Below are positions 1 to 64,000 of a stretch of DNA of 64,000 nucleotides, piece by piece. The notes beneath the pieces are model-generated. The model was not told the origin of the DNA and did not search any database. It was given only the letters and a program-made list of their open reading frames with translations. This stretch comes from Candidatus Peribacteria bacterium RIFOXYB1_FULL_54_35 (lineage in GTDB: Bacteria > Patescibacteriota > Gracilibacteria > Peribacterales > Peribacteraceae). Location of the stretch: positions 946 to 64,945 of the forward strand of contig MFYJ01000001.1 in NCBI GenBank assembly GCA_001787755.1. The letters run 5' to 3'. The position numbers were made by a program, and so were the translations under genes. Positions within the stretch are counted from its first letter, which is position 1. The number at the start of each line of letters is the position of its first letter.

Positions 1-406
1 GAGAAGAGCTTGGCTACCCACATACCCATTTTTGAAGGAAGGATATTCATATTATGTTTATTTGAGCTAACAAGTCAAAGCTTTGACTCCTAGTATTTTA
101 GCATGAATCACCTCATAAATCCACTTCAGAGGAAAAATTTGGCTATTCCGAGATTCTTAGAAATAATTCCAAATCTTCAATTTCCCCCCTTTGGAAGGTT
201 CTTTCCATTGCCACCAACGATTGTTGAGTGCCTTATTCTTGCTGCCAAATATATTCATACATCGAGCTTAGCACTCGACAAATTAACCAACAATGTCGCC
301 ATCATCCGAATGTATATAAGAAACTTCTAGAATCTCAGATGAACCTCTGGATGCCACAAAGACACGCAATTGAGAAAATATTATTCCTCGTGTAGGTTTA
401 GCACCT

Positions 407-550
407 ATGGAAAATTTACTTTGGGTTGCTATCTTTGCTTCTGGAGCCGCTTTTTGGAATACCATCCAAATCAGTAAGCAATTGACAAAGACCAACCAAT
501 TCTTAATGGAAAAGCTTGGGACCCCACAACACCCTGAGGACTATAAATAA
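407..550 (+). CDS. small hypothetical protein with hydrophobic N-terminus (47 aa)
   Basis: Read manually: MENLLWVAIFASGAAFWNTIQISKQLTKTNQFLMEKLGTPQHPEDYK*. Below the ORF-track size cutoff; AT-rich context. Confidence 0.4.
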   Translation: MENLLWVAIFASGAAFWNTIQISKQLTKTNQFLMEKLGTPQHPEDYK

Positions 551-609
551 GAACCCCTTAAGGTAACCCGCTCTTGTCAATAAGAAAATATAAATGTACT
601 TTTTGTAGT

Positions 610-1179
610 ATGTTTAAGCAGTGGAAGCTAAATTTCCAAATCCGTTTCGCCAAGAATAAAGCAAAGACATTGGAACTGCCTAGGCTCGTTAATTTACTCT
701 TTTATGAAATCAATCATAGAAGATATCGGTATCAGGTAGAAGGCATTACGAAAAAGGAGATAGAAGAAGAGGCAATGTTTATACCTCAGTCTATTCGTTC
801 TGTAACAGAAATATCTTCAACATCTCCTAAGAATGCTTTACCAAAAGAAGCAATGTTCCTGGAAAACAAGTATATCGGTGCAGTACGCTTCCTCAATAAC
901 AATAATAATTATATTCTTGCACTTGCACAAGAAGACCTTTCCGAATCAAAAGAAACACATTTATTTTTTAATAATAAGTTAGTATTTAGTTGTCGTAGAA
1001 TAGTTGGTGGTTTTTTCGTAAAAGATGAAATTGATGCTTTTATTGATGGTAAATGGGTTAATGACATAAAAAAACTAGCACTAGAAGCTGAAGAGCTACA
1101 AATGAAACGAAACAAGTTCTTTAATCGGAAAAACCGTAATCTTGAAATTAATAAAATAAAGAAAAATTTTGGCATATGA
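610..1179 (+). CDS. hypothetical protein, AT-rich accessory gene
   Basis: Long ORF in a low-GC segment; ATG at 610 (track start TTG 574); no recognisable motif. Confidence 0.6.
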   Translation: MFKQWKLNFQIRFAKNKAKTLELPRLVNLLFYEINHRRYRYQVEGITKKEIEEEAMFIPQSIRSVTEISSTSPKNALPKEAMFLENKYIGAVRFLNNNNNYILALAQEDLSESKETHLFFNNKLVFSCRRIVGGFFVKDEIDAFIDGKWVNDIKKLALEAEELQMKRNKFFNRKNRNLEINKIKKNFGI

Positions 1180-1275
1180 TTTCATGCCATAGCATGGACT
1201 GTAGAGGGAGAAAAGCTAGTCCCTACCTTGCGTCCTCCACTGTCACAGAGTGCCCAAAAGAAAGGGCATATTAGC

Positions 1276-1292
1276 TGGTGGGCCAGGAGGGA
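1276..1292 (-). repeat. duplicate of tRNA-Tyr 3' end (att-like direct repeat)
   Basis: tggtgggccaggaggga versus tggtgggccgggaggga at 1694-1710, 16/17 identical, includes the CCA end. Confidence 0.85.
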
Positions 1293-1304
1293 CCCCTCCA
1301 CTCG

Positions 1305-1541
1305 TCATATGAGACGTTTATTCCGGAAGGCAAAACCTGATGATGACTTCAGGTACTTCTCAAAATCCAATGCTTTCTCTCTTGTCTTGAATGCTGAGTA
1401 GAAAACAAGTTCCTCTGGTTCAATGCGACTCGTTGTTGGCGAGGAATGGTTCTTATGTCTCACAAGCCTCTTTTTTAAATCTCTTGTAAACCCAATGTAG
1501 AATTGCCCATTCTTGAGTTTGAGGATGTATACAAAATACAT
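1305..1541 (-). CDS. small GIY-YIG nuclease (UPF0213/SLX1-like), 78 aa
   Basis: MYFVYIL...FYIGFT..L.KRL..H...FEKYLKS. ATG at 1541 has TATGAT 6 nt upstream. Confidence 0.9.
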   Translation of the reverse strand: MYFVYILKLKNGQFYIGFTRDLKKRLVRHKNHSSPTTSRIEPEELVFYSAFKTREKALDFEKYLKSSSGFAFRNKRLI

Positions 1542-1555
1542 AGGCAGATCATAAT

Positions 1556-1696
1556 GCCCCACTTCGCTTTGCTGCGCAAAGCTCCGCGGGGCACACTTCG
1601 CACTTTCGTAACTGGAGATGGCGCGCCACACAACTTCGCCTGCGGCTACGCGGTGTACCACGCGAAGCTCTTCGTATAGCGAAGAGCGAAGTGTGG
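1556..1696. repeat. cluster of three REP-like palindromes (CGDAG-hairpin-CGAAG core)
   Basis: 1556-1593 gccccacttcgctttgctgcgcaaagctccgcggggca; ~1629-1656 cttcgcctgcggctacg; 1657-1696 accacgcgaagctcttcgtatagcgaagagcgaagtgtgg. Confidence 0.75.
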
Positions 1697-1778
1697 TGGG
1701 CCGGGAGGGATTCGAACCCCCGAAGGCAAGGCCACCTGATTTACAGTCAGGCCCGTTTGACCACTTCGGTACCGACCC
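1694..1778 (-). tRNA. tRNA-Tyr (GTA)
   Basis: Reverse complement folds as a cloverleaf: acceptor GGGTCGG/CCGGCCC, anticodon arm CCTGA-CTGTAAA-TCAGG, long variable arm, GGTTCGAATCC, encoded CCA. Confidence 0.97.
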
Positions 1779-1867
1779 ACGTAAGCGAAAGAATCAGTGC
1801 CAATAGTGCAGAGAAGCACCATTTGACTGTTGGAGTGTACTTCCCACTCCCCTAGAATTCAATCCAC

Positions 1868-2737
1868 ATGTTCTACCTTCTTGCTGTGAGCTCCATGCTC
1901 GGCTACGCGCTCCAGAACGCACTCCTCGTGCGATATGCACGGCGTATGGACGGGCTGAGCCTGGCCTTCTACCGGAATATCTCCTTCCTCGTCACCCTCC
2001 TTCCACTCCTCTTCCTCTCTTCACCGCAGGAAATTGCCGAAGTACTCTCACACTGGAAAGTGCTCCTCATCTCCGGCATTGCCGGAGGGGTGTACCTTGC
2101 CATCGTCTTCGAGTCCTATCACTTCATTGCCATTGGTGTAGGCCACACTATCAAACAAGCAGCCATCAACATCCTCATGGCCCTCGCAGGTCTCCTGCTC
2201 TACGAAGAAGTGCTCCCTGCAATGGAATTCCTCCTCGTTGCGGTTGTCGTCCTTTCCTGCATCTGGCTTTCTATGCAGCGGGTGGATGCACCCCACATCT
2301 CGCAGAAACTCCTCCTTGGCATCTCGCTCTCTCTCCTCTCTGCTTTTCCCGTCATCATCACAAAAATCATCCTCACAGATATGAGCCGTGCAGTTGATCC
2401 TCTCGCAAGCGGCTACTTCTGGGAAGCGGCAATAGGCATTGCATCTGCCGTGACCATCCTGCTGCGATGGGTGCTCCTCCGGAGGGGACTGACACGCATC
2501 GACTCGCGTACCATGCTCGGCATCACTGCCGCGGCCTCCCCTACTCTCATCGGAACAGGATGTTATGCACTCGCTCTGAGCATGGGGCCCATCGCCATCG
2601 TGAGCGCCATAGGAAGCGGATCACTGATTGTCACGGCTCTCTGTGGCTGGCTCTGGTACCACGAGAAACTGAGCCGTTCCCAGTGGGCAGCGCTCGTGTT
2701 CATACTGGTGGCAATTGCGTGGCTGAAATTTGTGTAA
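1868..2737 (+). CDS. EamA/DMT family transporter
   Basis: 289 aa, ~10 hydrophobic segments, two-repeat DMT pattern ending in W-Y-H-E-K-L. Confidence 0.8.
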   Translation: MFYLLAVSSMLGYALQNALLVRYARRMDGLSLAFYRNISFLVTLLPLLFLSSPQEIAEVLSHWKVLLISGIAGGVYLAIVFESYHFIAIGVGHTIKQAAINILMALAGLLLYEEVLPAMEFLLVAVVVLSCIWLSMQRVDAPHISQKLLLGISLSLLSAFPVIITKIILTDMSRAVDPLASGYFWEAAIGIASAVTILLRWVLLRRGLTRIDSRTMLGITAAASPTLIGTGCYALALSMGPIAIVSAIGSGSLIVTALCGWLWYHEKLSRSQWAALVFILVAIAWLKFV

Positions 2738-2791
2738 GCGAGTAGCGGTTAGCGTGTAGCGACTAGCCGCTAATCGCTAATCGCAAGCCGT
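2735..2791. repeat. 7-nt periodic intergenic palindrome between convergent genes
   Basis: gtagcgg ttagcgt gtagcga ... ccgctaa tcgctaa tcgcaag. Confidence 0.7.
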
Positions 2792-2792
2792 T

Positions 2793-4010
2793 CTATTTAT
2801 CCCACCGTATCGCCTCCATGGGACTTAAGCTCGCAGCTTTCTTCGCAGGGACAATGCCGAAGAGGAGACCTGTCCCGAGCGCCATGAGCACTGCTGCAAG
2901 TAAAGCTGGGAAAGAGAGAACAAAGGGAACATACCCGATATACTTACTCGCTGCTGCAGCAAGGATCATTCCAAGTGTCATCCCCCCAATGATGCCGATA
3001 CTCCCGCCAACAAGCGTGAGCGTTACAGCCTCTATGAGGAACTGGAGCAGAATGTCGTGGCCACGTGCACCCACAGCCTTGCGCAACCCGATCTCCCTCG
3101 TCCGCTCCGCTACGGAGACAAGCATGATATTCATAATGCCGATGCCGCCGACGAGAAGAGAAACCCCGGCAATGAGCGCAATGAACACCGTGAGCCCGAG
3201 CGTGACCTGACCGACAATCTTCGTCGCTTGCTCAGCGGAACGGGCACGGAAATCATCTTTATCGTAGTCGTTCTCAGGATTGTCTATGCCATGGCGCTGG
3301 CGCAGAAGCAACGTGACGTCTGCAAGTGCAAGTTCGTCATCCTCTACCGCCTGCATCGTCATGTAGCTCAGCTCCTTCTGTCCTGTTGCAGAGCGCGCAG
3401 TGGTAAATGGAACAAAGACAAAGGTATCGAGATCCTGCATGAGAGCAGAACCTACACTCTGCATCACACCCACCACAGTATAGGAGCGACTCCCTATCTG
3501 CACGCGTTCACCGAGCGGACTTCTTTGGCCAAAGAGATCCTCCGCTGCCTCATACCCAAGCACTGTCACAGATCTCGCCGCTTTTTCATCGGCTTCGGAA
3601 AGGAGTCTCCCCTCCCCCAATTTGAGCCCATAGTTCGCAAAAAAGTTGGATGTCGTCCCGAATATATTTGGCGATAACTCTTCCGTTCCATACTGCACTT
3701 TCTCAGTAATAAATATTACCGGCGCAACACTCTTTACAGTGGTGAGCCCGGTTATCGCCTCGTAATCGCCGTAGGTCACGCTATCGAGCGTGCGGCCGAA
3801 TTTCTCGTAGCCTGTTGGATAGAGCTCAATGAGGTTGTTGCTGAACGATTCGACCTGATCGAGAATATAGCGCTCAAAGCTGCGCCCAACGGAGACCATG
3901 AGCACCACGGAACCGACTCCTATGATGATGCCGAGCATCGTGAGGAGTGATCGCATTCTGTGAGCGACAATTGCCCTGTGAGCCGTTTGGATGGTGTCGC
4001 GAAGGAGCAT
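2793..4010 (-). CDS. MacB-family ABC transporter permease
   Basis: RSLLTMLGIIIGV and GGIGIMNIMLVSVAERTREIGLRKAVGA motifs. Confidence 0.95.
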   Translation of the reverse strand: MLLRDTIQTAHRAIVAHRMRSLLTMLGIIIGVGSVVLMVSVGRSFERYILDQVESFSNNLIELYPTGYEKFGRTLDSVTYGDYEAITGLTTVKSVAPVIFITEKVQYGTEELSPNIFGTTSNFFANYGLKLGEGRLLSEADEKAARSVTVLGYEAAEDLFGQRSPLGERVQIGSRSYTVVGVMQSVGSALMQDLDTFVFVPFTTARSATGQKELSYMTMQAVEDDELALADVTLLLRQRHGIDNPENDYDKDDFRARSAEQATKIVGQVTLGLTVFIALIAGVSLLVGGIGIMNIMLVSVAERTREIGLRKAVGARGHDILLQFLIEAVTLTLVGGSIGIIGGMTLGMILAAAASKYIGYVPFVLSFPALLAAVLMALGTGLLFGIVPAKKAASLSPMEAIRWDK

Positions 4011-5239
4011 TATTCGTACCGGAGTGCGTTCATGGGAGAGAGCTTGGAAGCCTGTCTTGCCGGGTAGATGCCAAACACAAGCCCTGTGAGAATCGCCATG
4101 GCGAGAGCAAGCCCAATGGCAGGAACCGAAAGCGCAAAGTCATAACTCTCGAGGTATTTGTCCACAATCAATGCTGCCAGACCGGCGAGGCCGACACCGA
4201 AGACAACACCAGCGATGCCGGCAAACAGGGTGAGGAGAATCGCTTCGAAGAGGAACTGGAGAAGAATATCCCTCCCTCGTGCTCCCACGGCCTTCCGGAG
4301 GCCTATCTCACGGGTACGCTCGGTCACCGCAACCAGCATGATGTTCATGATGCCGATGCCGCCGACGACCAGAGAGATGCCCGCAATAGTGGTAATGAAC
4401 AGTGTGAGACCCAATGACACCGCACCAAGAATATCATTCGCTTGCTGCGACGTGCGGACGATAAAGTCGTCTTCGTCCGTATCTCCTTCCGGGTTCACAA
4501 TGCCATGCCTCTGGCGAAGCAGGGACTCCACATCTGCTTGCGCGAGATCAAAATCTCCCACTGCCTGGAGTGTGATGACATTCACATGCTTCTGACCCGT
4601 TACGGCACGTCCCGTGGTGAGCGGAATGAAAACAAACTCATCCGCATTCTGGAAGAACTGCGTCCCAACCGGTTCCAGTACCCCCACCACGGTATACTGC
4701 AGATCTCCCAGCCTTACCTGCTTGCCGACCGGATCTTCCAGCCCAAAGAGATCATCTGCGATATCGGAACCGAGTACCACAACGTGCCGCGCGCGCATGA
4801 TGTCCCGTTCTTCCAGAACACGGCCGACTGCAACCGGCATCTCACGGTTCTGAAAATACGGCGGCGTCGTTGCAATGACACGGGGTTGCGTCTTCTCTCT
4901 GCCATAGACAGCGGTGGGGATATCCACAAAAATCGCCGGCGCAACACTCGTGATGGTTGTGAGCCGTTCCAACGCCTCGACATCATCAAATGTAAGGCTG
5001 TCGAACCCCGCGGCGAGCGTGCTTTCCACTCCTTCTTTCTGCCCAGGGAACACCACCATGCTCTGCGCACCTATGGAGCTGATCTGACTGAGTATGAGCA
5101 CCTCCATACTTGCACCGACCGCTGTCATGAGTACCACGGAACTCACACCGATGATGACCCCAAGCATCGTGAGCATAGAACGTTTCCTGTTGACGCCGAT
5201 CGCTCTACGGGCCGTCGCGAATGTGTCTGTGATGAACAT
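4010..5239 (-). CDS. MacB-family ABC transporter permease (paralog)
   Basis: Same MacB/FtsX motifs (GGIGIMNIMLVAVTERTREIGLRKAVGA). Confidence 0.95.
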   Translation of the reverse strand: MFITDTFATARRAIGVNRKRSMLTMLGVIIGVSSVVLMTAVGASMEVLILSQISSIGAQSMVVFPGQKEGVESTLAAGFDSLTFDDVEALERLTTITSVAPAIFVDIPTAVYGREKTQPRVIATTPPYFQNREMPVAVGRVLEERDIMRARHVVVLGSDIADDLFGLEDPVGKQVRLGDLQYTVVGVLEPVGTQFFQNADEFVFIPLTTGRAVTGQKHVNVITLQAVGDFDLAQADVESLLRQRHGIVNPEGDTDEDDFIVRTSQQANDILGAVSLGLTLFITTIAGISLVVGGIGIMNIMLVAVTERTREIGLRKAVGARGRDILLQFLFEAILLTLFAGIAGVVFGVGLAGLAALIVDKYLESYDFALSVPAIGLALAMAILTGLVFGIYPARQASKLSPMNALRYE

Positions 5240-5241
5240 GG

Positions 5242-5982
5242 CTACTTGAGGTGTTTCACATTCTTGGCGTGGTTCCTCTTGAAATCACGCGTGTCGGTCG
5301 CAATGCGCCCATCAAGAATGTGAATGACGCGCTCGGCATACTCTGCAGTCGTCTTTTCATGCGTGACGAGAACGATGGTTCTCCCCTGCTTGCTGTGGAG
5401 ATTTTGCAGGACCTCCATCACCTGAATGCCGGAGGCGCTGTCCAAGTTTCCCGTCGGTTCATCCGCGAAGATGACATCCGGCTCGGTGACGAGTGAACGG
5501 GCAATGGCTGTGCGCTGCTGCTGGCCGCCGGAGAGCTGGTTGGTGAAGTAGGTGGCGCGCTCTGTGAGACCGACTTGCTCAATGGCTTTCATCCCTCTCT
5601 CCGTGCGCTCAGATGCAGGAATGGTCGGGTGATAGAGCAGTGGAAGAATGACGTTATCCAACACAGTCGTGCGGGGGAGCAGGTTGAATGCCTGGAATAC
5701 GAAACTCACGCGCGTCGCGCGGATGCGGGCAAGCTCGTCATCGTGGAGCACACGCGTCTTCTGGCCGCGGAAGAGGTACGAACCGGAAGTGGGAGTATCC
5801 AGGAATCCGAGAATGTGCATGAGCGTGGATTTGCCCGATCCGGAAGGCCCCATGATGGAAATGAACTCTCCCTCGCGGATCGTGAGATCAATGTCAAAGA
5901 GCACCGGCGTTTCCATCCCATCATTGAAGTACGACTTGCAGAGATCAACAGTCTCGATCAGCGGTGGATTCTGCTTTGCCAT
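5242..5982 (-). CDS. ABC transporter ATP-binding protein (MacB/LolD type)
   Basis: Walker [10 protein letters not shown], signature [17 protein letters not shown]. Likely start MAKQ at 5982. Confidence 0.95.
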
Positions 5983-6019
5983 AGGTTGAGACTGAATGAT
6001 AAATTGAAAATTCCATTTC

Positions 6020-7777
6020 CTATTCTTTAATGAGGATAACCACTTTCTCCCCTTCTTCCACCCCACTGATGACTTCCACGTCGGTATCGGACTCCATGCC
6101 GACAACAACAGTGCGCTCCTCTATCTCATCTCCCCCATGGAGAATGCGGACGATATTCTGCCCCAGCGCATTCTTGATGACAGAACGTCCCGGCACCATC
6201 GTCACCTCCTTCTGAACCCCGGTGATGATCTCCACGTCACCCGTCATGCCAATCTTCAGGTTTTTCTCTTCGTCCTCAAGGAAATCGAGCTTGATACGGT
6301 ACTTCGGCACTCCATCGACTAAGGTGGCAGCAGGATCAATTTCTGTCACCTGCAGGAGAAAGTCACGGCCGGGGTAAGCATCGAGTTCCACGCCCCCTTC
6401 CTGCTCGTACTGCACTTTGGGAATGTCGATCTCGGAAACGAACATTTCCACGCGGTACGGACTGTCCCCGAGCATGGTAATCGCACGGTTGAAGTCCTCG
6501 AAATCCCCGGTAAATTCTCCGGCCTTCAGGTTCACCTTGGTGATGCGCCCGGCGATGGGAGCCTTGAGAACGGTATCATCCAGTCTTGCATGCGCGTAGC
6601 GGACCCCTGCGTACGCTCTGTTTGCCGCTGCTCTTGCAGCATCGATATCCGCCTGCCGAGCACCGGCTTTCTTCAGCGCCAGCTGGGCCTCCTGCACGCG
6701 CAGCGACGTCTCGTACGTCGCAATATCTGCCAGTGCTTTATCCTTGGTTCCCTGTGCGGTCGCGAATGCGGATTCCTCCGTTGCAATCTGCGTGCTGAAA
6801 TTCGCAGAGGCATCCCGGGTGGCCTTGAGCTGATCCTCTATGTCATTGAGGGCACTCTGGATGCTATTCCTCTCGCCGGCAAAAGAATCCTTGTACGTCT
6901 CCTTTGTTGCAGTAGTGAGATAGTTGGAAGTAGGCAGGGAGACCATGATGGTATACGCATCATCCGCTGCAGCAACAGCGTGCAAAGCAGCCTCCCGCGC
7001 TGTTCCCAAGTTCAAAAGCGCCTCTTCGAAATCTGCTGGCCTGCTCCCAAGAAGTGCATCCGCAATGGCCACACCCGTTTCCTCACGCTTGCGCACGTAC
7101 ACCTCATACTCAATGCGGGACCGGAATTCCACCGCATTCTTGATGACGGTGGTATCGAAGTAGTCGTCGAGTTCATTGAGGGAATTCTCAATATCAGTGA
7201 GCTCCTGGGAAATGGTGCTGCCTGCAGTGGAGACATAGCCACTGAGACTGGTCTCCGCCTCGCGGTGCAACTGATCAAGCTCACCCTGAGACCGCCCGAG
7301 ACTCCGCTCGGCATTCTCCAATGTGGCGCGCGCTGCTGCGAGAGCCGCCCGCTTGTTTTCTACTTCCGCTTCCGCGATTGCGATTTCCTCCGGACGCGTT
7401 CCCTCTTCAAGTGCCCGCAGATCTGCGAGAGCGGCCTGGTAACTAGCAGAAGCAGACGAACGGTCAGCCTCCAGGCTGTTATTGCGCAGTTCTGCAAGCA
7501 CCTGATCTGCTTCCACGGTATCACCCTCTTTCACATAGACCTCCTCCACTACCCCGGTGACAGGAAACTTCAGCTCCAAATCTTTCTCGGAGATCACCGT
7601 GCCCACTGCCTCCACTGACTGAATGAGATCCCCTCTCACAGCCTCAGCTGTGATGTACTCCGGCTTCTCCGGTGCGAACAGGAAAAATCCAAGCGCAATG
7701 AACGGGAGCAGGATAATGGCAAGGAGGAGGAGCAGCTTCCAGCGCCTCCGCACAAACTTCCAGACAGCATGGCACAC
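6020..7777 (-). CDS. efflux periplasmic adaptor (MacA/HlyD-like) with long coiled coil
   Basis: N-terminal TM, lipoyl halves (GVVEEVYVKEGDTV, LKAPIAGRI), C-terminal VEVISGVEEGEKVV. Start uncertain. Confidence 0.9.
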   Translation of the reverse strand: MCHAVWKFVRRRWKLLLLLAIILLPFIALGFFLFAPEKPEYITAEAVRGDLIQSVEAVGTVISEKDLELKFPVTGVVEEVYVKEGDTVEADQVLAELRNNSLEADRSSASASYQAALADLRALEEGTRPEEIAIAEAEVENKRAALAAARATLENAERSLGRSQGELDQLHREAETSLSGYVSTAGSTISQELTDIENSLNELDDYFDTTVIKNAVEFRSRIEYEVYVRKREETGVAIADALLGSRPADFEEALLNLGTAREAALHAVAAADDAYTIMVSLPTSNYLTTATKETYKDSFAGERNSIQSALNDIEDQLKATRDASANFSTQIATEESAFATAQGTKDKALADIATYETSLRVQEAQLALKKAGARQADIDAARAAANRAYAGVRYAHARLDDTVLKAPIAGRITKVNLKAGEFTGDFEDFNRAITMLGDSPYRVEMFVSEIDIPKVQYEQEGGVELDAYPGRDFLLQVTEIDPAATLVDGVPKYRIKLDFLEDEEKNLKIGMTGDVEIITGVQKEVTMVPGRSVIKNALGQNIVRILHGGDEIEERTVVVGMESDTDVEVISGVEEGEKVVILIKE

Positions 7778-7894
7778 TATCTTCCAGGGAATACTTCTGA
7801 TGAGAGTGAGAGAATTCTTCAGGTTGCGTTGAAATGGGAATGTTTAGGTATACTAAATCATTCTATTTTACCACAAAACAAATATCCCATCAAT

Positions 7895-8746
7895 TTATGA
7901 CTTCAGCCCTGCAACTGCAGAAAGAGCCTCCTTCACCGCTGTCTCCACAGGACGCATTTTGATGCCTTCGGAAAGAAGCTTTTCATTGGTGAGCACACAA
8001 TTGCTGCGCCCGGCTTTCGCCACCTGAGAGAGCTCTCCGAGCGTGAGACGCTCAAACGTGTGCCTCGGATCCACGAGTTCCCTATAGAGCTCCATAATTC
8101 TGTACGGCGATATCACCCCAGGATTCACCACATGGTACATACCCGTTTTCCGCCTTTCTATGAGCACCTTCGCCGCAGCGAAGAAATCTGGCAGATATGT
8201 GAGAGAATTTTCTGTGCCGAGCACGCGGGAATACTTCGTGAGTTTGGAAATGAGATTGCGTTCATGCAGGGAACCATCAAACGGCATGCGGAGCCGGAGA
8301 ATGAGCACCCCTCCGGTGCCGTCGGGGCCGGCGGGAAATTCCCTGAGAATCTCGTCGCACGCCGCTTTTGTCCGCGAGTAGAAGCTGCCTCGGAAGTTCG
8401 GAGCATCCTCCTCCGAAAAACCCTTTCCCCCGTTATCCCCCTGGTACACGCACCCTGAACCCAAATGCACCCAGTAGATGCCTCGCTTAGCACACTCGTC
8501 CAGCAATACGAGCGGCCCTGTGATATTCGCACGCACCGTTTCCTCCTTGTGATCCTCACACCAGTCGATATTCGGACGTCCCGTTTTCCCTGCAGCATTG
8601 ATGACAACATCGGGCTTCTCAGCATCCAATGCCACCGCAACCGCATTGCAGTCTGCGATATCGACTGGAGGAGCCACTGCATTGGGGAAAAGCCTGAGGA
8701 ACTCCTGGCCCATGTAGCCCTTTCCACCAAAGACGAGGATTTTCAT
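7895..8746 (-). CDS. NDP-4-keto-6-deoxyglucose epimerase/reductase (RmlD-like SDR, NRS/ER type)
   Basis: GGKGYMG Rossmann motif, GKTGRPNIDWCE, catalytic YSRTK. Confidence 0.85.
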   Translation of the reverse strand: MKILVFGGKGYMGQEFLRLFPNAVAPPVDIADCNAVAVALDAEKPDVVINAAGKTGRPNIDWCEDHKEETVRANITGPLVLLDECAKRGIYWVHLGSGCVYQGDNGGKGFSEEDAPNFRGSFYSRTKAACDEILREFPAGPDGTGGVLILRLRMPFDGSLHERNLISKLTKYSRVLGTENSLTYLPDFFAAAKVLIERRKTGMYHVVNPGVISPYRIMELYRELVDPRHTFERLTLGELSQVAKAGRSNCVLTNEKLLSEGIKMRPVETAVKEALSAVAGLKS

Positions 8747-8816
8747 AGCACGGCATATGGTAGCCGAGAGAGAAGAGAACCTCTAGTCAGATGGAAGACC
8801 TTCTGAATCAGGGAAG

Positions 8817-8883
8817 TTCATTCGCTCGTTTACTCGTTGGCTCGTTCCAACGAGGAACGAGTGCACGAGTAAACGAGCAAACG
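8817..8883. repeat. 8-nt periodic intergenic palindrome
   Basis: gctcgttt actcgttg gctcgttc ... gaacgagt gcacgagt aaacgagc. Confidence 0.75.
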
Positions 8884-8942
8884 TCCGTACCTTGCGAAAA
8901 ACTGGATTTTTCATTCCAACCGTACTGCGATATACTACGCCT

Positions 8943-11198
8943 ATGGCTCGCTCCCACCGCAGAACCACACGCCACAGACATATGGCAAAGAGGAAAGCCC
9001 GGCAGCTGAAATTCAGCGAGAGCACGCGGAGGCAGATAAGCGGTACGGTACAGCTCTGTATCGGCATTCTCCTCCTGCTCGTACTCCAGCAGCAGGCGGG
9101 GATGATTGGTGAAAGTCTGCAGATCTTCCTGGTGTTCTTCTTTGGGAAGTGGGGAATTCTCTTCCCTCTGACACTCATCGTTTCCGGGTTGCTCCACTGG
9201 TTTGTGAATCCATCCAAACTCAATGCCAGAGAGAAGAGAATTCCCACCCGCATCTGGCTCGGGCTCGGGCTCTGCCTCGTTTCTTTCCTCGGTATGATGC
9301 ACATCGGCGCACCCGTGGAAGAGATCGGCACACGGAGAGATGAGCTTGCCGGCGCCATCGGCTTCATGGCCAGCATGCCTTTCCTGCTCTTTGCCAGCCG
9401 CGCTGTCGGGTACACCGTTCTCACATCCGTCTTTGTAGCAGGGTTATTCATAGCATTTGAACCGGATCTCCCTTCGCTCCTGAAAACTGGCAGTGCTCTG
9501 TTTTCTTCACGAAAGGAGAAGAAAACTGTGCAGCAGATCAGACGCAGAATCCCAGCGATGGAACAGGCGCGGGAAAAGGAACAGAAACATGAAGAAGAGG
9601 AAGAGGACCCTGACCTCATGGAGGAGGACCATGAACCGCCTGAACTCAATATCGTCCGTCCGATCTTCGCAAAACAGACGGTGAAAAATGTCGCAGCCAA
9701 AAGTCTGAAGAAGGCAGCAAAAGCCGCGAAGAATACCATCACCATGCAGGATACCCGCTTTGAGGAGTGGACTTTCCCCGGCTATGACCTCCTCGACGAC
9801 GCACAGAGCGAACTGACCGTGAACGACGAGGAGCTCAAGCGCCAGGCACGGCTGATAGAGGAGAAACTCGGTGAATTCGAGATTGAAGTCACGGTGCGCG
9901 ACGCACATCCCGGACCCACGGTGACGCAATTCACTCTCCAGCCTGCAGAAGGAGTGAAACTGAGCCGCATTGGCGCCTTAAAGGATGATCTTGCGCTTGC
10001 TCTTGCCGCTCCCAGCCTCCGCATAGAGGCACCCATTCCGGGAAAATCCCTCGTCGGCATTGAGATGCCGAACATCAAGAGAACTATCGTGCATCTCCGC
10101 GAAATCATGGAAAGCCCGGAATTCGTGCAGAGTACCTCCAACCTCACGCTCCCCCTCGGACGCGACGTGGGGGGAAAAGCCATCGTAGCGCCGCTCAACG
10201 GCATGCCGCACATCCTCATTGCCGGGGCAACAGGATCAGGAAAATCCGTCTGCATGAATACGTTCCTCATTTCGCTGCTCTACCAGAATGCCCCGGACCA
10301 ACTGAAACTCATTCTCATCGATCCCAAACGCGTGGAACTCGTGCCGTACGATGGCATCCCCCACCTCCTCACGCCGGTGATCACTGAAGCGGAAAAAGCC
10401 CTGCAGGCACTCCGCTGGGCCGTGGCAGAAATGGGACGCCGCCTCCACCGCTTCTCTGAGCAGGGAGTACGCAACATCGATGAATACAATGAGATACAGA
10501 CAGAAGAAGAGAACGTCATTCCCCGCGTCGTGATCGTGATCGATGAGCTCGCGGATCTCATGATGCGCCAGTTCCGCCGCGATACAGAAATGATGGTGGT
10601 ACGCATCGCGCAGATGGCACGTGCCACGGGCATGCACCTTGTCATCGCCACCCAGCGCCCGAGCGTGGATGTCATCACAGGACTGATCAAGGCCAACGTT
10701 CCCACACGCATCGCCTTCCGGACAGTGAGTTCTGTCGATAGCCGTACCATTCTCGACGGCATAGGTGCCGAAGATCTGCTCGGCAAAGGAGACATGCTCT
10801 ATCTGACCGCAGAGACACCAAGCCCCATGCGCGTTCAGGGTATTTTTGTCTCCACCAAAGAAGTCGAGCGGGTGATCAACGCCGTGAAGATCGCAGGAGG
10901 AGGAAAGATCACGGAGGAAATCCCGATGGATGAAATGGACGAAGGCCCCCTTGTCGCAGAGACAACTACTATCAACCTTGAAGCGGATGACAACGGCGGG
11001 GATGACCTCTTCTTCGAAGCGGTCCGCGTGGTACAGGAGACAGGAAGAGCTTCGGCAAGCCTGCTCCAGCGGCAGCTCAAAGTGGGATACGCACGCGCAG
11101 CACGGCTCCTGGACATTATGGAAGACAAAGGCATAGTGGGCCCGGCCGACGGTGCGAAACCGCGGAAGGTGTACATCGATACCATGGCAGCGCAGTGA
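8943..11198 (+). CDS. ftsK: DNA translocase FtsK
   Basis: 4TM N-domain, MPHILIAGATGSGKS, VIDELADLM, ATQRPSVDVITG, gamma domain SASLLQRQLKVGYARAARL. Confidence 0.97.
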   Translation: MARSHRRTTRHRHMAKRKARQLKFSESTRRQISGTVQLCIGILLLLVLQQQAGMIGESLQIFLVFFFGKWGILFPLTLIVSGLLHWFVNPSKLNAREKRIPTRIWLGLGLCLVSFLGMMHIGAPVEEIGTRRDELAGAIGFMASMPFLLFASRAVGYTVLTSVFVAGLFIAFEPDLPSLLKTGSALFSSRKEKKTVQQIRRRIPAMEQAREKEQKHEEEEEDPDLMEEDHEPPELNIVRPIFAKQTVKNVAAKSLKKAAKAAKNTITMQDTRFEEWTFPGYDLLDDAQSELTVNDEELKRQARLIEEKLGEFEIEVTVRDAHPGPTVTQFTLQPAEGVKLSRIGALKDDLALALAAPSLRIEAPIPGKSLVGIEMPNIKRTIVHLREIMESPEFVQSTSNLTLPLGRDVGGKAIVAPLNGMPHILIAGATGSGKSVCMNTFLISLLYQNAPDQLKLILIDPKRVELVPYDGIPHLLTPVITEAEKALQALRWAVAEMGRRLHRFSEQGVRNIDEYNEIQTEEENVIPRVVIVIDELADLMMRQFRRDTEMMVVRIAQMARATGMHLVIATQRPSVDVITGLIKANVPTRIAFRTVSSVDSRTILDGIGAEDLLGKGDMLYLTAETPSPMRVQGIFVSTKEVERVINAVKIAGGGKITEEIPMDEMDEGPLVAETTTINLEADDNGGDDLFFEAVRVVQETGRASASLLQRQLKVGYARAARLLDIMEDKGIVGPADGAKPRKVYIDTMAAQ

Positions 11199-11205
11199 TG
11201 TTTTC

Positions 11206-11330
11206 TAGAGAACCTCTGGAAAATACGAAAGCATGTCATGGTGAGCACTGTCGAACCACGACATGCATCAAATCGTCGCAGTTCGTCAGAGCTCACTGTG
11301 ACAATTTGGGTGTTTTCCAGAGGTTCCCTA
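11206..11330. mobile_element. MITE-like element with 21-bp terminal inverted repeats, TA ends and internal palindromes
   Basis: tagagaacctctggaaaatac (11206-11226) versus gtgttttccagaggttcccta (11310-11330), 19/21 complementary. Confidence 0.65.
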
Positions 11331-11375
11331 CACTAACAGTGAATCTTTCACCGCTTTCGATGGTACAATTTTCCC

Positions 11376-11969
11376 ATGAAACTCCTCATTGGAACGAACA
11401 ACACAGGAAAGGTAACAGAGATTGCAGAATGTCTTCGTGACACTTCCATCGAATTGATCACACCGAAAGATCTGGAGAAGGAGATTGCTGCACCGCCTGA
11501 GACGGGATCGAGTTTTGCAGAGAACGCCATCCAGAAAGCACGGCACTACCATGTGTTCACGGGACTGCCCACCATTGCAGATGATTCCGGGATCGAGGTG
11601 GATGCACTCGCAGGGGAACTTGGAGTGCACACTCGCCGCTGGGGCGCAGGGCCTGCAGCCTCCGATGAGGAGTGGATTGCGTACTTCCTCAAACGCATGA
11701 AGGAGGAAGAGAACAAACGAGCCCGCTTTGTCTGCTATCTCGCCCACTTCGATGCCGGGGGAAACCTCCACATGTTTGAGGGGATTTGCGACGGAACCAT
11801 CACAGAAGACCTCGAAGCAGACTATCTGCCTGGTTTGCCAATTTCCGCCTGCTTCCGGCCGGACGGCTACGATCTCGTGTACTCTGCCATGGGTATTGAA
11901 CAAAAAAATAGTACAAGCCACCGGGGCCGGGCCCTGAAGCAGTTCCGCGATTTCTTACTCCGCGGCTGA
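11376..11969 (+). CDS. rdgB: non-canonical purine NTP pyrophosphatase (Ham1/RdgB)
   Basis: GTNNTGKV, ADDSGIEVDALAGELGV, KNSTSHRGRA. Confidence 0.95.
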   Translation: MKLLIGTNNTGKVTEIAECLRDTSIELITPKDLEKEIAAPPETGSSFAENAIQKARHYHVFTGLPTIADDSGIEVDALAGELGVHTRRWGAGPAASDEEWIAYFLKRMKEEENKRARFVCYLAHFDAGGNLHMFEGICDGTITEDLEADYLPGLPISACFRPDGYDLVYSAMGIEQKNSTSHRGRALKQFRDFLLRG

Positions 11970-12047
11970 GGTTTATGAACCTCGGCAACGGAGTAATATG
12001 GAACACGAAAATTAGGTAAGCTATCTGAACCATTTCCTGCCAATTCT

Positions 12048-12458
12048 ATGGAAGCGATCACACAAATCATTCTTTCCCTTCTAGGTGTAATCGGAATTGG
12101 TGGAATCATCACTGCCTATTTCAACAGATTGAAGGAGATTGAATTTCAGAAGTTGGAACAAAAGCAAAAACGTTATAAATCATCGCTTCTCTACATGGAT
12201 GCTTATTTTGAACCTAAGAATATCAAGTATCTTTCAAGTAGACAGCCCGATATAAATAGTCCTAAAGATGTCTTGGAATATCTCAAAGCTGAATACCATG
12301 AGATGTTGTTATATGCATCTAAAGAAGTGATACTCGCAGTAAAACGATTTTTAGAAAATCCAAATAGAGCAAACTTCTTTGCTTCTGTCTTGGCCATGAG
12401 AAAAGATTTGTGGACCAAGAAAGTTGATGTCGATATTGAGGAAATATGCATTCAATGA
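12048..12458 (+). CDS. hypothetical membrane-anchored protein, AT-rich
   Basis: 136 aa with N-terminal TM helix; low GC relative to flanks. Confidence 0.7.
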   Translation: MEAITQIILSLLGVIGIGGIITAYFNRLKEIEFQKLEQKQKRYKSSLLYMDAYFEPKNIKYLSSRQPDINSPKDVLEYLKAEYHEMLLYASKEVILAVKRFLENPNRANFFASVLAMRKDLWTKKVDVDIEEICIQ

Positions 12459-12513
12459 AACATACCCACATAATTGCATCCAGACTTTCTCTCTGGCTTC
12501 TAATGCCGAAATG

Positions 12514-15510
12514 TCACTCTGAAAGTGGTGTAAAATCGAGCGCAGTAATCTTCCCCCACACTGTCTTCACAAGCTCCCTCAGTTCCTGCACTTCTGCATC
12601 CGTGATCTCCAGACTTATCTCCCTTCTCGCCTGGTCTTCCTTCCCAATATAATCGAGTGTAAAGAGTGTGGCTTCGTGCATGAACTTCGGGTCTGCATCG
12701 CAGAGCATTTTGTAGAACACAAGCTGGCGGAATATATTTTTTTTCTTCCGCACAGCTTCCTCTGTACGGCATGTGTTGCCTGTTTTATAGTCCAACACCC
12801 TGCAGATTCTTCCGTTTGGCTCGAAGAGATCTATACGGTCGACCTTCCCCTTAATGGGAACATCATCCACCACCGCATGAAGTGTTCTCTCGGCAGAGAG
12901 AATCATTGGAATACCGGAAGAAGTCTGCTCTCCGTATCTCCTGACTATTTCGCTCCCCTCCCGCAAATACTGCTCTCTCTCCTCTCTGGTTAAAATCTCC
13001 CTGTCCAAGTACTTCTGGAACGCAGAAACGAGTTCCTCTACAGAGAACTTCCTCCCTTCCTGCCAGGCAAGATTCCTATCTTCTAAGGCACCATGCACTG
13101 CAGTACCGAAAGCCATTTGAGGCTTTTTTTCGCTAGGACGCTGGAGCAGCTGCTCCCATAGAAACTGGTGGGGACCATTATCTTCATCGAGAAAAGCATT
13201 GAGGGCAGTGACCGAGAGTTCGTAGTCTTTGAGTCGCTCATCCAAAAATGCGCGGAAGGCAGTATCTATGGGCAACGGTGGTTTGCGGAGGGTCTCTATG
13301 GGGGTTGGAACATCTTTACCCTGTAGAACAGTTTCCTCTAGCTTCTCTCCGGCCTCCGCCACAAATGTACTAACCTGTGCATCCTGCATCTTCTCACCGG
13401 ACCGATACGTCTCTGGGAAAGTGAGAATGAGCTGCTTACGAGCACGCGTCATCGCTACGAAGAAGAGCCTGCGTTCATCTTCCTGTCCAGCCCGCCTTTC
13501 CACCTCTTTGTCGATATTGAAAATAAGGTGGTCTGGGAGGGCGAGTGTTGTCCTATTGCCGCTATCTCCCCAGTTCTTAAACCAGATATTGGCCATGACA
13601 ACCACATCGAACTCCAGCCCCTTGGCTCCGTGCGCGGTCATGAGCTGTACGCCATCCTGCACGAGGTGCGGAAGGTCGTACTCCAGTTTAAGCTTTGGTT
13701 CGCTGAGGTACTGGTCTATATCTGAGAGGAGATTGCGTAGTGTGAGTGTTTTTACTTCGTAACATCTGCTTTTCACGTACTCATAAAACACATGCAGCCC
13801 CGCAATACCTCTGGGATCAGCCTCTGTGTCTTCAATATCCGGAAGGAGTTTTGCACCCGTAAGAGCTTCTGCCACAACTGCAGTAAGAGTTTTATTCGGC
13901 ATTTCGCTATTCATTTTTGTGATGAATTCATGCGCACTCCGTATGGCTTCTGAAGAAGGTTCCTCTGTGAGAAGGTATTCGTGGAGTGAGAGCCTGTCGC
14001 CTTCTCTATTCCTGCTACGGAAGTTCATCCACAGCCTGCCTAAATCTGCAGGAGAGCAGCCGAAGCAAGGGAGCGCCAGGGCGGCAGAGAGCGCACTGGA
14101 TACCGCAGGCTCTGCGACAGCACGGAGTAGACTCACGGCTTCAAGTACCTGAGGATGCCGCACAAGATCCTGCTTGGCAGTGACCACGGCAGGAATACCC
14201 GCGGAAGTGAGAACATCGGAAATATCCAGTACCTCTTCATTCCTTCTGCATATCAGCGCCATTTCCTTCCAGGGAACTCCCTGCTCTTTCGCTTTACGAA
14301 GAAATTGGACAATGCCTGCGTACTCCGTACTTGTATCTGGGAAGCGTACAAACCGCGGCTTCACGCCCTTCTCCTTCTTTGTGGAAACAAGATACTTTTC
14401 TACGCCTCCAATTTTTCCCGCCAAGCGCTCCTCATTGACTGCTATCACCTCGGAAGCGGCATCGAGTATGGGCTGGAATGAACGGTAGTTTTTCGTAAGT
14501 GTAATGACTGCAGTACTGGGAAAACGCTCGAGAAATGAGAACATATTGCCGATGTTTGCCCCTTGGAACCGGAAAATAGCCTGATCGTCATCTCCAACAA
14601 CAAAGATATTCGGCTGCAAATCCGAATGCACGAACGTAGTGAGAAGATCCAGCACCCTGTTCTGCGCGCCGTTTAAGTCCTGGAATTCATCCACAAGTAT
14701 GTACTGGTACCGCTCCTGCAGAGAACTCAGCAGCCAGTCGTTCTCCTTGAGCGCCTGTAGCGTAACCAGAATCATGTCATCGTAGTCGTAACGATGGCTC
14801 TCCTGCAGTACTTTCCCATACTCCTCGTAGACCGCAATAAACTCCTTCAACTGCTCAACCCTTCGCAGATCCTTCTTATACGCATCAGATGAAAGATCGC
14901 GCTCGCGCCCGGCGGGAGTTTTTTTAATTTCCTGTGCGTAGGGCACTACATGTTTCTTCAGCTCCGCAGGTGAAATTCCTTCTTTCTTCATTTTTGTTAT
15001 CCGATCCAACACGTCTGCCGCCCTATCTTGCTCTGCAACCGGATTGTAGAGGGTAGAAGTAGAGCCAAGTGCCTTTATCGCGTTGCGCACAATCTGCAGT
15101 TGCTCGATAGCACTTACTTGTTCCTGCACCCGAAAATCCACAAAAATGTGCGGGTACTGCTGAATGAGATCGTTACAAAAGCTGTGAATGGTGCTCACCG
15201 TAATACCGTATGCGTCGGGCCCTATGATGCTTCGCAGTCGCTCCCGCATCTCCTTTGTGCCCGAAGTTGTGTAGGTAAGGCAGAGAATGTTCCCAGGGCG
15301 CATTTGCGTTTTTTTGAGAATGTATGCCACTCTCATACCCAGTACCTCTGTCTTCCCCGTTCCAGGTCCGGCAACAACCATCACCGGACCCTCAATCGTC
15401 TCCACAGCAAGTTTCTGAGCGTCGTTGAGCTCTGCGAAACGGCTCTCAAACACACCCTCATTTTGCTTCCGCTTCTTCGCCGTCGACCTGGTCTTGAGAG
15501 ACTGCTTCAC
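12514..15510 (-). CDS. UvrD/PcrA-family helicase with C-terminal PD-(D/E)XK nuclease (AddA/AdnA-like)
   Basis: AGPGTGKT, VDEFQD, VGDDDQAIFRFQGA, TAHGAKGLEF, C-terminal GKVDRID...LDYKTG...QL. Confidence 0.93.
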   Translation of the reverse strand: MKQSLKTRSTAKKRKQNEGVFESRFAELNDAQKLAVETIEGPVMVVAGPGTGKTEVLGMRVAYILKKTQMRPGNILCLTYTTSGTKEMRERLRSIIGPDAYGITVSTIHSFCNDLIQQYPHIFVDFRVQEQVSAIEQLQIVRNAIKALGSTSTLYNPVAEQDRAADVLDRITKMKKEGISPAELKKHVVPYAQEIKKTPAGRERDLSSDAYKKDLRRVEQLKEFIAVYEEYGKVLQESHRYDYDDMILVTLQALKENDWLLSSLQERYQYILVDEFQDLNGAQNRVLDLLTTFVHSDLQPNIFVVGDDDQAIFRFQGANIGNMFSFLERFPSTAVITLTKNYRSFQPILDAASEVIAVNEERLAGKIGGVEKYLVSTKKEKGVKPRFVRFPDTSTEYAGIVQFLRKAKEQGVPWKEMALICRRNEEVLDISDVLTSAGIPAVVTAKQDLVRHPQVLEAVSLLRAVAEPAVSSALSAALALPCFGCSPADLGRLWMNFRSRNREGDRLSLHEYLLTEEPSSEAIRSAHEFITKMNSEMPNKTLTAVVAEALTGAKLLPDIEDTEADPRGIAGLHVFYEYVKSRCYEVKTLTLRNLLSDIDQYLSEPKLKLEYDLPHLVQDGVQLMTAHGAKGLEFDVVVMANIWFKNWGDSGNRTTLALPDHLIFNIDKEVERRAGQEDERRLFFVAMTRARKQLILTFPETYRSGEKMQDAQVSTFVAEAGEKLEETVLQGKDVPTPIETLRKPPLPIDTAFRAFLDERLKDYELSVTALNAFLDEDNGPHQFLWEQLLQRPSEKKPQMAFGTAVHGALEDRNLAWQEGRKFSVEELVSAFQKYLDREILTREEREQYLREGSEIVRRYGEQTSSGIPMILSAERTLHAVVDDVPIKGKVDRIDLFEPNGRICRVLDYKTGNTCRTEEAVRKKKNIFRQLVFYKMLCDADPKFMHEATLFTLDYIGKEDQARREISLEITDAEVQELRELVKTVWGKITALDFTPLSE

Positions 15511-15525
15511 AGCCGCATGCTATCA

Positions 15526-15604
15526 CCAGCCTTCGCCCCGCGCACGCGGGGCTACCTGTCCGCCGTAGTCCGCTGCAAGTGGACGGAGGTGGATGGCCGG
15601 CGAG
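15526..15604. repeat. two nested REP-like palindromes
   Basis: Inner 15555-15593 cctgtccgccgtagtccgctgcaagtggacggaggtgga interrupts outer ccagccttcgccccgcgcacgcggggcta|tggccggcgag. Confidence 0.75.
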
Positions 15605-15799
15605 ATCTGCCATCGTTCAATGATCGAAGGTGTTCAACTCCAAGCCAGCGGGTACCAACAGAAAACACCCTTCCCTGAGTAATTCTGCAGCAGAGAGAAT
15701 CCCATTGCCAGAAACACCTCTCCGATGTACTGATTGCATTCCCAAAGCCATATTCATGATAGAGTCTACTCACCGTATTTTCTCCCCCTCCCCTTTCCT

Positions 15800-16078
15800 A
15801 TGGCAACCCCCACCCCCACACCGACTGATTCCGGCAGCTGCTGCAGGCCTGGTGGCAGTTGCGGCAAATGCCCCATGGACAAGATCGTCCTCATCCTGGT
15901 CCTCATTGGAGGCATTAACTGGGGTCTCATCGGCCTTGGCGGCTTCCTCGGCAAGAACCTGAATGTTGTGAACCTGCTCCTTGGCGGTGTGCCTACACTC
16001 GAGTACGTCGTATACATACTCGTCGGTCTCGCGGCACTCAAGGAGGCAGTATTTCTCGGCAAGTGCTGTAAGAAGTAG
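15800..16078 (+). CDS. DUF378 family membrane protein with Cys-rich termini
   Basis: LVLIGGINWGLIG...VYILVGLAAL; ATG at 15800. Confidence 0.85.
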   Translation: MATPTPTPTDSGSCCRPGGSCGKCPMDKIVLILVLIGGINWGLIGLGGFLGKNLNVVNLLLGGVPTLEYVVYILVGLAALKEAVFLGKCCKK

Positions 16079-16170
16079 GACACTTTTTCCTCCGCAGGCA
16101 ACAGACCTCTCTCGTGGAGGAAAAGAACCATGGTACACTGTGAGTTTGGTTATCCTTTTCCCTCTCCCCT

Positions 16171-16380
16171 ATGGAAAAATCAATGATACGTAATGTCGCG
16201 AAGCTCCTCGTCCTCATCGGATCCATCAACTGGGGGCTGGTCGGCATCAGCTTCTTTTCGGGCGGCGACCTCAACGTCGTCAAGATGCTTGTGGGTCAGT
16301 GGCCGGCCGTCGAAGCCATCGTGTACATTCTCGTGGGCTTAAGCGCTCTCTACCTGCTCATTCCGGGAAAGAGGAGCTAA
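16171..16380 (+). CDS. DUF378 family membrane protein
   Basis: LVLIGSINWGLVG...VYILVGLSAL. Confidence 0.88.
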   Translation: MEKSMIRNVAKLLVLIGSINWGLVGISFFSGGDLNVVKMLVGQWPAVEAIVYILVGLSALYLLIPGKRS

Positions 16381-16398
16381 ACATCCACCGATATCCTG

Positions 16399-16425
16399 AA
16401 AAGAGCCGCAGCTGCGGCTCTTTTT
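16399..16425. terminator. bidirectional intrinsic terminator
   Basis: aaaagagccgca-gc-tgcggctcttttt between convergent DUF378 and rpoD. Confidence 0.8.
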
Positions 16426-17865
16426 CTATGCCGCTTTTTTCCTTTCCCCTCCCAGATCCTTCCGGAGTAAATTCTCCAATGAACCATCCGTATCGAAGAA
16501 CGGACTGCTCGGGGTGAACCCGACGCGCTTGGGGGCTCCGCCATGCTCACGAATGGTCATGGAACGGGGATGATCCCTCATTTTCTGCAGAACCTTCGCC
16601 TCGATTTGACGAATGCGCTCCCGGGTGACACCGAACTCCTTGCCCACTTCTTCCAACGTGTGCCCGATGCCGTCATTCAGACCGAACCGCATTTCGATAA
16701 TTTTGCGCTCGCGCGGCGTGAGGAACTCCAGCATGGAGTGCACATTCTCCTTGCGGAGTTGCCGGTTTGTGGCATCGAACGGATTGATCGCTTCCTCATC
16801 TTCAATGAAATCACCGAGCTTGCTGTCTTCCTCGCTCCCCACCGGAGACTCGAGCGAGATGATGTCCTGGCTGATCTTCTGGATATGACGCACTTTCTTC
16901 ACATCCATTTCCATTTCAACGGAAAGCTCTTCCACAGTCGGCTCCCGACCGAGCTCCTGCACCAGGCGGCGCTGCGTGTGTGTGAGCTTGTTGATGGTTT
17001 CCACCATGTGGACGGGGATACGGATGGTGCGCGCCTGATCCGCAATAGCACGGGTGATAGCCTGGCGGATCCACCACGTCGCATATGTGGAGAACTTGAA
17101 TCCGCGCTCCGGATCGAATTTCTCCACTGCACGGAACAGACCGATATTTCCCTCCTGGATAAGATCGAGGAAAGAGAGACCACGACCAATGTACTTCTTC
17201 GCGATGCTGACCACGAGACGCAGATTTGCTTCCGCCAGCTGCTGCTTCGCGGATGCATCACCTTTGCGAATGCGCCGTGCCAGTTCCACTTCCTTCTTGG
17301 CATCGATGAGCGGGACACGGCCAATTTCCGAAAGGTACATGCGTACGGAGTCATTGCTGATCTCCAGAAGATCAATCTCCCGTTCACGACGGCGTTTCCC
17401 TTTCTCCTCTTCTGAAATTTCCTTGTCATCGATGGCAATGCCGGCTGTGGCGATCACATCGAGCGCGTCATCATCGGCATCACTCACTGTATCCACTTTC
17501 CCTTCCGCCTCAGTCTCCAATGCATCTTCATCTGTATCAGTATCCGTATCAATATCAGTTTCATCGAACGTGGCAACATCCGTAAGATCCTCTACCGGCT
17601 CCCCGAGATCAGACTTGCTCTTCTTCTCCCAGATCAGCGCATCCTTCACATCGATCACCTGAATACCAAGATCCACGAGCAGCGTGTAGATTTCATCGAG
17701 CAAATCGACGTTCAGTTCTGCATTGGGAACCACCTGCATAATCTCCTGATGTGTGACATACCGCTGCTCACGCCCTTTCTTTATGAGATGCTTCACGGCG
17801 TCTGGCAACCCTTTGAGATCGTCATCGGTGGGTTGCGCAATGAATTTTCGCGGATGGGAAGCCAT
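16426..17865 (-). CDS. rpoD: primary sigma factor RpoD
   Basis: [60 protein letters not shown]. Likely start MASH at 17865. Confidence 0.97.
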
Positions 17866-17978
17866 GTGAGCACGAAGTATAGGCGAAAAAAGCCAATCGC
17901 CAAGTGGCACACAGGGTACTGCCTCATTCCTGGAAAGAAAAGAGATTCTCAAGAGAAAACTCCCAGGGACTCACGTGC

Positions 17979-19745
17979 TTAGAGTGCCATCTTTGCCAGT
18001 TTGAGCACCTGCTGATACTGCGTGGTCAGCTGTGCTTCGTCGTGCGGGCGTCCCTCTGCACGTGCCTGCATAAGCTGCTTTGCAATATCTCGCTGTTTGC
18101 GCTGCAGGAATTCATGGTTTGCATTTTTGCAGTTCTTCCGTATTTCCTGCACAGAAAGCCCCTCTGACCAGTTTGCCATGTCGTGATCCTCGCAGTACAG
18201 AAGAAGGATGGAAAGACGTTCCCTGTACTCCTCCGGAATAGTGAGCATGTCCGGCGTGAGGCTCTGCTCCTCCGGCACTTGTTTGATCGCCTGATAGAGA
18301 ACCTCTTCCATTCCCTCCTCCGGGGCAATGAGCTGATCGAGTAGATGCCGGTTGCCGGGGTACAGCAGAAAAAGGGCAAGACTGACTTCCATACTGGAAA
18401 ATGATTTCCGGCGAGAGGCATCTTCTTCCGATGGCGCCTCCTCCGGTGCTGGTTCTGCCACCCACATCTGCTTCGGCAGGTTGGCAAGATCTTCCCTGAG
18501 TGCTATTTCGGTGGTACCGAGCAGACCGGCCACCTTGAGAAGATAGTGTGACTTCTCAACGGCAGAAGGAATGGAATCAATGAGTGGAAGCACAGTTTTC
18601 AGCATTGTCCGCTTCCCCTGCACAGAAGAGAGATCCTGTCCTTCAAGCTGCCGCAGGACATGCTCCACGTACGGGACATCCCGCTCCTGCAGAATCTTCG
18701 TGAGCAAACCGGGATCCTTCACGGCTGTTTCATCGGGATCTTTGTCGGGCAGAACAACGGTCTGGACATTGAGTCCCTCCGCCGAGCAGAGATGGAACGC
18801 CCTCTCCGCAGCCGTGCGGCCCGCCGTATCCTGGTCGAGGCAGAGCACCACTGTTTCCGTATGGCGCTTGAGCAGCTTGGCGTGTTCCTGCGTGAATGCG
18901 GTGCCGCACGCTGCGACGACATTACTCACACCGACACGATGGCAGGCCAGCAGATCGAAGTAGCCTTCGACAACGATGACCTTCTTCACAGGACGCATGG
19001 CCTCCTTCGCGTGATGGAACCCATAGAGCACAGAGGACTTGCGGTAGAGGGGCCCTTCCGCGGAGTTGATATACTTGGCATCGCCCTCGCCGAGCGTGCG
19101 GCCGCCGAAAGCAACGAGTTTCCCCTGATGGTCATGAATGGGAAACATGATGCGGTTGCGGAAGCGGTCATATATTTTCCCTTCCTTGAGATCCTTCTGA
19201 ATACCGAGCCCCGCTTTCATGATCTCACTCTTCGAAAAACCCTCCTTGAGGAGATGTTCGTATGTCTGAGAGAAAGAATCAGGCGCATACCCCAGACCGA
19301 ATTGCTTCACCTGGTCCTGGGGAATACAACGCTCCTGGAGATATTTCATTGCGGCAGGACTCTGCTTGAAGTTCCTCTCGTAGAACTTCTGCACCGTTTC
19401 AAGGCACTCCCTTAAGCGCTCTTTTTCATCTTTCTTCACAGCGTCCACCTGTACATCTTTCACATCCACACCCGTCTTCTCTCCCAGATCTATGAGCGCC
19501 TGCCGGAAATCCACGCCCTCGATCTTCTGGTAGAAACTGAAGATGTCCCCGCCGTTATTACAGGCAAAGCAGAATGCAATCCCCTTGTCCGGCGAAACGA
19601 GCATGCTCGGATGCGTGTCGTTGTGGAACGGGCAGAGACACTTGAAGTGCTTCCCCTTCTTCTGGAGCGCACAGTACTGCCCGACCAGTTCGTCGATGGG
19701 AAGCCGCGCTTTGATCTCGAAGACTGGATCCATTGAGGGAAACAT
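17979..19745 (-). CDS. dnaG: DNA primase
   Basis: CPFHNDTHPS zinc finger, FRNRIMFPI, KYINS, TOPRIM VEGYFD...DQDTAG. Confidence 0.97.
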   Translation of the reverse strand: MFPSMDPVFEIKARLPIDELVGQYCALQKKGKHFKCLCPFHNDTHPSMLVSPDKGIAFCFACNNGGDIFSFYQKIEGVDFRQALIDLGEKTGVDVKDVQVDAVKKDEKERLRECLETVQKFYERNFKQSPAAMKYLQERCIPQDQVKQFGLGYAPDSFSQTYEHLLKEGFSKSEIMKAGLGIQKDLKEGKIYDRFRNRIMFPIHDHQGKLVAFGGRTLGEGDAKYINSAEGPLYRKSSVLYGFHHAKEAMRPVKKVIVVEGYFDLLACHRVGVSNVVAACGTAFTQEHAKLLKRHTETVVLCLDQDTAGRTAAERAFHLCSAEGLNVQTVVLPDKDPDETAVKDPGLLTKILQERDVPYVEHVLRQLEGQDLSSVQGKRTMLKTVLPLIDSIPSAVEKSHYLLKVAGLLGTTEIALREDLANLPKQMWVAEPAPEEAPSEEDASRRKSFSSMEVSLALFLLYPGNRHLLDQLIAPEEGMEEVLYQAIKQVPEEQSLTPDMLTIPEEYRERLSILLLYCEDHDMANWSEGLSVQEIRKNCKNANHEFLQRKQRDIAKQLMQARAEGRPHDEAQLTTQYQQVLKLAKMAL

Positions 19746-19761
19746 GATAGCAAAGTTTCGC

Positions 19762-20883
19762 CTACTCCCCCACTTTTAGAGCAATATTACCGACACTCAA
19801 GGTTTTCGGATCAAAACAGGGGCCAGCACCGACAAAGGGGGCCATAACAACCTGCCCTTTTTTGAGTTGCTTTTGGATTTCTGCCATACGCCTCATCCAC
19901 GATGCCGAACCGTTATTCCCGGACCGGGAGACATCTATATCGACGGCAGGAGACGGTTTTGCCCAACCACGTCTCTCCCACTGCGCACGGATCACCTTAC
20001 CAAAACGTTTGTTTGCCTGGTGCGGAACGATCAACCCAACCTCTTCCGGCTCCATTCCCACTTCCACGAGCGATCGTTCGATGGCATCAATCATCTTCCC
20101 GCTCGCAGTCTCCAGTACTCCGCCGCCATTATTCATTTGAATACACTGCCTATCTCCGTGTTCTTTCCCATCGGGTCCGTACACGGTGCGCTTCGCAAGC
20201 GTGATTAAACCCTCAGACGGGAAAGTATCTATAAATGCATGAAGAATGTTGAATCTCGTCTGTCCCCTCTGCAACGCGGTAGCTGCTGTGTAATCCCCAA
20301 AGAGAAATCCCGTGTTTCTGTCCCGGACATCAAGGTTGTCACCGAGCTTCTCAGCCATGACCATAAGAAAGAACTCCCCCTCAAGTATATCTCTTTCTTC
20401 CACCAAACCCACCTCCGTAAGTTTGGCCGTCGTACTGCACACATAGTTGTGCCCAATCGCTCTCTCCTCCGCCAGGCCGAGAATGCGCGCAACCTTCTCT
20501 GCGGTCCGCTGGACAAGCGCCGCGGGATCACTTTCGTTGATACCAGCAAGATCATCTGTACGAAGACCTAACACTCTGCTCTCGACGGCACTCGTCCCCA
20601 GAAGGAGTCCCCTGCACTTCTCCGGCTGCAGCCCTTTATCGCGCAGCACTCTCATGCAATCCTTCCCAGTACCAGCAGCCATAGAAACAATGGTTTCGTC
20701 TGCCCCCGCAAAGGAGCGTGAATCGATACCGGTTCTTCTGCGCATATCTCCTGATGTCGCAATATCCGGGTGTGGGCAGTGCTGCAGAAACCACTCGTTT
20801 CTCCGCTCAAAACCCCCATACACAGTGCCGGGTATATACCCAGCGAAAGCGGGAAAGCCGAATCCTGTGCCTTCGTTTTCCAA
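19762..20883 (-). CDS. divergent 3-oxoacyl-ACP synthase III (FabH-like thiolase fold)
   Basis: TGIDSR, Cys in NYVCST, LFGD, IVPHQAN, GNNGSAS. Start uncertain (TTG 20883 just after the rsmF stop). Confidence 0.8.
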   Translation of the reverse strand: MENEGTGFGFPAFAGYIPGTVYGGFERRNEWFLQHCPHPDIATSGDMRRRTGIDSRSFAGADETIVSMAAGTGKDCMRVLRDKGLQPEKCRGLLLGTSAVESRVLGLRTDDLAGINESDPAALVQRTAEKVARILGLAEERAIGHNYVCSTTAKLTEVGLVEERDILEGEFFLMVMAEKLGDNLDVRDRNTGFLFGDYTAATALQRGQTRFNILHAFIDTFPSEGLITLAKRTVYGPDGKEHGDRQCIQMNNGGGVLETASGKMIDAIERSLVEVGMEPEEVGLIVPHQANKRFGKVIRAQWERRGWAKPSPAVDIDVSRSGNNGSASWMRRMAEIQKQLKKGQVVMAPFVGAGPCFDPKTLSVGNIALKVGE

Positions 20884-20912
20884 GAGAGCGACCTTAACAG
20901 ACTTCTCCAGAG

Positions 20913-22403
20913 TTACACAACATCTTGCAGGTGATAGATCATCCAGCGGGGAAGGTGGTTTTTGAGCATTCCGTTGCGTGCGCGCCCCCGCCCGATACAC
21001 CAGCCACGGTAGCGGATGAGCACATGCCCGAGGAGCGATGCGTCACATGAAATATCCTGCCCCTGCAGCAAGTGCTGCAACTGTTCTTCTTGAATGACGC
21101 AGACATTCTCCGTTGCCTCACCTCCGCGCAGCACAGCCATCTCATGGTCAATGTACACCGGAATATCCCTGAGCCTCTTTCCGAATGGAAGCCCAAGGCA
21201 GTAGTCCGCAACCGGAAGCTTCAACCTCGCTACCTCCTCTGTCGTTATAGCCAAATGGTCCCCTCTGTCGAAAAGCTGCTCTCCACCACGGATGATGTCT
21301 GTTCCGTACCGCGTCCTGAGAAACTGGGCAATCTCCTGCTGCTGCCCCCGAGGGAGCGGCTTCTCGCGGAAATGCTTGAGTTCCATTTTTTCTGCCTCAC
21401 GTGTGGGTGCTGTTTTCTCCAGCACCGCACAGAAGAACCCCTCGGTGTCGTACGTCTGCGGCCAGATGCGCAAGAAAGGATAGGCGGTTTGCCCTGCAGA
21501 TTGGAGGGAATGCTGCACTGCAATCGAGTCTCGAACGGCGGCATCGAATGCCACTTTCCCTTGATTTACAGCCAATTCTCTTGGATCGACAACCTTAAGT
21601 TGATCACTAAATTTGTTCAATATGCTCAGCACCACTTCCTCGTTCTCCTCGGGAGTGAGCGTGCACGTGGAATACACAATGCGACCGCCAATGGCTGCCG
21701 CATGCACTGCAGACTCTAAAAGCTCCCGCTGGAGCTTGGCTGCCTTGCGAATGCCGAGTTCCGAGCAGTATTTGAGCGCGTTCGAATCTTTCCTGCAGGT
21801 ACCCTGCGCAGTACAGGGTGCATCGATGAGTACGCGGTCGAAGCGGCCCGTCATGTACCTGGCAAACCACTGCCCCATCCTCTTGGTCAGAATGACATTC
21901 ATCACCCCGCTGCGCTGGAGCGCGGACTTCAGGGTTTGGATACGGGCATCCTGTACATCATTGGCAACGATCACTCCCCTGCCCACCGAAGCTCCATGAG
22001 GAGCGGAGGCGGGCCTCCCCTGCATGGCAGCTGCAATCTGTGAAGTTTTGCTCCCCGGTGCAGCGGCCATGTCGAGAATGATTTCTCCCGGTTCCGGCTG
22101 CAGGAGCCCGACAGGCAACATGCTGCTCGCTTCCTGGAAGTAGAAATGCCCGAGAAGATGCAGAAGATCTTTCCCAAGGGGAACAGACCGGTCATCACGG
22201 TCAACGAAGAACCCTTCAGTACACCATGGGACAGGCTGCAGTTTCCACCCCTTCTCCTCTGCCCACCGCTTCAACTCCTCTGCGGAGGAAAGGATGGTAT
22301 TGCTGCGCACGCACCTGCGCAGCGGCTTGCTGCTGTACTCTCTCAGTGTGGAGAGATCAGTGAAGCCGGCATAGCGATCGAAGGGATGGTCAGACACTGG
22401 CAA
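20913..22403 (-). CDS. rsmF: RsmF/NOL1/NOP2 rRNA m5C methyltransferase
   Basis: QEASSM, DMAAAPGSKT, DRVLIDAPC, VYSTCT, EGFF, C-terminal PUA-like region. Confidence 0.88.
   Translation of the reverse strand: MPVSDHPFDRYAGFTDLSTLREYSSKPLRRCVRSNTILSSAEELKRWAEEKGWKLQPVPWCTEGFFVDRDDRSVPLGKDLLHLLGHFYFQEASSMLPVGLLQPEPGEIILDMAAAPGSKTSQIAAAMQGRPASAPHGASVGRGVIVANDVQDARIQTLKSALQRSGVMNVILTKRMGQWFARYMTGRFDRVLIDAPCTAQGTCRKDSNALKYCSELGIRKAAKLQRELLESAVHAAAIGGRIVYSTCTLTPEENEEVVLSILNKFSDQLKVVDPRELAVNQGKVAFDAAVRDSIAVQHSLQSAGQTAYPFLRIWPQTYDTEGFFCAVLEKTAPTREAEKMELKHFREKPLPRGQQQEIAQFLRTRYGTDIIRGGEQLFDRGDHLAITTEEVARLKLPVADYCLGLPFGKRLRDIPVYIDHEMAVLRGGEATENVCVIQEEQLQHLLQGQDISCDASLLGHVLIRYRGWCIGRGRARNGMLKNHLPRWMIYHLQDVV
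21978..22013. repeat. 36-bp REP-like palindrome inserted in frame in rsmF
   Basis: cctgcccaccgaagctccatgaggagcggaggcggg followed by cct; encodes PASAPHGASVGR. Confidence 0.8.
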
Positions 22404-22545
22404 GAGAGGAAAATCCTGCTGCCGTATTCTGACAGAATTACCCGCAGGAGGAACTTCATTCCAGGTAATTCAATGCAGTGAACTGAAATGGGAAGACCAT
22501 TGACTACTCAATAGTTTTTTGTACCATGCTATTCGAATCAATCGA

Positions 22546-23043
22546 ATGAACCTCCTGAGCAATCTCACCCATCTCTTCCAGCCAAGCGGAGCAGCACCCG
22601 CCGGAGAAGTCCCCGTCGTCGTTTCGGAGCAGGAGGCGCTGATTGCAGAGTGGCGTGGGCAGGTGGCACAGATCACTGCTCTCACGAGGAATCCCCAAGC
22701 CGATTCAGGGGAAATCACCTCACTCATGCTTGCCGCATACCGCTCAGGCCGCCACATAGAACACAGGCTCGGTTCTTTTCCCGATACTCTGGGGCAGGAA
22801 AAACAAGCGCTAGTCGACGCAATTGCTCGGCTGTGGCTGGAGTGCAAAATGCTCATGGTAGACCTCCTGCTCGGAAACGATATGAAAGGCGCAAAGATTA
22901 TGAGGATGCGCATGAGTACTATGTGCAGGCTTGGGGAAATGCTGGGCTGCCTCAACCGATTGCCGGGTCACGATAACTACGAACAGGAACCAATCGTGGA
23001 TGCGGAAGAACTGGATAGACGGTTCGGACCCCTTGCAGCCTAG
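22546..23043 (+). CDS. hypothetical protein
   Basis: ORF filling the rsmF-leuS gap; ATG at 22546. Confidence 0.6.
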   Translation: MNLLSNLTHLFQPSGAAPAGEVPVVVSEQEALIAEWRGQVAQITALTRNPQADSGEITSLMLAAYRSGRHIEHRLGSFPDTLGQEKQALVDAIARLWLECKMLMVDLLLGNDMKGAKIMRMRMSTMCRLGEMLGCLNRLPGHDNYEQEPIVDAEELDRRFGPLAA

Positions 23044-23048
23044 GGAGG

Positions 23049-25529
23049 CTACGCCACAACGAGACTCACGAGCCTGCCGGGGATGTACATCTCCTTCTTG
23101 ATCTTCTTCCCCTCAAGATGCCGCTGCACATTCTCTTCCGCTTTCGCAAACTCGAGCGCTTCCTTTTCGGTGATGTCCGGTGAAGCCGTGAACTCCCCGC
23201 GGACCTTGCCGTTCACCTGCACAACGATCGTGATAGTGCTCGCTACGAGCTGTGATGCATCGTAGCCCGGCCAATCCTGATCGATAACAAACCCTTTCCC
23301 GCCGGAATACTCCCACACTTCTTCCGCCAGATGCGGTGCGAGCGGTGCGAGCAGCGTGGCGTAGGTCCGGGCGGCATCAGGAGCGAGGACATCCTGCTTC
23401 TCCAGCACATTGAGGAGTTCCATGAGCGCACTGAGCGCCGTGTTGAAGTGCAGGCGTTCGATGTCCTCGGTCACTTTCTTCACGGTGGCATGCAGCTTTG
23501 AAGTCACCTGGGCATCCACCTGATCAACTTTTTTGTTCAATTTGCGTCCCGAGGGCAACTTCTCCGAGTACAGCCTCCACACACGCTGCACGAAGCGGTC
23601 CACGCCTTTTATGCCCGTATCGCTCCAGTCCCCCCCCTCTGTGAAAGGCCCCATGAACATGAGATACAAGCGGAAGACATCGGAGCCGTACTTCTCGACG
23701 AAGGAATCCGGTGAGACGACGTTCCCTTTCGATTTGCTCATTTTCGCCCCCTTGTTCGTGATCACGCCCTGGTGGATAAGCCGCTGGTACTGCTCCTCGT
23801 GCTGGATGAATCCGAAGTCCTTCAGCGCCATCCCTACGAAGCGCGCGTAGATGAGATGCATGCACGCGTGTTCCGCACCGCCAATGTAGCAATCCACCGG
23901 CATCCACTTCTCCTCGAGCTTCGGATCAACAAGGGCTCCGCTCGAGAGCGGGCGCTGGCGGTACTCCTTCGCATCGTTCTGCGCAGCAAGATACATGAGG
24001 GAGTAGTAGCTCGAGCAGACGAAGGTATCCATAGTGTCGCATTCCGGCGTCCATCCTTTCCCGAAGATCTTCTCGACTCGCTTTTTCAATTCCGGCGATC
24101 CGGCGATCGGCGATGTCCCCGTCGGCTTGAACTCGACATCCGTTGGGAGGAGCCACGGGAGGTGCTTCTCGGGAACGGTGTGCGGATTCCCCTCAGGATC
24201 GTAGACGATCGGGATGAGCGCGCCCCAGTAGCGCTGGCGGGAGATGAGCCAGTCGCGGAGACGGTACGTCGTTACGCGCTTCCCGTACTTCTTCTCCTCA
24301 AGGAAATTCATAATGCGCTCCTTCGCTTCCATGATGGGCAGGCTGTCGAGGAAGGAAGAATTCACCATCGTCCCGGCTTCCTCCTGAACCTGCTCAGGAC
24401 GTGTGATAAAGCTCGTGTCGCCGTCGGGGCCGACGACGACCCGGATGACGGGAATGCGGAACTCCTGCGCGAATTCAAAATCCCGGAGATCGTGGCCGGG
24501 AACGCCGACTACTGCCCCCGTCCCGAACCCCGCAAGGACGAAGTCGGACACCCAAATCGGCATCTTCGCTCCGTTGAGGTTGTTGATCGCCTCGTACCCC
24601 GTGAATGCGCCGGTCTTCTTCCGGCCTTCCTCCTGGCGTTCCAGCTCCGTCTTCTTCTTCGTAGCCTCGAGGTACGCCGCAACGGCTCCCTTCTCTTTCG
24701 AGGGTAGAGCTCCACTGGCGACCTTTTGCGCAAAGGGGTGTTCGGGTGCGAGGACAATAAAGGTCGCACCGAAATTTGTGTCGGGGCGGGTGGTGAAGCA
24801 GACGATTCGTTCGTTGCAGCCATCCACCAAGTATGTGATGTCGATACCTTCCTTCTTCCCGATCCAGTTCCTCTGCATCGCCTTCGTCTTCTCGGGCCAG
24901 TCGAGCGTATCTAAGTTCTTGAGAAGACGCTCCACAAAGTCGGTGATCTTCCAGTACCACTGGGCAAGCGGTTTCTGCACGACAACCGTGTCGCACCGCT
25001 CGCATGTGCCGTCCTGGCATTGCTCATTCGCGAGGACCGTCTGACAGCTCGGACAGAAATTCACGTTCCCCTCCTGCTTGTACGCAAGCCCGTGGGCGAA
25101 CATCTGAAGAAAGAGCCACTGCGTCCACTGGTAGTATTCCGGATGGCTGCTATTCGCGGAGTGAGTCCAGTCGTACATGCATCCCATCCGCTTCAGCTGC
25201 CCGATCATGGTTTTCACGTTGTCGGCCGTGGATTTTGCGGGCGGAATACCCGACTTGATCGCGTAGTTCTCTGCGGGGAGGCCGAATGCATCGAACCCCA
25301 TCGGCGAGAAGACATCGAACCCCTGCATCCGCTTAAACCGTGCGAGTGAATCGGCAGGACCGAAGTTGTACCAGTGGCCAACGTGGAGCTTGTCCCCGCT
25401 CGGGTACGGCCACATGACGTGGGTGTAGTATGGATTCTTGGCTTTCTTGAGATCGATGCTGAAAATCTTCGCCTCCTCCCATTTCTTCTGCCATTTGGCT
25501 TCGACTGCTGCTGGATCGTACTGTGACAT
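23049..25529 (-). CDS. leuS: leucine--tRNA ligase
   Basis: PYPSGDKLHVGH (HIGH), KMSKS, FTTRPDT editing domain, DWLISRQRYWG. Confidence 0.97.
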   Translation of the reverse strand: MSQYDPAAVEAKWQKKWEEAKIFSIDLKKAKNPYYTHVMWPYPSGDKLHVGHWYNFGPADSLARFKRMQGFDVFSPMGFDAFGLPAENYAIKSGIPPAKSTADNVKTMIGQLKRMGCMYDWTHSANSSHPEYYQWTQWLFLQMFAHGLAYKQEGNVNFCPSCQTVLANEQCQDGTCERCDTVVVQKPLAQWYWKITDFVERLLKNLDTLDWPEKTKAMQRNWIGKKEGIDITYLVDGCNERIVCFTTRPDTNFGATFIVLAPEHPFAQKVASGALPSKEKGAVAAYLEATKKKTELERQEEGRKKTGAFTGYEAINNLNGAKMPIWVSDFVLAGFGTGAVVGVPGHDLRDFEFAQEFRIPVIRVVVGPDGDTSFITRPEQVQEEAGTMVNSSFLDSLPIMEAKERIMNFLEEKKYGKRVTTYRLRDWLISRQRYWGALIPIVYDPEGNPHTVPEKHLPWLLPTDVEFKPTGTSPIAGSPELKKRVEKIFGKGWTPECDTMDTFVCSSYYSLMYLAAQNDAKEYRQRPLSSGALVDPKLEEKWMPVDCYIGGAEHACMHLIYARFVGMALKDFGFIQHEEQYQRLIHQGVITNKGAKMSKSKGNVVSPDSFVEKYGSDVFRLYLMFMGPFTEGGDWSDTGIKGVDRFVQRVWRLYSEKLPSGRKLNKKVDQVDAQVTSKLHATVKKVTEDIERLHFNTALSALMELLNVLEKQDVLAPDAARTYATLLAPLAPHLAEEVWEYSGGKGFVIDQDWPGYDASQLVASTITIVVQVNGKVRGEFTASPDITEKEALEFAKAEENVQRHLEGKKIKKEMYIPGRLVSLVVA

Positions 25530-25580
25530 AGCGCAGATAGCGTAGCGAGAACCGCAACATTTTCCTACTGATACTCCTCC

Positions 25581-25700
25581 GCGTTTAAAAGGGTTATCAA
25601 TGGGTTACAGATACATGGCAGGAGTTCTTGGCTCAGGTAAACGCTACGGGGTACGAGAGGAGGTAGTATCTGGTTCTCTGAATAGCTGCCTTTTAAGCGC
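25581..25700 (+). ncRNA. candidate structured ncRNA (long irregular hairpin)
   Basis: gcgtttaaaagg/ccttttaagcgc, gttat/atagc, cagatac/gtatctg, tcttg/cgaga. G-U pairs form only on the + strand. Confidence 0.4.
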
Positions 25701-25758
25701 AACTTAGTATGAGAAAACACACAGAGCGGGAGGAGATCTGCTACAATGACCGTCTCCT

Positions 25759-27105
25759 ATGTCCAAGCTGCCTACTGTAGCCATTGTCGGCCGGCCCAAT
25801 ACCGGGAAATCGACGCTCTTCAACAGGCTCATCGGCCGAAGGAAATCCATTGTCAGTGACATCCCGGGCACCACGCGGGACCATGTTGCACAGAGAGTGG
25901 AAGGGCAGCAGGTCGACTACCTGCTTGTTGACACCGGCGGAATGGGGGGAGGAACGGAGGACAGCGACCTCGAAGGTGACGTACACAAACAATCACTCCT
26001 TGCCCTCGAACATGCAGACGTGATTGTCCTCACCATCAACAGCCGCGAAGACCTCACATCGAGCGACTTTGAAATCATCGATACGCTGCGGAAGAGCAAG
26101 CGCGCCCACGTGCCTGTCATTCTCGCGGCAACCAAATGCGATAATCCCGAGGAGATAGAGAGAGCACTCCCACAGTACTTCGGACTTGGTATTTCAGAGA
26201 ATGTACTTGCCACCAGTGCCCCGCACAAAGTGGGGATCGACGATCTGCGGAACGCCATGGAGCAGGCACTCCTCTCCCTCCACTTCCGGAAAGAAGCGTC
26301 CGGAACGCCTTCCCAGAAACCGAACATTGCCATTATTGGGAAACCCAATGTCGGCAAGAGCTCCATCGTGAATGCTATGATGAGCGAGACACAACGAGCC
26401 AAATCACCCCTTCTGGTCTCGGAAATCCCCGGAACCACACGTGATTCCACAGACACCGTGATCCGTTACCACGATCAGGAGTATGTCTTCATGGATACCG
26501 CCGGAATGAAGCGGCGGAAACAGACTGTCGATAACGAGATCGAGATTCATTCCTACTTCCGCAGCGTGCAAGCTCTCGAACGGTGTGATATCTGTGTGCT
26601 GATACTCGATATACAGGAACCAGTTTCAAGACAGGATAAGCGCATCGCTGCCATGGCAGTGGAAGAAGGGAAAGGGCTCATCATCCTGCTGAACAAAATC
26701 GACCTGCTTCCAACCCCCCAGAAACAGGAGGCACTTGACCATACCGAGCGCATGCTGCAATTTTGCCGCTTCGCGCCTATCATCCCCTGCTCCGCAGAAA
26801 CACGTGAAGGGCTCTTAAAACTCTTTGATGTCATTGAATCCGTGCAACGGAACCGCTCGCGAAGAATACCGACGAAGGATCTCCACCGCTGGTTCCAGGA
26901 TGCCGTCGCAGGACAACCAATGGGATCTCTCGCAAGTTCCAAACACCTCACGCAGGCCGAGGAACTCCCACCGACCTTTGTGATTTTCGTGAAAGACCCA
27001 CAGAAGGTGCAAATCTCGCAACTCCGGGCGCTCGAAAACAATCTTCGGCGTACCTACGCATTCGAAGGAACACCTATCCGCTGGATCACGAAAGTAAGCA
27101 GCTAG
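25759..27105 (+). CDS. der: ribosome biogenesis GTPase Der (EngA)
   Basis: Two GTPase domains: GRPNTGKS/DTGG and GKPNVGKS/DTAG/NKID. Confidence 0.96.
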   Translation: MSKLPTVAIVGRPNTGKSTLFNRLIGRRKSIVSDIPGTTRDHVAQRVEGQQVDYLLVDTGGMGGGTEDSDLEGDVHKQSLLALEHADVIVLTINSREDLTSSDFEIIDTLRKSKRAHVPVILAATKCDNPEEIERALPQYFGLGISENVLATSAPHKVGIDDLRNAMEQALLSLHFRKEASGTPSQKPNIAIIGKPNVGKSSIVNAMMSETQRAKSPLLVSEIPGTTRDSTDTVIRYHDQEYVFMDTAGMKRRKQTVDNEIEIHSYFRSVQALERCDICVLILDIQEPVSRQDKRIAAMAVEEGKGLIILLNKIDLLPTPQKQEALDHTERMLQFCRFAPIIPCSAETREGLLKLFDVIESVQRNRSRRIPTKDLHRWFQDAVAGQPMGSLASSKHLTQAEELPPTFVIFVKDPQKVQISQLRALENNLRRTYAFEGTPIRWITKVSS

Positions 27106-27788
27106 CCCCGCGAGCCGGGTTCTGCACTCCTCGTCTCCTCCTCGAGAACTCCTTCCAGCTCATGCTGTTCCCGCCGTCCCTCCGGCTTGTTATCGTCGAT
27201 GACACGGCCATCTTCGTGAATGGGGAGCGGATACTCCTTAATAGCCTTCTCCAGCTTGTCCATCAGGACAGCAGGATCACTATCAAATACCATATTCGGT
27301 GCCACCTTTCTCTGGCAGAGATCTTCGATAATATGAGGAATAGAATCGCTGATTCCTCCCGTTTCCGTCAGCACTCCTATGGGACGCCCTTCTTCATAGG
27401 CGATGGTCAATTCATTGAGCGTGCCAATTCCTCCGCCAACGATCACGATGGCATCCGATGACCGAATATTGATGATGTCACGCTCCATGAACCCCATGCC
27501 GGTGAAAAGGATCATGTCATGAGTGTGCGGAGACTTGTACTCGTGGATATGGGCATGTTTGGAAAAAGCGGGAGAAACACCAATGGTAAAACCGCCTGCC
27601 TCCTTCGCGCCGAGCAGCGCGTCATTCGGCAGCCCCGGGCAAGCACCGTTGATGAAGATATATCCGCGTTTGCCAATCTCCTGACCAAGCTTACGAGCCA
27701 TTGTCCGCGCATGTTTGAACTCAATCTGCGGGCCGGATGCCGATCCCATGACTCCAATCTTGAGTTGATGTGCATTCTTTTCCACCAT
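27102..27788 (-). CDS. LOG/SLOG family protein (TIGR00725-like)
   Basis: IGVMGSA, GACPGLP, GGGIGTLNE; ATG at 27788. Confidence 0.85.
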   Translation of the reverse strand: MVEKNAHQLKIGVMGSASGPQIEFKHARTMARKLGQEIGKRGYIFINGACPGLPNDALLGAKEAGGFTIGVSPAFSKHAHIHEYKSPHTHDMILFTGMGFMERDIINIRSSDAIVIVGGGIGTLNELTIAYEEGRPIGVLTETGGISDSIPHIIEDLCQRKVAPNMVFDSDPAVLMDKLEKAIKEYPLPIHEDGRVIDDNKPEGRREQHELEGVLEEETRSAEPGSRG

Positions 27789-27860
27789 AGAAACAGTGTA
27801 GCGGAGAATACATTTCTTTCCGATCATTATAGCCTAATTCATCTGTTGCATCAACGCTCC

Positions 27861-28865
27861 TTAGCGCATGAACAAATAGCGATTGACATTGTGTTCTTCA
27901 TTAGTCACTGCGTAATGAATCTCTCCATCGCTCCCGTGAAGGTAGTACCAGTACGCACTCTCCTGGGGGTACAGCGCCGCAAGAAAACTCGCAATGCCCA
28001 CACTGGCGATGGGACCAGGGGGAAGCCCACGGAACTTTCGCGTGTTGTACGGCGAATTCGTGTTCAGATCGGCCTGGGTGATGGCGTCTGTCTGCTTGTC
28101 CAGAATGTAACGCACCGTCGCATCCACACCAAGCCCCCGCCCGTCATCGAAACGCTTCCAGAGAATGCCTGAGACAACCGGCCGCTCGGTATCTGTGAGC
28201 GTTTCTTCCTCAATGAGAGATGCCATAGTGACGATCTCGTGCAGACTGCGCCCAGATTGCCCTATCACCGATTCATACGGTCCCACCACCTTCTTCCGGA
28301 ATGTCGTGAGGAGACGCTCGAGAAAGAATTTTGGGTGAAAGTCCTCCTTGGCAACGAAGTACGTATCCGGATAGAGGTATCCCTCCACCTTCCCACCCCT
28401 CTGCGCAAGACCACCCACGGAAGGCAAAAACTCAAACGAGGAGAAGTCGCATTCCTGCGCGCAGCGCAAAATCTCCCCTGTTGCGCTGAAGCCGCGTTCT
28501 GCCATCAGTGCATCGATCTGCCGGACGGTGTACCCCTCCGGGATGGTGATGACCGCTTCATCCGCCTTCCCGCTCTGCAGTACTTCCACTATCTGCTCAA
28601 CAGCCATAGAAGGCCGGAGAACGAACTTCCCCGCCTGCAGAGAACCGGTCTCCCCCTTCAGCCGCACATAGAGTGTGAAGGCAAGAGGAGACCTGATCAC
28701 TCCCCGTTCGTGCAGAAGATCTGCAATTTGCTGCACGGAAAGGCCTGTCTCAACCTTGATGGTACTCCGTTCCTGGCTCGTACTCTCAACAGGGGCAAGT
28801 GCATTGAAGTACCAGAACACGGTGCCGCAGCCGAGAATGAGGAGAAGAAGAATGAGACGTCGCAT
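27861..28865 (-). CDS. mltG: endolytic transglycosylase MltG
   Basis: ITIPEG, EGYLYPDTY, ASLIEEE, SPYNTR..GLPPGPIAS. Confidence 0.95.
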   Translation of the reverse strand: MRRLILLLLILGCGTVFWYFNALAPVESTSQERSTIKVETGLSVQQIADLLHERGVIRSPLAFTLYVRLKGETGSLQAGKFVLRPSMAVEQIVEVLQSGKADEAVITIPEGYTVRQIDALMAERGFSATGEILRCAQECDFSSFEFLPSVGGLAQRGGKVEGYLYPDTYFVAKEDFHPKFFLERLLTTFRKKVVGPYESVIGQSGRSLHEIVTMASLIEEETLTDTERPVVSGILWKRFDDGRGLGVDATVRYILDKQTDAITQADLNTNSPYNTRKFRGLPPGPIASVGIASFLAALYPQESAYWYYLHGSDGEIHYAVTNEEHNVNRYLFMR

Positions 28866-28877
28866 AGCGATGATTCG

Positions 28878-29189
28878 TTACTTTCCAAGACCCCGCATAC
28901 CCTCTTCTGTAGGAAGACCCATATCCCCCAGCACCCCCTGCATCTGCTCAGCGGCTACAACCTGCGCCTTCTTCAGTGCGCGGTTGAGCGCATCTATGAG
29001 ACGCGGTGCTATCGATTCACGTGGTACCTCCTCGGCGATCTCAATACTCACCACTTCCTGTTCCCCGTTCACCACCACTTTCACTCCCTCCGCTTCCGCC
29101 TCCACATGTATTTTCTTCAGCAGTTTTCGCACTTTTTTGGCTTCCCGCTGCATACGGAATAGATCCTTCGCTTGTGAGAGTGATGTCAT
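28878..29189 (-). CDS. YbaB/EbfC nucleoid-associated protein
   Basis: GVKVVVNGEQEVVSIEI...LIDALNRALKKAQ. Confidence 0.9.
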   Translation of the reverse strand: MTSLSQAKDLFRMQREAKKVRKLLKKIHVEAEAEGVKVVVNGEQEVVSIEIAEEVPRESIAPRLIDALNRALKKAQVVAAEQMQGVLGDMGLPTEEGMRGLGK

Positions 29190-29223
29190 AGCGGGCCTAC
29201 GCTATCTGCTCCGGCCTCCCCTG

Positions 29224-29395
29224 ACAAGAAACAAGATACAAATAATAAGATGCAAACAAATGCCAAATCACACTGCCCAAGATCCAAACAATCCTTATTG
29301 GAATTTAGAGATTGCATATTCTTTGGAACGGCTTACAAATTGCACCTTGGACCTTGTTTGGAACAACTTGTTCTTTGCATCTTGGATCTTTCTTC
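29224..29395. repeat. 7-nt periodic intergenic inverted repeat
   Basis: acaagaa acaagat acaaata ataagat gcaaaca ... cttgttc tttgcat cttggat. Confidence 0.7.
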
Positions 29396-29440
29396 CTGAG
29401 GAAAATTGAATTAAGAACAGAATTCAGCTATAATGCTTCG

Positions 29441-29953
29441 ATGACACAAATAGAAGACATTGCCAACGGAGCCCAACAGATTGTTGCAAATATTATGCAG
29501 AATGAAGACAGCTACACGGAAGTGGTTGAGGTACTGGAGCGCTCAGGCCTCGTCATCGGCCTGGATGTGTTTTCTGTTCTCATTGCAGCAGTCATCGGAT
29601 ACATCGGTGTCATTGTGATGACCTATGGCTGTTTCAAAGGTGTTTGGGACTTTTCCCTCAGCATCGGAAAACGCACAACACACAGGCACCTCCCGATGAT
29701 CCGCATAGAACTGGGCAAGCACCTGGCACTGGGACTGGAATTCCTGGTAGGCAAAGATATTGTGGAATCCATCGTCCACCCGACGTGGAACGATCTCGGC
29801 AAGCTTGGTGCCATCATCGCTCTGCGGACCGTCGTGACCGTCTTCCTCTCGCGCGAACTCAAAGAAGTGGAAGAGGAACTGAAAGTCGAAGGGCAGGAAC
29901 TCGCGCTGGAAGAGCGGCGTTCGAAACTGGCGAGGCAGCAGAAGAGCGCTTAG
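29441..29953 (+). CDS. DUF1622 family membrane protein
   Basis: RIELGKHLALGLEFLVGKDIVESI..PTW.DLGKLGAIIALRT; TATAAT 6 nt before ATG 29441. Confidence 0.88.
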   Translation: MTQIEDIANGAQQIVANIMQNEDSYTEVVEVLERSGLVIGLDVFSVLIAAVIGYIGVIVMTYGCFKGVWDFSLSIGKRTTHRHLPMIRIELGKHLALGLEFLVGKDIVESIVHPTWNDLGKLGAIIALRTVVTVFLSRELKEVEEELKVEGQELALEERRSKLARQQKSA

Positions 29954-30041
29954 TTTGAGGGAGGTAAATACTTTATGTTTTAGAAAGAACATAAATCTCA
30001 CATTTGGGTTACAATCTTAGTATTGTTTCCCTTTTTTAGTG

Positions 30042-30851
30042 ATGCAAAGCAACTACTACGTTTACGTGTATATCGACCCACGTAACTTTGAAGAGTTTTA
30101 TTATGGCAAAGGAAAGGGCAACCGAAAGAATGCTCATCTGAAAGACAAAAAGGATTCCGAGAAAACAAACATAATCAAGGCCATACGAAAAGAAGGTTTG
30201 GAACCTATTGTAAAAGTAATTGCAAAAGACCTTACAGAGAAGGAAGCCTTATTGATCGAAAAAACTCTTATTTGGAAATTAGGAAAAAATCTGACCAATC
30301 TCTCATCGGGTCATTTTGCGGACAAATTCAGAAGGCACCACACTTTCCATCTCAATCTTAACGGCTTTGATTTTGAAAATGGCCTTTATTACGTAAATGT
30401 TGGCGAACGAAAAGGTGGGAACAGATCTTGGATTGATTGCAGAAAATTCGGCTTTCTATCTGCAGGCCAACATCCCAAATACAGCAAACCCCTTCATACT
30501 TTGAATAAGGGTGACATTATTGTCGCCTATCTCAAATCTAAAGGATACGTCGGGATTGGGAAAATTACCGCGACAGCACAACGAGTAAATGATTTCAGAG
30601 TGAATGGTAAGCCTCTGCAGCACATGCAGTTATACAACAAGAACATCTTCAAAAACTGCCACAACAAAAATTCCGAGTATCTTGTTAAAGTTAAATGGAT
30701 CAAATCCGTTTCAGCAGAAGAGGCCAAATGGGAGGCCGGTTTATATGCAATAGAATTGATAAAAGCCTCATTAGAAAACCAGGATGCAACGATTAAATTC
30801 CTCGAAAAGGAATTCAAAGTCAGTTTTAGTGATCTATTATATGGGGCTTGA
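30042..30851 (+). CDS. GIY-YIG nuclease (LEM-3/ANKLE1-like) with C-terminal domain, AT-rich
   Basis: YYVYVYIDPR...FYYGKGKGNR...EALLIE..LI...LTN. C-terminal KGDIIVAY...GYVGIG...VKW pattern. Confidence 0.8.
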   Translation: MQSNYYVYVYIDPRNFEEFYYGKGKGNRKNAHLKDKKDSEKTNIIKAIRKEGLEPIVKVIAKDLTEKEALLIEKTLIWKLGKNLTNLSSGHFADKFRRHHTFHLNLNGFDFENGLYYVNVGERKGGNRSWIDCRKFGFLSAGQHPKYSKPLHTLNKGDIIVAYLKSKGYVGIGKITATAQRVNDFRVNGKPLQHMQLYNKNIFKNCHNKNSEYLVKVKWIKSVSAEEAKWEAGLYAIELIKASLENQDATIKFLEKEFKVSFSDLLYGA

Positions 30852-30863
30852 GAGGCATTAAGA

Positions 30864-30908
30864 TCAATTCCTCTGAATCACAATTCTGTCTTCAATCTCC
30901 TGATCAAC
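30864..30908 (-). pseudogene. diverged duplicate of the 3' end of the adjacent ATPase gene
   Basis: Encodes VDQEIEDRIVIQRN* versus VDQEIEDRIGIQRS* at 30982-31026. Confidence 0.8.
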
Positions 30909-30960
30909 CCTTCGACAGGCTCCAGCCTCCGCGCTTCGTGCTTCGGCCGACAGGCAGGGT
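30908..30960. repeat. nested REP-like palindromes
   Basis: cccttcgacaggct|ccagcctccgcgcttcgtgcttcggccgacagg|cagggt. Confidence 0.75.
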
Positions 30961-30981
30961 AAACTTCTTCCCTGTCTGCTT

Positions 30982-33603
30982 TTAGCTCCTCTGAATTCCG
31001 ATGCGATCCTCAATCTCCTGATCAACGAACACCTTTTTGCGGGCGTACTTCAGGCGGCTGTACTCCTTCACAAGCTTAGCAAGTTCCTCGTTACGATCAG
31101 ACTCGTCCCAGATGGTACTCAAGCTGAAGGGGCGTGACTGCACGTTGTTGATGTTCAGTTTGCAGTAACAGTTGAAATTCGGAATGCCTATGACGTCCTG
31201 CTCAGAGAGAACCGGAGCAAACTCCTTGGCCATGTACTCCGCATCCTCCGCACCGATCTTGAAACTCATGATGGTACCCACGTTCCCGAAGACCGCATCG
31301 CGCATTTTGGTGCTTGATTCGCCATACGCAGACGTCTTCCCTACCAGCTGCCCGATGTACTGGTGCGCCATGATGAGCGCAAGTTCATACTTACGTGCCT
31401 CAGAGAGGATAGTAGCGAAGGCGTCGGTCACGAAATTCTGGAACTCGTCCACATACAGGTAGAAGCGCTTGCGGTCCGCCCTCGGGACATCTGCACGGCT
31501 CAGGGCAGCCATACTGATCTTATTCACGAAGATGAGGCCGAGGAGTTCCGCATTCGTATCGCCGATTTTTCCCTTGGAGAGATTCACGAGAAGTACCTTC
31601 TGGGTGTCCATCACTTCCCGGATATTGAAAGCGCTTTTGGGCTGCCCGATGATGTTGCGCATGGTCGTATTCGTGATGAACGGACCGAACTTCGAACTGA
31701 AGTAAGGAATCATCTCCTGCTTCTCGCGTTCCCCTGTCTGGGCTATTTCATGGTCCCAGAAACTCCGCACCACAGGATTCCCGATCTTGCTGACCTTGTA
31801 ACGCTGGAACTCTTCGTCCACGAAGAGGCGCGGAACGTCGATGAGCGTCGCACCCTCCTCCTCGTCGTCCATCAATGTGAGACACCCGTTGCGGAAGTAG
31901 TGCTGGATGCGCGGGCCGAAGATCTCGTTTCCGAAGAGCTTGATGAAAATCTCCATGGCATCGAGAGCTGCACGGTCCTTCTCTTCCGGTGTTCTCGCCT
32001 CCAGCATATTCAGCCCCATGGGCCGGTTGATGTCGGAGGGATCAAAGACGATGACTTCCTTCGCACGGGACCTGGGCGTGTGAGCGAGCGCATCCTCCAC
32101 CAAGTCTCCATGAGGATCGACCATGCAGAGGCCATCACCATTCGCAATGTCCTGGCGGGACATCCAGCTCAAAAGTGCTGATTTTCCCGAACCGGATTTT
32201 CCGATGATGTAGTGGTGGCGTGTCCGGTCTTTTCCGAGGAACCGGACAGGTGTCTCGACGCCACGGTACTTGTTGTTCCCAAGCAGTATGCCTTCTGCAG
32301 GTGTATCGGGCGGCGGCGGCAGGACTTTGTAGGTACTCCACTGGATGACAGGAATTTTGTTGTAGCGGCTGTCCGGGAAGTGGTAGAGGCCTGCGAGCTC
32401 CTTCTCTACGAGAAGACACTGCGTATGGTAGTAGCCATTCAGCCGCCGCTTCCACATGGAATAGATGAACCTGGCATTCCACCTGAGCGGCATGATTTCC
32501 GTAAACATGCGCCTGTTCACGAAGTAGTTCCCGTAGCTATCTTTGAAGGAGTTGAATGCCACCTGCATGTTGTTCGTGATCTCGATAGCCCTCTGCCACG
32601 TGCTCGAAGAAGCAAGAATGCGTACAGAGCAGTGGTAGAAACTCATGCCGCCCTTCTCCCCCATGCGCTTGTAGAGTTCCTCCTCCGGCTGAATCATACG
32701 GATGAATGCATCCCCCTGCTTTGCCCCCGGAGCCATGTTTTTGGACGGATCGGAGGAGAACATGTCGAAGAAATAGCCGAGGAGAGCAAGCCCGGGAATA
32801 TGCTTGAGAAAATTATCCTTTTTCCCTTTGAACCTCATGGACGCGAAATCCTGGGATTTCTTCCCCCACCTGTTGGAGAATGAAGGAGTCATCACCATCT
32901 GAATGGCCGCCACTTCGTCTTCCTGCAGCTTGCTGAGAACGTTGGCAATACCATTGAGCGGATCATCCTGCATCTGCTCATAGAAACGCAGCGGATACAT
33001 GAATGGCCTCTTGAGTATCATGTTGTACCCAACAAGCTGCTTGCCCTTCGGCCAGATATCCGGAACTTTCTCCGGATACACTTCTGCGTCCGGATAGAAT
33101 GCAGTGATCTGCTTCTCGACGATAGAAGCAAACTTTGGCTGCGTTACCACGTAGAACACCAGCTCCCCCTTATCGAGGAACATCTCCATGCTGATGGTGA
33201 GATAGCGGAAAATCCAGAAGTGCAGCGTCTGCCAGATGGTGAGACTGCGCACTTCCCAGAGCGCGCGGTACAGCTGCTCCATCACAGCCATCTTCTCTTT
33301 GAAATCTTTATCCGTTCGCTTTTCCTGGTCAACCTTGCTGTCACTGCGGGGCTGGATAATCTTCAGCGCCACGAGCTTCTTCGCTTGGCGCAGCGCATAG
33401 AAAAAGCGGGCGTACTTTTTGAAAAACCTCCACAGCAGATAGGCAGAGAGAATCCAGAGCAGTGCTTCAATGGAATTGCCTGCAGGATCCTCGGTGATCC
33501 AATCCCACAAAGTGAACCAGATATCCGCTTTGAGCACACTCGTACCCAGCGCTGCAATACCCAGCAGAAGAGGCCAGAAAAACAAGGAGAGAAAGCCAGC
33601 CAC
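30982..33603 (-). CDS. VirB4/VirD4(TraD)-like P-loop ATPase with N-terminal TM segments
   Basis: HHYIIGKSGSGKS, DPHGDL, LYVDEFQNF, SEARKY, AHQYIGQL. Confidence 0.88.
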   Translation of the reverse strand: MAGFLSLFFWPLLLGIAALGTSVLKADIWFTLWDWITEDPAGNSIEALLWILSAYLLWRFFKKYARFFYALRQAKKLVALKIIQPRSDSKVDQEKRTDKDFKEKMAVMEQLYRALWEVRSLTIWQTLHFWIFRYLTISMEMFLDKGELVFYVVTQPKFASIVEKQITAFYPDAEVYPEKVPDIWPKGKQLVGYNMILKRPFMYPLRFYEQMQDDPLNGIANVLSKLQEDEVAAIQMVMTPSFSNRWGKKSQDFASMRFKGKKDNFLKHIPGLALLGYFFDMFSSDPSKNMAPGAKQGDAFIRMIQPEEELYKRMGEKGGMSFYHCSVRILASSSTWQRAIEITNNMQVAFNSFKDSYGNYFVNRRMFTEIMPLRWNARFIYSMWKRRLNGYYHTQCLLVEKELAGLYHFPDSRYNKIPVIQWSTYKVLPPPPDTPAEGILLGNNKYRGVETPVRFLGKDRTRHHYIIGKSGSGKSALLSWMSRQDIANGDGLCMVDPHGDLVEDALAHTPRSRAKEVIVFDPSDINRPMGLNMLEARTPEEKDRAALDAMEIFIKLFGNEIFGPRIQHYFRNGCLTLMDDEEEGATLIDVPRLFVDEEFQRYKVSKIGNPVVRSFWDHEIAQTGEREKQEMIPYFSSKFGPFITNTTMRNIIGQPKSAFNIREVMDTQKVLLVNLSKGKIGDTNAELLGLIFVNKISMAALSRADVPRADRKRFYLYVDEFQNFVTDAFATILSEARKYELALIMAHQYIGQLVGKTSAYGESSTKMRDAVFGNVGTIMSFKIGAEDAEYMAKEFAPVLSEQDVIGIPNFNCYCKLNINNVQSRPFSLSTIWDESDRNEELAKLVKEYSRLKYARKKVFVDQEIEDRIGIQRS

Positions 33604-33686
33604 GAAGCGAGAGAAGGGTTAGGAGAACGATACCAAGAATTCCGTGTATTGTAGCATATTTTCGGTTCTAAAGGTAGTACTTCAGC

Positions 33687-34727
33687 CTACTCACTGCTGC
33701 AGGAAGACACTTGCATGGTCATTTCTCTTCTCCGTCCTTCCTGTGTCCCGAAAATAAAACGGTACTCACCGCTCATGGAAGGAACGAAGCGAAACCGCTC
33801 CTCCGGGCCCACAAAATCCTGTATCCGCACCGTGTGCCCATCCGGGTAGGTAATACTTCGCACAACAAAGTAGCGGTTGGAGCCGAGATAGACCGAATCT
33901 CCAAGTGAGAGTGTATGGGGTAATCCCCTGTGGAAGCGCACATCACGCGTAATACGGCGCTGGTATGCCCGGGGCTTATCGGAACACTCATCCACCAGTT
34001 CCTTGTCGCCTAACCGACGGAATGTTGCCTGTATGACCCCGCGGGATATGGGAGATATTCTCTCGAACGCTGCTCTGCTCAGATCCATATCCCGGCCGTC
34101 TACATAGGGGCCACGGTCATTGATACGCACGACCACGCTCTTCTGATTCTCCAGATTTGTGACCTGTACAAGCGTGTCCTGCGGGAAACTGCGGTGCGCC
34201 GCTGTGAGCGCTTCCATATCGAACGTTTCCCCAAATGCGGTGCCCTGGCCGTGAAAATCATCTGCATAGAAACTCACAGAATGGACTTCCTCATTGAGGA
34301 ATGTATCGAGCGAGCGCATGAAGTCGAGCAGTTGCTCCCTGCTCTCTATGAAAGCATCTCCTCTGCGCTGCGCGATCGGATATTTCGCGAGCAGCCTGTC
34401 AAGATCGGACCGCTCAATATCCGGTCGTTCCTCCACATTGCGTGACCGGAAAAGCCACAGGAGAGCATCTTCCTGCGAGAGAGGATCTCCGGGACGAAAG
34501 AGCGTTTCTTCATCAAAAAATTTGCGGTCTTTTGCGTACGTAATTTCCAGATACCCCTCCACATCTTCCCTCACATCCTCGAATGGCACGGAACTTACTT
34601 CGTATGCAGGCCTGCGAATGGATTCCCACAACAGCAGAAACCCATCGCGACGGCTGAGGGGGCTGCTCGCCAGAGCAGAAAATGGAAGGGCACACAGAAG
34701 GAAAAGAAATATGATATTTCTCAACAT
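33687..34727 (-). CDS. RlpA-like lytic transglycosylase (DPBB) with degenerate SLH N-terminus
   Basis: Signal peptide; [38 protein letters not shown]. Confidence 0.85.
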
Positions 34728-34766
34728 AAACAGAGTGCATTCTCAGAGAAAGAAGAGCAATTGACT

Positions 34767-36125
34767 TTAGAGAGCCTGCCATCCCGTGGCACGCACAAGC
34801 TGATAGAGCTCCTTCCTCTCCTCCCTCTGGAGAGTGGAAAGTGTTGCCGGACCCACTACCCCCGCACCATGGCTTGCAGGTGAAGAGATGATCCCGCGGG
34901 AAAGCTGAAACTGCTGAACAGCACTCTTGGTCAGCGGCCCGAAATTGCCATTGATCTTCTCGATCGGGAAAAGACCGCGATCGGCCAGGAGAGACTGCAG
35001 TATGCGAACCTGTCTCCCGTTATCCCCTTCTGAAAGGAACTGCTCCACTGCAAGATCGTGCTCGTCAAGATATTTTCCGGCTTCATGGAGTACGAGAAGC
35101 TTCTGCGCCCGCTCCCGAACGAGAGCACGATCCCACGCCGCGCGGATCTGCTTCAGAGTGAGTGGTCCTATGCGACCTGCACCAGGATCTTCTTCGGTCC
35201 CGACGAGCGCACTATCCTTCTGAAACTGCAGGATTGCTTCTGCAAGCGTGCCGTTATAGATGCCATCTGTCCGGCCACGGTAGTACCCGATGTACCGGAG
35301 AATGCGCTGCGCTTCACGCACCGTCTCTGCATCGCTCTCCCCGTCAACAAAACCTCCTATCGGACCCTCCACCCCCTTACGATGTTCGGCAGAGAGCACA
35401 AACGCCGCCGTGGTGGGGGTGAGTTCATCTGCAGGTTCAGAGAGGCGATAGTCCTGGAGAAAACGCGCGAGAGACTGCTCTGTTACTTCTCCAAAAAGAC
35501 CTGAAGCTGCATCGCGGAAATACCCGAGTTCCTTGAGTTTTTCCTGGAGTATTTTCACCGAGAGACTCTGATCGTTCCTCCGTGCTCGCACTGAAAGCAG
35601 ATTGCGGTTCTCCAGCCTGTACTCTTCCAACCGTGAGAGTGGAGCAGGCAGATCATCGAGAGCCACAGCCGTCTGTGGCTGATGGAAACCCGGCGGATAC
35701 ACCGTGCCAACAAAATACTGCGCTCCGAAGGCAAGTGCCCGGGCGAGTCCTTCCTCCCCATAGCCTGCCCACACGTCCAAACGATGCACACCATTGTCTC
35801 CCTCCTGTATCGCTCCACCGCGATCATGTACTGAAAGTACACCAATGCCAGGAAGCGCAACCTTGGTTCCGAAGGAGTAGCTCGGCGGGGCAGCAAGCAT
35901 TCCCGGATACACCTGCGTACCATCGGCAGCCTTCACGCCCTCGCCATTGAGCACCTTGTCTGCCTCATACCCTCCACGCACATAGCAACACTGATCCGGC
36001 AGCGGGGAGTAGTACGCTGTGACGAGGAATGTCTGCTCGTATGGCTCACGGTTGCTCCCCGCCCGTACCGGGTACAGGAACACCAGCAATGCAACCGCTA
36101 TGAAGATACGTTTTGGGATGAACAT
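34767..36125 (-). CDS. 3D-domain protein with peptidoglycan-binding repeats
   Basis: VTAYYS...AAP...DRGGAI...LDVW; repeated V..LQ..L...G..G.FG..T..A...FQ. Confidence 0.85.
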   Translation of the reverse strand: MFIPKRIFIAVALLVFLYPVRAGSNREPYEQTFLVTAYYSPLPDQCCYVRGGYEADKVLNGEGVKAADGTQVYPGMLAAPPSYSFGTKVALPGIGVLSVHDRGGAIQEGDNGVHRLDVWAGYGEEGLARALAFGAQYFVGTVYPPGFHQPQTAVALDDLPAPLSRLEEYRLENRNLLSVRARRNDQSLSVKILQEKLKELGYFRDAASGLFGEVTEQSLARFLQDYRLSEPADELTPTTAAFVLSAEHRKGVEGPIGGFVDGESDAETVREAQRILRYIGYYRGRTDGIYNGTLAEAILQFQKDSALVGTEEDPGAGRIGPLTLKQIRAAWDRALVRERAQKLLVLHEAGKYLDEHDLAVEQFLSEGDNGRQVRILQSLLADRGLFPIEKINGNFGPLTKSAVQQFQLSRGIISSPASHGAGVVGPATLSTLQREERKELYQLVRATGWQAL

Positions 36126-36201
36126 ATTTGTATTGGTTTCGTTCTATTATATCAAAAATCCTGTTTTCGTTCTGTGACACAAGAATGACAAAATATCCTA
36201 T

Positions 36202-37224
36202 TCAATTCCTTAATAGCATTTGTGAATATTCCTTCACAAGCACCTCCTCCTCGAGTCGCATGCCAAACTCCCCCTTAAAATAGACACCAGGTTCGATAGT
36301 GATGATTTCGCCTGCCCGGAGTATTTCTTCCGGAGCTCGAACCGAAATCCGGGCACCTTCGTGAATCTCCAGACCCACACCGTGCCCGAGCGAGTGAGAG
36401 AACTTCTTCTCGAAGCCATACTTCCGGAGTATTTTTCGGGCAGCACCATCCAGATCGTGCGTAGATACCCCCGCCCGAACGAGCTTCATAGCTGCAACCT
36501 TTGCCTCAGAGACGGCATGGAACGCGCGCTCCTGCTTCTGCGTCTTTCGCCCTGTGAAGAAAACCATGCTCTGATCGGCACAGTAGCCCTTGTACCGCGC
36601 ACCAACATCAATCTGGACAATGTTCCCCCTCCGGAAAACCCGGTCTGTTGGCTGATGATGCGGCCGGCTCGTGTGCGTACCGAAAGCAATGATAGGATCG
36701 AACGAGAGTGAATCTGCTCCGAGACACACCGCCCATTCCCCCAATTTCCAGGCAAGCTGCTTCTCAGTGATTCCCTGCCGGAGAGATTGTGGAATCCTCC
36801 GGAGCAGCTCCCGGGTTATCTTCTGGGCCCGGCGGAATTTCCGGATTTCTTCCGGATCTTTCGTGCGGCGAAACCCCTCGACAATCCCCTCCTTTTGAAC
36901 AAATTTTGTGTTCTTAAATTTGCGCTTCCACCTGCGCAGTTGCCCAAGAGTCACCGTTTCCGATTCACACCCGCAGCACTGGACCCTGGCCAAAACAGAT
37001 GTCATCCGACCCACATCCCGAACATCCACTCCCCTCCCCGCCTCTTCCTTCGCAGCTTCACTGTACCTCCCATCAACAAAAAGCGTGAAACGCCGAGGGG
37101 TGACGAGGAGGAAACCCGCACTCACTTCCACCCCGGTGAGATACCGGATATTCGTGAGCGCAGAGACCAGAAACGCCGAAACTCCTGCCGCGTTGAGAAG
37201 TTGCTGGGGCGAGGAGGGATACAT
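36202..37224 (-). CDS. Xaa-Pro peptidase (M24 family)
   Basis: IDVGARYKGYCAD, HSLGHGVGLEIHE, TIEPGVY, GMRLEE. Confidence 0.93.
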   Translation of the reverse strand: MYPSSPQQLLNAAGVSAFLVSALTNIRYLTGVEVSAGFLLVTPRRFTLFVDGRYSEAAKEEAGRGVDVRDVGRMTSVLARVQCCGCESETVTLGQLRRWKRKFKNTKFVQKEGIVEGFRRTKDPEEIRKFRRAQKITRELLRRIPQSLRQGITEKQLAWKLGEWAVCLGADSLSFDPIIAFGTHTSRPHHQPTDRVFRRGNIVQIDVGARYKGYCADQSMVFFTGRKTQKQERAFHAVSEAKVAAMKLVRAGVSTHDLDGAARKILRKYGFEKKFSHSLGHGVGLEIHEGARISVRAPEEILRAGEIITIEPGVYFKGEFGMRLEEEVLVKEYSQMLLRN

Positions 37225-37288
37225 GCACCAAGAGTAGCCTCAAAGAGATATTTGTGCTATCATAGAGTGATCTGTACCCTCTTTGCAG

Positions 37289-37654
37289 ATGAAACACTTC
37301 TTTCCCTTTCTCTCCAAAACCACTGCAGCTCTCACAGCCGCTCTCAGCGCTGCCACAGCATATGCTGCTCAGTACACCGGCGGGGGTCTGAACGCCGGTG
37401 CAGGTGACGCGGGCACCATTGTCGGAAGTACCGACATTCGCACCACTGTCATCAACATCGTAAAGGAAGTGCTCTCCTACATGGCACTTGCGGCCGTCGT
37501 CGTCATCGTCATAGCCGGCATCCTCATGGTTGTGAGCGCCGGGAACGAGGAAAGCAAAGAACGGGCAAAGCGCATCATCCTCTACACATTTGCAGGTCTC
37601 ATTATCATTCTCCTCGCGCAAGGGCTCGTGCAGATAATGGTGAACCTGAGTTAA
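37289..37654 (+). CDS. VirB2/TrbC-like (CPR T4SS-type) pilin
   Basis: Signal peptide, then two TM helices joined by SAGNEESKERAKRII...AGLIII. Confidence 0.8.
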   Translation: MKHFFPFLSKTTAALTAALSAATAYAAQYTGGGLNAGAGDAGTIVGSTDIRTTVINIVKEVLSYMALAAVVVIVIAGILMVVSAGNEESKERAKRIILYTFAGLIIILLAQGLVQIMVNLS

Positions 37655-37682
37655 CAGCCAACAGCGCACAACCTCTCCCGTC

Positions 37683-40439
37683 ATGCCTCGTTTTGTTCCT
37701 CCCCACGGGTTTGTTCTCAGCACTCTGGCACTCCTCCTGCTCAGTCATCCTGCACACATCAGTGCACAGAGAGCAGAGGAAATTATTGCCTTGCGGCCAG
37801 GAGGAATTTTCGAGATCTATGCTGACACCGTCACACCTGATCCAAAAATCAGCTGGGTATTCAGCAAAGGAAGCACGTTCGTCCAGGCTGACAGAGGACC
37901 TCTGTTTAGTATCCGTCCAACGGAGGAAGGGGAGTACTTCCTCACGGGGGAAGTTGCTGATGCACAAGACACCCCGCTCCGAAAGCTTTTTAAAATCCAG
38001 ATGCGGGCAGACGCGCCCATCATCTCTCAGTCAGACACGGAAGGCGATACGCTCGTGCGTGTCTCTCCTACGCCGAATGAAACAAACATGTCCATCCTGA
38101 GAGGCGAACAGCGTGTCGTACGACTCGACATCATTCATCCGGATATCGAACAGCTGGCTCTCGACATTAATGCGGAGAAGGACCAAAGCAACGACGGTGA
38201 TCCCTTCAATGACAATATTCTCACGAACAGCGTCTTTAAGTCAGGACGCGGCAGCTTGCACATCTGGCTGACTCCCAGAATGCTGAACCAAACGTTCCTA
38301 TTGGTTGCACGGCTCAAAACTGGAGCGCTGGTTACGCAGAAAATTCAGGTGATCTCAGAAGACTACGAAGAAATACTGAAACAGAAAATAGAGCAGGAAG
38401 AGCAGGCGCGGAGAGACCGTACGACTATCGAATCGAAACTTGTTGGCGAACGGACATACCGACTCTCAGTCGATGCGGAGGATGGAGTGATAACAGAGAC
38501 AGTGTTTCACCATTGGGATTTCGGTGACGGCACCCAAAGTCTGATGGATGAACCGGAACATCAATTTCCCGAATCCCGCATGTACCAGGTGCGCGTTTCA
38601 GTGCGTGACGCCTATACAGGAAAAGAGATCCTTCTGGTACAGAAACCCTTTGAAGTTTCTGAGGGCACCATGCCAGAAATAACAGAACAAACACCTGGGA
38701 AAGAAGCAATGAATCCGGAAGCCGTTCAGGAATCAGCGAAGCAAACGAGCTACATTGTCGCAACAGTAATCAAGGCTCTCGTCATTCTCGCCATCTCGAT
38801 AGGCATTGGGATTCTCGCTGTGTTTCTGTTTGCAAAAATGAAAGGAAAATCCCTGCAGAAGTCGTTCGAAGAGGCTGAAAAGAAACTTGTGAAAGAACCT
38901 GGCACACGTACTCCGCCTCTGCAACTTGAAAAGCAAGAGGAGGAGAAAAAAGAGGAAGAAGACGAGAGGGAAAAGGAGAAAGAAAAAGAAAAGGCCCCGC
39001 TCGAAACCCCGGAGATCAACAGACAGGTCCCGAGCTGGCTTGCACCTTCGCCGCAAATAAGCAAAGCAGGAGAGAAAGGAGGAAAAGCTCCCTTAGATAC
39101 CTCTGTCCCCCCTCCCCCACCTCCTCCTCCTATTGCACAAAAAACTACAACCTCAGAGCACATACCCGGTACGTCGCAATCTGCAGTATCCGGAGGGCAG
39201 GGTGTACCGCAGGCAGCCGCACAGACTCCCACAGGCGGAGCTCCTGTCCCTCCATGGCTTCAGGGAGCAGTGACAACACCTGCAAAAGCTGCGCAACCTC
39301 TTTCTTCGGAGACACCACAAACAAGACCCACCGCCTCAGAACAAAAGACCACACCCACTTCGACAGGAACTGCAACTCCCCCCTGGTTAGTGGGAGCACA
39401 GACTCTTGAGGAACGTCACAAAGGAAGCACTCCCACAGAACCTGCATCTGCATCCCCTGCCACCCCCAAAACAGAACTACCCGCCCCTGCAAAAAATGAA
39501 GCATCTGTTCCACCCTGGCTGCAACAGACGCCAACTCCACCGCCCCCTGCCGCTGCAGAGCAGAAGATGAGAGCCACCACACCTCCTCCTGCACCATCAA
39601 TACAACATGCGGAGAACACTCCTCCATGGCTGCAGGGAGCAGGAGTAAAAACCACCACTCCTGCAACAAACACCCCCAGAAACCAAGGTGGGACGAGCGC
39701 AACAGGTAATATCTCAGCACAAAAAAATCAGACTGGCGCAAATACAGGAAGCACATCCCAACCCCCACTCCCTCCAACAACAAACCAAACCAGTGACGCA
39801 ATACAAGTGCAGCAAGCAGCAGATAGTGCAGCAGCAGAAAGCACACACTCGAAAGAAGAACGCGAACGGGAGCGCAAGCGCCGCAAACGTCAGCGGTACC
39901 GCGCGAACAAGCGCACACGAGAGCAAGAGGGGGAACAGACACAAGTACAGGCTGCACCTGCACCCACGGAATCCCCCGCAGTAAAGGATGCTCCCCCGCC
40001 GAAGAAGGAAACGCAGACACCACCATGGCTGCAGCACACACCTCCTTCTTCGAAACAAACACAGGAAACAATACCGCCACCGTCACCTCCCGCACCCCCC
40101 GCGCAGAGAGAGAATGCATCTGTCCCCCCCTGGCTGCAGGGAGTGCAGGCACAGAGCACTCAGAAACCACCTGCTAATTTCCCTCCGTCTGAGACCCCTC
40201 CTGCAACCAAGTCCACTCCTCTCCCACCTCCACCTCCCCAGGGAAATGCCCCCATTCCTGAATGGCTCAAGGGAACGAGCGCACCAACACCCCCTCCTCC
40301 GACTCAGCAACCAATACAACAAACCGGAAGTGATGATGATGTGAAGTTCGTGATCAGTGCGGACAGCGTGGAGGGGCAGCCTCCCCAGCCACATACACCG
40401 GGAGATGCGATTCCGCCTGCAGAGAAACAGGGAGAATAG
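37683..40439 (+). CDS. PKD-domain membrane protein with long Pro/Thr/Gln-rich tail
   Basis: Signal peptide, WDFGDG PKD motif, single TM, low-complexity tail with 8 PxWL motifs. Confidence 0.85.
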   Translation: MPRFVPPHGFVLSTLALLLLSHPAHISAQRAEEIIALRPGGIFEIYADTVTPDPKISWVFSKGSTFVQADRGPLFSIRPTEEGEYFLTGEVADAQDTPLRKLFKIQMRADAPIISQSDTEGDTLVRVSPTPNETNMSILRGEQRVVRLDIIHPDIEQLALDINAEKDQSNDGDPFNDNILTNSVFKSGRGSLHIWLTPRMLNQTFLLVARLKTGALVTQKIQVISEDYEEILKQKIEQEEQARRDRTTIESKLVGERTYRLSVDAEDGVITETVFHHWDFGDGTQSLMDEPEHQFPESRMYQVRVSVRDAYTGKEILLVQKPFEVSEGTMPEITEQTPGKEAMNPEAVQESAKQTSYIVATVIKALVILAISIGIGILAVFLFAKMKGKSLQKSFEEAEKKLVKEPGTRTPPLQLEKQEEEKKEEEDEREKEKEKEKAPLETPEINRQVPSWLAPSPQISKAGEKGGKAPLDTSVPPPPPPPPIAQKTTTSEHIPGTSQSAVSGGQGVPQAAAQTPTGGAPVPPWLQGAVTTPAKAAQPLSSETPQTRPTASEQKTTPTSTGTATPPWLVGAQTLEERHKGSTPTEPASASPATPKTELPAPAKNEASVPPWLQQTPTPPPPAAAEQKMRATTPPPAPSIQHAENTPPWLQGAGVKTTTPATNTPRNQGGTSATGNISAQKNQTGANTGSTSQPPLPPTTNQTSDAIQVQQAADSAAAESTHSKEERERERKRRKRQRYRANKRTREQEGEQTQVQAAPAPTESPAVKDAPPPKKETQTPPWLQHTPPSSKQTQETIPPPSPPAPPAQRENASVPPWLQGVQAQSTQKPPANFPPSETPPATKSTPLPPPPPQGNAPIPEWLKGTSAPTPPPPTQQPIQQTGSDDDVKFVISADSVEGQPPQPHTPGDAIPPAEKQGE

Positions 40440-40484
40440 TTGGCAGAGCGGTGTGTTGCATTTACTATTGCGCCCGCTACAACG

Positions 40485-40505
40485 TGGCGAGCTTAGCTCA
40501 GTTGG
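40485..40505 (+). repeat. duplicate of tRNA-His 5' end
   Basis: tggcgagcttagctcagttgg identical to 40579-40599. Confidence 0.9.
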
Positions 40506-40579
40506 CCTAGTCCCGCGCAGCGGGACGTGATAAAAAGAGGCCGCTCGGTGAAAATCGCCACAATCTCTTTCACACTTAT

Positions 40580-40657
40580 GGCGAGCTTAGCTCAGTTGGT
40601 TAGAGCGGATGGTTGTGGTCCATCAGGTCAAGGGTTCGATCCCCTTAGCTCGCCCCA
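40580..40657 (+). tRNA. tRNA-His (GTG)
   Basis: G-1:C73, acceptor GCGAGCT/AGCTCGC, anticodon arm GATGG-TTGTGGT-CCATC, T arm AAGGG-TTCGATC-CCCTT, CCA. Confidence 0.97.
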
Positions 40658-41082
40658 TCCGTCTTCGCGGTGTGAGGGCTACGAAGTTCCGTTCGTTGTT
40701 CCCGTAATGATCATAGCGATACCGCTTCGACGCGATTGGGGCTTGTGTTATAGTTCGACACTATGCATTACGTCTACATTCTCGAGTCTGCACTCGATGG
40801 CAGGCACTGGTACATCGGCGTAACAAGCAACCTACAGAAACGCCTGGAAGAACATAATGCGGGTGATTCTCTGCACACGAACAAATTCAAACCATGGAAA
40901 CTGAAGAGCTACACAGCCTTTACTACACGAGAACAAGCTGAAAAATTTGAGCGGTACCTGAAATCCAATTCAGGACGCGTGTTCGCAAAAAGGCACTTGT
41001 GAGCCGCGGCGTAGCGGTATCGCAAAGCTGGACCCAAGAATGATGGCATACGCATCAAATGCCCTCACGCCGCGAAGCCGGG
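40658..41082 (+). mobile_element. GIY-YIG cassette bounded by nested inverted repeats
   Basis: Outer IR 40658-40679/41061-41082 (19/22); inner IR 40716-40734/41005-41023 (17/19); flanked by 21-bp direct repeats. Confidence 0.7.
40763..41002 (+). CDS. small GIY-YIG nuclease (UPF0213/SLX1-like), 79 aa
   Basis: MHYVYIL...WYIGVT.NL.KRL.EHN.G...FERYLKS; extended -10 TGtTATAGT 8 nt upstream. Confidence 0.93.
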   Translation: MHYVYILESALDGRHWYIGVTSNLQKRLEEHNAGDSLHTNKFKPWKLKSYTAFTTREQAEKFERYLKSNSGRVFAKRHL

Positions 41083-41103
41083 CGATCCCCTTAGCTCGCC
41101 CCA
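41083..41103 (+). repeat. duplicate of tRNA-His 3' end
   Basis: cgatccccttagctcgcccca identical to 40637-40657. Confidence 0.92.
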
Positions 41104-41165
41104 GTCACTCTCAATGTAAATTTTACTTGTGGTGCACTCATCCATCACTATAATGCACCAAACTC

Positions 41166-42209
41166 ATGGCACTGGACGCTTTCAGATACGAGGGTTCCGG
41201 AACACACGCAGATGGCTTCCATCTCGGCATTTTCAATGGTGAAAGAACGGAGGGGGAAAACCCCCGGAAGAACCGGAACGACTGGGTACATGCGGAGGAA
41301 GCACACCGCCTGCACGCAATGGGCACGAGAGAACCCCCGCAGAGCATCTTGGATGCCATGCACCACTACGGGCCGGATCTCGATGCGGCAGGAGACAGCC
41401 GCGTGCGATATTTGATAAGTGAGGAAGACGCTCGAGGTCAGCCGCCAACGCGCTTCACGGAAGCTCTGCAATACTTCACTGAGCAGTCAGCAGAAGACGC
41501 TATCGATGCTCCGCTGGAAATACGGCAGGCAACCAGGCGCAGGCTCGGGATAGATGTCCCTGAGCCTGTAGTGGGTGCGCGTGAGAATCTCGCCCTCTTC
41601 ACTATGACAGGAAGCCCCGCAGACATAGCTCTTGTCTACACCAAACCTGCTCCTGTGGACATCGGGGAGCTCATGGATCTTCCTGCTGCGCAGCGTGTTG
41701 CATACCTAAACGGAATATACCGGAGAAGACTCCTCCTGACTGGAGGTTTCTCTCTCACCGAGGACAGGAATTTCCGGGATGCAATCCTCTCTCTCGCACG
41801 TACCATCAGCAGAGTGCGGGGGACGATCCCCGCCAATGCCCTCACAGACGGAGACGCACTCCGGGAGCTTCTGCTCGATCATTTTGGTACCAGTGAAGAG
41901 CTCATTGCAGCACTGAAGCGTTACCAGCCGGACAGTCCTCTCACCCGCAGCAGACAACCGGACGTGCTCCTTTCCCCCAGGGGAGCCATCGCCAATCCAG
42001 CATTCTTCCCCGATGCGACACTCTCACTCGCAGAATGGGATCTTGATCAGGAAGAAGCCGGCAGACGCGCTTCTGGCGTTCTCTTCGATGTTCTCCAGCA
42101 CAAACTTGAGAACGGAGATTCCAATTTCGGGGGAAACAGACGGGCTCTGGATCTGGAGTACCCACCGCGCGCAGAAGAACATGAAAGGAGGAGAAAGCGG
42201 GCCGCGTAG
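41166..42209 (+). CDS. hypothetical protein
   Basis: 347-aa ORF, TATAAT 11 nt upstream, no recognised motif. Confidence 0.7.
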   Translation: MALDAFRYEGSGTHADGFHLGIFNGERTEGENPRKNRNDWVHAEEAHRLHAMGTREPPQSILDAMHHYGPDLDAAGDSRVRYLISEEDARGQPPTRFTEALQYFTEQSAEDAIDAPLEIRQATRRRLGIDVPEPVVGARENLALFTMTGSPADIALVYTKPAPVDIGELMDLPAAQRVAYLNGIYRRRLLLTGGFSLTEDRNFRDAILSLARTISRVRGTIPANALTDGDALRELLLDHFGTSEELIAALKRYQPDSPLTRSRQPDVLLSPRGAIANPAFFPDATLSLAEWDLDQEEAGRRASGVLFDVLQHKLENGDSNFGGNRRALDLEYPPRAEEHERRRKRAA

Positions 42210-42247
42210 TTGCTCTCTCTCCACGATTCAGGTATTCATTGGCTTCC

Positions 42248-42439
42248 ATGCGAACCTTCCGCGAACGTATCGTGCCTCCCATTGATGGCATCCGCTGCAG
42301 CCAGGAATCAGACGGAGGCTTCACCGTGACGCACGGGCCGGCGACCATCACATTCTCCCCACTCGAGATGGCACAGATAGAGAGAGGACTTGTTTCCACT
42401 GAAGCTGTGCGAGCACTCATTATGGGAGTACTGGGGTAA
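42248..42439 (+). CDS. small hypothetical protein
   Basis: Short ORF following the previous gene. Confidence 0.4.
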   Translation: MRTFRERIVPPIDGIRCSQESDGGFTVTHGPATITFSPLEMAQIERGLVSTEAVRALIMGVLG

Positions 42440-42788
42440 CAGAAGAACTTGAAAAAACACCGGGAGCGCAGCGACAGAGGATGCAATTCCGGCAGAGCCA
42501 ACACATCTCGCTGAATTAGGAATTCCCGTATTGCAGAAAAGACCACGGGGGGAGCACAGCCTTAGTAAGAAGCATGCGCACTGGAAAATACATGAGTTAT
42601 CAAGTACTTGAGCCTTTTCCATTGAGACTCAGTGTGCTAGCGTGGGCTTCACGTGCAAGGAACCGTCTATCGCACTTACACATGTCCGAAGCGCAGTACA
42701 GAACCCCCATCCCTCTTCGTTCATCTCCACTCCGTTCCGCTGAAACTCCGCCGGGATCTCCCCAGTCACTGTCCATCCCATACCCCCC

Positions 42789-44138
42789 ATGACACAATCT
42801 GTGTATCGAACACCGAAAGGCACCCACGACGTCCTCCCGGAAGACCACATCTTCATGACGTACATCAAGAAAGCCGTCCGCCACCGCGCGAGGCAGGCCG
42901 GCTACAAGCGCATAGAGACGCCAATGTTTGAGAACCGCACGATCTTCGAGCGCGGCATTGGTGAGCACACGGACATTGTGGAAAAAGAACTCTTCATGGT
43001 CTCCTCCAAGCACGAAGATGAAGACAATGGCCCGGAGTTCGCCCTGCGTCCCGAGTTCACCGCCAGCATCTGCCGCAGCTATATAGAACATGGCATGCAG
43101 CAGCTCCCGCAACCCGTGGAACTCTATGCCATCGGACCCTGCTTCCGTCATGACCGTCCGCAGAAGGGGCGCTACCGCCAGTTCAACCAGTTCGACTTCG
43201 AGATCATCGGGCTCAAAGACCCCAGCTTGGACGCACAGCTCATCCATGTGCTGAGCAAAATTTTGGATGACCTCAAAATCCTCAAGCGTCTCCGCCTGCA
43301 GATCAACAACATCGGCACCCCCGAGAGCCGCAAAGCGTACCTGGATGCCCTGAAAGACTTCTTCATCGGAAAAGAGCGCAATCTGCCGGCCCTGGACCGC
43401 TCGCGCCTGGAGACCAACCCCTTGCGCCTTCTCGACTCCAAGGAAGAGGATACGCAGATCCTGCTCAAGAGCGCACCGACACTGGACCAGTTCCTGGATG
43501 ACGAGAGCAAGCAGTACCACGAAACCGTGCTGGAGTACCTTGGAGCACTTGGCATCCAGTACGAAGAGAACTCCTCACTTGTACGTGGTCTCGACTACTA
43601 CACACAGACAGTCTTTGAGTACTGGGACGAAACGACAGGCGCACAGAACGCAGTGGGAGGCGGAGGAAGGTACGACCGTCTCATGGAGCTCCTCGGCGGG
43701 AAAGACACGCCGGGCATCGGTTTCGCCTGCGGCATGGAACGCATCGCCTGGCAGATGGCACAGACAGGCGTGAAGCCGCCGAACAAGGACCAGGTGGACG
43801 TGTTCGTCGCCCAGCTCGGACCGGAAGCGAAGAAAACCTGTCTCATGCTCATCTCGCAGCTGCGCGAAAAGGGCGTACACACTATCGGCGCCCTCGGAGA
43901 AGCAAGCCTGAAGAGCCAGATGCGCCTGGCTGACAAGTTTGGCGCCCGCTACACGCTCCTCCTGGGACAGATGGAAGTGAAGGAAGGCGTGATTATTCTC
44001 CGCGACATGGCAGCCGGGAAGCAGAAGCAGATCCCCTTCAAAAATGCCATTCCGGAAGTCACCAAGCTCATCGGGGAAAGGAACCTAGATACCTACACCA
44101 TCAAGGATAAGATTGGGGACACGGTGGATGAGGACTAG
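42789..44138 (+). CDS. hisS: histidine--tRNA ligase
   Basis: PKGTHD, ALRPEFTA, FRHDRPQKGRYRQFNQ, LVRGLDYYT, GGGRYD. Confidence 0.97.
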   Translation: MTQSVYRTPKGTHDVLPEDHIFMTYIKKAVRHRARQAGYKRIETPMFENRTIFERGIGEHTDIVEKELFMVSSKHEDEDNGPEFALRPEFTASICRSYIEHGMQQLPQPVELYAIGPCFRHDRPQKGRYRQFNQFDFEIIGLKDPSLDAQLIHVLSKILDDLKILKRLRLQINNIGTPESRKAYLDALKDFFIGKERNLPALDRSRLETNPLRLLDSKEEDTQILLKSAPTLDQFLDDESKQYHETVLEYLGALGIQYEENSSLVRGLDYYTQTVFEYWDETTGAQNAVGGGGRYDRLMELLGGKDTPGIGFACGMERIAWQMAQTGVKPPNKDQVDVFVAQLGPEAKKTCLMLISQLREKGVHTIGALGEASLKSQMRLADKFGARYTLLLGQMEVKEGVIILRDMAAGKQKQIPFKNAIPEVTKLIGERNLDTYTIKDKIGDTVDED

Positions 44139-44324
44139 AAAAGATGAGAATGGAAAACGGATTCTCATCTCGCGCACCAGCGCCTGCACCTGGCTCTGCA
44201 TCTCCACTGATTCCATAGGAGAAAAACTCAACAAATTTTGCGTATAAGATGCAAAGAAGAATCTTGGAATACAGATTATGCGTATAGGAAGGAGTTATAT
44301 GTTATTCTTCCTCCACCTTCGTCT

Positions 44325-44771
44325 ATGGGGAAAAAGACCAGCACATTCATCTATTGGGCACCAAGGATACTCTCCATTCTCTTCTTATTGTTCTTGGCAG
44401 CGATGTCATTGGATGTTTTCTCCATGGAACTCAATTTCTGGCAAACAGCTGTGGCATTGTTCATGCACAATATTCCCGTACTGATCCTGCTGGTCATCCT
44501 CATATTTTCCTGGAAATACGAAATTGTCGGAGGGGTGGCTTTCATCCTCGCAGGAATTTTCTATATTGCACTGGTTTCGATGACTGCTCTAAAAACAGGT
44601 TTCGAATGGTATTACGTTGCATGGGCTGCGCAGATTTCTGGAGTCGCTTTCTTCATAGGAATACTGTTTCTCATCGGCTGGTCCAAAAAGAAAAGAATGT
44701 TGCAATCCAACCGAACTCACACATCTCCTCCCGAAGGAAAGAACGGAGAGGGAGAGGTTACATCACCCTGA
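44325..44771 (+). CDS. hypothetical membrane protein (about 4 TM)
   Basis: WAPRILSILF...HNIP...WKYEIVGG hydrophobic protein. Confidence 0.75.
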   Translation: MGKKTSTFIYWAPRILSILFLLFLAAMSLDVFSMELNFWQTAVALFMHNIPVLILLVILIFSWKYEIVGGVAFILAGIFYIALVSMTALKTGFEWYYVAWAAQISGVAFFIGILFLIGWSKKKRMLQSNRTHTSPPEGKNGEGEVTSP

Positions 44772-44802
44772 CAATACACATCCCTTCCCCTATACTGCTT
44801 CT

Positions 44803-45495
44803 GTGAAAAAATTTCTTGCCGGAATTATTGTCGGCCTGGCCCTGGTTCCTATGGGCATGCAGGCAGCCATCACTCTCTTTCATGATGTGAGCGCGGATGA
44901 TTGGTTTGGGCCGGCAGTCAGCAGACTGAGAGAACATGGAATCGTGAACGGATACCAGGATGGCACTTTTCAACCGCACCGAGAGGTTTCCCGTGCCGAG
45001 CTTGCAGTAATCATTGACCGTGTGTTGAGTACAGTCGATCCAGAATACGCTGCTCAATCGGCAGAGAATCTGGTGGAAATTACTCTGTATTTCACTGACC
45101 GCGACGTCGCGATAGAAAGAGATTGCAGCGCAACCAAAGCTGTGCGGAGGATGATTCCCCAGACAACCGCAATTGCAGACGCTGCTCTCCGGGAACTGCT
45201 GGCTGGAGTGACTCCTGATGAGGAAACAACGGGTGTCACTGATAGTTTCAGCAATGAGACAGGATACCTTGGAGCAGGTATCGGCCCCCTCATCAGTTAT
45301 TACGAAGGTGTCAGCATCAGCGATGGAATTGCCACAGTTGCATTCACCGGGCAGGCAATGGCCTATCTCAACAGCGCAGCTTGCTCGCAGCAATCGGTGA
45401 AAAGCCCCATAGTACAAACCCTGCGGCAGTTCCCCTCCGTCTCGGATGTGCAATTTTCAGTCGGAGGGAGAGTGGTTACGGAGTGGGATGCGTAA
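44803..45495 (+). CDS. SLH + GerMN-like domain secreted protein
   Basis: FHDVSADDWF...GIVNGYQDGTFQP...SRAE (SLH); ALRELLAG...TLRQFPSVSDVQFSVGG. Confidence 0.85.
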   Translation: MKKFLAGIIVGLALVPMGMQAAITLFHDVSADDWFGPAVSRLREHGIVNGYQDGTFQPHREVSRAELAVIIDRVLSTVDPEYAAQSAENLVEITLYFTDRDVAIERDCSATKAVRRMIPQTTAIADAALRELLAGVTPDEETTGVTDSFSNETGYLGAGIGPLISYYEGVSISDGIATVAFTGQAMAYLNSAACSQQSVKSPIVQTLRQFPSVSDVQFSVGGRVVTEWDA

Positions 45496-45555
45496 TCAAC
45501 CCTGGTACGCGCCATCCGACGACGCTCAGGACACACCCAGCTATAGCTCAGGGAC

Positions 45556-47601
<2,046 letters not shown>

Positions 47602-47849
47602 TTAGAGACATTCACCTTCTGAATCAACGGATGGGTACGGCCTTTTACGCTATTTTCGGAAGTTTTTTTGCATATGGAAAGGACACTTTCCATGGAAACA
47701 CGCTCGCCACTGGTTGCTTTTCGAACAACAAACGAAAAAAGATGAATTGAAAATGGCAAATACAGCCCAAAAAACCACATATTCCTTGCGCAGAAACCAC
47801 CGCTTCTCTACCCTGTGCGGGCACTCACATTTTTGTTTCACTCTGAAAA

Positions 47850-48065
47850 ATGGCAATCCACGCACACAAGAAAGGTGAAGAGAGCAACGACGGACTGCAG
47901 CAGCGCTTCAAGCGCCAGGTCCAGAAAACAGGGCTCATGAAAACTCTCCGTTCCCGCACCTCACTCTCAAGAAAACCCAACAAGCGCATGATGCGTTTGC
48001 GCGCCCTGAAGCGTGAAGAGCACCGTGCACAGAACAGGAAGAAGCAGTTTTACTCCAATATGTAG
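47850..48065 (+). CDS. rpsU: 30S ribosomal protein S21
   Basis: Small basic protein, ESNDGLQQRFKRQV..TG...KP. Confidence 0.75.
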   Translation: MAIHAHKKGEESNDGLQQRFKRQVQKTGLMKTLRSRTSLSRKPNKRMMRLRALKREEHRAQNRKKQFYSNM

Positions 48066-48099
48066 AAGGAACGACTGACGGAGGAGACTATTCCCGAGA

Positions 48100-48177
48100 A
48101 GAATACTAGAGTAATAGAATACTAGGACAGCAGTGCGGCTGTCCTATTACTCTAGTATTCTCATTCCTATTACTCTT
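48100..48177. repeat. 8-nt periodic palindrome between convergent genes (possible terminator)
   Basis: gaatacta gagtaata gaatacta ggacagc...gctgtcc tattactc tagtattc. Confidence 0.75.
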
Positions 48178-48178
48178 C

Positions 48179-49891
48179 CTACCTCCTCAGGAGCTCCAGC
48201 GCCCGGCTCATCTGTTCGTCGCGTTCCGCTTCAGCGACCTCAATGTCCGGCTGGATGCCAATGCCGTCGATCTTGCGGCCGCCCGGCGTATACCACTCGG
48301 CAATGGTGAGCTTGAACGAGGACTGATCATTGAACTGCAGCACCTGCTGCACCGTCCCCTTCCCAAAGCTCTTCTCGCCCACAACCGTCGCACGCTTGTG
48401 ATCCTGGAGCGCACCGGCAACAATTTCAGACGCACTTGCGCTCCCCCCGTTGATGAGCACAATCATGGGAACCGATGCACTGAGTACCGGATCAGTCTCT
48501 GTCTTCTCCTCTCTTGTGCTGTTGCGCTGCCGTATGCCCGCCACCACACTCCCCTTCGGCACCAAATTGCCCATAACGCTGGTTGCCGCACCGAGCAGTC
48601 CGCCGGGGTTGCCCCGCAGATCCAGAATGAATCCCTTCGGATTCTTTGCATCAATATTCTCTATCTGCTCCCGCAGACCTTCCTGTGTGATCTTGCCAAA
48701 CTGCAGGATTTTTACGATTGCCACCTCTCCCTGCCAGGTGATTTCCACTTCCGGCACCGTAATGAGGGCTCTGGTCACCTCCACTTCAAACTCCAGGCCG
48801 TCACGCCGGATCATAAGCTTCGCCTTCGAACCATCCGGCCCCCGCACATGTTCCACTGCCTCCAGGAAACCAATGTCCACAATGTTGAATCCGTCAACGG
48901 AAAGAACGATATCCCCGGGCTTCAGGCCTGCTTCCTCTGCCGGTGATCCGCGCAGCGGAGACACAATGGTCAGATACCCATCTTTATATTCCACCTGCGC
49001 ACCTATGCCAGAGAGCCTTCCCTGAATCTGTGACTGGAAGCTCCGGGACTGCACAGGACGCATAAAGGTGCTGTATGGGTCGTTCAGACTCTTCATGATT
49101 GCCTCCGCAGCACTGTACGCCGCTTCATCCTGATTAATTTTGTCCTCGTAGATGTACTCCTCATTCACAATCTGCCAGAGCGTCTCGAGAATTTCGGACT
49201 TCGGGAGAGGCCGGGTGGAGCGCGTGAAGGTTACTTTGATTGTGGGAGTCTGCATTGTTTCCGCATCACCACCTTCCTGTTCCGGCTCCTGATCTCCCCG
49301 CATCTTGCGGAGGAGAAGGTTCGCGTCTGCTCCGAGGAGCATCCTGTTCACCCCGAACATGTTCTCCCGCAGAGGTTCCATCCAATGCTTCTCCATTGCT
49401 ATGGCAACGGCCTTCTCGACTGCAGATCCTGCCCGGACATCCTTAAAAGACCCCTGAAGCTCCCCCTCCTGTGAAAGATCACCGAGTATCACAGCCACCT
49501 GGAGTGCCTCCCCCCGGCTCATCCCCTGGGCCAGAAGCAGATCGTCTCCGAAGATGCTGAGCGCCCCGTTCTCATGCGCAACACGGATGTACGGAAGCAG
49601 TGCGTTTGGAACACGCTGGTACGGAAGAGGTTCTTCACTGACATCCTCTGTATCAAGATCAAGCGCGCGCACTGCGGCACGAATGAAATCCCCCCGCGTC
49701 ACCACTGCGTTGTCCGCGACGCGAATGGGATCTTCAGACTGCGCCCCTGCAGAGAGAGGTGAAAATGAGAGAAGGACCGGTACGCAGAGTATCCAAAGCG
49801 ATATCCGCAGGCGTGCCTGCACACCGGAGTGCCGGTTGAGGCATGCTTGGGTCGGCGTTCCGGCACGCAGGCGTGAGCAAGTCTTTGACAT
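48179..49891 (-). CDS. S41 C-terminal processing protease (SLH-like + PDZ + S41)
   Basis: GIGAQV PDZ, LDLRGNPGG, SASASEIVAGAL, GKGTVQ. Likely start MSKT at 49891. Confidence 0.92.
   Translation of the reverse strand: MSKTCSRLRAGTPTQACLNRHSGVQARLRISLWILCVPVLLSFSPLSAGAQSEDPIRVADNAVVTRGDFIRAAVRALDLDTEDVSEEPLPYQRVPNALLPYIRVAHENGALSIFGDDLLLAQGMSRGEALQVAVILGDLSQEGELQGSFKDVRAGSAVEKAVAIAMEKHWMEPLRENMFGVNRMLLGADANLLLRKMRGDQEPEQEGGDAETMQTPTIKVTFTRSTRPLPKSEILETLWQIVNEEYIYEDKINQDEAAYSAAEAIMKSLNDPYSTFMRPVQSRSFQSQIQGRLSGIGAQVEYKDGYLTIVSPLRGSPAEEAGLKPGDIVLSVDGFNIVDIGFLEAVEHVRGPDGSKAKLMIRRDGLEFEVEVTRALITVPEVEITWQGEVAIVKILQFGKITQEGLREQIENIDAKNPKGFILDLRGNPGGLLGAATSVMGNLVPKGSVVAGIRQRNSTREEKTETDPVLSASVPMIVLINGGSASASEIVAGALQDHKRATVVGEKSFGKGTVQQVLQFNDQSSFKLTIAEWYTPGGRKIDGIGIQPDIEVAEAERDEQMSRALELLRR
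49806..49875. repeat. 60-bp palindromic in-frame insertion with 10-bp direct repeat
   Basis: cgcaggcgtg at 49806-49815 and 49866-49875; interior folds as a hairpin. Confidence 0.8.
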
Positions 49892-49937
49892 TGAAAAAGA
49901 AGGGGAGAAGCCTACGCATTGTACGTGAGCATTCCTC

Positions 49938-51620
49938 CTACGCAACTACCCGTGTCTGGACGAACGTGTCGGTGGTGACAAGGTGCCCGCGTTCCTTCAT
50001 GTTCTCCTTCTTATAGAAGAGTTCCGTGAGGAGCCAGAACCCTCCCACGACATAGAAGAGTGACGGGATCATGAGCAGCGGCACGAGATGCAGAAGCGAT
50101 CCTGGCGCAAGGCCGAAGAGATCGCCCAACGTAGACGGATGGGCAGGGAGGATGTCCGGGAAGGTGACGAGAAAATTGAAAAGACCATGGAGGATGATTG
50201 CGAACGTCAGCCCCAGCAAGAGCATCTCCCTGCGGAACACGAGTTTCTCCGGATACCCAAGCAGGCTATGGAAGCTCTCTGCAACCCAGAGAATCTTCCC
50301 CTTCCTGTGTGCATCCTGTATGTAGGGACCGGCAAAGAGAGCCAGACCGAAGAAGTACCCCAGTACGCCGGTAGAGACAATGTGCACCATGTTGGTGAGG
50401 ATGGCTCTCCCCATGACATTACCAAGGAATCCCCCCCAGTTGGGTTCGTGTGTGATGAGAAAGTCCTGCACGAACCCTGTGAAATACGTGGGATTCACAA
50501 TGTTCTCTGCAAAAGCAAATCCTATGGCAACAATAATAGAGAGCTGCATAACATCATCGATGCTTGAGAAGAATTTCTTGCCGCTCTGCTTCATCACCCA
50601 AAACTTACTCACTTCTTCCACCACTCCCACAAACAGGAACGAGAGAAGTGTGATGAGAAGCGTCGACCTCACGCTCGTCATACCAACAAGATTGCCGGAA
50701 ACGAATGCGCTGGATGTGCGGTTAAAGTTCTCCGGCACGATGCGGAAAAAGAAAAACTGCATCTCTGCTCCGGAACGCACCAGCTTGTCATAGAACAGAA
50801 TCGGCACCGTAGAGAGCATGCCGGCAAAGAACATGAGGAGAACAAGACTCGCCTGCTGGTAGTGGTACCTGAGGAAGAAACCACACCAGATGACAGCAGG
50901 GATGAGTGCAACCATCCCTGCCAGGATCCGTGCCATGCGTATGTCCGGAGAATCATTCGCAACGAGGAAGATGCCAATCCAGAAGAGGAATGTCCCCAGA
51001 ACCGTTGCCTTCACCCTGGCATTCCATGGCCCAAAGAGGCAACTCCAAGCAAGTGCGATGCAAAGCACAGACAATGCCATGAAGTACGGGTCGTGCACAG
51101 CATCGCCCTGGAAGAGCGACTGCTGAAAACCGATGAGCACAATGCCAATCGCCGTCCCGATCATGCCGGCAAACACGTACTCACGCGAGCGACGCCAGCG
51201 CTGTTCTGCAGCGAGTACGGCTCCTCCAAGCATCGCGAAAAGCACACCGAGCGCGAGTGCACCCGGGTGCCCCTCCCACAGAGGAAATACATGCCGCAAA
51301 CCTTTGAGAGCGAGAAGAAAAAGAACAAACGTCCCGATGAGCGTCCCTCCGATAACCTTGGGCGACGGAATGTACGGCTGCCGCTCCTCTATGGATCCTA
51401 TGGATTCCTCATGGATGAACGATACGTTCACAATGCCAATCCAGAGGCGGCTGAAGATGAGGCTCACCACCAGAAACCCAAGGAAGGAGACCCCTGTCGA
51501 AATGGCATTCCCCTTCTCAAGTACCTGGCTGGCTTCCTGTGCAAATGCGCAGACAGGCAAGAATGCCGTCAGAATGCCTGCGAGCAGTCCGGCCAAATGC
51601 TTTTGCGCGGATACAGCCAT
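49938..51620 (-). CDS. PrsW-family intramembrane metalloprotease with extra N-terminal TMs
   Basis: VVEEVSKF, GFAFAEN, H in NMVHIV, ILHGLFN. Confidence 0.88.
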   Translation of the reverse strand: MAVSAQKHLAGLLAGILTAFLPVCAFAQEASQVLEKGNAISTGVSFLGFLVVSLIFSRLWIGIVNVSFIHEESIGSIEERQPYIPSPKVIGGTLIGTFVLFLLALKGLRHVFPLWEGHPGALALGVLFAMLGGAVLAAEQRWRRSREYVFAGMIGTAIGIVLIGFQQSLFQGDAVHDPYFMALSVLCIALAWSCLFGPWNARVKATVLGTFLFWIGIFLVANDSPDIRMARILAGMVALIPAVIWCGFFLRYHYQQASLVLLMFFAGMLSTVPILFYDKLVRSGAEMQFFFFRIVPENFNRTSSAFVSGNLVGMTSVRSTLLITLLSFLFVGVVEEVSKFWVMKQSGKKFFSSIDDVMQLSIIVAIGFAFAENIVNPTYFTGFVQDFLITHEPNWGGFLGNVMGRAILTNMVHIVSTGVLGYFFGLALFAGPYIQDAHRKGKILWVAESFHSLLGYPEKLVFRREMLLLGLTFAIILHGLFNFLVTFPDILPAHPSTLGDLFGLAPGSLLHLVPLLMIPSLFYVVGGFWLLTELFYKKENMKERGHLVTTDTFVQTRVVA

Positions 51621-51727
51621 GGGAGTATGTCTGTTGTATTATTATAACATATTTTGACTTATATTTGAATATCTGCTTTTGTAGCATATAGCGCTCAGAA
51701 GCATTGGCTGCTACCGTAGGCCCACGT

Positions 51728-53137
51728 ATGCCAGCGGACTCCCTCGACCAGGTCGTTTCCCTCTGTAAACGCAGAGGCTTCATCTTCCCGGGATCAGAAA
51801 TCTACGGGGGACTCGCCAGTACATGGGACTACGGCCCCCTCGGCACAGAGCTCAAGAACCGCGTGAAGCGTGAATGGTGGAATGCATTCGTACGAGGCCG
51901 AGCAGATATCGTAGGACTCGACAGCGCCATTCTCATGAACCCGAAGGTCTGGGAAGCGAGCGGGCACGTCACTTCATTCAACGACCCCCTCGTGGACTGC
52001 AAGGGCTGTAAGGAACGCTTCCGGGGAGACAAGCTTCTGGAAGAGAAACTCGGAGTGGAAGCTGCAGCCATCTTAAAACTGGATCAGGTGAAATCCATGC
52101 TCGACGCCGAGGAGGTACACTGCCCCAACTGTGGCAAGCGGGACTGGACCGAAGCCAAGCAGTTCAACCTCATGTTCGAAACCCGGCAGGGTGCGGTGAA
52201 GGACGACACAAACAGACTCTTCCTGCGCCCGGAGACCGCCCAGGGCATCTTCGTGAATTTCCGCAATGTCGTGCAGACACAGCGCCTCCGTCTGCCCTTC
52301 GGCATCGGCCAGATCGGCAAAGCGTTCCGCAACGAAATCACCCCCGGCAACTTCACCTTCCGCACGCGTGAATTCGAACAGATGGAAATCGAGTATTTCG
52401 TGGAACCGAAGGATGCGGAGAGCGCGTTTGAGGAATGGCGCAAAGTCGTGTGGGAATGGTACCTGGATCTCGGGATAGCAGAGAAACGCCTCCGTGTGCG
52501 CGAGCATGGTGAGAAGGAGCTCTCGCACTACAGCTCCAAAACGGTGGATATTGAATACCAGTTCCCCTGGGGATGGGGCGAACTCTTCGGACTCGCCAAC
52601 CGCGGGGACTTCGATCTCACCCAGCACGAGAAATTCTCGGGTGAAGATCTGAAGTACACCGACCCGGATGACCCGGGAAAGAAACTCATTCCACACGTAA
52701 TAGAGCCAAGCTTCGGCTGTGACCGGACAGTGCTCACCTTCCTGCTCAACGCCTACACCGAGGAGGAGCTCCCCAACGGAGAAGTGCGCACAGTGATGAA
52801 ATTTGACAAACGTCTTGCGCCGGTCGATGTAGCCGTTCTCCCTCTCAGCAAGAAAGATACTCTGATAGAGAAAGCAAAAGAACTGCACAAGTCACTCCTC
52901 AGTGAAACGACCCTCGCCGTAGATTTTGATATCACCGGCTCCATCGGCAAGCGGTACCGCAGGCAGGATGAAATAGGAACACCACTCTGCATCACCATCG
53001 ACTTTGGCACCATTGGCGAAGACGCGAAGCAGGGGGAACAAGATACCGTCACCATCCGGTACCGAGACTCGCTGGAGCAGGACCGTGTGCCGCTCGGGAA
53101 AGTGCGCGAGAAGATCGCTGAGTATTGGAGATCTTGA
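51728..53137 (+). CDS. glyQS: glycine--tRNA ligase (alpha2 type)
   Basis: CKRRGF..GSEIYGG, LRPETAQG, FRNEITP, REFEQME, GSIGKRYRRQDEIGTP. Confidence 0.96.
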   Translation: MPADSLDQVVSLCKRRGFIFPGSEIYGGLASTWDYGPLGTELKNRVKREWWNAFVRGRADIVGLDSAILMNPKVWEASGHVTSFNDPLVDCKGCKERFRGDKLLEEKLGVEAAAILKLDQVKSMLDAEEVHCPNCGKRDWTEAKQFNLMFETRQGAVKDDTNRLFLRPETAQGIFVNFRNVVQTQRLRLPFGIGQIGKAFRNEITPGNFTFRTREFEQMEIEYFVEPKDAESAFEEWRKVVWEWYLDLGIAEKRLRVREHGEKELSHYSSKTVDIEYQFPWGWGELFGLANRGDFDLTQHEKFSGEDLKYTDPDDPGKKLIPHVIEPSFGCDRTVLTFLLNAYTEEELPNGEVRTVMKFDKRLAPVDVAVLPLSKKDTLIEKAKELHKSLLSETTLAVDFDITGSIGKRYRRQDEIGTPLCITIDFGTIGEDAKQGEQDTVTIRYRDSLEQDRVPLGKVREKIAEYWRS

Positions 53138-53231
53138 GAGGATGGGAGTAAAAGAATAAGAGGGATGAGGTTCCTGAATTCTTTTGGATTAAGATGCTTT
53201 CCTCATTCCTCTTACTCTCTTATTCTTTCCC
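53138..53231. repeat. 8-nt periodic purine/pyrimidine inverted repeat
   Basis: ggagtaaa agaataag agggatga ... cctcattc ctttactc tcttattc. Confidence 0.65.
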
Positions 53232-53262
53232 TGAAACAGTCCTTGCGCCAAGCGGCCACCCT

Positions 53263-53679
53263 CTACACAGCAACATCAAATTCTGTGCTGGCGGTGTCTG
53301 TGTTGTTCTTCCCTTCCTTCCGGAGCATGGAATGAAAATGGTTGAGCGACACATCACCAAACATGCTCTCGATCATCTGCCGAACGTCATCAATATCCCC
53401 ATAGACCTGCCGCATCTGCATGACGTGGTGGCGCAGCGCAGGACCGAGGAGCAACACCTCATTCTCCCCTATGGGTGGAGTGGCGGGTACACGGTCGAGA
53501 TCGCTGATGGAACGACCCATCTCAAATGCTCTCCGCAGCGCGGCCCGGGCCTCCCTCTGCTCGGCCCCCGGCAAACTGTCCACGTACCCGAAGAGATGCT
53601 CCAAATCCCCTTCCAAACCGGTAATTTTCCCCCTGATCTGCTGCATGCGCACGTCCTCTGATGAAGAGAAACTCACCAT
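53263..53679 (-). CDS. hypothetical protein
   Basis: 138-aa ORF, ATG at 53679. Confidence 0.6.
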   Translation of the reverse strand: MVSFSSSEDVRMQQIRGKITGLEGDLEHLFGYVDSLPGAEQREARAALRRAFEMGRSISDLDRVPATPPIGENEVLLLGPALRHHVMQMRQVYGDIDDVRQMIESMFGDVSLNHFHSMLRKEGKNNTDTASTEFDVAV

Positions 53680-53849
53680 GAATGGAGAGGGAAGGAGCGC
53701 GTATAGTACGCACCCGCAATGAGATGTCACTAGGCACACGGCACTTCTGTTGCGTGGTTAATTTATGTACAAAAAGTTTGCACAGCTTTTCCCAAATTTC
53801 CGTCTGAATCAAAGAACGGATTTTCCTTGCAGAAGCAGAAAGGGTTCAG

Positions 53850-54004
53850 TATAACTGCTCCACCACTTCCGGCCGATCGCTGCGGTCCTGATCCCGAACA
53901 CACGGGAAATCCTCCGCATCAAGGCGAATAGACGCCGGAAGGCAGCTAAGGATCGATATTCCATCGACAGTGCGCTGAGCCTCTACTCTCTTCCCTCCTG
54001 CCCC
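53850..54004 (+). promoter_or_regulatory. rpsB promoter and structured 5' leader (putative S2 autoregulatory leader)
   Basis: TATAAC -10-like box; pairings cttccggc/gccggaag, cccg-aacaca-cggg, tcgat/atcga. Confidence 0.5.
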
Positions 54005-54682
54005 ATGGCAATTCCAACCGAAAAGGAACTTATCGATGCCGCGTGCCATCTCGGACATCCCACGAGCAAATGGAACCCCCGTATGGCACCGTACCTCTAC
54101 GGGAGCCGTAAAGATATCCACATCTTCGATCTCGAACAGACGCGCAAGCACCTTGAAAAGGTATGTAACGCGCTCAAGAAGCTTCAGGCAGAAGGGAAAA
54201 CCATCCTCTTCGTCTCCACCAAACAGCAGAGCATCCCTATGATTGAAGATATGGGTGAGACTCTGCACCAGCCAACAGTGACGAAAAAATGGATCCCGGG
54301 CCTCCTCACAAACTGGAGCACCATCAAAAACCGCCTGAAGTACTACCTCGATCTCCAGGAGTCGTTCCGCACCGGTGAGGTGGAGAAGTACACAAAGAAA
54401 GAGCAGGTTTCCCTCAGGAAGAAACTCGCCAAGCTCGATGCGGCACTCTCCGGCGTCTCGACCATGAAACACACACCGGATGCCGTCTTCGTCATAGATG
54501 CAGTGCGTGACTCCGTGGCAATCGCCGAAGCACGGAAGCTGAGCATCCCCGTCTATGGAATTTGCGACAGTAATGCGAATCCTGCGGATTTCACCGAATT
54601 CATTCCAGCGAACGATGATGCTGTGAAATCTCTTCTCCTCATTCTCGGCACACTGAAGGAGACATTGACCTCAACAAAATAA
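54005..54682 (+). CDS. rpsB: 30S ribosomal protein S2
   Basis: HLGH..SKWNPRM, W.PGLLTN, ICDSN, PANDDA. Confidence 0.97.
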   Translation: MAIPTEKELIDAACHLGHPTSKWNPRMAPYLYGSRKDIHIFDLEQTRKHLEKVCNALKKLQAEGKTILFVSTKQQSIPMIEDMGETLHQPTVTKKWIPGLLTNWSTIKNRLKYYLDLQESFRTGEVEKYTKKEQVSLRKKLAKLDAALSGVSTMKHTPDAVFVIDAVRDSVAIAEARKLSIPVYGICDSNANPADFTEFIPANDDAVKSLLLILGTLKETLTSTK

Positions 54683-54702
54683 TTTCTTTCCCTCTTCTCA
54701 CC

Positions 54703-55479
54703 ATGTCTCACATTTCGACTTCTGCGATTTCCTCCCTCCGCAGCCGTACTGGCGTCTCCATTCTCGAATGCAAGAAAGCACTGGAAGATGCGGCGGGCGA
54801 TGAGGAGAAAGCCATAGAACTGCTCCGCAAGCGCGGGATAGCGCTGGCCGCCAAGAAGGCGGCGCGGGATCAGTCCGAAGGACTGATCTTCGGGAAAGAA
54901 AAAAGTGGCACCGCCGCACTTGTGTATGTGAAATGCGAGACGGACTTCGTGGCACGGGATGACAATTTCCTTGCGCTTGGAGAAGCATTGGTCAGCACAC
55001 TCCTGGCTGATGGCGAGGCAGCTGCGAAGAAGCTTGCGGAAACGAAAGTCCCGGAGGCAGTCCAGAAGCTCGGCGAGAACATTTCACTCGGTGCACTCCA
55101 CCGCATAGAAAGCTCCGTCCTCGGACGCTACGTGCACACGAATGGAAAGATTGGCGTGATCGTAGCACTCGAAGGAGGTACCGCGGAAATTGCCAAGGAC
55201 GTGGCCATGCATGCAGCAGCAATGAACCCGCGCTATGTCACACCGCAAGATGTTCCGGCAGGAGACATCGTGAAAGAGAAGGAGATCTGGAAAGAGCAGC
55301 TCTCTAAAGAAGGAAAACCAGAGGCGATACTGGAGAAAATAATGATCGGAAAAGAGAAGAAATTCCGTGAAGAGAACGCACTCACCACACAGGCATTCGT
55401 CAAAGACCCGGGAAAGACAGTCACCCAATATCTCAACGGTGCAACAATTTCCCGCTATGTCCGCATTGCCGTAGAGTAG
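54703..55479 (+). CDS. tsf: elongation factor Ts
   Basis: LRSRTGVSILECKKAL, CETDFVA, KLGENI. Confidence 0.97.
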   Translation: MSHISTSAISSLRSRTGVSILECKKALEDAAGDEEKAIELLRKRGIALAAKKAARDQSEGLIFGKEKSGTAALVYVKCETDFVARDDNFLALGEALVSTLLADGEAAAKKLAETKVPEAVQKLGENISLGALHRIESSVLGRYVHTNGKIGVIVALEGGTAEIAKDVAMHAAAMNPRYVTPQDVPAGDIVKEKEIWKEQLSKEGKPEAILEKIMIGKEKKFREENALTTQAFVKDPGKTVTQYLNGATISRYVRIAVE

Positions 55480-55580
55480 GACTTTCGATCTAGATGGAGA
55501 GCTGCATCCATCTTTGCAGACCTCTCTGCCCTGTGGGAACTCTTTACTTTAAAGAATGGTGCACTCTACCATTCCCCCTT

Positions 55581-55946
55581 GTGGCAGCCCACTCAATCCT
55601 CATCGCGGAGGACGACCCTCTCCTGCGGGATCTCTACAAGAAGAAATTTTCCCTTGCGGGCTACCGCATTCGGACTGCTGAGGATGGGGAAAAAACTATC
55701 GCCGCCATAGAAGAAGAATCCCCCGATTTGCTCGTGCTCGACATCAATATGCCAGTCATCGACGGATTCGGCGTTCTGGAGAAATATCCGTTGGAAGACC
55801 GGCCTTTCGAAGTCATATTTCTCACTAATTTCGGCGATGAGAAAAACAGAGAACGAGGGGAGAAGCTGGGAGTGCGACACTTCCTCGTAAAAAAGGACAT
55901 GACGATCAAAGCACTCGTCTCCCTGGTAGAAAAGATCCTGCGGTAG
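55581..55946 (+). CDS. single-domain response regulator
   Basis: ILIAEDD, LLVLDINMP..DG, LTN, K; GTG start at 55581. Confidence 0.9.
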   Translation: MAAHSILIAEDDPLLRDLYKKKFSLAGYRIRTAEDGEKTIAAIEEESPDLLVLDINMPVIDGFGVLEKYPLEDRPFEVIFLTNFGDEKNRERGEKLGVRHFLVKKDMTIKALVSLVEKILR

Positions 55947-56081
55947 AGAAAGGAATCCTACGGAAGCATATGCAGCTCAACGAAGCCATTTTTTGTTTCT
56001 AAAACTATAATTCCGGGCTTTGGCTTGCGCAGGATGCCGTATTTACCCAAACAGATATTTGTGCTATAATAATAGCAAGAA

Positions 56082-56468
56082 TTGGAAAAAGGATACATCC
56101 TTGTCGCTGAGGACGACCCTGTACTGCGGGAAGTCTACGTGAAGAAGTTCTCCATTGCGGGATACAAAATCCACACAGCGAATAACGGCGAAGAAACACT
56201 CACCGCCATAGAGCAGGAAACGCCAGATCTCCTCCTCTTGGACATCAACATGCCTGTCATGGATGGATTTTCCGTACTGGAGAAATTCCCCAAGGAAGAG
56301 CGAACGTTCCCCATCATTCTGCTCACAAACTTCGGCGACGACAAGAACAGAGCCCGCGGAGAGGAGCTGGGGGCAGACGATTACTTCATCAAGAGCCAAA
56401 TGACCATGCGCAAGCTCCTCGAAATGGTGGATGATCTCATGAAAGCGAGACGGTACTGGAATAAGTGA
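56082..56468 (+). CDS. single-domain response regulator (tandem paralog)
   Basis: ILVAEDD, LLLLDINMP..DG, LTN, K. Confidence 0.9.
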   Translation: MEKGYILVAEDDPVLREVYVKKFSIAGYKIHTANNGEETLTAIEQETPDLLLLDINMPVMDGFSVLEKFPKEERTFPIILLTNFGDDKNRARGEELGADDYFIKSQMTMRKLLEMVDDLMKARRYWNK

Positions 56469-56469
56469 G

Positions 56470-56630
56470 CAGTAGATAGCTTCGGCAGCTTAGTAGCTTC
56501 TCTAGCTCGTTAGGTTTATAGCTGCATTAGCTTCATTAGGGATTTGGACTTTGGATTTGCGATTTTGGGACTCACTAACAGTGCTAATGAAGCTAAAGAA
56601 GCTAATAAAGCTGAAAGCTGCCAGCTATCT
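56470..56630. repeat. 8-9-nt periodic (tagct-based) long inverted repeat
   Basis: agatagct...tagcttcattag ... ctaatgaagcta...agctatct. Confidence 0.75.
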
Positions 56631-56662
56631 CTGGCGCATTTTTCATGATAGAATGGTAAGAT

Positions 56663-59158
56663 ATGCCCACCTTGAACCAGCTATTCCTGGGCCTCGGCTC
56701 TGCTGCATCTGTCTTCATCGGCGTGCATGTCGTGCTGTGGCTGTGCCGGCTTCTCGCGGATTTCCGCCGTGAACGCGACCTCGTCTTCCTCCAGATTCTT
56801 GTCCCGAAAAAGGAAAGCAAAGAAGAGAAAGAAACGGAATCCGAACGCTACTCCTCCGGCCAGGACTTCCGTGAGGTGCTGGGGGTCATGGATCACTTCT
56901 ACCAATCGCTCCACAGTCTGTACCACGGAACTGCAAGGCGGTGGTGGAGGGGGCAACCCTTCATCTCCTTTGAGTATGCTGCACTGCAAGGCGAAATCCT
57001 CTTTTTCGTCGTCTGCCCGCGGGCCATTGTCCACTTGATAGAAAAACAAATCACCTCCTTCTATCCCGATACCATCATCGACGAAGTGGAGGACTACAAC
57101 ATTTTCACAGACAAATCCATCGTTGCGGCACGGACACTCATCCCGCGAGGACCATTCACGAAAATATTCAAAACATATCAGCAGCTTAAGAGTGATCCTC
57201 TGAGCACCATGACAAACGCCTTCTCGAAGCTGAAAGAAACTGAGGGGGCCGCCGTGCAGTTCGTCCTCCGCCCAGCCAAATCCGGCTGGCAGAAAAAACT
57301 GCAGAAAGAAGCCCAGAACCTTTTGAATCCCAAGAAGAAAAAAGGGCTCAGATGGTGGAATCCCATTTCCTGGCTCAGCACCGGCTTCAGTCTCCTCACC
57401 ACAGGAGATGATGTGGTAGATCTGCAATCTGAGAGCAAAGCAACGGGCGAGCGCGTGTCTCAGATGGTAGAGGAATACAGTAAAACTGTGGATGAGAAGG
57501 CAAGCAGCCCCGGTTTCACAGCAATGGTCCGTGTCGTCACCTCCGCAGATACTCTCCTCCGTGCACAGAACCTCCTCCAGGAAGTCTGTGCCGCATTCAC
57601 GCAATTCAGCGACATACGCGGGAACCGCCTCAGGAGATCGAAGCTCTCCAGCAAGAGAAACACCACCATCAGATTCATCCGGCGTTCCCCCCGACTGGGC
57701 ATTCCTGCGGGTATCACAAGCCCCGTGATGCTCCTGGGAGCCCCTGAGCTCACAAGTTTCTTCCACTTCCCCAACATCAAGTACAACAAAGTAGAAACCA
57801 TTAAATGGCAGAACTTCAAGGTGGCACCAGCACCCAAGAACATACCAACAGAGGGCTTGTTCCTTGGAACAAACACCTACCGGGGAGAGAAACGCAAGAT
57901 ATACATGGGCAACGAAGACCGCTTCAGGCATTTCTACATCATAGGGCAGACCGGCACGGGGAAATCTTCGATCATCCAGCTCATGGCACGCCAGGACTTC
58001 CATAACAATATTGGCTGCTGTGTGGTGGATCCGCACGGGTCACTCATTGAGGATCTGCTGCCGTACATTCCGCGCGAACGCGCCGACGACGTGGTGTATT
58101 TCAATCCCGCAGACACGGAAAGACCCATGGGACTCAACCTGCTGGAGGCGGAGACTCCGGAAGAGAAAGACCTTGTCGCACTCGATGCCATGAACATGAT
58201 GGTGAAGATGTTCGGGGAAGAAATTTTCGGTCCGCGTATCCAGGACTACTTCCGCAACGGGTGTCTGACACTCATGGATGATGAGGATGAAGGCGGCGCC
58301 ATCACCGACCTCGTGAAACTCTTCACGGACGAAGAGTGGCAGCGGTACAAAGTATCGAAAGTGAAAAACCCCATTGTCCGCGCATTCTGGGAAAAACAGA
58401 TGGTCCAGACCGGACAGCGTGAGAAGCAGGAAATGATCCCCTACTTCGCAGCGAAGTTCGGCCAGTTCTACACCAATACGCTCATCCGGAACATCGTGGG
58501 GCAAACACGCAGTGCCTTCGATATCTCCAAGTGTATGAATGAGGGCAAGATCCTGCTCATGAACCTGAGTAAAGGACTTGTTGGAGATATCAACGCCCAG
58601 CTCCTCGGTTTGATCATCGTGAGTAAAATACAGGTCGCAGCCATGCGCAGACAGCGGCAGACAAATGAGCAGCGCCGCGACTTCTACCTCTACATCGACG
58701 AGTTCCAGAACTTCGTAACCCCTTCCATTGAGTCCATTCTCTCCGAAGCCCGCAAGTACCGCCTTGGCCTCATCCTCGCCCACCAGTACATCGATCAGCT
58801 GGAAAAAGAGAGCAAGATCTCCGGCAATATCAGCCTGAAGGGCGCAGTCTTCGGCAATGTGGGCACGATGATGTTCTACAAGATCGGTCCGCAGGACGCC
58901 GAAGTATGTGCGAAGGAAATGGCTCCGGTCTTCTCCGAACAGGACCTCATTAACATCGATGCTTTCAAAGGAGCCATGAAACTGAGCGTGGAGGGCCAAC
59001 CTTCCAGACCGTTCTCCATAGAGGTACCACGCCCCTGGCTCGACAAAACGTACCCCAAAGACGAGCAGGCAGCCGAGGCGTTCAAACAGCTCTCCCGCCT
59101 GACGTACGGCCGCGCGAAAGACTTCGTGGATAGGGAGATAATGAGGAGAATCGGGTAG
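56663..59158 (+). CDS. VirB4/VirD4(TraD)-like P-loop ATPase (paralog of 30982-33603)
   Basis: HFYIIGQTGTGKS, DPHGSL, LYIDEFQNF, SEARKY. Confidence 0.88.
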   Translation: MPTLNQLFLGLGSAASVFIGVHVVLWLCRLLADFRRERDLVFLQILVPKKESKEEKETESERYSSGQDFREVLGVMDHFYQSLHSLYHGTARRWWRGQPFISFEYAALQGEILFFVVCPRAIVHLIEKQITSFYPDTIIDEVEDYNIFTDKSIVAARTLIPRGPFTKIFKTYQQLKSDPLSTMTNAFSKLKETEGAAVQFVLRPAKSGWQKKLQKEAQNLLNPKKKKGLRWWNPISWLSTGFSLLTTGDDVVDLQSESKATGERVSQMVEEYSKTVDEKASSPGFTAMVRVVTSADTLLRAQNLLQEVCAAFTQFSDIRGNRLRRSKLSSKRNTTIRFIRRSPRLGIPAGITSPVMLLGAPELTSFFHFPNIKYNKVETIKWQNFKVAPAPKNIPTEGLFLGTNTYRGEKRKIYMGNEDRFRHFYIIGQTGTGKSSIIQLMARQDFHNNIGCCVVDPHGSLIEDLLPYIPRERADDVVYFNPADTERPMGLNLLEAETPEEKDLVALDAMNMMVKMFGEEIFGPRIQDYFRNGCLTLMDDEDEGGAITDLVKLFTDEEWQRYKVSKVKNPIVRAFWEKQMVQTGQREKQEMIPYFAAKFGQFYTNTLIRNIVGQTRSAFDISKCMNEGKILLMNLSKGLVGDINAQLLGLIIVSKIQVAAMRRQRQTNEQRRDFYLYIDEFQNFVTPSIESILSEARKYRLGLILAHQYIDQLEKESKISGNISLKGAVFGNVGTMMFYKIGPQDAEVCAKEMAPVFSEQDLINIDAFKGAMKLSVEGQPSRPFSIEVPRPWLDKTYPKDEQAAEAFKQLSRLTYGRAKDFVDREIMRRIG

Positions 59159-59164
59159 ATCATA

Positions 59165-59242
59165 AGAGAGAGTAATAGGGAATAGAGTACTAGGATAATG
59201 AGGCCCTATGTGTGGGGCCTATTACTCAATTCCCTATTATTC
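59165..59242. repeat. 8-nt periodic palindrome between convergent genes
   Basis: gagtaatag...ggccc-tatgtgt-ggggcc...tattactc; shares units with 48100-48177. Confidence 0.7.
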
Positions 59243-60478
59243 TTACCTCAGAGCAACTGTCTCTATCGGTTTCGCATGCACAAGATAGCGCTGCGCGATG
59301 GAATCCGGCGGCCAGCAGGTGTAGAGAATGAGCTCCTCCCCTTCACCATCGTCATTGAAAGGATCTGTATCTTTCGCATCGATTGTTTCCTCGTAGGTTA
59401 CTTCGTAGGTGTGCAGCTTCCCCTCGTACGTCACGTAAATCCTGTCCCCGGCTTTGAGCTGATTCACCTTGCGGAATATCTTGGTGTACTTCGAGACATC
59501 CCACGGATACCCACTGGAGTGACCATAGATCATGATCTTGCCACCCGCACCGGGATAGCTAAAGAGGTGCCCCACGCCGTCTTTGAGCGCAGCGAGAACA
59601 CCCTGAGAAGAAAGCGGATCTATGGGATGTGTGATGGTGAGGTCCGTAACCCCGAGACTCGGCATAGTAATGGCAAAATACTTCTCTGACGCATACGGAA
59701 GCGTGCCCGCCTGTACGGTCGGTTGGGGCTGATTGATGACCTGAATAGTCTGCGGCTGCGGGAGGCTGATTGAGCGCGAGGAACTCGCCCCCTGGCTCTG
59801 GGTTCCCTGGGACACAGTTCTTCCATCGTTGAAAACAAGAACACCCGCCTCGCGAACATACATCATACGGTAGACCATCTCGAAGAACTGGCCGCGCGTA
59901 ATCGGCTGACCAAGCCGCAGGGACTGCTGCTCCTGCAACACCGCATTGCGCAGAATTGCAGCGTTGATCGAGGACGTGTACCACTGCCCGGGAAAGTTCT
60001 GAATGGCAGCAGAAAGTCTCGCGAATTCTGTTTCTCCCGCTTCCCCGAATGACCGCGAGAGAAGAACCACCGCTTCCTCCACCGTGAGCAACTGCCCCGG
60101 CCGCAGGGTTCCCTCCGGATACCCTTTCACCACTTCTGCTTCGAACGCAGCCTCCACAAACGGGGCAAACCACTGACTCTGCTGTACATCGGAAAAGAGA
60201 GGTAACGGCGGCATGTTCTCCTGGTACCACAGAACACGCTGCGCATACTTCTCCTGGGTGATCATGAGTACTTTGATCGCCTCTGCCCTGTTAAGAAACT
60301 TCTGGGGTCTCGCGAGTCCATCACTGTACCCCCGGAGTATCCCCTTCCCCGAGAGGTACACAAATGCGTCGCTGTAGAGCGTCTGGTCAGTATCGGGGAA
60401 ACCAGCAGCGAATGCCCGTGTTCCGAAGCCCACGAGTAACACTGCCGCCAGCAGAAGGAGTAGCCTTTTATACTGCAT
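59243..60478 (-). CDS. SLH-domain sortase
   Basis: Signal peptide, SLH repeats (GILRGYSDG, VVKGYPEG), sortase motifs IYGHSS, ILYTCWP, QRYLV. Confidence 0.88.
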   Translation of the reverse strand: MQYKRLLLLLAAVLLVGFGTRAFAAGFPDTDQTLYSDAFVYLSGKGILRGYSDGLARPQKFLNRAEAIKVLMITQEKYAQRVLWYQENMPPLPLFSDVQQSQWFAPFVEAAFEAEVVKGYPEGTLRPGQLLTVEEAVVLLSRSFGEAGETEFARLSAAIQNFPGQWYTSSINAAILRNAVLQEQQSLRLGQPITRGQFFEMVYRMMYVREAGVLVFNDGRTVSQGTQSQGASSSRSISLPQPQTIQVINQPQPTVQAGTLPYASEKYFAITMPSLGVTDLTITHPIDPLSSQGVLAALKDGVGHLFSYPGAGGKIMIYGHSSGYPWDVSKYTKIFRKVNQLKAGDRIYVTYEGKLHTYEVTYEETIDAKDTDPFNDDGEGEELILYTCWPPDSIAQRYLVHAKPIETVALR

Positions 60479-60623
60479 ACAAGGGAGCTAATCTAATGAT
60501 TTTTCGCTTTTTTGTCAAGCACTCTTAGGATCTCTCCTGTGCCAAATCCCATTGCAAATCGTCAATTCATGGCACTTTTGAGCTCCTATCGACGAGGCAT
60601 GGTGAAACACTTACGATGCAGGC

Positions 60624-62171
60624 ATGTTTTGCCCTCTCAAACGGCCTGTTCTCACATACCTGCCCACTCTCACCCTCTGCGGATGCCTCCTCCTCTTCGG
60701 AACGTTCCTGAGCAGTCTCGCACATCCTACGTCCCTCGGAGATGGCATACGGCACCTCACTCTCGCCCGTCTCCTGCAGGAAGGGAACTCGTTCGGAGGC
60801 TGGGGCGATGTTCTGTACTCAGGATACTTCAGCACACGGTCCTCTGATCCGTGGTTCCTCACGCACGTGCTGCTCATGCCTCTCGGCACTCTGGATATCG
60901 CGATTGCGGAGGACATGCTGATCCTGCTGCTCATTGGTGCGGTAGGCATCACCTTCCTTCTCTTCCTCAGAACCCTCCGCCTCTCCCCCGCTTCCCAGAG
61001 CATTCTTATCGCACTCCTCCTCCTCGGACACGTGCAATTTACGTTCCGCCTCCTCGTCGGCCGTCCGCTCTTCCTGATGGTCGCCCTCACCACGCTCACG
61101 CTGCTCACCGTCCTCCATAAACAACCATTGCTTCTCCTGGTACTCATGACCATAGCAACACTCCTCTCGCACCTCTTCGTGTTCCCGTTATTCATCTGCC
61201 TTCTGGGATCTCTCTGGCTCCTCTCACTCTCAAGAAAACGCACAGCCATGCTCACATTCCTCAGCGCACTCTCCGGCCTCGTGATTGGTCTTCTCCTCCA
61301 TCCCCAGACAAGCAATTTTGTCCATTATGTTTTCACCATCTTCCTCAGAGTACCTTTCCTCACTGAGCTCGATACGGGCACAGAGATGCATTCGGGTATA
61401 GGGCGCATGGCAGCTGTTCTCACACTCCTCGGTGCCTGCCTCCTCTTCGCATATCATCTGTGGTACACACGCCGCGCCTCCTGGAAGGAAATGCACAGGC
61501 GAGGACTCAGTCTGACAGCCAGCATTGTTCTGGTGATGACACTCGGCATGCTCCTCTGGGTGCGCATGCTCGACTTCCTCTGGCCGCTCCTCCTCATTCT
61601 CCTCGCACAGGTACTGAGCCTGTACCCACCCATTGCCAAAGAAACAGCACATGTTCTCCTGCCCCGATGGGCGCTGCTCAGAAAATACACACTGGGAGTG
61701 CTCCTCCTCGTGCTCACCGTGAACACCGCTAAGACCTTCTATAGTTTCTCCACAGTCAATGCAGAAAACGCGCTCAGCCACTTCACAGATCCGCTGAAGA
61801 ACATTCCAGAGAAATCACGCGTGCTGAATGTGGACTGGGATCTCTTTCCTTCCCTCTTCAGCGCACGACCGGATCTCCTCTATGCGCGCGGAATGGACCC
61901 CTCGTACGACTACCTCTCCGATCCGGATTCCATTCGCTTCTTCGCTGCAGTACGAAATCCATCTGAAGAAACGGACTGGAATGTCTGGCTCACGGAGCTG
62001 ATTCAACACATCCCTTCTGACTACCTTGCTCTCTGGAGAGCGGAAAAACGCAGGAACATGATCGAAACACTCAACCAGAACAAATCCCTCGAGCATGTTG
62101 GCATGAGCGACCGCATTATCGTGTATAAAATCCTTCCTTCCACCGAGCAGTCCGCTCAGGATTCCGTATAA
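60624..62171 (+). CDS. multi-pass membrane protein, possibly GT-C-type glycosyltransferase
   Basis: ~12 TM segments, D..RH in first loop, RP motif, soluble C-terminal domain. Confidence 0.6.
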   Translation: MFCPLKRPVLTYLPTLTLCGCLLLFGTFLSSLAHPTSLGDGIRHLTLARLLQEGNSFGGWGDVLYSGYFSTRSSDPWFLTHVLLMPLGTLDIAIAEDMLILLLIGAVGITFLLFLRTLRLSPASQSILIALLLLGHVQFTFRLLVGRPLFLMVALTTLTLLTVLHKQPLLLLVLMTIATLLSHLFVFPLFICLLGSLWLLSLSRKRTAMLTFLSALSGLVIGLLLHPQTSNFVHYVFTIFLRVPFLTELDTGTEMHSGIGRMAAVLTLLGACLLFAYHLWYTRRASWKEMHRRGLSLTASIVLVMTLGMLLWVRMLDFLWPLLLILLAQVLSLYPPIAKETAHVLLPRWALLRKYTLGVLLLVLTVNTAKTFYSFSTVNAENALSHFTDPLKNIPEKSRVLNVDWDLFPSLFSARPDLLYARGMDPSYDYLSDPDSIRFFAAVRNPSEETDWNVWLTELIQHIPSDYLALWRAEKRRNMIETLNQNKSLEHVGMSDRIIVYKILPSTEQSAQDSV

Positions 62172-62201
62172 TCTGCGAAGTGGCACTCCAAATAGGCATC
62201 A

Positions 62202-62242
62202 CCTACCTTCGCCCCGCATCCGCGGGGACTTCGGTGGGCAAG
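62202..62242. repeat. REP-like palindrome
   Basis: cctaccttcgccccgcatccgcggggacttcggtgggcaag; shares cttcggtgggca with the reverse complement of the rsmF insert. Confidence 0.75.
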
Positions 62243-62283
62243 TCGGCCTCCCCTCTCCATTCCTCTCAAGCGACTGATACGTT

Positions 62284-63378
62284 ATGGCTCTTCAAATAGG
62301 CATCATCGGCCTTCCGAACGTCGGGAAATCGACGCTTTTCAACGCGCTGACGCGCAGCAAAGGAGCTCAGTCTGCCAATTATCCCTTCTGCACAATCGAA
62401 CCGAACGTCGGCATAGTGGAAGTGCCGGACACGCGCCTTCAGACACTCACCGAGATGGTGAAGCCGCAGAAAGTGATCCCCGCTGCCATCGAATTCGTCG
62501 ATATCGCAGGACTGGTGAAAGGAGCCAGCAAAGGAGAAGGCCTCGGCAACCAGTTCCTCCATGCCATCCGGGAAGTCGATGCCCTCTGCCACGTGGTGCG
62601 GGAGTTTGAGGACACCAATATCACGCACGTTGAAGGGACTATAGATCCCAAGCGCGACTGCGAGACCATCGAAACAGAACTCATTCTCGCAGACCTGGAA
62701 TCGATCGTGAAACGTATCGACAAAGTGGAAGGAGCCGCGCGCAGCGGAGACAAGGAGAAGCAGAAGGAGTTCGCTCTCCTCCGGCGCATGAAGGAAGCAC
62801 TGGACACAGGAAAGATGGCACAGACAGTGGAAATGACCTCTGAGGAAAAGAAGCTCTCCAGGCAGTTCAATCTCCTCACAAATAAGCCGATCATCTACGC
62901 ACTGAACATTGCGGAGAAGGCATTACAGTCTGCAAATGAGGCGAAGCAACGTACATCTCTTGGTCTCCCTCCGGATGCGCAGATCATCATGGTATCGGCG
63001 AAAATTGAGGAAGACCTCCAGGACCTCTCTCTGGAGGAAGCGACGGAAATGCTCAGAGAGATGGGTGTGGAATCATCCGGGCTCGACCAGCTCATCCAGG
63101 CAGCGTACGCCGCTCTCGGATACATCACGTACTTCACTGCAGGCCCGAAGGAGGTGCGCGCGTGGAACGTGCTCCGGGGTGCCAGCGCCCCGGAAGCGGC
63201 AGGCGTGATCCATACCGATTTCCAGAAAGGGTTCATCCGCGCCGAAACCATCGCGTACGCGGACTACGTCTCACTCGGAGGGGAACAGAGCGCCAAGGTA
63301 GCCGGAAAGATGCGGAGCGAGGGCAAGGAGTACGTGGTGCAGGACGGCGACGTGATGTATTTTAAGTTCAATGTGTAA
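62284..63378 (+). CDS. ychF: redox-regulated ATPase YchF
   Basis: GLPNVGKST, ANYPFCTIEPN, DIAGLVKGA, AGVIHTDF.KGFIRAE. Confidence 0.97.
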   Translation: MALQIGIIGLPNVGKSTLFNALTRSKGAQSANYPFCTIEPNVGIVEVPDTRLQTLTEMVKPQKVIPAAIEFVDIAGLVKGASKGEGLGNQFLHAIREVDALCHVVREFEDTNITHVEGTIDPKRDCETIETELILADLESIVKRIDKVEGAARSGDKEKQKEFALLRRMKEALDTGKMAQTVEMTSEEKKLSRQFNLLTNKPIIYALNIAEKALQSANEAKQRTSLGLPPDAQIIMVSAKIEEDLQDLSLEEATEMLREMGVESSGLDQLIQAAYAALGYITYFTAGPKEVRAWNVLRGASAPEAAGVIHTDFQKGFIRAETIAYADYVSLGGEQSAKVAGKMRSEGKEYVVQDGDVMYFKFNV

Positions 63379-63427
63379 TCGCAGAGGAAAACTTGCTTTT
63401 TCCTATAAATGTACTATAAATCTCACC

Positions 63428-64000
63428 ATGAGCATTGAAGTTACACCAGAACCGGCTCAGAAACCACTGGTCTCCTACAGGAGCCCAGAATGGGCCAACC
63501 TGCGTACTGGCGTAAGAGGAGATGAAACTGCAGTCGCACGTGCCCCCCGGCACCTGACCGAAACGGCAGGAGGAAATGGACAATCTGTGGAAAGAGCCGA
63601 AAAAGGAGAAACACCTGTAGAAGCAGCCAAAATCAACCACACCTCCCTGGCTCTCCAGGCAATCAGGACCCTCATTGTCGCAAGAATGCATTCGCTCCGC
63701 CCGGGTCCCCGGCCTTCCTTCAGAGAAGGAGACCGCCACGGCGAGCTGAAAAGAATATTGGCCTTGGCAGAAATCGGCGCTTCCCCCGGAGAACTTGTCT
63801 TTGCGCTGCGCAATTCACGGCACAAAGGCACACGGAACTTCGGCAAGCAACTATCCGTTACGGATGGTGATGGATCTGTCACTCTCCAACCTGACTACGC
63901 AACAGAAGCAGAAATAGCACAGGAGATGATCAGACGCACAGATGCCCTTTTGGGACTGCTTGATCCGGATGACGAACCGGAATTTGCTCCTGCAGATACC
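63428..64000 (+). CDS. hypothetical protein, runs off the window end
   Basis: ATG at 63428 (MSIEVTPEPAQK...), open to the end; TACTAT -10-like box upstream. Confidence 0.55.
   Translation, partial: MSIEVTPEPAQKPLVSYRSPEWANLRTGVRGDETAVARAPRHLTETAGGNGQSVERAEKGETPVEAAKINHTSLALQAIRTLIVARMHSLRPGPRPSFREGDRHGELKRILALAEIGASPGELVFALRNSRHKGTRNFGKQLSVTDGDGSVTLQPDYATEAEIAQEMIRRTDALLGLLDPDDEPEFAPADT

Follow-up and report, generated by a model that had tools for sequence, protein, structure and literature searches.

Why does an ATPase gene carry a second, diverged copy of its own end a short way beyond its stop codon, with an AT-rich nuclease gene converging on that copy? The locus lies in Candidatus Peribacteria bacterium RIFOXYB1_FULL_54_35 (GCA_001787755.1, contig MFYJ01000001.1), within a window of 64,000 nt (contig positions 946-64,945), which is the whole stretch of DNA analysed. 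In the comparisons, G000 denotes this source genome, other G numbers denote other genomes, and L numbers denote metagenome lineages or loci. The features of the locus are as follows.

30982..33603, minus strand: VirD4/TraG-like coupling-type ATPase gene (873 aa, Pfam domains), host of the duplicated end
30982..31026, minus strand: intact (proximal) ATPase tail, VDQEIEDRIGIQRS and stop, the last 14 codons plus stop, joined to the gene
30909..30981, minus strand: spacer of 73 nt, the M mini-element, lying between the two ATPase tails
30955-30967, minus strand: left part of M, GAAGTTTACCCTG, within the spacer
30923-30954, minus strand: nested 32-nt insert within the spacer, between the parts of M
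30909-30922, minus strand: right part of M, GAGCCTGTCGAAGG, within the spacer
30864..30908, minus strand: displaced copy of the ATPase tail, VDQEIEDRIVIQRN and stop, matching the intact tail at 35/45 nt and 12/14 aa
30883..30908, minus strand: first 26 nt of the displaced tail, read as its cassette-borne (foreign) part
30864..30882, minus strand: last 19 nt of the displaced tail (ending VIQRN and stop), read as the remnant of an earlier resident end
30039..30851 (ATG at 30042), plus strand: gene for a LEM-3-like GIY-YIG plus PUA/EVE-like reader protein (270 aa), outside the tail-M-tail unit
29312..29953, plus strand: DUF1622 gene (Pfam DUF1622, 1.3e-22)

The host protein has Pfam matches to TrwB_AAD_bind (1.4e-9), T4SS-DNA_transf (8.9e-8) and TraG-D_C, and orthologues were present in 41 of the 41 relatives searched. 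The earlier note had described 30864-30908 as a copy of 30982-31026 with mostly silent changes, and both the match and its silent character were borne out. The two tails start 118 nt apart and their similarity has sharp limits, set by the V codon at one end and by the stop codon at the other. Six of the ten differing nucleotides lie in codons of unchanged meaning (E, D, R, I and stop); a silent share at least this large had P = 0.0008 in 5,000 simulations of 10 random substitutions each. Over the tail pairs of seven genomes, 48 of 56 differing nucleotides were in codons of unchanged meaning and 47 of 56 at third positions, and every difference was silent in G364 (10/10) and G212 (11/11). Other pairs were nearly identical: units 1 and 2 of G001 differ at no nucleotide and the G038 tails at one, with similarity in G038 extending 10 nt beyond the stop codon. 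The more host-like codon usage belongs to the intact tail in G000, G212 and G061 and to the displaced tail in G364 and G283; across genomes, codon usage marks neither copy consistently as foreign.

The layout of tail, M and tail was found at the ATPase in at least 11 other lineages, including the genomes G001 (with three tails), G038, G061, G212, G283 and G364 and the metagenome lineages L215, L216, L220 and L221. Eight of 11 scan loci were ATPase tail duplications, those four metagenome lineages among them. Spacers of the M type end in CGAAGG directly before a V codon; in G283 the codon is I, and the G061 spacer ends in CGAATGG. From the 41 relatives surveyed we retained 30 loci and read 29 orthologue tails, with more than one tail in two genomes (G001 and G038), and the strict double-tail pattern occurred in 7 of 401 class genomes. 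The unit is polymorphic among relatives, being present or absent at the same site.

Comparison with L215 and L220, whose ATPase bodies are identical to that of G000 at 309/330 and 295/330, respectively, resolved the unit into a mosaic. In these three lineages a single block, made up of the spacer, the 19 nt of the intact tail that precede it and the 26 nt of the displaced tail that follow it, moves as a unit, while the outer parts of both tails remain lineage-specific. Nucleotides 27-45 of the intact tail (30982-31000) match L215 at 19/19, beside a spacer identical at 72/73. Nucleotides 1-26 of the displaced tail agree at 24-25/26 among the three lineages, the G000 copy matching the displaced copies of L220 at 25/26 and L215 at 24/26, and its own intact tail at 22/26. 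The silent E, D, R and I changes are confined to these 26 nt, which use the non-host codons GAA, GAC, AGA and ATT; of the 53 Arg codons in the host ATPase one is AGA, and of the 10 in the LEM-3-like gene four are. In the intact tail, nucleotides 1-26 (31001-31026) look resident, with only 19/26 to L215 and L220 and host-preferred codons. Nucleotides 27-45 of the displaced tail match the displaced copies of L215 and L220 at 7-8/19 and the intact IQRN-stop end of L220 at 15/19; L215 and L220 agree with each other here at 18/19 and have a common downstream flank. The displaced tail also has Val where 30 of 30 listed orthologue tails have Gly. The mosaic, drawn from three lineages and from segments 19-26 nt long with variable boundaries, is what homing-like gene conversion would be expected to leave, and on this comparison flanking host sequence appears to have been co-converted with the unit. 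The earlier proposal that the fragment came from an ortholog kept its core, in that the tails differ like alleles under protein-level selection, with the foreign origin narrowed to part of the fragment.

Another gene provided what reads as a direct case of import. At locus C13 of G000, the close relative G003 matches at 54-58/60 per window of the gene body up to the junction, where similarity falls sharply from 58/60 to only 37/60 in the new intact tail of G003; the displaced copy of G003 equals the functional G000 tail at 27/27 over its first 27 nt. At the ATPase, a contig of run X20 over 30907-31248 has few listed differences in spacer and tail and many third-position ones in the gene body, as seen in one contig at depth 5.5 with 23 of its 44 differences without a listing.

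The layout, its recurrence and its mosaic pattern are plain from these comparisons, and we take the tail-M-tail unit to be real and, judged by its sequence, apparently a novel version of known gene-end-duplicating mobile elements. We think it rather probable that the fragment forms the displaced half of a tail-M-tail cassette and did not arise as a by-product of the nuclease gene, and that the cassette moves by homing-like conversion. M sits within the last 14 ATPase codons, with the intact copy on the gene and the displaced copy right after the CGAAGG end of M; the gene remains whole because its last codons occur twice. The mobile cassette would consist of the end of the intact tail, the spacer with M and the start of the displaced tail, and would pass between related lineages via recombination inside both tail repeats, that is, by gene conversion with co-conversion at both sides, as in homing. 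The imported stretch would then be 30883-31000, and 31001-31026 and 30864-30882 would be resident remains. Larger members with a small GIY-YIG nuclease ORF probably give the DNA break that starts copying. The LEM-3-like gene would have arrived separately, as a defence gene, into the short spacer between convergent genes.

M is a dispersed repeat with the consensus GA(A)GTTTAYCCTGAGC..YTGYCGAAGG. The sequence GAGCYTGYCGAAGG has 20 copies in the genome, and an exact 17-mer core of M is present in 45 of the 61 family genomes (in none for the reversed control) and at no fewer than 125 loci across many phyla. The 'KKF codons' that had been seen beyond a palindrome (AAGAAGTTT) turned out to be part of the GA(A)GTTTAYCCTGAGC consensus, present at other loci, and G001 and L220 have GGAAGAAGCCTG in that place, without TTT. 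As for the palindrome, two small hairpins do form in the spacer, but it folds with an unremarkable energy (z = -0.06, 200 shuffles). Rfam 15 gave no family match at the G000 locus or at six orthologous loci, and M copies of other phyla gave sub-threshold RF02901 matches (22-30 bits against a threshold of 97). M junctions have no clear shared consensus, being GGTTC/GA in tRNA T-loops, GTGTTC/GTTGATC at the ATPase and others elsewhere (the slash marks the junction).

These properties of M bear on the alternative that survives best, although we consider it unlikely: homology-facilitated illegitimate recombination without a dedicated nuclease. DNA of relatives would enter by one homologous crossover in the gene and would be joined at its other end in or close to M, owing to the identity of this short stretch across species; M would be a passive, portable homology patch or a fragile hairpin. 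The spread of the exact 17-mer over family genomes and phyla is consistent with this, as are the variable mosaic boundaries and the ATPase cassettes, inside which no ORF was found. Against it, the CGAAGG end of M adjoins one and the same codon in every ATPase case and, in many tRNA genes, the T-loop, a constancy suggestive of a defined joining step. Five brackets moreover contain GIY-YIG ORFs, and the counts of M and PF01541 correlate over 60 family genomes (Spearman rho 0.40, without correction for phylogeny).

Those brackets belong to tRNA genes, 16 of 45 of which have a displaced downstream copy of their own 3' end (upstream control, 0/45). At least three other protein genes in the genome have the same architecture at their first or last codons. 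Throughout, the duplications stop exactly at the CCA, stop codon or start codon and measure 13-48 nt, within cassettes of 40-430 nt. Several tRNA-end copies are exact at 20-30 nt, the flanks are unrelated even beside identical copies, and flanks are much more diverged than displaced ends. Small GIY-YIG matches lie just downstream of a tRNA gene in 8 of 13 cases, and tRNA-end repeats bracket five of the 13 genes, including two in the window:

40581..41103, plus strand: tRNA-His cassette, with the tRNA at 40581-40657 and a small GIY-YIG ORF at 40763-41002
40659-40679 and 41061-41081: inverted repeats of 21 nt in the tRNA-His cassette
41083-41103: exact 21-nt copy of the tRNA-His 3' end
1276..1778, minus strand: tRNA-Tyr cassette, with the tRNA at 1694-1778 and a small GIY-YIG ORF at 1305-1541
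1276-1292, minus strand: diverged copy (16/17) of the tRNA-Tyr 3' end

The M motif is clear at the end of two of the five bracketed cassettes; the His, Tyr and Lys cassette ends are degenerate. The observation that the window's three GIY-YIG genes each lie beside a duplicated end is correct, with the two small ones inside the duplication and the LEM-3-like gene outside it. Between close relatives, gain or loss was seen at tRNA-Asp, at tRNA-His and at the start of a HIT-like gene, where G001 has the empty site; the differences between G000 and G003 at tRNA-Asp and the HIT-like gene read equally well as deletions between repeats. At tRNA-His, G003 has an extra 1.3-kb insert with a MerR/excisionase-like ORF. 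Serial arrays occur at one tRNA, with older copies further out.

Such repeats could also be scars of site-specific integration, left by recombinase elements that entered tRNA and ATPase 3' ends, duplicated the attachment site and mostly shrank to mini-remnants. Duplications from T-loop to CCA, which Williams is said to have described in 2002 as typical of integrase attachment sites, favour this account, as do the serial arrays and the excisionase-like ORF of G003. We nevertheless give it a low probability: the sole PF00589 recombinase in the genome (C7:256823-257353; serine recombinases were outside the search) is in no cassette, the tail pairs of protein genes share no identical core and have diverged at the majority of silent sites, gene starts are targets as well, and the cassettes, 40-430 nt in length, hold at most a GIY-YIG ORF.

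The LEM-3-like gene raises the question of whether it came together with the fragment. As the earlier note had it, an AT-rich gene converges on the fragment; 12 nt lie between the stop codons, and the GC content of the gene is 38.6% against 53.2% in the ATPase. The protein matches Pfam PF22945 (E 5.1e-9, 36.7 bits against a cut-off of 27), PADLOC PD-T4-3 (PDLC04031; 2e-13 over residues 5-101) and, on its C-terminal part, PADLOC PDC-S11 (1.8e-37). In an AlphaFold2 model the C-terminal blocks had pLDDT 64-94, mostly ~90. The best Foldseek match was PDB 9u75 (247 columns), with further matches to PH1033, VcaM4I, YTH, EVE and ASCH structures, all at probability 0.96-1.0 and target-normalised TM 0.22-0.52; a PDB profile search gave 9u75 at 2.7e-11. 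PD-T4-3/CMoRE is described as a type IV restriction endonuclease whose activity requires 5hmC or glucosyl-5hmC (PMC12923530; PDB 9u75). The LEM-3-like protein resembles the enzyme so described in having an N-terminal GIY-YIG domain followed by a C-terminal domain; it differs in its ~21% identity, in a C-terminal half that fits PDC-S11, a PADLOC candidate family, and EVE/YTH-like folds instead of the PD-T4-3 model, and in that its defence role and specificity are predicted. With a PD-T4-3-related N-terminal GIY-YIG domain and a predicted C-terminal modified-base reader fold, the protein is probably a restriction nuclease that depends on DNA modification rather than a homing enzyme, and the gene a candidate anti-phage enzyme. 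It has 1,784 homologues, the best 120 of which have 63-71% identity and are named from Patescibacteria and Bacteroidota.

A donor with this gene after its ATPase orthologue, the nuclease itself making the scar, would account for the GC content of the fragment (37.8%, close to the 38.6% of the gene and below the 46.7% of the intact tail), for the 12 nt separating the two and for the shared AGA codon. This origin, which the earlier note had tied to the LEM-3-like gene, was not upheld and seems very unlikely. M and a displaced tail occur in the lineages listed above, and a tblastn search of these genome and metagenome tail-duplication loci detected no LEM-3-like gene, nor, in those of the genomes, a small GIY-YIG gene (the metagenome loci were searched with the LEM-3-like query only). 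L215, with the same spacer, has no LEM-3-like gene within ~300 nt downstream, and at locus L006 of G001 the DUF1622 gene converges straight onto the tail array, with no LEM-3-like gene between. Homologues in G001 (69% identity, on another contig, adjoining a phosphoglycerate-mutase-like gene) and G047 lie elsewhere, with no ATPase tail or M nearby. The AT-rich codons are common to the L215 and L220 displaced copies, and the protein is built like a restriction enzyme. Lying outside the unit and absent from the other tail-duplication loci, the gene was also rejected as a homing endonuclease behind the scar.

Local tandem or target-site duplication at M insertion, with neutral decay of the outer copy, is scarcely credible here and is contradicted for the diverged pairs: the near-identical G001 and G038 tails, the G038 similarity past the stop codon and the exact tRNA-end copies fit it, but differences fall mostly at third positions, stop codons are kept, and the copies end at functional boundaries with unrelated, far more diverged flanks, although such duplication may be the way a cassette first forms. 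A MITE with target-site duplication, as a short repeat of fixed length, initially identical and then decaying neutrally, was ruled out by the range of lengths, the functional boundaries and the mostly silent differences.

Beyond the homing-like conversion that we favour at the ATPase, we tentatively raise a wider and more doubtful possibility, that M is the mark of a bacteria-wide family of minimal 'end-replacement' elements homing into the ends of tRNA and conserved protein genes. Their cassettes, of 40-430 nt, would in some cases code for an ~80-aa GIY-YIG nuclease alone. Each element would bring its own copy of the interrupted end, so that the host gene is never broken, and the elements would in passing redistribute gene ends among species and create landing sites for other genes, a defence nuclease being one example. 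If true, this would explain the many tiny GIY-YIG genes beside tRNA genes and the stray tRNA and gene-end copies in small bacterial genomes as traces left by a single mobile system that does no harm, since it restores each end that it interrupts. It would offer a concrete route for exchanging the last codons of essential genes between species, and a candidate minimal homing system of one ~80-aa nuclease and one ~20-nt motif. For annotation, a nuclease gene beside such a scar need not be its maker; here it is probably an anti-phage enzyme.

Among known systems, free-standing homing-endonuclease insertions in organelle genes, such as atp6 in Allomyces mitochondria, supply a new end for the gene, the former C-terminus being left downstream. 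In them, as in the cassettes described here, the gene is intact because mobile DNA supplies a second copy of the terminal codons; the copies differ like orthologues, and in the tRNA cassettes a GIY-YIG gene lies between them. Unlike those insertions, the present cassettes belong to a bacterial chromosome, no endonuclease ORF lies in the ATPase unit, the targets extend to tRNA 3' ends and gene starts, and a conserved 17-25-nt motif, M, stands at the junction. Integrative elements enter tRNA 3' ends and duplicate them as attL and attR. Direct repeats from T-loop to CCA and serial arrays at one tRNA are common to both, whereas our cassettes have no recombinase gene (there is one in the genome), span 40-430 nt and, at protein genes, have pairs with no identical core. 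Finally, REP/REPIN and MITE-type repeats (PMC3337134, PMC3733652) are described as small palindromic systems, which M resembles in being short, dispersed and partly palindromic, with many copies per genome and non-coding derivatives. M differs from REP/REPIN as described there in that it is not GTAG/CGTC-tagged, sits at duplicated gene-end junctions and recurs as an exact 17-mer across many phyla.

The 3′ end of a VirD4/TraG-like ATPase gene occurs twice in the window, and the second copy faces a nuclease gene of the GIY-YIG type. The features concerned are the following.

30982-33603, minus strand: VirD4/TraG-like ATPase gene (Pfam TrwB_AAD_bind and T4SS-DNA_transf)
30982-31026, minus strand: intact tail, the last 14 codons and stop codon of this gene
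30909-30981: spacer of 73 nt between the tails
30864-30908, minus strand: displaced tail
30039/30042-30851, plus strand: LEM-3-like GIY-YIG gene (PF22945)

The intact end reads VDQEIEDRIGIQRS and the displaced copy, 118 nt beyond it, VDQEIEDRIVIQRN. As the earlier note had recognized, they match at 35 of 45 nt and 12 of 14 aa; the similarity runs exactly from a V codon to the stop codon. Six of the 10 differing bases fall in codons with unchanged meaning, a number reached in 0.08% of 5000 random-substitution simulations. A second VirD4-like ATPase paralogue lies at 56663-59158 (831 aa, with 57% identity across its last 295 aa), and relatives contain two to five matches to the ATPase query, three or four in most.

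The spacer carries a short dispersed repeat, which we call M. The spacer closes with GAGCCTGTCGAAGG, which abuts the displaced V codon, and a 32-nt insert parts this piece from GAAGTTTACCCTG farther up. Joined, the two pieces give M as GA(A)GTTTAYCCTGAGC..YTGYCGAAGG. The sequence GAGCYTGYCGAAGG is found in 20 copies in the 1.56-Mb genome holding the window (G000), and the 17-mer core of M, CCTGAGCYTGYCGAAGG, is present in 45 of 61 family genomes at up to 20 copies per genome, while a reversed-pattern control found none in any of these genomes. One exact 17-mer variant occurs at 125 loci or more, in genomes of many phyla. The 'KKF codons' noticed earlier beyond a palindrome turn out to be part of the M consensus, and the hairpins formed by the spacer are energetically ordinary (z = −0.06). 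M has no Rfam family, with only sub-threshold RF02901 matches for copies from other phyla; literature searches turned up no description of M and, among the searchable papers, none containing the 17-mer, and the exact 38-nt spacer piece had 0 matches in JGI metagenomes. As a hairpin with strictly contiguous pairing beside the core, M was rejected (at least 3 bp in only 1 of 17 copies). With a bulge allowed, pairing of at least 5 bp was seen in 10 of 47 copies versus 5.4% of shuffled controls, so that pairing arms flanking M are modestly enriched, not a rule. Likeness to a ribozyme, a k-turn or integron attC, judged by eye, was unsupported. In a Vulcanimicrobiota record (L156) the exact 17-mer is followed directly by a T-arm, acceptor end and CCA, and in a Staskawiczbacteria record (L103) it abuts the 3′ end of an opposite-strand tRNA gene.

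Duplicated ATPase ends recur in relatives. G001, of the same genus, has three tails with M-type spacers between them, followed directly by a convergent DUF1622 gene and ybaB; G002 has a single tail, then ybaB; and G038, from another family, has two tails. A strict search for two tails within 60-260 nt matched in 7 of the 401 genomes of the class. In G061, G212, G283 and G364 the spacer again closes with M, next to the initial codon of the tail (V; in G283, I), although G061 has an extra ..GCGAGTCGAATGG between M and that codon; G360 (locus L039) shows the pattern at a spacing of 182 nt and no obvious M. Scanning metagenomes for the junction of M and tail yielded 11 loci, 8 of them ATPase tail duplications, which include four new lineages (L215, L216, L220 and L221). 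Loci L214, L217 and L223, where another gene's end precedes an adenylate-kinase-like start, were excluded from the tail counts. The earlier note associated the scar with the LEM-3-like gene. By tblastn this gene was found at no other tail-duplication locus, genomic or metagenomic, and small GIY-YIG genes (PF01541) at none of the genomic ones. The duplication is real and its attribution to the LEM-3-like gene unsupported; on the sequences compared, the ATPase tail duplication belongs to M, not to this gene.

The LEM-3-like gene does converge on the displaced tail, as described earlier, the stop codons of the two being separated by 12 nt, and is AT-rich (GC 38.6%, against 53.2% for the ATPase gene). 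The earlier note asked whether it follows the ATPase gene in related genomes; in G001 and G047 its homologues lie elsewhere. The protein is present in 3 of 61 relatives. In G001 its homologue adjoins a phosphoglycerate-mutase-like gene, and in G047 an N-domain homologue sits among terminase-like and recombinase-like ORFs. The G001 homologue is flanked by 26-nt inverted repeats (L002 1477-1502 and 2293-2318, 88% complementary), which begin at the neighbour gene's stop codon, and looks like a discrete cassette. Homologues number 1784 at E ≤1e-5; the best 120 of these are 63-71% identical, with Patescibacteria and Bacteroidota among the named sources. An AlphaFold2 model (mean pLDDT 74, the C-terminal domain mostly ~90) had as its top structural match PDB 9u75, '5hmC specific restriction endonuclease PD-T4-3', over 247 columns, followed by EVE, YTH and ASCH readers and VcaM4I. 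Searching PDB sequences with a profile also returned 9u75 (2.7e-11), and PADLOC assigned the N-terminal half to PD-T4-3 (2e-13) and the C-terminal half to the candidate family PDC-S11 (1.8e-37). PD-T4-3/CMoRE is described in PMC12923530 as a type IV restriction enzyme degrading 5hmC or glucosyl-5hmC DNA. Given these PD-T4-3-like matches, the gene is best read as a horizontally acquired putative defence nuclease, inserted in the short gap that separates the displaced tail from DUF1622. The region between the ATPase tail and DUF1622 varies among close relatives. Upstream of the DUF1622 gene, 29227-29400 has ~10 matches of 73-90% identity on several contigs of G003, the closest genome, and is probably another small dispersed repeat. 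Other low-GC islands (36-47% versus ~54%) lie at 1-1200, 12000-12500 and 44200-44800; their ORFs (574-1179 and 12048-12458, with no Pfam family, and 44238-44771, a DUF7670 protein) are probably acquired genes.

The tail copies differ as alleles under protein-level selection would, in agreement with the earlier suggestion. Across seven genomes, 48 of 56 differing bases are in codons with unchanged meaning and 47 of 56 at third positions, silent differences making up 10/10 in G364, 11/11 in G212 and 11/12 in G283. Metagenomic pairs have 6 silent and 2 non-silent (L216), 10 and 4 (L220) and 10 and 2 (L221). Neutral decay of a local duplicate cannot give this mostly silent, third-position pattern.

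Whole-tail comparisons were uninformative as to which part is imported, since the gene has ~78% identity along its whole length between species of the genus, and codon-usage likelihoods of whole tails were mixed across five genomes, becoming sensible for G000 only once the tails were split in two segments. The proposed search for a donor allele was run with the first 36 nt of the fragment against 29 orthologue tails of other genomes; its best match, 30/36 in G002, identifies no donor because G000, G001 and G002 are ~77-78% identical throughout the gene. In G003 (193/200 nt identical) the contig stops 145 nt short of the tail, and no G003 contig over the tail locus came up in a DNA search. The pairs G364/G397 and G212/G178, each within one genus, share 83-86% identity, which is too little to show which tail is resident. 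The metagenomic loci L215 and L220, whose ATPase bodies match G000 at 309/330 and 295/330, were compared by segment.

Segments of the tail-M-tail unit compared among G000, L215 and L220 (segment A, nt 1-26 of the tail; segment B, nt 27-45)
Intact tail B and spacer: G000 equals L215 at 19/19, spacers at 72/73; read as travelling with M
Displaced tail A: 24-25/26 alike among G000, L215 and L220; read as travelling with M
Intact tail A: G000 versus L215 and L220 19/26, with host-preferred codons CGC, ATC and GAG; read as resident
Displaced tail B: L215 equals L220 at 18/19, with a common downstream flank, and G000 matches both at 7-8/19; read as resident

These matches suggest that the moving unit runs from intact B through the spacer with M to displaced A, the outer segments being resident. 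Such a mosaic would be the co-conversion pattern expected when a tail-flanked cassette recombines, inside tail copies, into another allele. In the window, 30883-31000 would thus be imported, and 31001-31026 and 30864-30882 would be the remains of an earlier tail. Displaced B of G000 matches the intact IQRN* end of L220 at 15/19; the earlier resident tail appears to have been of this type, still functional in L220. The claim that the fragment is foreign DNA consequently holds for segment A, where the silent changes in the E, D, R and I codons fall, and fails for segment B, which is resident. The only clear sign of decay in the displaced tail is a Val in place of the Gly that all 30 listed orthologue tails have there. 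L215 also differs from L220 by an extra insert of ~80 nt downstream of the displaced tail, including a perfect hairpin around the M variant GTGTCACCCTGAGCTCTGACGAAGGGTGACA, and represents a recent insertion of M that lacks a duplicated gene end.

At another gene (G000 contig C13, ~73200), G003 has an extra, more proximal unit. As far as the junction the gene bodies are identical at 54-58/60; the intact tail new to G003 reaches only 37/60, and the displaced copy of G003 equals the functional G000 tail at 27/27 over the first 27 nt. The locus documents one clear import event. A contig from sequencing run X20 covering 30907-31248 has 4 listed differences in 30947-31020 versus 14 in 31021-31117, the latter at every third base, and is only a hint because 23 of its 44 differences are unlisted and its depth is 5.5. 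No joint skipping the 118-nt unit was found in the reads and contigs of four runs; these were assembled contigs, so this is not evidence of absence.

The same arrangement extends to tRNA genes. In G000, 16 of 45 have their own 3′ end copied downstream (at 76-1114 nt, 13-30 nt long) and 0 of 45 upstream; most copies begin past GGTTC in the T-loop, each of the 16 extends to CCA, and the sequence ahead of them ends in M-like ..CGAAGG. Eight of the 13 small PF01541 genes lie just downstream of a same-strand tRNA, and five have tRNA-end repeats on both sides (Gln, His, Tyr, Pro and Lys), among them the other two GIY-YIG genes of the window, which had rightly been placed beside duplicated ends. M also accompanies a duplicated protein-gene tail, CYLQTVH*, and two duplicated gene starts that are antisense to M, one being a HIT-like gene start present three times. 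Unit number differs among close relatives at tRNA-Asp, tRNA-His and the HIT-like gene, where G001 has an empty site. Counts of the M core and PF01541 correlate with a rho of 0.40 over 60 family genomes, uncorrected for relatedness. G000 has one tyrosine recombinase, located elsewhere. The literature searched describes neither small GIY-YIG cassettes beside bacterial tRNA genes nor COG2827/YhbQ genes that are mobile.

Several tRNA loci have further peculiarities. At tRNA-His on G003 contig C5 (L061/L064), ~1.3 kb more than in G000 follows the displaced tRNA end; this extra repeats the tRNA end and 65 nt of flank, and contains two AT-rich ORFs, in the first of which a MerR/excisionase-like HTH is joined to an ATPase-like part; a degenerate tRNA end (..CTCCCCA) comes after them. 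At G000 C7:115619-115694, tRNA-Met is followed 148 nt downstream by a second tRNA-Met-like copy that is nearly complete, with D-arm, anticodon loop, T-arm and CCA; ~55 nt are inserted behind its D-arm. Downstream of tRNA-Gly(tcc), at C7 ~42690-42870, the element includes a stretch of N and a 70-nt block present twice, its copy number being uncertain because of this assembly gap inside the repeat.

Sequence comparisons thus demonstrate the layout and its recurrence, a divergence of copies shaped by selection, the mosaic of spacer, intact B and displaced A, one clear import event, and turnover among relatives. As for the mechanism, a small GIY-YIG nuclease may cut the uninterrupted target, and the break would be repaired from a cassette-bearing allele, which would amount to homing with the ATPase unit as a non-autonomous member. 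The nearest known parallels are duplications of gene ends linked to endonucleases in organelles and, at tRNA genes, the attachment-site repeats that belong to integrative elements. The cassettes described here are set apart by their minimal size, the conserved M motif, the range of their targets and the lack of a recombinase.

Follow-up and report, generated by a model that had tools for sequence, protein, structure and literature searches.

A tRNA-His gene between copies of its own ends in a Peribacteria genome: a case for two independent insertions

How an intact tRNA gene comes to lie between partial copies of its own two ends is the question raised by the tRNA-His locus in the window analysed here, a 64,000-nt stretch of the genome of Candidatus Peribacteria bacterium RIFOXYB1_FULL_54_35 (contig MFYJ01000001.1). 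An earlier note on this DNA had proposed that the central part of the resident gene may have been replaced by one element that brought an entire tRNA with it, with two independent insertions as the alternative. Based on comparison of sequences, we favor the latter at a probability of roughly 0.7: tRNA-His appears to have been entered by two independent small elements, mobile or formerly mobile, that target tRNA genes, each insertion being self-healing.

Anatomy and assembly of the tRNA-His locus

A search for direct repeats over positions 40000-41600 returned two exact 21-nt pairs, bearing out the copies of the tRNA 5′ end 94 nt upstream and of the tRNA 3′ end 446 nt downstream that the earlier note had reported. 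The features of the locus are the following:

40440-40468, + strand: promoter-like sequence TTGGCA-17-TACTAT upstream of the 5′ stub (consensus scan only)
40485-40505, + strand: 5′ stub, equal to tRNA-His -2 to +19, 21/21 identical to 40579-40599, spacing 94
40506-40578, + strand: 73-nt non-coding 5′ element, A-type (12-copy alignment; covariance model R1, top match 62.3 bits)
40581-40657, + strand: tRNA-His(GTG), intact, CCA encoded, G-1 at 40580 (ARAGORN and Rfam, 65.2 bits)
40658-41082, + strand: GIY-YIG cassette, 425 nt, between tRNA CCA and 3′ stub, with terminal inverted repeats at about 40659-40679/41061-41081
40727-40754, + strand: promoter-like sequence TCGACG-16-TATAGT with TG before the -10 (consensus scan only)
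40763-41002, + strand: gene for a stand-alone GIY-YIG nuclease of 79 aa, Slx1/UPF0213 type (PF01541, E=2.1e-17)
41083-41103, + strand: 3′ stub, equal to tRNA-His 57-77, 21/21 identical to 40637-40657, spacing 446

The 5′ stub comprises the 5′ strands of the acceptor and the D-stem and the D-loop up to G18G19, and the 3′ stub comprises the 3′ half of the TψC-loop, the 3′ strands of the T-stem and the acceptor, the discriminator and CCA, after which the native downstream flank begins. For 39500-42500, Rfam at E<=1 returned the tRNA, one chance match to a lncRNA (E=0.59) and nothing else; tRNA-His thus shows neither a group I intron nor any further curated RNA family at or beside it, and the mature tRNA is uninterrupted.

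The promoter-like site at 40440-40468 is probably the original tRNA-His promoter. In G001, which belongs to the same genus and has an uninterrupted tRNA-His, the flank directly upstream of the gene is orthologous to this region and to the flank upstream of the stub here, which supports placing the original promoter ahead of the upstream stub. The hexamers first named in this connection, TTGCAT and TACAAC, do exist at 40456-40461 and 40478-40483 with a 16-nt spacer, but the consensus scan picks TTGGCA-17-TACTAT instead. At other stub loci TAnAnT boxes are seen by eye 8-12 nt upstream of the stub, and likewise upstream of tRNAs that have no stub. The native promoter would now read through the stub and the 5′ element into the tRNA.

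The genome is metagenome-assembled, and strain variants do co-occur, since run X20 contains the junctions of the cargo-bearing form also present in G003 (described below) alongside contigs that fit the window. Repeats created by mis-joined reads from such variants are nonetheless extremely improbable, for independent contigs from 4 runs in 3 studies bridge every junction and the same architecture is found in G003 and in other genera. The contigs, drawn from public runs none of which was flagged as a possible source, were aligned to 40200-41400. The junction of promoter, stub and element is bridged by X18 record 14 (40391-40539) and X14 record 8, the passage from the stub through the element to the tRNA start by X14 record 9 and X20 record 20 (40485-40599), and that from the tRNA through the nuclease gene and 3′ stub into the flank by X18 record 17 (40570-41400); among the contigs listed, none alone covers the whole stretch and every junction is bridged by some contig. 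A tail-to-stub junction also appears in 4 of 4 runs as a 9-letter loose end, which may stem from a tandem array or a circle. The doubt about the assembly voiced in the earlier note is thereby answered, contigs of independent runs bridging both stub regions, and misassembly is ruled out.

The 5′ element and the 3′ cassette

The 5′ element consists, in order, of CCTAG, a 7-bp hairpin (40510-40526), an A-rich box, GTGATAAAAAG, at 40527-40537, GCTCGG at 40543-40548, and a T/C-rich tail that abuts tRNA position -2. The hairpin, GTCCCGC-GCA-GCGGGAC, is present as previously described, and both sides are changed in 5 of its 7 pairs; the observed covariation score was reached by 0 of 500 shuffles, a control that favors a structure read from the same sequences, the 7-bp hairpin having been supplied by hand. 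RNAalifold recovered only 4 pairs from the 12-copy alignment, some rows of which have the inner stem out of register. The element has no Rfam family at E<=1. Model R1 matches it in 56 of 101 genomes of the family, with 5 matches in this genome. The top match was followed up in 30 genomes, and in 30/30 a tRNA on the same strand comes directly after it, with at least 12 tRNA identities represented. At 22 of these 30 loci an exact stub of at least 12 nt is present; the remaining 8, judged by eye, carry stubs that are truncated, differ at 1-3 positions or contain nested inserts. Relative to the tRNA, the element keeps one fixed orientation and distance.

At tRNA-His loci the 5′ repeat is 21-23 nt long, and in five genera the stub equals the first 19 nt of the local tRNA, though these 19 nt differ between the genera and the element has diverged to 71-75% identity. 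The repeat is about 17-22 nt at 10 single-unit non-His loci, where it reaches 0-5 nt upstream of +1, and it takes in 20-28 nt of leader as well at tRNA-Met of G004 and tRNA-His of G090. The sequences upstream of the stub and upstream of the tRNA show no similarity at 15 of 16 loci in this genome, the exception being a tandem array, and duplication of the leader together with the stub was rejected on this ground. Tandem arrays of stub plus element are frequent, vary in copy number and have more decayed units at the distal end; at least one array, in G076, expanded by duplication of a unit in which the stub was already divergent. Like MITE-type elements, the 5′ element is short, non-coding, multi-copy and flanked by a repeat of about 17-23 nt; no terminal inverted repeats were seen by eye, and no transposase partner was found in the genome by the enzyme searches described below.

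The 3′ cassette does contain a nuclease gene, as had been suggested, its 79-aa ORF encoding a GIY-YIG domain that fills residues 1-72. The ends of the cassette pair in a single-strand DNA fold (z=-3.9; 0 of 100 shuffles fold as well), and an inner inverted repeat of 19 nt, 89% complementary (40716-40734/41005-41023), brackets the ORF. The predicted promoter of the gene lies 9 nt ahead of the ATG, and a leaderless transcript is possible. Against PDB, the profile of the nuclease family matched 1zg2 (UPF0213 BH0048, E=7e-10), the SLX1 entry 7cq2 (E=3e-7) and 1ywl (E=7e-4), and the 7 matches at E<=1 include no I-TevI or UvrC chain. The catalytic residues Y5, Y17, R27, H31, N32 and E63 are invariant in 11 homologues, and a search for near-length homologues, confined to proteins of 43-139 aa, returned 21 of them with 76-101 aa. 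For the 79-aa nuclease, NCBIfam has no family, PADLOC gives matches at E=0.008 only, and PHROGs gives one weak match to 'GIY-YIG homing endonuclease' (E=6e-4). The cassette also has two short overlapping ORFs; in the 79-aa ORF, which was the one scanned, GIY-YIG is the sole family found, with no tyrosine or serine recombinase. A DNA-binding domain separate from residues 1-72 is absent, unlike in SegB and I-TevI, and sequence-specific homing is therefore not assured.

Independence of the two sides and recurrence at other tRNA genes

Among the tRNA-His loci of relatives (n=20), the 5′ stub occurs alone at 5 (G004, G018, G010, G013 and G012), the 3′ stub alone at 2-3 (G017, G007), both at 2-3 (exact in G000 and G003) and neither at about 10; in G002 the 3′ stub is accompanied by a 5′ stub of another kind, 7 nt long as judged by eye. 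One-stub loci are thus found in both directions, contrary to the constant co-occurrence that the earlier note predicted for a single event, and in this genome both stubs are present on 6 tRNAs against 5.3 expected if the sides are independent. At tRNA-His, G000, G003, G017 and G002 carry the cassette and G001 and others lack it, which is the presence/absence polymorphism at one conserved site that is looked for in a homing gene. The 5′ element is absent at tRNA-His in G001, which carries two copies of it each at Lys-CUU, Asn and Arg-UCU, and it is matched without any GIY-YIG match in six family genomes (G004, G018, G055, G058, G082 and G101); the two inserts are different element families with different distributions. 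In G003, which is 93% identical and has an identical 79-aa nuclease protein, a 39-nt hairpin is additionally inserted inside the 5′ stub, and a different cargo of 1.29 kb lies behind the 3′ stub, with the cassette's initial 66 nt used again at its head. Together with the empty tRNA-His site of G001 and the cargo junctions in run X20, these additions speak for insertion over an architecture present from the start.

These observations bear on the single event, in which a cassette of element, tRNA and nuclease gene replaced the middle of the resident tRNA-His and left its original ends as stubs. Such an event would agree with the stubs of G000 and G003, which are both exact and together amount to a tRNA without positions 20-56, but it is made very unlikely by lone stubs at the tRNA-His loci of at least 7 relatives, by co-occurrence at chance level, by the differing distributions of the two insert families and by the further insertion on each side separately in G003. 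The same single-stub relatives, chance-level co-occurrence and differing distributions support two independent insertions, and what stands of the original proposal is the idea that a tRNA gene was entered by inserts that restored it ('self-complementation') and that a nuclease gene came with one of these.

The genome (1.56 Mb, 97.85% complete) has mostly single-copy tRNA genes, and 5′ stubs occur at 16/45 of its tRNAs, 3′ stubs at 15/45 and at least one stub at 25/45, leaving 20/45 without a stub. When each tRNA was instead searched for on the flanks of another by the same rule, such mismatched pairs gave 20/1980 (5′) and 14/1980 (3′), or about 1%, and chance is excluded as the source of the stubs because the own-locus rates are far above this. 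The 3′ repeats are 13-27, 42 and 53 nt long, and the inserts of 76-425 nt have their own inverted repeats and shared termini, the small elements nesting in one another and in hairpin loops. Of the 11 GIY-YIG paralogues, eight are found 31-244 nt behind a tRNA on the same strand, with a 3′ stub inside the 520 nt scanned at four of these eight (His, Tyr, Pro-CGG and Lys-UUU); at Gln-UUG the 3′ copy is 1134 nt away. The enzyme searches covered Y1 transposase, RVT_1, Cas1 and PF00589 tyrosine recombinase; the first three were not found in the 97.85% complete genome, and the sole PF00589 match is on another contig (C7:256823).

This recombinase gene, together with direct repeats that start in the TψC loop or the anticodon loop and continue to the 3′ end of the tRNA, a textbook signature in the relevant passages of PMC9897764, could suggest that the 3′ stubs are classical integrase scars, that is, attR-type partial tRNA copies from larger islands or prophages since decayed to 76-425 nt. 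We consider this quite unlikely: no integrase lies in or beside any insert, the gene in the cassette encodes a nuclease, inserts of 76-425 nt have their own inverted repeats and shared termini, 15/45 tRNAs are affected in a 1.56-Mb genome, and mirror-image 5′ stubs at 16 tRNAs are unexpected from the usual 3′-end integration. Also unlikely, in our judgment, is an architecture selected by the host, in which the stub and hairpin leader, perhaps with the trailers, would be functional parts of the pre-tRNA (promoter supply, processing, regulation) and the tRNA identity of the stub would be kept by selection. Within a genus the 5′ element comes and goes (none at His in G001, two copies at Lys-CUU, Asn and Arg-UCU), 20/45 tRNAs here do without a stub, array copy number varies, and stubs decay, 8/30 being mismatched, truncated or interrupted by nested palindromes and the distal units of arrays being the more decayed, all of which sit poorly with a host function; the fixed distance of the element to +1, the covarying hairpin, the spread over 56/101 genomes and at least 12 tRNA identities, the agreement of the stub with the local tRNA's first 19 nt in five genera despite an element at 71-75% identity, and an A-rich box that in our own reading of the alignment resembles an extended -10 are consistent with one.

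Proposed mechanism and comparison with known systems

Two independent, self-healing insertions are supported directly by the anatomy of the locus, the independence of its sides, the genome- and family-wide recurrence, the presence/absence between close relatives, the nested insertions and the tandem arrays. Each insert sits between two copies of the tRNA end that it entered: one copy still forms part of a complete tRNA, and the second survives as a stub. On the 3′ side, the nuclease may drive the insertions, its putative sites of recognition or cutting in tRNA-gene DNA being the TψC loop and the 3′ end, and the 3′ stub would be either a long duplication of the target or whatever part of the recipient's 3′ end lay past the break; the 3′ repeat here spans exactly the TψC loop to CCA, which fits the SegB precedent discussed below. 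On the 5′ side, the 73-nt hairpin element, independent of the GIY-YIG family, would have entered after G18G19 of the D-loop and become flanked by the repeat of -2 to +19. The repeats may have arisen through staggered cuts, through repair that copies from a filled allele, or in another way.

A fixed staggered cut fits most 5′ copies (about 17-23 nt) but was rejected as a general model, as it fits neither 3′ repeats of 13-53 nt nor the leader-containing 5′ repeats. RNA-templated repair, with the mature tRNA copied from its 5′ end, had been considered because the repeats seemed to begin exactly at +1, and it was also rejected: repeats pass +1 by 0-5 nt in 10 single-unit non-His loci, some contain 20-28 nt of leader with a start that is not plausible as a transcription start, and the genome has no RVT_1 match. 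The leader-containing 5′ repeats of G004 Met and G090 His are accounted for by no simple model considered here.

Beyond Peribacteria, the best 80 of 503 loci of the nuclease family were inspected, and at 59/80 the gene is preceded on its own strand, at a distance of at most 400 nt, by a tRNA (55) or tmRNA (4). Among the 21 remaining loci, 10 have too little upstream sequence, giving 59/70 of the assessable ones. Pseudomonadota, Peregrinibacteriota, Acidobacteriota, Verrucomicrobiota and other phyla are represented. A stub score of at least 11 was found at only 6 of the 59 tRNA-adjacent loci, 2 of those 6 being second full tRNAs, and at L040 and L100 the shuffled controls come within a few points of the stub score. 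Stubs are nearly absent behind tRNAs outside Peribacteria, and the stub is therefore not a general product of the nuclease family. A weakly resolved tree was built from 87 GIY-YIG proteins (78 columns, 3 starred branches). On it tRNA identity changes 40 times, whereas 300 shuffles of the labels average 53 changes and never fall below 48, and it changes at least 30 times when scored by amino acid. As related genomes share labels, this clustering hints at no more than partial fidelity to the target, with frequent switching. The openly accessible main texts searched yielded no report of small GIY-YIG genes behind bacterial chromosomal tRNA genes, and no description of tRNA genes bracketed by 5′ and 3′ stubs within the same coverage; a term search of the Peribacteria genome paper found no passage on either.

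A wider reading joins these results and is tentative, more probably wrong than right. Stand-alone Slx1/UPF0213 GIY-YIG nucleases might be the engines of widespread, so far undescribed selfish cassettes that home to tRNA and tmRNA 3′ ends across phyla, recognizing the TψC region or a cloverleaf/cruciform shape; in Peribacteria, where at least one independent D-loop-targeting hairpin element would accompany them, insertion inside tRNA genes with long, healing target duplications might have built the ordered stub arrays that record past insertions at most tRNA genes. If true, this would provide a testable function for minimal bacterial Slx1-like GIY-YIG proteins (UPF0213/COG2827), which are common and have solved structures, would widen the SegB idea of a GIY-YIG nuclease aimed at the TψC motif from one phage to the chromosomes of several phyla, and would establish a new non-coding element specific for the D-loop, described by a covariance model and hosted by 56 genomes. 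More than half of the essential, mostly single-copy tRNA genes appear to have been entered by small elements with none lost, each insertion being harmless, it would seem, because the long repeat is bounded by the tRNA end. In practical terms, stubs can mislead tRNA annotation and break short-read assemblies at tRNA loci, and ordered stub arrays could be strain markers in groundwater Peribacteria.

MITEs, REP-like elements and hairpin-loop-targeting insertion sequences are short, non-coding, hairpin-forming and multi-copy, and so are the elements here, which nest in each other and in hairpin loops. They differ in that the repeats here are 13-27 nt or longer and bounded by the tRNA end, and in that the 5′ element is without terminal inverted repeats and fixed in orientation and distance to the tRNA. 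In CRISPR repeat duplication and casposon integration by Cas1, each insertion comes with a long target duplication, as it does here, where the arrays also appear to grow at one end, distal units being more decayed; in contrast, this genome has no Cas1, the 'spacers' are copies of one element family, and the G076 array grew by copying a unit with a diverged stub. The passages on Dada in PMC3706591 describe eukaryotic DNA transposons that target tRNA and snRNA genes, which resemble the present elements as DNA elements strictly specific for small-RNA genes and differ in being eukaryotic and in targeting multicopy genes.

Integrase-mediated integration into tRNA genes, as treated in those same passages of PMC9897764, leaves attL and attR with one complete and one partial tRNA copy. 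Here too a displaced tRNA segment would be carried or recreated and the gene stays intact, with a direct repeat from the loop to the 3′ end (57-77, 21 nt), but the inserts have no integrase and are 65-425 nt rather than kilobases, and both tRNA ends are affected (the 5′ insertion in the D loop), at 25/45 tRNAs, some in tandem arrays. With UPF0213/COG2827 (PDB 1zg2, 1ywl), the nuclease has the minimal GIY-YIG domain in common (E=7e-10 to 1zg2). The parts of a 2006 survey that deal with this family (PMC1564403) already note ties to tRNA enzymes, a TrmH-like tRNA methyltransferase being one fusion partner and COG4123 occurring fused to the domain or in an operon with it, and in those parts neither tRNA-gene adjacency nor mobility is reported.

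By analogy, the closest precedent for the tRNA-targeting insertions is T4 SegB, which the pertinent sections of PMC2330249 describe as a GIY-YIG homing endonuclease that is free-standing and encoded among the tRNA genes of T4. According to these sections, recognition by SegB depends on the TψC stem-loop motif GGTTCRANTCC, cleavage takes place at tRNA-gene 3′ ends and in most cases immediately 3′ of CCAR, its gene spreads by break repair, and its suggested domain organization is I-TevI-like with a C-terminal DNA-binding part; the I-TevI type was grouped with UvrC, not Slx1, in the relevant part of the 2006 survey (PMC1564403). SegB is phage-borne and of I-TevI type, whereas the protein here is chromosomal, 79 aa long, Slx1/UPF0213-like and made of the catalytic domain only, and the cassette here has inverted repeats and then a tRNA 3′ stub, partial tRNA duplications not being among the features that those sections describe for SegB. 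What the two systems share is a GIY-YIG gene among tRNA genes, the cassette here beginning right after CCA and the 3′ repeat beginning in the TψC loop.

Two inserts at tRNA-His and their separate distribution

Repeat search over 40000-41600 recovered, as exact direct repeats, both 21-nt copies of the tRNA-His ends described in the earlier note, and the hairpin and the nuclease that it had placed beside the gene are likewise borne out:

40485-40505 = 40579-40599, 5' repeat, exact 21 nt, tRNA positions -2 to +19, spacing 94 nt
40510-40526, hairpin of the 5' element
40581-40657, + strand, tRNA-His(GTG), G-1 at 40580, CCA encoded
40637-40657 = 41083-41103, 3' repeat, exact 21 nt, tRNA positions 57-77, spacing 446 nt
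40763-41002, 79-aa ORF with a GIY-YIG domain (PF01541, E=2.1e-17), between tRNA-His and the 3' copy

Both inserts, the 73-nt non-coding "A-type" hairpin element on the 5' side and the 425-nt cassette on the 3' side, are flanked by a duplicated tRNA end (stub), so that one complete tRNA-His is left, and the native promoter still lies upstream of the 5' stub. Misassembly was excluded with independent contigs from four public runs (three studies; none marked as a potential source of this DNA), which bridge the promoter-stub-element, stub-element-tRNA and tRNA-nuclease gene-stub-flank junctions each in turn, no single listed contig spanning the whole stretch. At 40485, all four runs contain a contig in which the 5' element's tail (TCACACTTA) runs directly into the beginning of the stub, appearing as a 9-letter loose end. 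Summed contig depth at 40487-40568 exceeds that of the left flank in all four runs, and that of the right flank in every run but X20 (a public metagenome run). The tail-to-stub junction suggests a two-unit [stub+element] array or an excised circle in the population. The locus is neighbored upstream by a secreted-looking, very Pro/Thr-rich 918-aa protein with one PKD domain (37683-40439) and downstream by a 347-aa ORF lacking a Pfam match (41166-42209); a putative HisRS-like ORF, so named from its translation, lies 1.7 kb 3' of the tRNA (42789-44138).

Stubs (exact copies of at least 11 nt) at 20 tRNA-His loci of relatives
Both stubs: G000 (genome containing the window), G003
5' stub only: G004, G010, G018 (two tandem units), G013, G012
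3' stub only: G017, G007 (12 nt)
3' stub and a different 7-nt 5' stub (the latter by eye): G002
Neither stub: 10 loci

Stubs thus occur singly among these loci, an outcome that the earlier note had itself named as speaking against its proposal of a single tRNA-replacing insertion, and that proposal is abandoned. Its alternative of two independent insertions is favored by the 5'-only and 3'-only relatives and by a genome-wide tally, in which 6 tRNAs of G000 carry both stubs versus 5.3 expected under independence of the sides. In G001, of the same genus, tRNA-His is uninterrupted and its upstream flank can be aligned to the G000 flank upstream of the stub; therefore, the 5' stub is the original start of the gene in G000, and the two genomes differ by 94 nt (element plus one repeat copy). 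In G003, 93% identical to G000 over the region, each side has been altered separately: the 5' stub is interrupted past position 12 by a 39-nt hairpin element, and the 3' stub is followed by a 1.29-kb insert at whose start the first 66 nt of the cassette recur. In place of the nuclease, this insert (L013, G003:C5:4244-7946, about oriented 2204-3517, ending ...CCCCA ahead of the shared flank) encodes a 245-aa HTH_17/MerR protein and a 92-aa protein with a weak DUF4325 (STAS-like) match. Junctions of this cargo form were also found in run X20, and therefore both forms exist within one run. Gains, losses and re-insertions at tRNA genes vary between close relatives.

Stubs across the genome and the 5' elements

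The G000 assembly (Candidatus Peribacteria; 1.56 Mb, 16 contigs, 97.85% complete) contains 45 tRNA genes, all with encoded CCA. Each tRNA was scored against its own flanks (220 nt upstream, 520 nt downstream), revealing a copy of the 5' end upstream in 16 (12-19 nt, starting 78-151 nt ahead of the tRNA), a copy of the 3' end downstream in 15 (13-53 nt, ending at CCA, after a gap of 76-422 nt), and at least one stub in 25 of the 45. Mismatched controls, in which one tRNA was scored on the flanks of another, gave 20/1980 and 14/1980. Eight of 11 nuclease matches lie 31-244 nt 3' of a same-strand tRNA (His, Gly-CCC, Tyr, Arg-CCU, Gln-UUG, Ala-GGC, Lys-UUU, Pro-CGG). For example, tRNA-Tyr, also in the window, shows the same 3' architecture as tRNA-His:

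1694-1778, - strand, tRNA-Tyr
1305-1661, - strand, ORF with GIY-YIG paralogue (ATG at 1541), 46% identical
1276-1292, - strand, 3' stub, 17 nt, matching the tRNA 3' end except at one position, 401 nt past the tRNA

Behind tRNA-Gly-UCC (G000:C7:42690-42870), 18 N lie inside an apparent tandemly repeated insert between the tRNA and a 13-nt 3' stub, probably reflecting a collapse or gap in the assembly. G000 also has a tRNA-Ile gene with a TAT anticodon (G000:C7:328771-328847) in addition to two CAT tRNAs, which may allow AUA to be decoded with no lysidine tRNA.

The A-type element consists of CC(C/T)AG, a 7-bp hairpin, an A-rich box (GTGATAAAAAG at tRNA-His), GCTCG and, directly adjoining the tRNA, a T/C-rich tail of roughly 27 nt. 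The hairpin covaries, with five of the seven pairs changed on both sides and an observed score reached by 0 of 500 shuffles, the structure having been read from the same sequences as tested, which favors this result. A covariance model built from 12 copies matches 56 of 101 family genomes, with up to 10 copies per genome, many in tandem at 92-96-nt spacing. In 30 of 30 loci (one per genome) the match lies just upstream of a same-strand tRNA, covering at least 12 tRNA identities; 22 of these have an exact stub of at least 12 nt located 89-99 nt (once 132 nt) ahead of the tRNA, and in the other eight, judged by eye, the stub has 1-3 mismatches, is truncated or contains nested palindromic inserts. 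The repeat is 21-23 nt long at tRNA-His loci and about 17-22 nt at 10 single-unit non-His loci, where it extends 0-5 nt upstream of +1; at G004 Met and G090 His it additionally spans 20-28 nt of leader. Six genomes (G004, with 6 matches, G018, G055, G058, G082, G101) have the element and no GIY-YIG match at E<=1e-5; the A-type element is independent of the GIY-YIG family of the nuclease. Its presence varies within the genus.

A-type elements in G000 and G001
His: present in G000; absent in G001
Lys-CUU and Asn: decayed remnants in G000; two units each in G001
Arg-UCU: one unit in G000; two in G001
Met: one unit in each
Thr-GGU: two units in G000; one in G001

Mismatches and nested inserts are more frequent in distal array units than in tRNA-adjacent ones. 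An already diverged stub is common to three units of the G076 array, and therefore arrays also grow by unit copying. Upstream of tRNA-His in G018 (L019) and G012 (L029), a variant 5' element contains GCTCTAACCAACT, the reverse complement of the D-arm (AGTTGGTTAGAGC), through which the leader could pair with the stub or the tRNA D-arm.

Several further hairpin-element families adjoin stubs, with their CCTTCG end directed at 5'-side stubs and the reverse complement, CGAAGG, directed at 3'-side stubs; some copies lie far from any tRNA, and others are nested within stubs (positions 7|8, 11|12, 12|13). G000 also harbors (e.g., at C6:13155, C7:6237, C10:14197) hairpins of the form GCC-TTCG-stem-loop-stem-CTAC-GGC-CGRCAAG, with a 4x4 internal loop TTCG/CTAC and covarying stems, in 28 regex matches representing about 22 distinct copies, roughly half of them within 350 nt of a tRNA and others distant. 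Three genera share a near-identical 19-20-nt palindrome, CCTGCCTGCCGNCAGGCAG(G), lying within 5' stubs at tRNA positions 7-11 (L143, G000 Thr-GGU distal stub; L029, G012 His; L160, G088 Ala). At L144 (G000:C7:115300-116000, - strand), a second, D-loop-split tRNA-Met copy lies 3' of the intact tRNA-Met(CAU) in the order positions 1-19, 53-nt A-type-like core, positions 24-76, which looks like insertion without a healing repeat into a redundant copy; the locus also carries a 5' stub, into which a 39-nt hairpin is nested.

The 3' cassette and its nuclease

The ends of the 425-nt cassette pair in a single-strand fold (about 40659-40679 with 41061-41081, z=-3.9), a second inverted repeat brackets the nuclease ORF (40716-40734 with 41005-41023), and a promoter-like TCGACG-16-TATAGT, by consensus match only, lies 9 nt ahead of the ATG. 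The catalytic Tyr, Tyr, Arg, His/Asn and Glu are all retained. The nearest solved relatives are UPF0213 BH0048 (1zg2, E=7e-10) and SLX1 (E=3e-7), not I-TevI or UvrC, and these closest structures place the predicted 79-aa protein in the minimal stand-alone Slx1-like branch. The available text of a 2006 GIY-YIG survey describes this branch, including fusions to tRNA methyltransferase-like domains, with no mention of tRNA-gene adjacency (PMC1564403).

Orthologous cassettes in G017 and G002 (70% and 66% nucleotide identity) are each followed by a stub exactly matching the 3' end of their own tRNA, which in G017 differs from that of G000 at 5 of 21 positions. This match suggests either that the stub was made from, or copied with, the local tRNA, or else that both copies are kept alike.

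A pattern scan with one genome per species yielded 503 relatives of the nuclease. Among the best 80 of these 503 loci, 59 have a same-strand tRNA (55) or tmRNA (4) no more than 400 nt upstream, and for 10 of the remaining 21 the upstream sequence is too short to judge, bringing the association to 59 of 70 assessable loci. By record title, the 80 belong to Pseudomonadota (45), Peregrinibacteriota (10), Acidobacteriota (8), Verrucomicrobiota (8) and three other phyla with one locus each, 6 having no named phylum. Only 6 of the 59 linked loci have a 3' stub scoring at least 11 (shuffled controls come within a few points of two stub scores, L040 and L100): three come from Peribacteria, a Caedibacter record contributes a 12-nt copy, and the remaining two are actually second tRNA genes. 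Thus, the 3' stub is a feature of Peribacteria and not a property of the nuclease family. On the weakly resolved nuclease tree, the associated tRNA identity is more clustered than shuffled labels, yet changes at least 30 times.

Proposed mechanism and known systems

On the 3' side, the nuclease would target the TψC loop and 3' end of tRNA-gene DNA, and the cassette would be placed there during repair of the break. SLX1 cuts branched DNA, and a more speculative mode is that extruded cloverleaf or cruciform DNA is cut structure-specifically in an SLX1-like manner, an idea prompted by the lack of a DNA-binding domain and the mirror symmetry of the 5' and 3' insertions. A staggered cut is consistent with most 5' repeats but inconsistent with 3' repeats of 13-53 nt. 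Among enzymes that might move the 5' element, Y1 transposase, RVT_1 and Cas1 were not found in the 97.85% complete G000, which has one tyrosine recombinase. The 5' element might in addition serve a useful role, for instance as a promoter.

In the open-access main texts searched, we found no description of integrase-less miniature inserts at both tRNA-gene ends, of such inserts at more than half of a genome's tRNA genes, of the D-loop element family, or of stand-alone Slx1-like GIY-YIG genes behind tRNA/tmRNA genes across phyla; this extends to the Peribacteria genome paper, as covered by keyword. For integrase-bearing islands, partial tRNA copies beside the integrated element are well documented (PMC9897764), and a GIY-YIG homing endonuclease directed at tRNA genes is known from T4. 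That enzyme, SegB, has a site with the TψC motif GGTTCRANTCC and cleaves at the 3' ends of tRNAs, in most cases immediately 3' to CCAR (PMC2330249). SegB thus provides a precedent for the 3' side, where the tRNA-His repeat spans exactly the TψC loop to CCA.

Follow-up and report, generated by a model that had tools for sequence, protein, structure and literature searches.

In the window, that is the whole stretch of 64,000 nucleotides that was analyzed, an intact tRNA-His (GTG) gene is located at 40580..40657 (+ strand, like all features of this locus). The gene was identified by ARAGORN, scores 65.2 bits with the Rfam tRNA model and encodes both the CCA end and G-1, the latter at 40580, adding one base to the tRNA body at 40581-40657. 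Directly behind it lies a 425-bp cassette (40658-41082), which is bounded on its other side by 21 bp that repeat the tRNA 3' end perfectly: the segment from the T loop to CCA inside the intact gene (40637..40657) recurs with 100% identity as a 21-nt fragment at 41083..41103 and is followed by the native flank. From 41099 onward this flank is shared with L001, one of the loci encoding relatives of the nuclease described below. The sole gene of the cassette is an ORF for a GIY-YIG nuclease of 79 amino acids (40763..41002; Pfam PF01541), which is of the SLX1/UPF0213 type. A sigma-70-like promoter match with a TG-extended second hexamer was found at 40727..40754 and ends 8 nt before the ATG; judged by its match to the consensus only, this site would yield a near-leaderless nuclease mRNA.

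The ORF is enclosed by two nested inverted repeats. The left arm of the outer pair (40658..40679) begins at the first base past the CCA of tRNA-His, and its first 12 nt include CTTCGC, the family motif that follows the CCA; the right arm (41061..41082) is complementary to it and abuts the 21-nt tRNA 3'-end repeat starting at 41083. The complementary arms of the inner pair (40716..40734 and 41005..41023) bracket the ORF more tightly, as the left arm, which overlaps the first hexamer of the promoter-like site, ends 28 nt before the ATG at 40763 and the right arm starts 2 nt past the stop codon (41000-41002). An earlier sequence-only reading of this DNA had pointed out the placement of the arms after the CCA, before the duplicated 3' end and around the ORF, together with the extent of their pairing, and our analysis bears out both. 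In the outer pair 19 of the 22 positions are Watson-Crick pairs and the remaining three are T.G in two cases and T.C in one, with a core of 21 nt and 90% complementarity in a repeat search; in the inner pair 17 of the 19 positions are paired, the exceptions being one T.T and one A.G. A chance origin of the arms was rejected, as among 300 dinucleotide-preserving shuffles of 40658-41082 the score of the outer pair was never reached and that of the inner pair once.

The long stems are also recovered by folding. The segment 40580-41103, proposed for folding in the same reading, reached -185.5 kcal/mol as RNA (z = -4.46; 0 of 100 shuffles as low), and the minimum free energy (MFE) structure contains both stems and in addition pairs the tRNA 5' strand with the second copy of the 3' end. 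Folded as DNA, the cassette itself (40658-41082) reached -77.2 kcal/mol (z = -3.88; 0 of 100 shuffles), again with both stems present. In the full strand the long stems beat the local hairpins by about 25 kcal/mol. If each flank is folded alone, local structures are formed, and the right flank adopts a local hairpin of the module-2 type with -29.1 kcal/mol (41003..41083), which consists of a 5' strand (41003-41010), GTAGC (41011-41015), a long loop, CGAA (41073-41076) and a 3' strand (41077-41083). The pairing of 41003-41010 with 41077-41083 and both inverted repeats are mutually exclusive.

A fragment of the other end of tRNA-His is present as well. A 21-nt copy of the 5' end (40485..40505, 100% identical to 40579-40599) sits 94 nt upstream and comprises one base upstream of the gene, G-1, the acceptor strand and the D arm as far as the D loop. 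The same layout was found in L001 and L003, and in L001 an additional 39-nt module-like insertion is located within the 5' fragment. The spacer between the fragment and the intact gene (40506..40578, 73 nt) contains a 7-bp hairpin at 40510-40526. At the equivalent position L039 carries full hairpin modules, and from its sequence the spacer is probably a decayed ORF-less insertion.

The GIY-YIG nuclease

The 79-aa protein is a complete GIY-YIG catalytic domain and nothing further: it matches PF01541 with 63.6 bits (cut-off 22.6; E 2.1e-17), and residues 1-72 align to profile positions 1-74 of 78. GIY-YIG enzymes have a Tyr, a Tyr-x-Gly motif, an Arg, a His and a Glu as catalytic residues, and Y5, Y17, G19, R27, H31 and E63 are invariant across 14 aligned sequences. 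The nearest sequences with solved structures are the orphan UPF0213 proteins BH0048 and EF2693 (phmmer against PDB: 1zg2, E 1.1e-7; 1ywl, E 0.0021). An AF2 model of the nuclease (pLDDT 90.5) gave 7wme, 1zg2, 4xlg, 6sei and 7cq2 as top matches in Foldseek, with At-HIGLE at E 7.4e-4 and a TM score of 0.69 and Slx1 at TM scores of 0.68-0.76; I-TevI appeared at rank 16 (E 0.67) and UvrC at rank 22 (E 1.1). By its nearest relatives in sequence and in predicted structure, the nuclease can be assigned to the SLX1/UPF0213 lineage.

A C-terminal RING finger is absent, as the protein stops with the nuclease domain, and the prokaryotic Slx1-like members are described as likewise devoid of the RING finger and of an SLX4 partner in the part of the survey available to us (PMC1564403). 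A sequence-reading DNA-binding domain is also absent from this single-domain protein. NCBIfam has no family model for the 79-aa nuclease. The protein family is large, with 5,797 clusters at 50% identity at E <= 0.001 and 1,004 at E <= 1e-10, and the best 150 family representatives are 78-214 aa long. At-HIGLE, an enzyme of the SLX1 lineage, resolves Holliday junctions without a partner and cuts branched DNA, according to the accessible sections of its description (PMC9071465). Stand-alone prokaryotic Slx1-like proteins were catalogued in 2006, including one fusion to a TrmH-like tRNA methylase; a neighborhood to tRNA genes is not noted in the available part of that catalogue (PMC1564403).

Related cassettes behind tRNA and tmRNA genes

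In a single scan of species-representative genomes, 80 loci encoding relatives of the nuclease were found, 74 of which have more than 150 nt of upstream sequence and form the testable set. In 51 loci (51/80 of all and 51/74 of the testable loci) the ORF is preceded on its own strand by a tRNA or tmRNA gene that ends at most 700 nt upstream. The distance is within 200 nt for 42 of these 51 RNA genes, with a median gap of 142 nt, and 17 tRNA species and 10 tmRNA genes are represented. The position is a narrow one: 71 RNA genes were identified in 433 kb, and 55 of them fall in this interval in front of the ORF. Among the other loci, L002, L016, L020, L048 and L057 have a tRNA-like 3' end that is cut by the contig edge or was missed by ARAGORN. 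The carriers belong to Peribacteria and other Patescibacteria, Alphaproteobacteria, Gammaproteobacteria, Verrucomicrobiota, Acidobacteriota, Omnitrophota, Lentisphaeria, Bacteroidota and Planctomycetia. A second cassette of the family is present in the window itself (1276..1778, - strand), behind a tRNA-Tyr gene (1694-1778, ARAGORN). Its hairpin modules (1542-1693, identified in the sequence) are followed by a GIY-YIG ORF of 78 aa (1305-1541), which is 47% identical to the 79-aa nuclease, and after the stop codon by a 17-nt repeat of the tRNA-Tyr 3' end (1276-1292, 16/17 identical).

Nearly all cassettes share the same order of tRNA end, short variable stretch and CTTCGC, and farther on a compact hairpin with a 7-bp stem around GTAGC, a loop and CGAA. 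Counted without a pairing filter, the core of this module is 11 times denser in the flanks of the cassettes (71 copies in 8.4 kb) than elsewhere (162 copies in 209 kb), and at least six of the seven flanking pairs can be formed in 37 of the 71 flank copies compared with 9 of the 162 others. In the flanks 71 cores are in sense and 22 in antisense orientation. An alignment of 20 hairpins contains 14 double changes versus 3.0 expected, which none of 500 shuffles reached; since these 20 hairpins were picked for pairing, the unfiltered density and pairing count is the fairer test. A second element is anchored at the RNA gene: in 13 of 33 loci the 8-12 nt before the hairpin are the exact reverse complement of the last tRNA base and the bases following it, as compared with 8 of 996 cross-locus controls. 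This tRNA-end helix has at least seven different sequences in those loci, and exact helices with differing sequences indicate that the helix covaries across the family. G.T and A.C oppositions in 28 module stems are nearly balanced (5 versus 6), which favors neither strand, and neither RNA nor DNA. The 3' strand of the module is purine-rich and Shine-Dalgarno-like and is located 3-25 nt before the ATG in many loci. In the window region and 11 related loci only tRNA and tmRNA exceeded the Rfam thresholds. Within the 64 kb of the window, the module patterns occur at the two tRNA-linked cassettes only, apart from two unrelated chance matches.

Several features of these loci are indicative of mobility. 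In 12 of the 51 loci the 3' end of the tRNA is repeated behind the ORF (11-24 nt, p <= 0.005), although the repeat in L031, a locus of the cultured Oceanicaulis sp. HTCC2633, probably belongs to a neighboring tRNA gene instead; in the remaining 39 of 51 a second copy was not detected. The cassettes of the window and L001 differ at one position in about 500 nt, while the upstream flanks share about 83% and the downstream flanks about 91% identity. Behind the repeat, L001 has the left 69 nt of the cassette once more and then a different, 1.2-kb insert with two genes. One and the same cassette lineage is found at different tRNAs, namely at tRNA-His in the window and L003 and at a Tyr-like end in L002. 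Modules are arranged in tandem in L004, L009, L027, L033, L034 and L047, and some of these arrays include truncated ORF starts; extra module copies are present 3' of the ORF in L021, L024, L054 and L058, and broken ORFs in L061 and L066. L039 is an ORF-less miniature, in which hairpin modules separate the intact tRNA-Ile gene from a fragment of its 5' end, and in L032 and L066 the cassette precedes an intact tRNA, the first 36-38 nt of which (to the anticodon loop) are repeated upstream. None of the 136 neighboring ORFs of the 51 loci matched integrase, recombinase or transposase families, nor did anything in the 425-bp cassette, and the neighbors of the 51 loci are ordinary housekeeping genes. 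A tblastn search for relatives of the nuclease gave no match in 50,697 phage records or in a plasmid collection. The repeats, arrays, miniatures and broken copies, together with a nearly identical cassette in a genome that has diverged, are all signs of a mobile element. In the window and in L055, terminal inverted repeats abut the target-type repeat as in inverted-repeat transposons, and the flanking repeats vary between 11 and 24 nt rather than having the constant length of a target duplication.

Conservation of the ORF-spanning stems

The sequence-only reading had suggested that the cassette folds into a long stem with the nuclease gene looped out, and covariation among homologous cassettes was analyzed for both stems. 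Four cassettes can be aligned (window, L001, L003 and L002), three of which are independent; closer relatives are known at the protein level (P0001-P0009). In this set of four, neither stem contains a compensatory change, and the only double change was equalled by 373 of 500 shuffles. No other non-coding blocks are as well conserved as the arms in the three alignable relatives. RNAalifold recovers both stems in the window lineage, with a signal that is all conservation. Of the inner stem 14 of the 19 pairs are invariant in all four cassettes, and of the outer stem only the first 12 pairs are retained in L003 and L002. The sole substitution between the window and L001 cassettes breaks a pair of the outer stem (A-T to A.C). 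The competing local hairpin behaves differently: where 41004 pairs with 41082, the window has C-G, L003 has T.G and L002 has T-A, and this structure, which uses the bases of the right arms, is the hairpin that is conserved and covaries throughout the family.

A search for comparable pairing in 10 further cassettes gave one clear case (L055) and a weak one (L006), while nothing comparable was found in seven and the only long-range pair of L008 has its right arm inside the ORF. L055 originates from a member of the Bacteroidota and is located behind a tmRNA gene, with a protein identity of 48%. Its 18-nt arms are 94% complementary and unrelated in sequence to those of the window; they directly adjoin the tmRNA end and a 20-bp repeat, respectively, and lead on to a second nested pair spanning the ORF. 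Across the family, the bases after the CCA have a significant partner in 24 loci, which is located upstream of the ORF in 22 of the 24. The tRNA-Tyr cassette of the window has no right arm, because the 9 nt between its stop codon and the tRNA-end repeat (17-nt core) are too short. When left and right flanks were compared by RNAduplex, only L001 (z -4.96), L006 (z -4.52) and L003 (z -2.41) stood out among 31 loci scored; RNAduplex permits huge internal loops, and ungapped tests were used in its place. For the looped-out ORF the balance is a mixed one: the arms are real, lie at the exact ends of the cassette, take part in the MFE folds and have a counterpart of unrelated sequence in L055, but compensatory changes are absent and a rival hairpin covaries.

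The right flank of the window is a homologue of the family's module hairpin, and its stem sequences match L030, L015 and L008, where the hairpin precedes the ORF. The ORF in the window, L001, L003 and L002 therefore sits inside a structure that is compact and in front of the ORF elsewhere. The outer stem of these four cassettes is the tRNA-end helix of the family, extended over the whole gene.

Selfish cassette, RNA structure or integrase island

The survey demonstrates a compact, integrase-free family of tRNA- and tmRNA-linked cassettes with hairpin ends and an SLX1-like nuclease, and by their sequence the arms at tRNA-His appear to be the version of the family's hairpin modules that is found in the window lineage. 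We assume, with about even confidence, that the two pairs of arms belong to a selfish cassette, the outer pair as its terminal and the inner pair as its sub-terminal inverted repeats, and that its hairpin ends act as cis sites. To this reading, and to the same even degree of confidence, belongs an insertion of the cassette into the T-loop-to-CCA segment of tRNA-His; the tRNA would stay whole, because a 21-bp copy of this segment flanks the far side of the cassette. Relatives of the minimal SLX1-type nuclease cut folded or branched DNA and no specific sequence. A nuclease without a sequence-reading domain could act on folded DNA in a similar way, that is on the hairpin or cruciform ends of the cassette and perhaps on the tRNA gene, which is prone to form a cloverleaf. 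The hairpin ends, as single-stranded or cruciform DNA, would then be the cis sites for a recombination that is started by the nuclease and places a copy of the cassette in a tRNA gene not yet occupied; the tRNA and the short repeat would act as homology arms. At the base of the stem the two repeat copies would be juxtaposed, which may favor precise loss of the cassette. Such precise loss, aided by repeats that a stem brings together, is known from work on transposon excision. The same sequences would also have to shape the read-through transcript of the tRNA, which might be a second role.

Some points speak against this scenario. The mechanism is one that we infer, and the 79-aa protein is a catalytic domain without a DNA-binding domain. 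Moreover, an intact copy of the tRNA would still be a target, and the immunity of occupied sites is not accounted for; repeat lengths of 11-24 nt are also unlike the result of a fixed staggered cut. A more far-reaching version, which we consider doubtful, is that the cassettes represent an undescribed class of selfish elements, in which a bare SLX1-type nuclease is the only protein and finds its target by shape and not by sequence. The targets would be the cloverleaf or cruciform extruded by a tRNA or tmRNA gene together with the element's own hairpin ends. Insertion would take place at the T, D or anticodon loop, the arm from the loop to the gene end would be duplicated and the RNA gene would be regenerated. 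Targeting guided by shape would explain how one nuclease family occurs at 17 or more tRNA species and tmRNA in many phyla without an integrase.

It is possible, though in our view rather less than likely, that the structures function at the RNA level. The strong promoter of the tRNA would drive transcription through the cassette, and in this transcript the helix at the last tRNA base and the pre-ORF hairpin would govern tRNA 3' processing, provide the released nuclease mRNA with a protective 5' stem and mask its ribosome site; the long stems of the window would be a lineage variant of this RNA fold, and mobility would depend on other features. This is in line with the anchoring of the module helix at the last tRNA base (13/33 loci versus 8/996 controls), a register that is set by the RNA end, and with the strand bias of the module-2 core (71 sense versus 22 antisense in the flanks), the Shine-Dalgarno-like 3' strand 3-25 nt before the ATG in many loci, the RNA fold z of -4.46 and a region between tRNA and ORF that is free of terminators except for one weak match. 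However, in the window a separate promoter-like site lies 8 nt before the ORF and a Shine-Dalgarno-like stretch is absent, and a long-range stem of 380 nt over a translated ORF seems unlikely during transcription, when local hairpins compete. G.U-type oppositions are not in excess over the A.C type, and a function in RNA leaves the direct repeats and the tandem and miniature copies unaccounted for. The roles in RNA and in DNA mobility may also exist both at once.

The repeat from T loop to CCA brings to mind the remnant or non-autonomous miniature of an integrase island, in which the 21-bp repeat would be the attachment core in the T loop, the inverted arms flanking it the recombinase sites and the nuclease a cargo, with the integrase supplied in trans. 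Such a repeat is reportedly the classical pattern of tRNA-gene integration sites, as Williams is said to have described in 2002, and the different two-gene cargo behind the second left cassette end in L001 would also fit. We regard this origin as improbable, since integrase, recombinase and transposase matches are missing from all 136 ORFs around the 51 loci and from the cassette, and the nuclease is the one constant gene over 17 tRNA species and tmRNA in many phyla. Furthermore, one lineage at His and Tyr-like ends would need a new attachment core each time, and insertions with 5' repeats are also found at the D loop and the anticodon loop. The resemblance to introns or intervening sequences, which the sequence-only reading had drawn, does not hold: removal of the cassette from the transcript would join the tRNA body to the second 3' end, and in the computed fold the first CCA does come to lie next to the duplicated 3' end at the base of the stem, but tRNA-His is complete with its CCA ahead of the cassette and the second copy is a fragment of only 21 nt, which 39 of 51 relatives lack. 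At E <= 1 the Rfam search of the tRNA-His cassette region returned the tRNA and two sub-threshold chance matches only, with no group I or group II intron or other family there or in the 11 related loci, so that an intron-like origin appears extremely improbable. The likeness to REPIN-type elements, drawn in the same place, was dropped for another reason: in the 64 kb the modules occur at the two tRNA-linked cassettes only and are not dispersed like REP repeats, and the enzyme is a GIY-YIG nuclease and not an HUH (Y1) enzyme.

If the cassettes are selfish elements, as we favor, they have partial counterparts among known systems. Phage T4 segB is a free-standing GIY-YIG homing endonuclease gene in a tRNA gene cluster, according to the accessible part of its description (PMC2330249). 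Like genes of the segB type, the cassette carries a small selfish GIY-YIG gene among tRNA genes, the spread of which presumably takes place by a break followed by recombinational repair, in which the gene is copied along with its flanks. Unlike homing enzymes, which have a DNA-binding domain of their own, the cassette protein consists of no more than the 79-aa catalytic domain; in its fold it resembles SLX1 more closely than I-TevI, and the 50,697 phage records contained no match. The cassette also differs from seg genes by its inverted-repeat ends and the tRNA-end repeat, neither of which seg genes are known to carry. With Slx1-Slx4, At-HIGLE and UPF0213 proteins the nuclease shares the catalytic fold and residues, but Slx1-Slx4 and At-HIGLE are repair and recombination enzymes with no reported link to tRNA genes, whereas the cassette gene travels with hairpin modules.

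As in integrase-type islands, the 3' part of a tRNA or tmRNA gene is targeted and the tRNA is restored by the T-loop-to-CCA repeat (21/21 nt); unlike these islands, the cassettes are 0.35-0.6 kb long, have no integrase in or near the 51 loci and a constant nuclease, and are also inserted on the 5' side at D and anticodon loops. Island derivatives without an integrase do exist at tRNA genes, for example the cis-mobilisable elements of streptococci. With REP/REPIN-RAYT systems and miniature inverted-repeat elements the family has in common short hairpin repeats tied to one nuclease gene, ORF-less copies and a possible single-stranded DNA intermediate; in contrast to them, its modules are not dispersed, the enzyme is of the GIY-YIG type instead of an HUH transposase and the flanking repeats are tRNA segments of variable length. 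Endonuclease-bearing group I introns in bacterial tRNA genes likewise have a nuclease ORF looped out from a structured element, but the cassette has no ribozyme core, is located after the CCA and not in the anticodon loop, and leaves a tRNA that needs no splicing. A full-text literature search, with most subscription journals outside its range, found no paper on GIY-YIG cassettes at the ends of tRNA or tmRNA genes.

Integrase islands classically land at tRNA and tmRNA genes. A second way to colonize these sites, without an integrase and by a 0.4-kb cassette with one minimal nuclease, would be new biology of mobile elements and a very small natural system for structure-guided DNA targeting. It would also assign a role to the large orphan family of UPF0213 and bacterial Slx1-like proteins, and would explain the origin of some of the short pieces of tRNA genes that complicate tRNA annotation. 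For genome annotation, a small nuclease ORF together with hairpin modules should be expected behind tRNA genes, especially in Patescibacteria, Alphaproteobacteria, Verrucomicrobiota and Acidobacteriota.

Cassettes on either side of tRNA genes

Another member of this cassette family is located in the window on the minus strand behind tRNA-Tyr (1276-1778); it comprises a 78-aa GIY-YIG ORF and hairpin modules, the conserved hairpin-forming units that accompany this nuclease family behind tRNA and tmRNA genes. A comparison of the encoded nuclease with that of the main cassette behind tRNA-His revealed 47% identity. The repeat of the tRNA-Tyr 3′ end, which matches at 16 of 17 positions, begins 12 nt past the stop codon of the ORF, and an inverted repeat spanning the ORF is absent from this cassette. 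Among the related GIY-YIG loci from species-representative genomes, we also found cassettes positioned before an intact tRNA gene (L032, 780-1360; L066, 840-1360; L072; L069). At these loci the first 36-38 nt of the tRNA, up to the anticodon loop, are repeated upstream, and therefore the insertion breakpoints include the anticodon loop and the D loop in addition to the T loop.

Upstream regions of tRNA-His and of the nuclease ORF

In the window, a 21-nt copy of the tRNA-His 5′ end starts 94 nt upstream of the intact gene and is separated from it by a 73-nt spacer (40485-40578 for both), which contains a 7-bp hairpin (40510-40526). This arrangement of 5′ fragment, spacer and tRNA-His is common to the window and to L001 and L003, which carry relatives of its main cassette. 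As a promoter-like site (40440-40468) lies ahead of the fragment in the window, it is possible that the fragment marks the original start of the tRNA-His gene. Further upstream we observed an ORF of 918 aa with much proline and low-complexity sequence (37683-40439), whose counterpart in L001 has a PKD domain. The two ORFs share only ~83% identity and differ by indels, which indicates that this ORF is evolving fast.

Another promoter-like match was predicted before the nuclease ORF of the main cassette (40727-40754); its second hexamer is TG-extended, and 8 nt separate the match from the start codon of the nuclease. A similar extended hexamer is present in L003 at an equal distance from the ATG. 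No Shine-Dalgarno-like stretch was found between the match and the ATG in the window, and the nuclease mRNA may be leaderless.

Insertions, miniatures and altered copies

The tRNA-His 5′ fragment of L001 carries a 39-nt module-like hairpin between its D-stem and D-loop bases (2698-2736). Since this hairpin is absent from the corresponding fragment of the window, a miniature element has recently been gained or lost at this position. In the same locus, the tRNA-end repeat is followed by a further copy of the left 69 nt of the cassette and then by a 1.2-kb insert (3321-4655 for both). The copy breaks off halfway through the inner left arm. The insert encodes a 245-aa MerR/HTH_17 protein and contains a 92-aa ORF, and at its end 5 nt of the tRNA end remain. 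This region holds different cargo in the same frame.

A miniature version of the element is found in L039 (2703-2808), where a pair of hairpin modules without an ORF separates the intact tRNA-Ile gene from a 15-nt fragment of its 5′ part. In L033 (1082-1540), L034, L027, L047, L009 and L004, two or three module units are arrayed in tandem behind a single tRNA or tmRNA gene, and some of these units close with the initial ~30 nt of the nuclease ORF. The arrays suggest repeated insertion or unequal exchange at one site.

Two Proteobacteria genomes (L010 and L012) share a cassette from the middle of the left flank through the downstream flank. L012 has neither tRNA-His nor the initial ~30 nt of the cassette, which indicates a rearranged or truncated copy. 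The nuclease ORFs of L061 (3001-3238) and L066 (1013-1246) carry a frameshift or an internal stop and are decaying copies.
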